The notes under the pieces were generated by a model. That model was not told where the DNA came from. It worked only from the letters and a program-made list of their open reading frames with translations, and searched no databases. 26,463 nucleotides of DNA from Chiloscyllium plagiosum. Its lineage: Eukaryota. The position numbers and the translations under genes are program-made. The DNA lies in NCBI RefSeq assembly GCF_004010195.1, contig NC_057718.1:52242238-52268700 (forward strand), written 5' to 3'. This document shows, piece by piece, positions 1 to 26,463 of this stretch. Position 1 is the first letter of the stretch. Each line of letters opens with the position of its first letter.

Positions 1-296
1 TCAGTGACATTGTTGAGGTTCAGGTAAATTACTTCATTTCCTGGACTTTCCCAAAGGTTTGGGGCATCATGCTGAATGGAGGGACAGAAGTGTGTGACTG
101 CTCATGGGAGTTTGGAGTTAGGCTACACAACACAACACAATACAACAGTGATGTCCAGATAAACATTTCGAACTTGAACATTGTTATTTATGGTCTGTAC
201 TGGTGTATGGCTGTGGAGTACACAAAGACCACCACTGATAAACAAGGCACTGTGTTTGCCACTCTCAGCTGGTGTTTGTTAGTATCTGCCTGATTG

Positions 297-643
297 GGGA
301 GGCACAATAGCACTATGGTAAGCACTGTTGCCTCACAGCACCGGGGACCCAGGCTCAATTCCAGCCTCGGGTGACTGTCTGTGTGCAGTTTGTACATTCT
401 CCCCGTGTCTGCATAGGTTTCCACTGCGTGCTCTGGTTTCCTCCCACAGTCCAAAGAAATGCAGGTTGGGTGGATTGACCATGCTAAATTGCCCATAATA
501 TCCAAGGATGTGTAGGCTTGGTGGATTAGCCATGGGAAATACAGGGCTACAGAGACTGGGTAGGGAGGTGGGCCTGGGTGGGATGCTCTTTGGCAAACTC
601 AATGGGCTGAATGGACTGCTTCCATACTGTAGGAATTCTATGA
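297..643 (+). mobile_element. HE1-like tRNA-derived V-SINE
   Basis: tRNA-like head (ggcacaatagcactatggtaagcactgttgcctcacagc...ggctcaattccagcc), V-domain core (ggtttcctcccacagtccaaaga..tgcaggtt...ccatgctaaattgccc) and CR1-like tail (atgggctgaatggactgcttccatactgtagg..ttctatga). A second copy lies at 8222-8570. Confidence 0.9.
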
Positions 644-1233
644 TCGTCTGTTGTCTTCATAGCGGCAGCTAGTTTCTCCAGTTAGTCAAGGAATGATTAA
701 CAGTTCAGCTATACTCCAATATAAGTTAGAGTGGGATTGTGTCACATTGCAAAAATGGTGAACACTTGCAAGGTGTATTGAGTGTTTATGTTATCAAGGT
801 GGAATGCAGTGACTTGTGCTTTAGAAGTTCAGTTTGAGAATCTATTTCCATAAATATTGCTCCGTGGTATTTAGTTTTCTATCCTTTCATTACTAAAGGA
901 AGTCATCTGCACTAAAACTTCAAACTACCTGGTACACTTAGCTACCTAATGCTGCTGATCTGTGATCTATCGAAAGCTTTAAATCAAATTAGACACAGAC
1001 TTCTGGTATAATTTAAAATACTGTATCCATTAGGAGGATGCACTGATTCAAAGTGATTTGCTAAAAGTAGCAAATGTATTGAGAAAAATATTGTTCAGAC
1101 AGTGAGTGATTCATTTTCAGATTAGAATTTATGAGTACAGTGACAGATCAGGAAAATGTTGAGGGGATTGTGTTATCTGGACTCTTTTTACCATGAGGCA
1201 ATTACATCTCTGAGGATAAAGCCTCAATCTGAT

Positions 1234-1265
1234 CTCCAGCATCTGCAGTCCTCACTTTCTCCTAG
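1234..1265 (+). mobile_element. Isolated Penelope-like element 3' terminus (micro-insertion)
   Basis: ctccagcatctgcagtcctcactttctcctag, the same motif that ends the elements at 1413-1588, 4113-4321 and 18421-18802. Flanked by tcaatctgat (1224-1233) and tcaacctgat (1266-1275), a 9/10 direct repeat. Confidence 0.7.
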
Positions 1266-1412
1266 TCAACCTGATTTGCGCAGTGTTCTGGGAGAGAAGA
1301 GTACAATTACAAGAGAGAGCAGTAAGGAGACTTAGGAGGGAGGAGCGCAGGAACCTCAGTCTTTGCAGCTGTCCAACAGATCGAATTTCTTTCAGCTTGC
1401 TTGGATGACAGT

Positions 1413-1588
1413 TGAAACTTTATTGCTGGAACAGCACAGCAGGTCAGGCAGCATCCAGGGAACAGGAGATTCGACGTTTCGGGCACAGGCCCTTCTTCAG
1501 GAATGCTGGATGCTGCCTGACCTGCTGTGCTGTTCCAGCAATAAAGTTTCAACTTTGATCTCCAGCATCTGCTGACCTCACTTTCTCC
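1413..1588. mobile_element. Palindromic non-autonomous Penelope-derived element
   Basis: Perfect inverted repeat of ~47 bp (1411-1458 vs 1507-1553), PLE terminal motif at 1560-1589, and an 11-bp direct repeat tggatgacagt at 1402-1412 and 1589-1599 (TSD). Confidence 0.85.
1469..1504 (-). ncRNA. Minimal type I hammerhead ribozyme motif
   Basis: Minus strand reads AUUC-CUGAAGA-A-GGGC cugu GCCC-GAA-ACGU-C^-GAAU: stem I AUUC/GAAU, CUGANGA core, 4-bp stem II, GAAA, palindromic ACGU stem III and GUC cleavage triplet. Confidence 0.85.
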
Positions 1589-1887
1589 TGGATGACAGTC
1601 CAGGCTAAGGATCGATGAGATCACTGACCGTGACAATGTGGTACAAGAAGCTATTCAAGTGCAGGGAATAAAATGGAATGTAATGGTAGTTAGGGGTAAT
1701 GTAATGATATGGTCAGAGGTTGTCACAATAAGGAGTGCGAGTTAAGATGTCGGTGTGTCTGTGTTGTGATCCCAGTGCCAGGATATCTGCTTAGGGCTGG
1801 AGAAGAATTTACAGTGACAGTGGAAGGATCTAGTTCATGAATGTCCATGTAGGAACCAGTGACAAGAAAGGAGAGAGAAGGAGGTTC

Positions 1888-1970
1888 ATGGTATGTGGGC
1901 ATTGCTGGCTGCCATTCCTAGTTACTTTTGAGAAGTTCGTGGTGATCTGCCTTCTTAAACCACTGCAATA
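1888..1970 (-). mobile_element. Short 3' end fragment of a LINE (CR1/L2-group)
   Basis: Similar to 7580-7680. The minus strand resembles an ORF2 C-terminus (LQWFKKADHHELLKSN*) followed by a short 3' UTR. Confidence 0.6.
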
Positions 1971-1977
1971 TGCAGAC

Positions 1978-2651
1978 AGATCTTGGGATGCAAGTCCAAA
2001 GTTCCCTGAAAGTGACAACACAATTGAATAAGATGGTACAGAAACTGTATGGCATGTTTGCCTTCATCAATTTGAGCACTGAGTACAAAAGTTAAGAGGT
2101 CATGTTTGAGCTGCATAAAACTTCGATTAGATCACATTTGGAATATTTTGTACACTTCGGTGACCACATGATTGGAAGGATGTGAAGGCTTGGGAGAAGG
2201 TGCAAATGAGGTTTCCAAGGAGGTTGCCTGGAATGGAGTATATCAGCTGTAAGGCAAAGTTGGTCAAACTTGGATTGTTTTTGCTACTGTGTCGGAAGCT
2301 AAGAGGCGACCAAATAGAAGTATATAAATTATAAGAGGCATGACACAATGAATAGTCAGAGTAATTTTTTCCCAAAGTGGAAATGTCAAACAAAATGTTT
2401 AAAGTGAAAGCGCAAAGTTCAAAAAGAGATGTGCAGAGAGATGGGAGGTGCTTGGAACATGCTGCCAGGGGAGGTAGTAGAAGCAAATACAATGGCAACA
2501 TTGAAGAGACATTTCGACAGATACATGAAGAGGCAGGGAATAGAGGGATATGAACCATATGCAGTCAGACGGGATTAGTTTAGCATTACTTCGTGGTCAG
2601 CATGGACGTGGTGGGTCGAAGGGCCTGTTCCTGTGCTGTACTGTTCTTTGT
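1978..2651 (+). mobile_element. CR1 LINE 3' fragment (ORF2 C-terminus plus 3' UTR), decayed
   Basis: DLGMQVQSSLKV..., LPGME..., RKLRGDQIEVYKI-type motifs; tail gggtcgaagggcctgttcctgtgctgtactgttct. Confidence 0.9.
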
Positions 2652-4112
2652 CTGATGGAAACAGATTTAGCTAAAGGGAATTGGCAAATCAGGTCATAGA
2701 GATGCAGTGGCAGATATGTAATGGGATATTGCAAAATACACACATTCTAACTATAAATTCACATTCTATCTACCTCTGATAATCATTCACCACCTTGCTC
2801 ACCACCTCTGCCTTGAAAATATTCAAAGCCTCCTCTACTCACCCCTTCCCCCTGCAGCCCATGAGAAAGCTCACCAGGATTTACTTTATGGGATCCCCAG
2901 TTGTAAGAACCACACTTGCCATTGACAACAAATAGGAAGGTCAACCCAGAATTTGTTTGGGCAGTGGCAGGAAGGTTAGGTGTCTCCACCAAACCTCTTC
3001 CTGCCTGATTAAATGCTCAAACATCAAATTCACCAAAGGGTAGGACACAAAAGTCCCCCCATTATTTTGGTCATCCATGCTGACTAATTCGGAACTCTTA
3101 ATTTGCGTTAATGCCACAAACTTAGATCTGGAGCCAGAATAACCTGATCTAAAATGGCTTGAGATTAGAAGAAATCCCGCAAAATTAGAAAATTGAATGA
3201 CTTTCAAATTCTGCCGTCAGTTTTCCAAATACAAGCTAACATTAGCTTTGTAAACCTAATACTAGCTTGTTTACAACATTATAGCACCATCAACATGCCT
3301 TCAGTTCCAGTTAAGGATGGCTTAAGTTAATCATGGCTACTGGGAAAGAAGGGCTTTCCACTGAAATGGCTGGTGACTGTCATATGCAAACCATACATAC
3401 ATATGCATTCTGCTTAAAATGCTAGCCATGCTGCCGCATTAAGTTTCACCAATTTCACTCTGGATTGCTCAAGAATGGTTTGGCACCACTCAGCTGAATT
3501 AGAATCAAGGTTCATCAATCGTCGACTGAAAGCTGCAAAACCTCACCAACATGAGGGGACAGCCCTTCTACCAGCTTTGCAATGAGTAGCTGAAGACAAG
3601 CAGTATGAGGAAATGAAGGATGTTCTTCTGTTCAGGCTAAACATCGATACTGTGATTAACTTTGAAAGAAATCTACCTGCTTTGTACAAAATATTTTTAG
3701 GTGTAACAATACATGTTTTGAAAATAATATGTTGACTACTTCAATATGAAATAAGCTACAATTGATATGTAGAAAATAAATGGGAACGTATATCACTTTA
3801 TGGTTGAAAGCAGGCAATTCCTGATGTATTGCAAAAATATCAAAAACTCTTTAAGAGTTTGTCCTTTGACTTTAGAGATAATATGGTTGGTGTTACTGAA
3901 TAAGTGATGTAATTTCCGACTGAGAGTCACCAATGTGGCCCAAAAGCATCCCTTATGCATGCACATTTATCAACTGGATTTCCATCTGGGAAAAAGAACT
4001 AATCCAGATGCAATACCAGTAACATCAACTCGAATGGCCCATCCACAACAGTCACACACAATGTACCTTTCTTTCACAAACTGTGATAGTGTTCACTTAA
4101 CAAAGATAAATA

Positions 4113-4321
4113 ACATAGAGGAAGTGAGGATTGCAGATACTGGAGCTCAGAGTCAAGAGTGTAGTGCTGGAAAAGCACAGCAGGTCAGACAACATCCGAG
4201 GAGCAGCAGAATTGATGTTTCTAACATAAGCCCTTCATCAGGGCTTATGCCCAAAACGTCGATTCACCTGCTCCTCGGATGCTGCCTGACCTACTGTACT
4301 GTTCCAGCACTACACTCTCGA
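4113..4321. mobile_element. Palindromic non-autonomous Penelope-derived element (older copy) with degenerate hammerhead halves
   Basis: Long imperfect inverted repeat centred on ataagcccttcatcagggcttat (4226-4248). Reversed PLE terminus at 4117-4146. Flanks caaagataaata (4101-4112) and caaagatatata (4322-4333) match at 11/12. Confidence 0.85.
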
Positions 4322-5409
4322 CAAAGATATATATTGTTACAAAATAAGTATTCCAAGCCTAATTTATGAATGAAGTACTGTCATTTTTAAACACAAACAT
4401 TTTAAAATAATTATTTGTGCATTCCATAAATATCTGCCTTCCATTTACTTTTACCTGTCCTCGTGTTCCTCTATCCTAGTTATCCTAGTAGCTGCAACAT
4501 AGCTACCAAATTTGTAACACTGCAGGGTGCCATGAAGGATGTCCTCAAAAAGACCTAGTTTCAGGCTGCACCACAAAGGGATAGGCACCAGCAGTTTGGG
4601 TTGACAGGTATTAGCAAGACTACCAGAGTTTAATGAGGAATAATATCTTCCATTGATGGTGCAGAATATTTTTGCTCCAGACAGCCACTGCCATTCCCCT
4701 GTGATGGCAAATCAATAGTTCAAATCATGTGTAGGGGTGAAAGGCTTCTAAGAGTAGAGTGATACCCTGCAAATCTAATTGCATGAAGAAATCTACTGTC
4801 ACAAGAGCAGCAAGGTGGCCTTGAATGATGACAGCTTGAGCTTCCAGTGCAGCACCCAGACAATAGGTATTCCTATATGTGCTAGAATGAGTGCTGGAAT
4901 ATCAGCCAACAGATTCTACATCATGTTCAGATCCAGAATTCTGCAAACTGTGTTCACCATCATTATAGCGTTAGGGCATTATAGCGCCCTGAAATAAGCC
5001 CTGAGCCAAGTTTTTCTGGCTCCTTGTTCGTGATATTGACTGTCAGGCTTCTGTAACTCTGATGAATGAGCAAAGGATTTTATTGTGCTTCCTATCAGGT
5101 CTCTTCTGTAGGCTCCTATCATCTACTCCAGCCACAATGCAGCTCATCTTTAAGAGGTGCAGGCAAGCTTGAGGCATTGGTTTGGTAATTGCAAGCTACT
5201 TGTGACATTGACACTGCCCGCCCAGCCCAGTATTCCAGTGGTTCCATGTGGCAGTCTTGTCCTGGTGTCACATTCTCATCAAGGAATGGTGATCTTGTCC
5301 TGGCTGTGTGTTTTGGGTATTCCATCGTTGCTCAATCTGCTCTTTCCCCAACCCAGGAGCTGTAAACTGAACTGTGATGGCATTTGTCTTAATTTTACTC
5401 TTTAAAATG

Positions 5410-5523
5410 ATTATGTATGACATGTGTCACTAATGTAGGCGCTACGGTAGGGCAACTTACAAAACTTGTCACTTTTTTATGCAAAAGTACACGTGACAGT
5501 AAATTTCTATTCTATTCTATTCT
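5410..5523 (+). mobile_element. LINE 3' tail (Rex1/Babar- or L2-like) with (ATTCT)n end
   Basis: cttgtcact...gtacacgtgacagtaaa followed by tandem ttcta/attct units. Family assignment is uncertain. Confidence 0.55.
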
Positions 5524-6116
5524 GAATGTGCTTTCAGACAATAAACAGCACAGTTGGTGTTGCCTGGTTGCAGAGATTATTCAAATACGAGGCAGCATAA
5601 ATCAACAAGCATACATTATTTATGCTTCACAATCACCTCGTCTGTTTTCCTGAGATAACTAACTGAATGTGTTATGATCCCTGCTGATGGAACTACTGGA
5701 CAAACTGGATCCTACAATAAAACTAGGCTTGATAGATCATATGTTTAATTTTTTTTAGTTTGCCAACGTGGTGGTTAGTCACTAAAACATGTTGACACGA
5801 GGCTGCTGATGCACTCAAATGATGAAACAGAAGGTTACCACACAAAAGAGAAAAGAAAAACAAACCACACCATATAATGTGAAGACAGTTTAGAAAGTTT
5901 TCAACACAAATGCCAAAACAAAGTTTCAATCTTTTTTTCAACACTCAAATCCAGAGAAATTGTGTTCCTATCTCAACTCTTTACATTTATACCTCACTGC
6001 CTCCTTCCAGACTATTTTCCATTGATGTCAGAGACAGTTTTATGGCTCATGTCTGATTCTGTGGACAGGAAACTTGTACAATTTATAGGACCAAAAGTTT
6101 CTCAGTTCTCACAATA

Positions 6117-6333
6117 CAGGTCATTCTGCTTTTATGTGCATTTCGTTAATGCAAATTTGCTATAAAGCGATTGATGAATTGGAGACACTGTTCCTATAGC
6201 ATGAACTTTTAAAATGTATGTTGGTTATAAAAGGTTTCTAGCCACATTAGTAAATGGTGCTGCTATTACATGAATTTCTTACAACATGAGATTGCACAAG
6301 AACGGCACTAATGTGTTATAGCAGAACTGACTA
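6117..6333. mobile_element. Tc1/mariner (Tigger-like) MITE
   Basis: TA|caggtcattctgctttta ... tgttatagcagaactgacta|TA: imperfect terminal inverted repeats with TA on both flanks, no coding capacity. Confidence 0.65.
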
Positions 6334-6365
6334 TACAAGCTTTTCTGGCTTAGAGACTCTGCATT

Positions 6366-6880
6366 ATAGAGTCATAGCAATGTACAGCATGGAAACAGAC
6401 CCTTCGGTCCAACCTGTCCATGCTGACCAAATATCCCAACCCAATCTTGTCCCCCCTGCCAGAACCTGGCCCATATCCCTCCAAACCCTTCCTATTCATA
6501 TACCCATCCAAATGCCTTTTAAATATTGCAATTGTACCAGCCTCCACCACTTCCTCTGGCAGCTCATTCCATATATACCACCCTCTGCATGAAAATGTTG
6601 CCCCTTAGGTCTCTTTTATATCTTTCCCCTCTCACCTTAAACCTATGCCCTCTAGTTCTGGACTCCTCCACCCCAGAGAAAAGACTTTGTCTCTTTATCC
6701 TATCCATGCCCCTTATAATTTTGTAAACCTCTATAAGGTCACCCCTCAGCCTCCGACCTTCCAGGGAAAACAGCCACAGCCTGTTCAGCCTCTCCCAATA
6801 ATGCAAATCCTCCAACCCTGGCAACATCCTTTTCTGAAACCTTTTAAGTTTCACAACATCTTTCCGATAGGAAGGAGATT
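6366..6880 (-). mobile_element. CR1 LINE 3' fragment
   Basis: Minus-strand ORFs give RMLPGLEDLHYWERLNRLWLFSLEGRRLRGDLIEVYKI...RTRGHRFKVRGERYKRDLRGNIF and FKRHLDGYMNRKGLEGYG, the typical CR1 ORF2 C-terminus; (gactcta)-type tail. Confidence 0.95.
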
Positions 6881-7468
6881 AGATTAGAAAACATTTCTGG
6901 TGAGGTGGCTGGTATCCAAGAACATAACTAAAAAACTCTTCTCATAAACAAAAGCTGTTGACTTTTGTCTGAATGGAACTGAATAAAGCCAGCTCTTCTC
7001 CTCTGAAGTCAAACATAATGGATTGTTTTCAGTTTACTCTGCCTCTCATGAACACACCAGTATAAACATCTTAGGAGTAACATAACAGGGGTTCTCCTAA
7101 GCCTTTGAATTCAATTACCTTCTTTCTTAACAATGCAATATTTAGGTCCCTATTCCAGAGAGATTTTCTGAATTTTTAAAAGACCTTTCACACAACCTGA
7201 CCAAAATCTTTCTGCCTCTATTTTAGAATCTAATTTCCAAAAATTATAAGAACACGAGAGAAGTTTCATCACAAATGCCCAGAATAATATTTTCCTACTT
7301 TATCAATATGCTGTTTGTCAAATTGGAAGGAACACGTTATTTAAGCATCATAAAGGTAAAAAGAACACACCATGAGAAATTCTTAATCATCTTGATACAA
7401 ACCTGTGGCCAACTACTGTAACATTCACAGAATATAGCAACATTATTTTCTTTACTTGATATTATTAG

Positions 7469-7483
7469 TATATATATATATAT
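7469..7483. repeat. (TA)7 microsatellite
   Basis: tatatatatatatat read directly from the sequence. Confidence 0.9.
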
Positions 7484-7579
7484 GTATTTCTTTTAAAAAT
7501 AAGTTCAACAAATTGGAATTTCAAAAAAATGGTGTTTGGTCCAGTGTGAAAATGAGTTTAAAATGACAGTTATATTATT

Positions 7580-7870
7580 TATTCATGGGATATGAATGGC
7601 TCTGGCTGGGCTTATATTTAATTACTATCCCTTGTTACCCTTGAGAAGTTGGTGGTAGGCTGCCATCTTGAGCTGCTGCAACGCTTGTGGTGTAGAGATA
7701 TTCAGAAGGAATTTGCAGTATTTTGACCTATCGAAAGCAAAGGAATGAAATTATAGTTCCAAACAAACATGGTGTGTGACTTGGAAGTGAAGTTCCAGGT
7801 GTGGTATCTTCCTGCATTTGTTATCCTTATTTTTCTAGGTCATTGAGGTCTCAAGGTTTTGAGTTGCTGA
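7580..7870 (-). mobile_element. Decayed LINE 3' end (same family as 1888-1970)
   Basis: ttcatgggatatg...cccttgagaagttggtggtaggctgccatcttgagctgctgca; minus strand resembles LQQLKMAAYHQLLKGN. Boundaries approximate. Confidence 0.65.
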
Positions 7871-8221
7871 ACAGAGGGAAGTATAGAGTTAGGAGCTTCT
7901 CATGGTTGGCTTAGGACATTATCCCACTGTAGAAAAGGATAGGTGAGTCAATGTTGAAAGAGATTTTTATCCCACACCAATCAACCAACAGTAGTCTCCT
8001 CTACTCCACACAAACATATATCTGGTGGAGCAGAGGGGCAGGAACAAGTCTGCCAATCTTTACAAGGTGTCAACATATCCTGAAGAAAGACAGTAGTTGA
8101 CAATGAGGGCATGACTTAGGGAGTTTGGATTCTAGGGTGTTGAGAAGCAACAGCTTCGACTGGAAAAGCAGACCCTTGACTGGCAGATGGATAGAGGATA
8201 GCAAGAGGAGCAGGATCAGTG

Positions 8222-8570
8222 TAGCACAGTGGGTACATGGTTAGCACTGCATTCTCACAGTGTCGGGACCCAGATTTGATCCCACTCTCGGGCAACTGTC
8301 TGTTTGAAGTTTTCACATTCACCCCGTGTCAGCGTGGGTTTCCTCCAGGTGCTCCAGTTTCCTCCCACAGTCCAAAGATGTGCAGGTTAGATGAATTGGC
8401 CATGCTAAATTGCCCACAGTGTCCAGGAATGTGCAGGCTAGGTGGGTTAGCCATGGGAAATGCAGGGTTACAAGAATGAGAGTGGGTTTGAGTTTTGGTG
8501 GGAAGCCCTTCAAAGGATTGGTGTGGACTTTATGGGCCAAATGGCCTGCATCCACACTGGAGGGATTCTT
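8222..8570 (+). mobile_element. HE1-like V-SINE (second copy)
   Basis: Collinear with 297-643: tggttagcactgc...gggacccag, tttcctcccacagtccaaagatgtgcaggttag, ggccatgctaaattgccc, tail atgggccaaatggcctgcatccacactg. Confidence 0.9.
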
Positions 8571-9651
8571 AAAAAAAAGAAAGCAAGGGACATCGTACTG
8601 ATAATAGAGGATGTAAAGTGACTTTGAAAAATTAGCTGGCTTTTTCTTGCATCTGAAATTTTAATGTTCAATGATCAATCTTTACCTAATAAACATTTCA
8701 TAACCATTATGTTATGTAAGAAACATCACCACCATCCTCATGCCTTTTCCATTTTGACCCCCAAGTACCTCTTCCAGATCAACCTATGCTCCTCTACTCA
8801 AACAACTTGCTTTGCCAAAACGTACCTCTTCACATTTGCTGCTAGTATATTATTCATTCATCAAAACAGATATTTTTAGTCCAACACGTAATGCATATAT
8901 CATCAAGAATTTGCTCCAATCATAATCTAATTTCAGTTATGTAAAGGGAAAATTCTAAAAAATGCATTCTTCTTAAATTGTAGCTTAAACTTTAAGGAAT
9001 ATACTGTTTAAGCATTAGAGCCCGGTATACATTCCAACAGTTCCAAGTAAATAAATAATCCTCAAAATGTAATTTAGGGCCAAATTAAAATGATTCTCAA
9101 TTCTAAGATAGCCTTAATTGTATGCTTGGTATTGGTACTAACATGAAATCTCATAATTCAGATTGAATATTCTAACTGAACAGCCATTTATTAAGATGCA
9201 AGACACTAGTTATGAAGCACATCATTTATGCATTACAACATCATTAATAATGTTTAGTACAGGTTGTAAGGGACTAGGCATTTGCTGTGATTGAGGTAGG
9301 ATATAGTTCTTACAAAAAAATTTCATTGTTAATCAGTTGACGATGTTTACGAACAGTAAGTTTACGGGAACTTTGTTATTGACTATTGACAATTATTCTG
9401 TTGAATGATGTCTGAGTGCGCACCATACAGTTTAAACAATGTACTTGCAATCTGATTAACAAAACGTTTTTCTGTAAAAGAATTTATGTATGGTGACTAT
9501 ACAGCTAAAAGAAGGCAAATTTCTTTATAAAATTGAATCCATCTATTTATTTTAAGCGCAAGAGAAATTAAATAATATTAACTTTGGTGAGCAATCACCT
9601 GAAATATATTATTCACTCCCACAGCAAGTGATAGGATTATGCCCTTGCAAC

Positions 9652-9782
9652 ATGATTTGGGGATGCCGGTGTTGGATTGGGGTGTACAAAGTTAAAAATC
9701 ACACAACACCAGGTTATAGTCCAACAGGTTTAATTGGAAGCACACGAGCTTTCGGAGTGACGCTCCTTCATCAGGTGGTTGT
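9652..9782 (-). mobile_element. Short hammerhead-bearing retroelement fragment (second PLE-type family)
   Basis: 131-bp insert flanked by cttgcaac (9644-9651) and cttacaac (9783-9790). Contains a hammerhead core at its 5' end; the remaining sequence differs from the 1413/4113 family. Confidence 0.75.
9743..9777 (-). ncRNA. Minimal type I hammerhead ribozyme motif
   Basis: Minus strand reads CAC-CUGAUGA-A-GGAG cguca CUCC-GAA-AGCU-C^-GUG: stem I CAC/GUG, intact core, 4-bp stem II, palindromic AGCU stem III and CUC cleavage triplet. Confidence 0.8.
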
Positions 9783-10359
9783 CTTACAACCCCTTACATG
9801 TTCAAGAAAATTAATACAACATTTAACATTGTTTATTAGTTTGAATACAATGCAAGCTTCACTTTGTTTGATAGCTTGACATTTCAAATTTAGACATGCC
9901 TGTTTATTGTTTTTTGACCACCCAGTATTACTTTGTGATATGCTCTCCTTCTGAGTAGGATACACTCAATATTACAGAAAATGAAATAAATAATGTGAGG
10001 AAAAATGCACCAAGATCTGATTGTGTATCAATGGAAAAAGTTAAAACATTTTGAGTATGTCTGGGGTTCTGTTCACTCTGAGACCTGACTCAGAGGAAGC
10101 TGGATCAGTGTCAAGGACTTTCCAGGGTAAACAAAGTTTGATTGGTGATGGGATATCAGCCTCTGTGGAATTTTTTCAGGATCAGTTCACATTCAGTAAT
10201 AAATTGCTAAAATGTGTCAATCCTTGTCACAATTTAATTCTATTTTAGCAGCAAAACAAATGCAAACAACATTATGTTGATCAGCAATCTACATCTATGG
10301 CATTATAACACTGACTGCAGTGCAGAACCACATAAAAATCAAAGTAAATTCTATTCTCA

Positions 10360-12860
10360 CGAGGACAAGAAATGATTTCTTCTGCAAGAATGCGAACAAT
10401 GCAGCTAAATTAAAAAGCAGAAGCTCCAAGGTAATAATTTGGGAATGCAACCTGAGCCTCGGCAAACTAGCATATGGTAAATAAAGTCAAGGAATTAAAC
10501 ACAAAAGATTGATGTGGGAGGAATGGGTTTCAGTTCATGAGGCGTTGACACCAGTACTGGGGTGAACTGGTGAGATGGGGCTCACTTGAACACTGTTGGG
10601 ACCAGTGTCTTTGTGAATTGACTAAACTGCGTAATGCAGAGCGTTTTAAACTAACTAGAGATGTGAAGGTTTCCAGAGAAGGGATATATATACATATATA
10701 TAAATATGGCAGCTCTGTTAAGCAGCTATATAAATAATGATACCTGGAGGGTGACGGAAGGGACAGAGTTAGCAAATGCAAAACAATAGCACCAAATTGG
10801 TTTGAAGGGAGAAAAATTGTAAAGAAGGCAAATTTAGTGGCTGTTCACGAAAATGCACATACTTTTTGGAACAAAGCAATAAATTAACAACACAAATAGA
10901 AGTTAATTGGTTGACCCTTAAAGCAATCACAGAGACATAGTTACAAGGAGATCAAAGATGGGAAATAAGTGTTCAAGAGTATGTGACTTCTCAATAGAAT
11001 AGTCAGGAAAGGAAGGGTGATGAAGTAGTAGTATATGATGTAATAAGTATGATAACAAAAAAATGATCTTGGATTGGAAATGTGGATGGAGGTAGGAAAT
11101 AACAAGGTGAATTAGACATTAATGTGATTAGTGTATAGGTCCTCCCTGAACAGTAGCTATATTGTAGAACAGATAATAAATCAGGAGATAATGCAGGCAT
11201 GTGGAAAAGGCAGTTCATTAATCATGATTGACTTTAATCATCATTCAGATTGAGTAAAACAATTTGCAGAGGTAGCCACAAGGAAGAACACATAATGTAT
11301 TTGAACAGCTTTCTACAACAATATGTTGTGGATCCAACAACAGATCAGGCAAACTTAGATTTGGTAATGTGTAAAACGGCAGGTATAATAAATTATCTCA
11401 GGGTAAAAGATCAACTAGGAAGCAGTGACGAAACCATTGTGGAATTTAGCATTCAGTTTGAGAATGGGAAACTTGGATCAGAAAATATACTGTGATAATT
11501 TATGGAAAAGCCTAACAAAGGAATGAGTGCAGATTTGACATGGAGTGGATTGGGAAAAGAGTTTAGTAGAAAAGTCTGTCGATGAATAATGGCAGACATT
11601 TAAGAAAATGGTTCCTGACTTACAACGAAGATATATCCCATCGAGCAAGAAGATTCTAGGAAGGAAATAAACTAACCATAGTTAACCAAGGAAGTTAACA
11701 ATACAATCAAATCAAGAGTAAAAACACAAAAGTAGCAAAGATTTGCACCAAGCTAGATGACTGAGAAAGTTTTAAAAACAAATTTAAAAATGACCAAATA
11801 AATGGAGAAAATAAATTTTGAGGATAAACAAGCAAGTAATGTCAAATGAACAGTAACACTTCACTTAAATATGTAGAAAGGAAGAGAAAAGCCAAAGGCT
11901 GCTTGGAGGTTGAAAATGGAGTAATAATAATGGAGAAGAACAAAATGGCAGAGAAGTTGAATAAATACTTCACATGCGTCTTCACACGACAAAACACTAG
12001 TAGCATTCTAAAATTACTGAATAAGTAAGGATCAAAATGGAAGTAAAAAAATATGATTATCATTAGACAAAAATTATTATGAAACCTCATGGAGCTAAAG
12101 GTTGATTATTTCCCAGATCGCAATACATTAAAAGTTTTTGGTTAGCATATTAATACGAAGAGGCGATTGGCTAACTAATAGAACACAAAGAGTTGGGATA
12201 AACAGGGCATTTTTCAGATGGCAATTTGTAATTAATGGAGTACCACAGGGATCAATTTGGGTCCACAATTATTTACAATACATATTAATGACATGGATGA
12301 GGAAAGTGTATGTATTATGACCAACTTTGTAGATGACACAAAATTAGCTGGGAAGATAAGTGGTGAAGGTGGCACAAGGAGTCTACAGAGGGATGTAGAA
12401 AGGTTAAGTAAATGGGGAAAAATTTGACTCAAGGAAGTTAATGTGGAGAAGTTTGAGATCACGCCTTTGGCAGAAAGAATAGAGTACCAGAATTTTATTT
12501 AAATGGAGGGAGACTGCAGCAAATTGCAGCACAGAGGGATTTGAGGATCCTTGTGAATAAATCACAATAAGCTAGCATAAAAGTTCAGCAGATAAATAGT
12601 AAGGCAAATGGAATTTTCATCTTAATTTCAAATGGAATAGAATATAAGAATAGATGCCTCTTGCTAAATCTATACAAAGGACTATTCATGAACTTCATGG
12701 TCTTATGGACAGATTATTAATCAGCAAGGGAATCAAAGATTATGAGAAAAATGGTGGAAAGTGGAGTTGAGGATTAACAGATCAATTATTGATCTCATTG
12801 AACAGCACAGAATACTCAATGGGTTGAATGGTCTATTTCTACTTCTATGTCTTATGGCCA
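10360..12860 (+). mobile_element. Decayed, internally deleted CR1 LINE (ORF1 esterase C-half, APE endonuclease, RT C-part, 3' tail)
   Basis: AKLKSRSSKVII (~10403-10440) and a DG.HLN-like segment (~10573-10590) from ORF1. AITET*LQGDQ (~10922), IMIDFN, FLQQYVVDPT..ANLDLVMC and LGSSD from the endonuclease. WLTNRTQRVGIN..GVPQGS and FVDDTKLAG from the RT. Tail atgggttgaatggtctatttctacttctatgtcttatgg. Many stops and frameshifts. Confidence 0.9.
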
Positions 12861-14099
12861 TCTAGCACCAAAATGTAAGGTATCAAAAATGCTGAAAAAA
12901 AGACATATTTTATTGAAGCTTATCATGTGGGGAAAGCAAGATTAATACTTTATGAGAATAGAGGTCAATTGGCTGGGAAATGGACTCTGACAGTTAACTG
13001 CTCAACTGTTGTTTAAATCTTAAACTAGGTAGGTTGAATCTGATCAGTCCAAGCATCATTCTGAGAAATGAAACAGAGAAGGCTGGTCACTTGTTTCATG
13101 GAGGTGAATGGGTGCAATGCACGTATTTGTTCCTTCTGTCTGCAACAGACCCTGTGTGTTATCAAATATGGCACACTGCAGAAAAACTTACAATCACAAA
13201 TTCTCAACATATTCTTTCAAATACTTAAGACTCTTATTATTAAATACCATTCATTCACAGAATTGCATCTGATGTTGGACTTTGTGTTTCACGTTTGATA
13301 GCATGGCTGATTAGATGTGTATCTTGTCTGTTGTGAGGAGTCAAAGGGGTCCATAGGTGACATACTTAGCAATGACAATGCATTGAAATTCAAATGCCAC
13401 ATTGCTCATTTGTTTGACAGGCAGAACCATGTTTTGACTTGACAGCAACAGCTTGTTAGTGGCAAACGTCATGTTGCTGCAGCAGCAAGTTGCTCAAACC
13501 TTTGACAGGTAATCTGAGCAAGACTGGCCAGTTTTCAGGATTTAGCATGACATCATTAGCCCTTCATGAATTTGCACAATGTGCAATGAGAAATTATGTA
13601 ATCAGGGTAGCCATTATCCTGCTGGATGGTTTTGGTGCATCCTTTTTCAGTATTAAACCTACTTAGTGAACAAATAGCCTAGACACTATTTATAAGGATG
13701 CCAATAAGGTCATTGTGTAACAATTGCAACTATAAGAATACCAATGTACATACTGACCAGTGAATGTCGAATTAGAACAGACAGTAGTAAAGAGTCCTCT
13801 GACAAACCTCCACCAGTCTGAAATTCACCAAGGAAGTCATAGACAATTGCACTGCAGCACCATCTCATGATGATTTAAATCCATCACCAGTATGTTAATC
13901 ATGAGTGTTAGAAAAACAAAGATTTATGGATTATGACAATTGGAGTATGGACAGGTTCAGAAATTATGTTGCAAAGGATTTATCATGCAATTGTTTTGAA
14001 CTGGCAAGTTGAAAGTTTACAAGAGGCTATGGTCTATTTGTTGTTTACATAATAAAAAGTGACTTTGGAAAGCAGTGCCTATTATTGTTTCTAGAATTC

Positions 14100-14314
14100 A
14101 GCTACCTAGATGGTTGGTTTGCTATGCAGAGTGACAACAACAGGGAGTGCTCAATTCCCATACCAGCAGAGGTCAGCATGAAGGTCCTGTTTTCTCAACC
14201 TTGTGCCTTAGCTGAAGCATGGGAATCCTTAGGCTAAACCACCAGCACAGTCTCTCTCTCTCTCTCCCTTTCTCAAAACCAGCCCTGCGGTCCTCTGGGG
14301 CTATGGTGACTTTA
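14100..14314 (+). mobile_element. tRNA-derived SINE with internal (CT)n tract, decayed
   Basis: B-box-like gctcaattccc preceded by ggttggtttgctatgcagagtga; body ctcaacc...ggctaaaccacca...tctctctctctctc...ctatggtgacttt resembles a common shark SINE (recognised from memory). Confidence 0.6.
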
Positions 14315-14316
14315 GC

Positions 14317-15096
14317 TGTTACAGCTTGGTAAGGATGGAGTTTCATTGCTCTAATTGTTGAATAAACAAATGGATCTCTAGTGCTCTTGCCTGGCAACAG
14401 TCTCTTGAGTGAGATGCAGGGTGTTTTTCCAGTGATCACTAACAGGCTGAGGCAATAGCCAAAGAGATTTGGAATGTGGTACTGTTCCTCCTCCAGTCAC
14501 TAAAAGTCAGAGTTTGCCGCTGAATGCAGCACTATCTAGACCTCTCTCAATGAAGATGTTTGAAAAAGTTTCAAATATCAAGATTCCTCAAGGTTTCTAA
14601 GCTGAATACGAAATCTGTCTGACAATTTTCCATTGCTCTGTGATTGTCAGCAATTGGATCTCATCTATAGGACTTCTAAGGATCTGTGAGCAGTCAAATT
14701 ATTTTTGTCATCTGAATTTGCCCTTGGGCTGCAGGGTGTCCTTTTTTATCCTATTTTGACTGATGTTTCCCCACCTATAATAACAGCAAGGATGAGTGTG
14801 TCCTTTTCCAGTCTCAGTATGAATGGGTGTGAATGGAATTAAGGTAATATAGTTTAGTTCACATAACAGCTTAATTGATAACAAAATTACCACGCCTCTG
14901 AATAGATTTGCCTGTATTAAGTGTGCTATTTGTGAGTTTATTGAAAAGCTTGTTGAACGTCTTTCTTGTTTGAGTTAACAGTAATAAAAAGAAATTGAAC
15001 CCCTTTGGTGATTGGATAAGACATTTACACTTTTGTTATTGCTTATGGAAAAATGGGGCTGATTTCCACTTTATTTCTCCCACCAGAATCATAACA
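14317..15096. mobile_element. Possible old LTR-like repeat
   Basis: Begins TGTTA and ends TCATAACA, the reverse complement of the 5670 LTR start; AATAAA near 14983. No TSD found and the left boundary is a guess. Confidence 0.3.
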
Positions 15097-16426
15097 GTAT
15101 TCATTGAACATATGAACTCAGTAACTTATGTAACTGAGTTCAGTTTAGAGACCACCTTGTACGCCTAAATAAATGGTGGTAATTTTAGACTCCCGCTCGG
15201 TTCAGCTCTTCCAAACATCTTTTTTGGGTTCTGTAAGAAACATACTTTTCAAGGAATGACTTTGAACATTGCTTGCCTATTTCTGACATAGAGACACATC
15301 TAGTATATTTTAATCTGCAGCTCTATGTCAGAATTTTGTTCCATGTCTAATGGGCTCCATCCTGTACTCGAGTTCACCATTCACACAGACTACATACCCT
15401 TCCTTTGAAGCTTAAATTGAGATTACATTTACTTATGCATTGTGCGAATGCTACATTCACAAGTAACACTTTGCAAATCAACACAGTCAAACACAGTTAA
15501 ATAGCTGTCAACTTCTGTTCAATTGTAGATTGTAGATTTTGTGAGCAGCTTTGACTTTATAATATCTATCTAAACTCATGTCTAAAATTTAATCTGATAC
15601 CTTCTTTAAAGCCTATGATGTGCTATAATATCAAACAAGATATTTATTCATAGTCAGAAGGGGAGATTCAGCAGTAGGTTGGGTGCAAGTGTCACTTGGA
15701 CTTCACATATATCGAACAAGTGGCCTACAGTACGGAAAGAGGACCGAAATATCAGCAGCACAGAACAGACAGTTTCACAAGATCTGGAATCATTGGCAAG
15801 ATACTCTGGCTCCATCAGAGCAGACCTCTTGTACATTGCAGTACTGAATCACTGTCCGATCAAACATTTGTGATCACAAGTTTGTAAATGTCAAACAATG
15901 GAGCTTCATTGAAGCATAAAAAAGACTTCATTACACTGGTTTGTTGATGTAGCTCAAATATATTAATCCAAGAAGTGACCACAGTCCAAACTGAATAAAT
16001 TCTAAACCCTCCTACCAAGTTACAAAGGACTTAAAACTTATAATTCACTGTATAGTTTGCTCAACTCTGTCACTAAATCTAATTAGGTACAACGGCAATG
16101 TGTGAGCTGCAGAGATTATAGATCATTCTTTATCCTGACATATGGCAAAGAGAATATGCAGTATCTCAGACTATGGACTGCACAATTCACATATTCCTTT
16201 TTGCTATTGACTTCTGTTCAGAAATCATGAAAACCTACATCACATTAAAGATGTCTTATATTCAACATACATTCTAGTTTAGTCACATTGTTTCTTAATG
16301 CTCTATTTTCAGGGTCATACTTTCACTATCACAGTTCATTGATATGTTGCAATTTTTCAAGGAGCCAATCATTACAGAAAGGAAGGGAATCAACAAAACA
16401 GAGAAGAAACAACAAGAATTTTGAGG

Positions 16427-16828
16427 CTATTTTTTCTGGAGTGTCAGAGGCTGAGAGGTGACCATATAGAGATTGGTAAAATCATGAGGGGCATGGATAG
16501 AGTAAATAGATAAGGTCTTTTCCACGGGGTGGATGCGTCTAAAACTACAGGGCATTTGTTTAAGATGATAGGGGAAAAACTTAAAAGTGACCTGAGGGGC
16601 AACTTTTTCATGTGGAGGATGGTGCATGGATGGAATGAGGTACCAGAGGAAATAGTGGAGGTTGCTACAATATTTAAAAGGCATCAGGATGAGTATATGA
16701 ATAGGAAGGGTTTAGAGGGATATGGGCGACATGCTAGCAAATGGAACAAGATTCATTTAGGACTTCTGGTCGGCATGGACGAGTTGGACTGAAGGATCGG
16801 TTTCCATGCTTTATATTTCCATGACTTT
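16427..16828 (+). mobile_element. CR1 LINE 3' fragment
   Basis: LFFLECQRLRGDHIEIGKIMRGMDRVN, then GHLFKMIGEKLKSDLRGNFF...WNEVPEE...FKRHQDEYMNRKGLEGYG; CR1 tail. Confidence 0.95.
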
Positions 16829-17159
16829 AAATCACAATGACATTATTAAGAATTCTGGAAAACAACCTCTCTAAATGACCAACAATGTTCAATTGTTTGC
16901 ATATTCTAACCAGCCTTAAAATGATACTTCATTTTTCTCATCTTTGCTGTTTGATACCTTTGTATTTTAAATTGTATAGTTTCTGTCTCACTCGTGTCTT
17001 GTAAAGACTGAAGCATTCAATGTTCTTCAACCTTCCTTCATAATTGAATACTTTGAAACTACAGGCAGGATTTTTTTTTCTCACACTGCATTTGCTTGTT
17101 TAACAAAATAGTTTTGACTGGCGCCTTGCAGTCCTTGATTATTTTACAAGTTGGAATGT

Positions 17160-17380
17160 TTTCTCCCCATCTGCTCAATGCAGATCCCTCATAGTTTTCA
17201 AAACTTGCATCAAGTCTCTTCTTAGCATTCTTTCTCTCCAAGAAATACTGTCCCAATGTATCTATCTTCAGAACTGAAGTGTCTTGTCACTGGAACCATC
17301 TCAGAAACATCTTCTGCACTTTCACCAATGTATTCCCATCCTTCCTAAAGTGTTGAGCCCATAACACACAGAATAATACA
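17160..17380 (-). mobile_element. Old CR1 LINE ORF2 fragment
   Basis: Minus strand gives YYSVCYGLNTLGR.../LVKVQKMFLRWF-type remnants of the LEYCVQFW.P...LERVQRRFTRM segment; heavily decayed. Confidence 0.6.
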
Positions 17381-18420
17381 TTTTCTTTTATACTGTCTCT
17401 CCTTGTTCTTTGTTTGGAAATGTACAGATGCAAATAAGAATTCTGAGTTTCTACTGAATTGCATAGTGTGCTGGTAACAGACTACTGTTCAAATGATTGA
17501 GAAAGTTATGATGGAATCAGGGTCCAGAAGCAGTCAGGCAATGGCCCATACCCATGGACAGCAATCCTGAAGACATTGCTATGTTTTATAATAGGTGATT
17601 TTGGAGGTGGAGACTTCCAATGGACATTTCTAGCCTGGTGAAGAATTTGATTTTTTTTTTGCAGGAGAATCTCTGGATTTCAAGGATTCTGTGACATGTG
17701 GGCTGACTGATTCCCGAACTTCAGACATCTGTTGGCACAGTGTCACAGTTTTCTATTGCAGCTGCCCAAGTGATCTAACTGGAGGACTTGTCGAACCTCC
17801 TGGTGTAGCAAGACCTTGAAAAGGAACAAAATGCAACCATGTAGTGCAGGAAACAGATTCATGTGGCAGGGTTATAAGTGACATGAAGCCGCTGGCATAG
17901 TTGAAAACGGGAACAGAAGACTGGATCCTGGAGATGCTGATAAGAAAATGAATGTTGCTGCTGTTGCAAAGTTACTTTGAAATATTTGAGTGATCAGAAT
18001 TAACCATTAAGTGCACTGATAGATCGGATAAAGGAAATACTGGCAGATCCAACAAATTAAGACTACCATGAGAAGACCTAAGAAGATTCTGAAATGGTGA
18101 ACCATTTTACTGAAGAATGCATGCTTAGAACTTGGCTTACCATGATTGTTGCCAGATGAGAATTGGTGTTAAATCTGTCAAGAAAAGAAGTTAGAAATCT
18201 CCTCAAGTGAGATCAGAGTTTGAAGGACAATGGTCTGCACTTCATGAACTCATGGGAGATTCTTTAATGTACCACAAATAGCATTTGGACCAAAGATCCG
18301 CATGTTCCACCTTCTCCAAATCCAGCAGAAACAGTTTTCACTTGAGGGTTGGTGAATCAGAGGAAAAGAGTGGCTCCACCAAGTGGGAAATCTGAATGTC
18401 GCAGGCCAAGTGAATTCAGC

Positions 18421-18802
18421 TAGGAGAAAGTGAGGACTTGCTGGAGAGGGGGTGGGGGCGGAGAGGTTGGGAAGAAGATTGCAGGTCAAGAAGGCGGTGC
18501 TGAGTCCGAGGGTTGGGACTGAGATAAGGTGGGAGGAGGGGAAATGAGAAAGCTGGAGAAATCTGCATTCATCCCTTGTGCTTGGAGGGTTCCTAGGCAG
18601 AAAATGAGGCGCTCTTCCTCCAGGCGTCGTATTGCCATGGTCTGGCGATGGAGGAGGTCAAGGACCAGCATGTCCTTGGCAGAGTGGGAGGGGGAGTTAA
18701 AGTGTTCAGCCACAGGGTGGTTGGGTTGGTTGGTGCGGGTGTCCCAGAGGTGTTCTCTGAAACGTTCCACAAGTCTCCCCAATGTAGAGGCGGCCACATC
18801 GG
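18421..18802 (-). mobile_element. Penelope-like element fragment encoding the GIY-YIG endonuclease C-terminal part
   Basis: Minus ORF RLVERFREHLWDTRTNQPNHPVAEHFNSPSHS...RRLEEERLIFCLGTLQAQGMN contains the R..EH, HF, E and G.N motifs. PLE terminus taggagaaagtgaggac at 18421. 7-bp direct repeat attcagc at 18414-18420 and 18803-18809. Confidence 0.9.
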
Positions 18803-19854
18803 ATTCAGCGCCAATTTTGGACAACGTTTTCACTGGAGCAAGGATCTTGTCCCACAGTGTCTCAGGTGAACTTTCACTGTGGATCTAAGTGCTCTTAAAG
18901 AGTGGATAAGGTTTGTAGAACTGTGAAGCTTGCAAGTTAATAAAATGGCTGGTGCTTTACTAAATAAAAACAAAAAAGGCCTACCGCCATCTATGGGTTA
19001 AAAAAGTCTGTCTAGAACTGTTTGTTATGTAACCCTAAGTGGTACCATAACAATATAAACGCTTGACTGCTTTCAATAACCTATCTTTATCATAATCAGT
19101 CCCTGTAAGGTTGCAATTTGATTGATATCTATAAGTGGTTATTAAACAATTAGTTGTATTTTATGTTAGGTTATGAATAAAATATTTATTTTCAAAGTGA
19201 TAAAGCAATTCAGGGGTTTAAATATATTGAATGAGCTTAGATGAATAATAGCAATTTCGATATAGTAATGTTTCTAAGAGAAGCTTCCATTTTCTTTCGT
19301 TTTAACATCACTCCTGGACACTGTCAATGATAGATACTGGGTCAATCGGCATTGAGATGCAAAGGTGAAAATGGTCCTGAGGACATGGATTGTCATGAGC
19401 TCACAGCAGGTTGGCACAGGAACTAAAAGTGGCAGGAGGATTTGTTGGGGGCATGGATTAGATTGGATGTCGTGTAAAGTCATGGGAATGGGTGCAATGT
19501 AATCGGTGACAATTCCAAGACCTAACCTTTAAGAAAACAATTTGGAAAAGCCCCAGAATAAATGCAAGCCTTCACACTCAGCAGAATTTGACCTTCTCCC
19601 ACTTGTGATCTGGTCAGCAAGCCTGATGTCACTCATCAGTCATCCGCCTCCAACTGGATCAAAGATTCTGACATTCAGTGAACGTTTTTCCTAAGGTGGG
19701 TGAGCAAGCCAGGAAAATTCCCAGCTCCATGCATCCACCCTAGGAACAAAACAAATGTGATTAAAGATCATTGCCTACCTACTGAATGGATTGTCTAGTA
19801 AATTTGTATCTCTTTTGTATCAGTTATTTCAAATAAGTACTCTAGTATCATTAA

Positions 19855-20312
19855 ATTGGAGATGGTTCAGAAATGATGCATCAGGATGTTGCCGGGTCTG
19901 GAGAGTTTCAGTTATGAAGGCAGGCTGTATAGGTTGGGACTGGCGCATAGGAAGTTGAGGGATGACCTTGTAGAACATTATAAAATTATGCAGGGCATAT
20001 ATGAGGTGAATAGCAAAGGTCTTTTCCTGAGGGTAGGGGAGTTCAAAACTAGGAAACTTATTTTAAGGTGAGAGGAGAAAGATTTAAAAGGGACCAGAGG
20101 AGCAACTTTTTCACACAGAGGGTAATTCATATGTTGAATGAACTGCCAACGTTGCAGATACATTTGCAACATTTAATAAGTACATGAATAAAAAAGATTT
20201 AGAATGATGTGGACCAAACACAGGCAAGTGAGACTATTCAGTTTGAGAAATTTTGTCAGCATGGGTGAGTTGTACCAAAAGGTATGTTTCGATGTTGTAT
20301 GACCCTATGACC
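19855..20312 (+). mobile_element. CR1 LINE 3' fragment
   Basis: RMLPGLESFSYEGRLYRLGL...KLRDDLVEHYKIMQG; RGERFKRDQRSNFFTQRV; tail tgttgtatgaccctatgac. Confidence 0.93.
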
Positions 20313-21267
20313 ATATTTATGTCGATTTTGATTTCATTGCTAAAATAAAAGTTTATAAAAGATAAAATCTTCTGCATTGGCTTCTCTTTGGATCATTCAG
20401 TAAGCTTGGCTCTTTTGTTAATCTCCTAAGTACCATGACAATATAAAAAGGAAATGCATGATACGTATGTTTTGATGTTTGATTATCTTTAGCACTTAAG
20501 CAAATCCTTAAAGGTTAATTATAAAAATTAACAAAAGGGTTATTTCCACAGAATATGAAAACAATCACTAAATTAAACTTAGAACCATTTAAGTCAGTTT
20601 GCTTCTATGCACTGCCAGTACTCTATGACTCTAAAGCATCAAAACAATATCGTACCAAATGATACCATTTGAATTATGTATTTTAGGTTAACTTTCAAAT
20701 AAATCTGATTCATTTAATTATCAAGACTTTAATTTTATATTCATGTTCATGTTGTAACGCTTGCATATCTTGCAAAGAGTAATATAGCTAGGCAAAATGA
20801 CTTCAAAATCTCATTCCAATGTCAAAATAGCCACAACAGATAAGAAAATTAAATCATTACCAAACTAAATGCATACATTAACTAATATTTGACAGAATTA
20901 TAGTACATTACATCTGATAAAATATTAATAATCTCATATTGGACTCACATTCAGCTCCCACTTTCTAGTGAACCACAAAGATTCTTAACAAAGCTCTATA
21001 GACAGATGATTCTTTCCTGAGGCTTTTTATTTTGTAATATCTGAGCCTCTCTCACGTTATTCATGCTTCACTGTGTATTGTAGTGACAGTAAAGTTACTA
21101 CTGTCTTGACAAACTAGATAAATGGATATACATCAGAAAATTAATTTACTTTGTACTTCTCCAAAGTATAAAATCAAATATATGGAGCCTCTCCTAAAGA
21201 TGTTGAAATGGTTTTCAGTGAAGCAATAACTACCTATCTAGTTGTGTATCATACCATACATTTCAGA

Positions 21268-21595
21268 TTGGATCCAGTGAGAGCACTCTTGCCTTAATCA
21301 GATGACTGTGGGTTTAATTGCAAAGGCTTGAGCACAAAATCTACTGCAGTATCAAAGAAGTGCAGCATTGTTGTAAGTGCAAGTTGCAATTAACATGTTA
21401 AAACTAGGTTCTCATTTGCTTTCTCAAGTGGAGCTGAAAGGTTTCACTCCACTATGACAAAGGGCAGCAGGAATCATTTTAATGTTTTGGCTAGCAGTTA
21501 TCCCATCACCAACATCTCAAACAAAAATGTGCAAATAGTCATTATCAGGTTGCTCCGTGGGCTTTCCAGCTGTGTACAAATTGGTTGTCATCCAG
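21268..21595 (+). mobile_element. Ancient Deu-domain SINE (SacSINE1-like), decayed
   Basis: agcactcttgcct...tgtgggttt...cttgagcacaaaatcta...cagta...tgttaaa...ctcaagtgga...tatccc.tcaccaacatc...gtcattatca...tgtgtacaaattgg, collinear with the Deu-SINE layout as recalled from memory. Confidence 0.7.
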
Positions 21596-22884
21596 CAACA
21601 TTCAGATGTCTCACCTTATTATTCAAACAGTTATCAGACAATTTCATTGAAAATTGGCTAACAATCTATTAATCTGTCTCAAGATTCTATGTTGTTGAAA
21701 ATTCCTAGAAACAATCTTAACTGCAGTAATTAGTTCCACAAATTCCCTGGAAACTGAAGTGTAAATTATATATCTATTTCACATTTACAATGACAGAAGA
21801 AAGATCTTCAGGAAAGAACAGCCTCTAGTTTCTGTAAATACACATCATGCTTTGGACAATATAGTAGGACGAGTGACAGTAGTCACACGAAGCAAGCCCA
21901 TAGTTGCTATGTATTTTTATTCTGACAACAGAGAGTGGTGTGATTCATCATTAGAGCACACACAAAGCAGTTGATAGGAATCTACGGTCACTTTACGTCA
22001 AGTTCCATTTTATTTTTCATTGAAAGCAATAGAAAATGAAAATCAGGCAGCGAATGGAACAATAATATCAAATGCATTCAATAAGTCTCGACATGAGGTA
22101 AAATGCTGTGCAGTCTCTTTCACAAACAGACTTGATGTTTAAGGTGAGGAGGGTGATCAGGATTTGTGAAAGGAAAGCATGATTGCAGAGGGAGAAGCCA
22201 ACATTTCCAAAATTGTATAGGTCAAGCTGAGTTGATTAGCATCAGCTGATTCTAACACTTTACTCCCTTTCCTGTTTAGCAATGAGCCAGATCAGCAGGT
22301 TAGAGTGTGAACAAAACAAGCATTGGGAGGCCACAGCCATTGATCATTCCAACAATCCCGGGAACTGGGAAATGCCATGTGCAAAAGAGTGGTGAGGGAG
22401 TTGGGGGAATTTAGATTGGCAATTGGGAGGGAGGGAAGGATCGGTCATAGGGCAGAAAGCTTGGGAGTAAGCAGAAAGGGGCATGGAAGGACGTGGGAGT
22501 CAGTTGACCACAACAGGTTTACTCTGAAGGGGAACTCTTGTTTTCTTTGGCTGATAGTGCATGCTTTAACAAAATTACCTGCTTGATCCACCAAATCCTA
22601 CTTTCATTGAACCACCAGGTTTCCTGAATTTTGAAAAAAAAACACCATGCAGGTGACCTATTTAAGTTAGGCTGTCAATTGCAACATGATCTCCTGCTAA
22701 AATATTAATATTACCCAGCCAAGATGGGACACACATACACCTCTCAAATCATGACCAAAATGTCTGGGCATTTAGACAATCGGTTGAACTTTGTAATTTA
22801 TTAAAATAAGCCCTTCCCCAATTATGTCATGAGGAATTAATATCAACACCACAAAGAAAATTTCACAGAAAAAGCAAACACATT

Positions 22885-23035
22885 GAACCACAAGATGGAG
22901 GAGAAAATGTAGGCTCTTCTGCCCATTAAGCCTGTTCTGCCATTCAATGAGATCATGACTGATCTGACAGTTTTCAATTCACTTTCCTGCTGTTTCTCCA
23001 TAATCCTCGATTTATCAATTAAAAATCTGGCTCAG
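22885..23035 (-). mobile_element. CR1 3' tail fragment
   Basis: gcctgttctgccattcaatgagatcatgactgatctg is the reverse complement of the tail type at 12778-12860 (cagatcaattattgatctcattgaacagcacagaa). Confidence 0.75.
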
Positions 23036-25019
23036 ATTGCCATTTAATATTTGTATTTTACATGTGGCAGGATTTAAGTAGTTTAGCTAATTGACATCTG
23101 ATTGCACCAAAGGGCTGAAATAAGAACTGTTTTATTTGGGTGAAAATGCAAGGCCAGTTAATAAAATACTTCACCTCAACATGCAATATAATTGATACAA
23201 TTTCTTTTATAGGTTACTCTATGGTAGATGATCCTCTGGCAGACAATACAGTTTATTTTAAAACCACAGATACAAATTACTTGTGTATGAGAAAAAACAG
23301 AAACATCTACTTGCGAGTTTACAAGTAGAAAAAGAAACTTGGGAGACTGTAAATTACCCACTGCAAACAAAACTTGTTCAAAGAGATCCAAACTCATTTT
23401 ATTTTCTCTTCATTTATTTATGATAAGGAATGATTAATGTACTTGTTTGGAAATTGGGTTGGAAAGATTGTGCAAACAGAAGGAAATAGAATATGCTATG
23501 AACTTAATGAAATTGTGAATTACTTAAAATCAGTAAACTCTGTTGAAAAAGGCAAGATTTTACATTGCCACAGACTACCAACAACATTCAAACCTGAATT
23601 AAGGGATGGTCAGAGCAGGTATTAAAAAGAGAATAAGGAGAAGTTCAACAAAAACAAAACCAGTTGAGGAAACAGGATGCACCTCAGGAGTCCTTGCTTG
23701 TTTTCTTAGCATTTATTTACATGTACTTAGATGCTCACAGCATCTGTGCCTCATCTTGCTGCAATTTGTCACCACATTCAGAACTTAGAGGCTCACCGTC
23801 CCTCTGTCTTGCTTTGCTTTTTGGCACAGACATAAAGACAGGCAGCTTGTCATGGTTGTCAGCAGTGATCAGTCAATGAGGTGGATGTGTTGCTATACCA
23901 CACCACGCTACACCAATGTTACACCGACAGCATATGCCAGCAGTTCACACATCAAAGACACTGAATGTGCTGCAACAAAGCTGAAGAGGACTAGGTCCCA
24001 GTAAGTCAAAGAGACTGTCATCAGTCAAATAGTTCTGCCACAGTCAGACAAAACAGCGTCCAATCTCAATCCACAGTCTTGGACACAATTAGTTGAACTC
24101 TTGAGGTGGTCAGGACAAGGGGTTCTATAACACTATAGTCCATTCCCTGAAGGAATGACAGTCCTGCAGGACTCAGTGCAAAGAGGCCAAGAATTAGGTC
24201 AGTTGATACTTGCAAAGAAATCAAGTGGGGGTATCCTTCCAAATTGGTCAGGATGGTCAGTCCTGGTCAGACCTATAGACCTGTTCATTTAAAGTCAAAG
24301 TGGTCATCAGGGTTTACTAATGTAGTAAGGATGTTGGCAAAGTAAATTCTGGGGATTGGAAGCAGCATATTGAGAAGTGGAGGAGACAATAATTGGGCCA
24401 GAAAAACTCAACAAATAAGAGTAGGAGACAATAATGCTTTGGAGGGCAAAGGTCACTGTGGATAGGGGGGAGGGGGAAGTGGTCATCAACAGTTTTCCTG
24501 CCTGGCTTTGAAAGGGAAACAACTATACTTGGCATGGCTAAGCTGTTAGCCCAGTACTCAGAGGGGTATCACTGGGGGATGAAAACTTAATCTTTTTTTA
24601 AAAATGGTGACAATGTGTGGGATTGACAACAAGTGCAAGGGGAAAAGGACCATAAAGGTTTTGGTGGGGGTCATCAAGATTAACAGGCTGAGCTGCAAAA
24701 TACTTATCAAATCACAACCTGTTCTGCATTCCATCCTAATCCAACTTGAAAATGTACCATGGAAATACAAATTGGCTACTGTCACATCTGGAGTGGGCAA
24801 AGCAATTGCTTTTTTCTTGCCTGAGCACATGGTGTTCACTTGTGAGTGGTTTGAGGCCCTTCAATGGGTAAGTACATTAACTGAGCATTTACACAGCACA
24901 GGTTAAAGATGTGAATGTCCACTCATCACAGTGCTGTTCTGTTTCTGTTTCTGATATTACCCACATAGGTTCATTGGAAATGTGACCACTCGATCCAAGC
25001 CCAGCAGGGGTTATCATTG

Positions 25020-25290
25020 CTGTGTATCCAGATGATGAAGGCATGTTGCTGTTGACACAGACTGAGGAAGTCCCAGCAAATTTTCACAGAACAGTGGCAT
25101 CTGCTACAGAAAGACATGTGACCTGAAATGGTAGTTGGCTTTCCCAAGGGACCTTCAAGGTGCCAGCTGCATTTTTTTTTGTATGCCACTGGCTGTTTCC
25201 AAGAATTCGCTGGGGACTTTTGTGTGGGATCACTCAATCCTCAAGGCACAAATGTATCAAGGCTGTATCCAACACAACTTGTGCCAGATC
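25020..25290 (+). mobile_element. PIF/Harbinger DDE transposase relic (N-terminal part)
   Basis: IQMMKACCC*HRLRKSQQIFTEQWHLLQKDM*P, then FLYATGCFQEFAGDFC, then after a frameshift GITQSSRHKCIKAVS. This resembles the HARBI1-type F(Y/F)ATGSFQ...GD..GISQ....CI..V motif. Confidence 0.7.
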
Positions 25291-25444
25291 ACCCCACTTT
25301 ATTGCAATGTTCTGTTCTGAAGCCTAAACAGTCAGCGTTGCAAGCTCACTCATGTGCAAGGCACTTATAAACTGTACACATGTTGTACTATATTATAATA
25401 TGACACACGCCTCTCATACTGTAACATACTGACTTCATCTTCAG

Positions 25445-26463
25445 AAAAGTGCGAGCAGCAGCTAAAGTAAGACAGTTTGTTTTAAAATTACTTACCAGTA
25501 GCGGACAGCGGTGTTTTTTTTCTCTTCACAGAAAGAGCGGGAGCAGCAGGGGGAAGTGACGAAGACCAGAGGGGCCGCCGGGTAGGTTTTTTTCCCCCTT
25601 TAAAAGCGCGCAGGAGAAGAACCTGAGGCACTACAGAGGTAGTGTCTCCCACCCGCCCTCCTCCTCTAACCTAAATAATAAGACCCGTTGTGGTAAGTAG
25701 GTAAGTGCTGCATTTTGCTTGTTGTATTCTTTAGACCCAGTTTTTTTTTTAAAAAAAGGTTACTTTTAGAGGGGTGGCAGTGAAGGCAGTGCAATGTTCC
25801 TCTTGCAACATGTTTGAGGTGAGGGATGCCATGGACGTCCCTGCTGATTACACTTGCAGGAAGTGCACCCATCTCCAGCTCCTCCAAGACCGTGTTAGGG
25901 AACTGGAGCTGGAGTTGGATGAACTTAGGATCATTCGGGAGGCAGAGGGGGTCATAGATCAGAGTTATAGGGAAGTAGTAACTCCAAAGATGGCAGATAG
26001 ATGGGTGACAGTGAGGGGGACTGGGAGGAAGCAACCAGTGCAGGGACCCCCTGCGGCCGTCCCCCTCAAGAACAAGTATACCGTTTCGGATACTTGTGGG
26101 AGGGATGACTTACCAGGGGTAAGTAACGGGCCTCAGGTCTCTGGCACGGAGCCTGTCCCCGTTACTCAGAAGGGAAGGGTGAAGAAGAGCAAAGCAGTAG
26201 TAATTGGGGACTCGATAGTTCGGGGCACAGATAAGCGGTTTTGTGGGAACGAGAGAGACTCACGTTTGGTATGTTGCCTCCCAGGTGCAAGGGTACGTGA
26301 TGTCTCTGATCGTCTTTTCCGGGTCCTTAAGTGGGAGGGAGATCAGCCCGAAGTCGTGGTCCACGTTGGCACCAATGACATAGGTAGGAGGAGCGCTGAG
26401 GATGTAAGGCAGACTTTCAGGGAGCTAGGTTGGAAGCTCAAAGTTAGAACGAACAGAGTTGTT
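25445..26463 (+). mobile_element. Young CR1 LINE, 5' UTR and ORF1 (continues beyond the window)
   Basis: Abrupt shift to GC/CpG-rich sequence near 25445, followed by an uninterrupted ORF1. Exact 5' boundary uncertain. Confidence 0.9.
25774..26463 (+). CDS. CR1 ORF1 protein (CxxC-x16-CxxC zinc finger, coiled coil, SGNH esterase); 3' partial
   Basis: Hand translation, 230 codons with no stop: VAVKAVQCSSCNMFEVRDAMDVPADYTCRKCTHLQLLQDRVRELELELDELRII...AVVIGDSIVRG...CCLPGARVRDV...VVVHVGTNDIG... It begins with GTG and is absent from the ORF track because it runs off the window. Confidence 0.88.
   Translation, partial: MAVKAVQCSSCNMFEVRDAMDVPADYTCRKCTHLQLLQDRVRELELELDELRIIREAEGVIDQSYREVVTPKMADRWVTVRGTGRKQPVQGPPAAVPLKNKYTVSDTCGRDDLPGVSNGPQVSGTEPVPVTQKGRVKKSKAVVIGDSIVRGTDKRFCGNERDSRLVCCLPGARVRDVSDRLFRVLKWEGDQPEVVVHVGTNDIGRRSAEDVRQTFRELGWKLKVRTNRVV

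What the first reader, a model, noticed from the sequence alone, without database searches (positions are those of the whole stretch)
1402..1599. Intact hammerhead ribozyme held in the loop of a perfect hairpin mini-element with an 11-bp TSD
Seen: a 176-bp insert with perfect ~47-bp inverted arms, a loop that contains a complete minimal hammerhead (CUGAAGA / GGGC-GCCC / GAAACGUC^) on the - strand, a PLE-type tail on the + strand and an exact 11-bp TSD. Known: Penelope-like elements carry minimal type I hammerheads in their terminal repeats, with a palindromic stem III thought to work as dimers, and they often form inverted ends. Inference: this is a young, non-coding, ribozyme-bearing (retrozyme/MITE-like) unit mobilised in trans, which could cleave or form dsRNA in any host transcript crossing it.
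Basis: partly seen in the sequence, partly recalled or inferred. Interest (0 to 1): 0.75.

Follow-up and report, generated by a model that had tools for sequence, protein, structure and literature searches.

The report
One-off Penelope retrotransposon hairpin stub
This small hairpin with a self-cutting-RNA motif is real, but it is a one-off, stub-sized insertion of a very abundant Penelope-type jumping gene, likely stitched from two short copies started at two fixed points, rather than a mobile mini-element of its own.

Summary
In detail: 49-bp perfect inverted arms, a minimal hammerhead on the minus strand, a 35-nt tail and an exact 11-bp target duplication. The interpretation mostly fails. 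The DNA is two truncated copies of the end repeat (pLTR) of a young Neptune/Nematis-type Penelope-like element, joined head to head. The family has 11,575 exact hammerhead cores in this genome, but this junction occurs once, and 30 sampled hairpins show 26 different junctions. The hammerhead lacks helix III, the known dimer-dependent type, and stands alone here. Two patterns add value. All 44 independent short hairpins carry the tail on exactly one arm. Arm ends pile up at the hammerhead's 5' edge, not at its cut site. Both fit priming of the two target strands at the two start sites shown in vitro for a lizard element, with copying to the RNA's likely 5' end. Other derivatives of this subfamily do replicate as units (a 302-copy hairpin composite, a 40-copy tandem junction), but not this 176-mer. 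The scan has reported such hairpins before, in this and other genomes.

The parts
1402..1412 (+). Left target-site duplication (11 bp; last 3 nt also match the pLTR end)
1410..1505 (-). Tail-less arm: pLTR copy from the 5' edge of the hammerhead (parent position -94) to the pLTR end (+1); 96 of 96 nt identical to parent copy L035
1469..1504 (-). Minimal type I hammerhead: 4-bp stem I, CUGAAGA, extra A, 4-bp stem II, GAAA-CG-UC with no helix III loop; predicted cut between 1473 and 1472
   Evidence: motif type as in PMC4209133
1505..1506 (.). Head-to-head junction (-94 / -47), blunt, unique in the genome
1506..1553 (+). Tailed arm: pLTR copy from position -47 to the pLTR end; starts 14 nt downstream of the predicted cut site; pairs with 1410-1458
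1540..1545 (+). AATAAA 8 nt before the pLTR end (mirror copy at 1424-1419 on the minus strand); likely a working poly(A) signal at some loci
   Evidence: sequence; poly(A) loose ends at the pLTR end in 29 RNA reads laid on L082
1554..1588 (+). [quoted passage not shown]
1589..1599 (+). Right target-site duplication

Best explanation
This is a single, dead-on-arrival insertion of two short copies of a Penelope-like retrotransposon's end repeat joined head to head, likely made when the element's enzyme primed both cut DNA strands at two different start points on its RNA. Shown: both halves are near-exact pieces of the pLTR of an abundant young family whose longer copies encode a CX4CxxC linker and a GIY-YIG nuclease; one half ends at the pLTR end, the other at the tail end; the junction is unique; a target duplication flanks the whole. 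Inferred: the nuclease made an 11-nt staggered cut; one strand primed reverse transcription at the pLTR end and ran 94 nt to the likely 5' end of the RNA (an initiator-like TCATTC at the hammerhead's edge); the other strand primed at the tail end and stopped after about 83 nt; end joining fused the two cDNAs. The hammerhead is a passenger from the pLTR and would need a second sense copy, and probably the element's protein, to cut.
For: Family size: 18,535 exact arm 31-mers and 11,575 exact hammerhead 34-mers; reversed controls 0. This junction: 1 copy. Unselected sample (arm and hammerhead matches on the first 18 Mb of contig C1; 74 loci classed, complex L122 left out): 39 single arms, 30 hairpins, 5 other; 26 junctions among the 30 hairpins; a duplication of 6-17 bp found at 51 of 69. 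One-tail rule: 30 of 30 there (27 with the other arm ending at the pLTR end, 3 cut shorter) and 18 of 18 in a held-out set of 31 loci. Removing 4 copies of one re-mobilised composite leaves 44 of 44, whereas single arms are tailed about half the time (24 of 50). The same junction occurs with the tail on either side (L044, L052, L057 versus L058), which copying from one master would not give. Simple fold-back cannot build this copy: the tail-less arm holds positions -94 to -48, which the tailed arm lacks, and the tail-less arm cannot template a tail. 5' ends: 52 of 70 hammerhead-bearing arms stop at -96 to -86, mode -93; exact counts fall from 11,575 (pattern starting at -90) to 4,466 (-105) and then only to 3,683 (-132). 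Parent: GIY-YIG PF01541, E 8.9e-5, above cutoff, in L202; RVT_1 E 6e-8 in L076; CX4CxxC linker. In vitro precedent: the Anolis PLE protein cuts and extends both strands and starts at two sites that bound the tail; uncleaved RNA is the main template; its hammerhead needs the protein (PMC11167929).
Against: The twin-priming step is inferred from genomic copies only. In vitro the two start sites were used alike on both strands, so the strict one-tail rule is not explained by that paper. No transcription start was mapped: the test for a copied cap G was inconclusive (G before -93 in 6 of 14 arms) and RNA reads showed no pile of starts or ends. No full-length intact ORF of this subfamily was seen; RT and nuclease pieces came from different loci, and the RT piece lies across an assembly gap from the pLTR. 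Some junctions do recur (7 copies; 3 of 30), and some hairpin-bearing composites do replicate (302 copies).
Confidence: 0.8

Rival explanations
1. The 176-mer is a non-autonomous mini-element (retrozyme- or MITE-like) that is transcribed and re-inserted as a fixed hairpin unit by the PLE enzyme.
For: BLAST finds many full-length look-alikes (40 scored of 1,053 candidates). Seven copies share one near-identical junction. Longer hairpin composites of this subfamily are re-mobilised.
Against: This junction is unique. The 7-copy junction sits at a 3-nt microhomology and those copies differ in tail length. 26 junctions in 30 hairpins. Of 70 tail-less ends only 4, all from the long composite, share a flank. 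One hammerhead per strand, no tandem unit.
Confidence: 0.06
2. The hairpin arose from one primed cDNA by fold-back, self-priming on an antisense template, or a template switch, as proposed for head-to-head PLE junctions in a rotifer.
For: PMC3846280 reads palindromes at inverted junctions as self-priming, possibly on an antisense RNA (passage). Many junctions here overlap by 1-3 nt.
Against: Either arm can be the longer one at the junction. In this copy neither arm can be copied from the other. A version with later resection or a second RNA template is not excluded.
Confidence: 0.2
3. The tailed arm was copied from hammerhead-cleaved RNA, so the ribozyme sets the size of such stubs.
For: The tailed arm starts at -47, downstream of the predicted cut at -61.
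Against: Only 6 of 98 arm 5' ends lie at -69 to -55, against 60 of 98 at -100 to -86. The other arm of this copy reads through the cut site. No read ends pile up at the cut (though that library is poorly suited). Hammerhead mutants did not change insertion in vitro (PMC11167929).
Confidence: 0.08

Closest known systems
Inverted-pLTR-plus-tail insertions of EN+ Penelope-like elements (Pen2a_Av, PMC3846280; Fig. 2 of PMC8557442; passages read)
   Same: An inverted 5'-truncated copy abuts the direct copy; a 30-40 bp tail at one end only; duplication of about 9-10 bp.
   Different: Here both copies are shorter than one pLTR, so no ORF is left and the whole insert is a 176-bp hairpin.
Minimal type I hammerheads of metazoan PLE pLTRs (PMC4209133; parts 1-2 of 4 read)
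   Same: [quoted passage not shown]
   Different: Stem II is only 4 bp here; not assayed.
Poseidon element PAc of Anolis (PMC11167929; parts 1-2 of 4 read)
   Same: Two reverse-transcription start sites bound the tail; both strands are extended; the hammerhead is not needed for insertion.
   Different: PAc is of the Penelope/Poseidon clade, while this family has the Neptune/Nematis linker. In the parts read the paper does not describe a one-tail rule or stops at the hammerhead's 5' edge.
Animal non-LTR retrozymes (PMC7229834 passages; bioRxiv 10.64898/2026.07.22.740005 part 1 of 5 and passages)
   Same: Non-coding, type I hammerhead, derived from or moved by PLEs.
   Different: Retrozymes are head-to-tail tandems with a hammerhead in each unit; this is a head-to-head pair with one motif. 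The 224-nt tandem elsewhere in the genome fits that class better.

Membership tests
EN+ Penelope-like element insertion | pLTR continuous with an ORF encoding a C-terminal GIY-YIG nuclease and an RT | tested here: met
   GIY-YIG above cutoff directly upstream of the same pLTR in L202; RVT_1 in L076 across a gap. Met for the family; this copy has no ORF.
EN+ Penelope-like element insertion | 30-40 bp tail at one end, inverted truncated copy, target duplication | tested here: met
   35-nt tail, inverted arm, 11-bp duplication; pattern general in the family
Neptune/Nematis clades | CX2-5CxxC linker before GIY-YIG (PMC8557442) | tested here: met
   C-X4-C-X2-C in L122 and L202 frames
Neptune/Nematis clades | Placement in an RT phylogeny | not tested
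   No full RT of this subfamily was recovered and no reference set was on hand
Minimal PLE hammerhead | Conserved core, stems I and II, no helix III, palindromic 15.2-16.2 | tested here: met
   across fetched loci the stem II loop varies (CTGT, ATGT, TTAT, TAAT, TTTT) while core and stem stay mostly fixed
Minimal PLE hammerhead | Self-cleavage as a dimer | not testable with these tools
   Needs a bench assay; the computed two-strand minimum-energy fold pairs the stems II with each other and not helix III
Non-LTR retrozyme | Head-to-tail tandem with a hammerhead in each unit | tested here: not met
   One motif, head-to-head layout
Non-LTR retrozyme | Circular RNA monomer | not testable with these tools
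   No suitable RNA data
MITE or fixed non-autonomous element | Many copies of the same unit with the same interior | tested here: not met
   1 copy of this junction; 26 junctions in 30 hairpins
mir-15 precursor (Rfam RF00455) | Score at or above the gathering threshold with a short loop | tested here: not met
   49.9 bits against 57.3, both strands alike, 58-nt insert in the loop

The most novel reading that the evidence does not exclude
These thousands of hairpin stubs are a fossil record of the unresolved second-strand step of Penelope transposition: one enzyme complex primes the two target strands at different, fixed sites (one at the tail end, one at the pLTR end, never the same site twice), and both cDNAs run off at a transcription start placed exactly on the first base of hammerhead stem I, so the ribozyme sits at the very 5' end of the template and is usually copied uncut.
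Probability: 0.5. Interest if true: 0.5.

Novelty: new member of a known kind. Interest (0 to 1): 0.22.

Why it matters
As a locus it is ordinary: one of thousands of stubs. The family statistics matter more. The steps after first-strand priming in Penelope-like elements are not yet validated (PMC11167929), and the 44-of-44 one-tail rule plus the sharp stop at position -93 give two concrete predictions for the existing in vitro system. The stubs also seed the genome with perfect 50-90 bp hairpins and AATAAA signals that could affect host transcripts and can be mistaken for microRNA precursors.

Tried and rejected
Rfam scan: no hammerhead family at E<=1; the mir-15 match is below threshold and rejected. 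Cap-G test for a transcription start at -93: inconclusive. Insertion polymorphism: contigs cover the left junction and the right flank in run X1 and the right junction in X5, a second sample and study; no empty-site joint among the 15 joints shown, 88 were not shown, and X6 and X8 had too little cover; inconclusive. Expression of this locus: no RNA holder listed; RNA was laid on L082, not on the window, so this locus was not tested. RNA ends at the cut site or at -93: none piled up in 274 reads of one single-cell poly(A) run, a second run laid 0 reads, and the library is unsuited. Full-length autonomous copy: not found among the loci fetched; many have assembly gaps. Host gene: 9 ORFs of 110 aa or more were listed, only one was scanned (no Pfam match), so genic context is unknown. 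The primary paper on dimer cleavage (PMC5785218) was not held; I saw only its title and a review's summary. Literature searches found no paper describing these shark-type hairpin stubs, and none of the PLE papers listed uses 'twin priming'; most subscription journals are not in the library, and the supplements of the 2026 preprint, which may list cartilaginous-fish families, were not seen.

Full report
What is there. The window lies on contig C9 of G000, a 3.56-Gb animal genome; earlier notes of the scan and my recall of its repeats point to a shark, which I did not test. At 1402-1599 an exact 11-bp duplication flanks a 176-bp insert with perfect 49-bp inverted arms (1410-1458, 1506-1554), a 47-nt loop and a 35-nt extension on the right. 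The strand folds far better than its shuffles (z -12.3). The loop carries a minimal type I hammerhead on the minus strand with a predicted cut between 1473 and 1472; the descriptor gave no hit in 200 shuffled windows. Helix III is only A-C-G-U with no loop, and there is an extra A before stem II. These are the traits Cervera and De la Pena list for PLE hammerheads; their monomer did not cleave and dimers did so weakly (PMC4209133, parts 1-2 of 4). Rfam gave no hammerhead match.

What it belongs to. Exact patterns count 18,535 arm copies and 11,575 hammerhead cores. Longer copies run upstream into a frame with a CX4CxxC linker and a GIY-YIG nuclease (PF01541, E 8.9e-5, above cutoff). Downstream, the tail runs on into an ORF start in 354 copies. 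An RT fragment lies at another locus, across an assembly gap. The linker marks the Neptune and Nematis clades (PMC8557442 passages). Numbering from the pLTR end (0), the left half of the insert is positions -94 to +1 in antisense, 96 of 96 identical to parent copy L035; the right half is -47 to +35 in sense with one mismatch. An inverted truncated copy with a tail at one end is the described PLE layout (PMC3846280 and PMC8557442 passages).

Is the hairpin a replicating unit? The junction occurs once in the genome. The nearest look-alike occurs 7 times, at a 3-nt microhomology and with different tail lengths. I sampled without regard to junction: arm and hammerhead matches on the first 18 Mb of contig C1. 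Of 74 loci classed (three duplicate fetches and complex L122 left out), 39 were single arms, 30 hairpins and 5 other; the 30 hairpins had 26 junctions, and 51 of 69 had a 6-17 bp duplication. One junction appears with the tail on either side. Of 70 tail-less ends, only 4 share a flank. So short hairpins are made anew at each site.

Against that reading, some derivatives do replicate. Long-armed hairpins at L037, L049, L177, L178, L184, L185, L187, L188 and L191 share a captured flank (389 bp identical in several) on the tail-less side and differ on the other; that junction has 302 exact copies. A 224-nt head-to-tail unit with one hammerhead each shares a junction in 40 copies.

How it likely formed. 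Every hairpin had the tail on exactly one arm: 30 of 30 in the first set (27 with the other arm ending at the pLTR end, 3 cut shorter) and 18 of 18 among 31 held-out loci (2 had no anchor match). Removing the 4 composite copies leaves 44 of 44, while single arms are tailed in 24 of 50. Among 13 long pairs picked, 10 followed the rule, 1 (a composite copy) did not and 2 were complex. Assembly bias is a poor explanation, since a no-tail/no-tail hairpin is no more palindromic than those seen. Arm 5' ends pile up at the first base of stem I: 52 of 70 hammerhead-bearing arms stop at -96 to -86, mode -93. Exact counts drop from 11,575 to 4,466 between patterns starting at -90 and -105, then only to 3,683 at -132 (the patterns differ in their 3' extent). 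Only 6 of 98 arm ends lie near the cut site. Position -93 is the A of TCATTC, which resembles an initiator (recalled consensus); D. virilis Penelope has a promoter with an initiator in this region (PMC2377424 passages). In vitro, the Anolis PLE protein cuts and extends both strands, starts at two sites that bound the tail, and uses uncleaved RNA (PMC11167929, parts 1-2 of 4). I infer that one target strand primed at the pLTR end and ran to the RNA's 5' end, the other primed at the tail end and stopped at -47, and the two cDNAs were joined. Simple fold-back cannot give this copy, because neither arm contains all of the other. The start site and the twin priming are inferred, not shown: the cap-G test was inconclusive, and RNA reads showed no pile-up of starts or ends.

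Effect on the host. A transcript across the locus would form a 49-bp stem on either strand. Cleavage would need a second sense motif in trans and is unlikely. In RNA laid on parent copy L082, 29 reads of one run carry poly(A) just past the pLTR end, a hint that the AATAAA works at some locus. Whether this locus is transcribed or polymorphic is open; the right junction is present in a second sample.

Earlier notes and verdict. I wrote my reading before the look-up. There 149 notes in at least 15 genomes hold the search words, and the eight shown reach much the same verdict; they are unchecked and not independent support. They gave me the lead to PMC3846280. The finding is real, a new member of a known kind, of low interest as a locus. 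The one-tail rule and the stop at -93 are the parts worth testing.

Noticed in passing
G000 C1 loci L037, L049, L177, L178, L184, L185, L187, L188, L191, L193-L200: A re-mobilised composite: a captured non-PLE stretch (389 bp or more, identical between copies) followed by a long-armed hairpin of this subfamily; 302 exact junction copies; 5' truncation points and tail-side flanks differ. Origin of the captured DNA not identified.
   Followed up: partly
L069-L072, L135-L140, L143-L152: A 224-nt head-to-tail unit (hammerhead, arm, tail, ORF start) with one shared junction in 40 exact copies at about 38 loci; a 320-nt unit with another junction recurs in L068, L082, L135, L136, L139. Candidate PLE-derived retrozyme-like units whose hammerheads could dimerise in cis.
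   Followed up: partly
L082:1562 (pLTR end): 29 RNA reads of one run carry a poly(A) run just past the pLTR end, a few bases beyond AATAAA; locus and number of molecules unknown.
   Followed up: no
window 4118-4322: An older hairpin of a sister subfamily, arms 83% complementary, tail on the left only, junction inside a decayed hammerhead.
   Followed up: partly
window 1226-1265: A lone older tail fragment, 94% like 1556-1589, 140 bp upstream of the finding.
   Followed up: no
window 9741-9779, minus strand: A second minimal hammerhead of a different family (stem II GGAG/CTCC, GC at 15.2-16.2), found by the descriptor.
   Followed up: no
window 18416-18884, minus strand: A decayed PLE nuclease C-terminal fragment similar by eye to the family's frame, ending in a tail-like stretch; no Pfam match.
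   Followed up: partly
window 1402-1407 and 1507-1512: The first 6 nt of the target duplication equal the start of the tailed arm; not seen by eye in the closest look-alike loci, so possibly chance.
   Followed up: partly
window 1416-1548: The hairpin scores 49.9 bits on the mir-15 model on both strands, below threshold; such stubs could be mis-annotated as microRNA precursors.
   Followed up: yes
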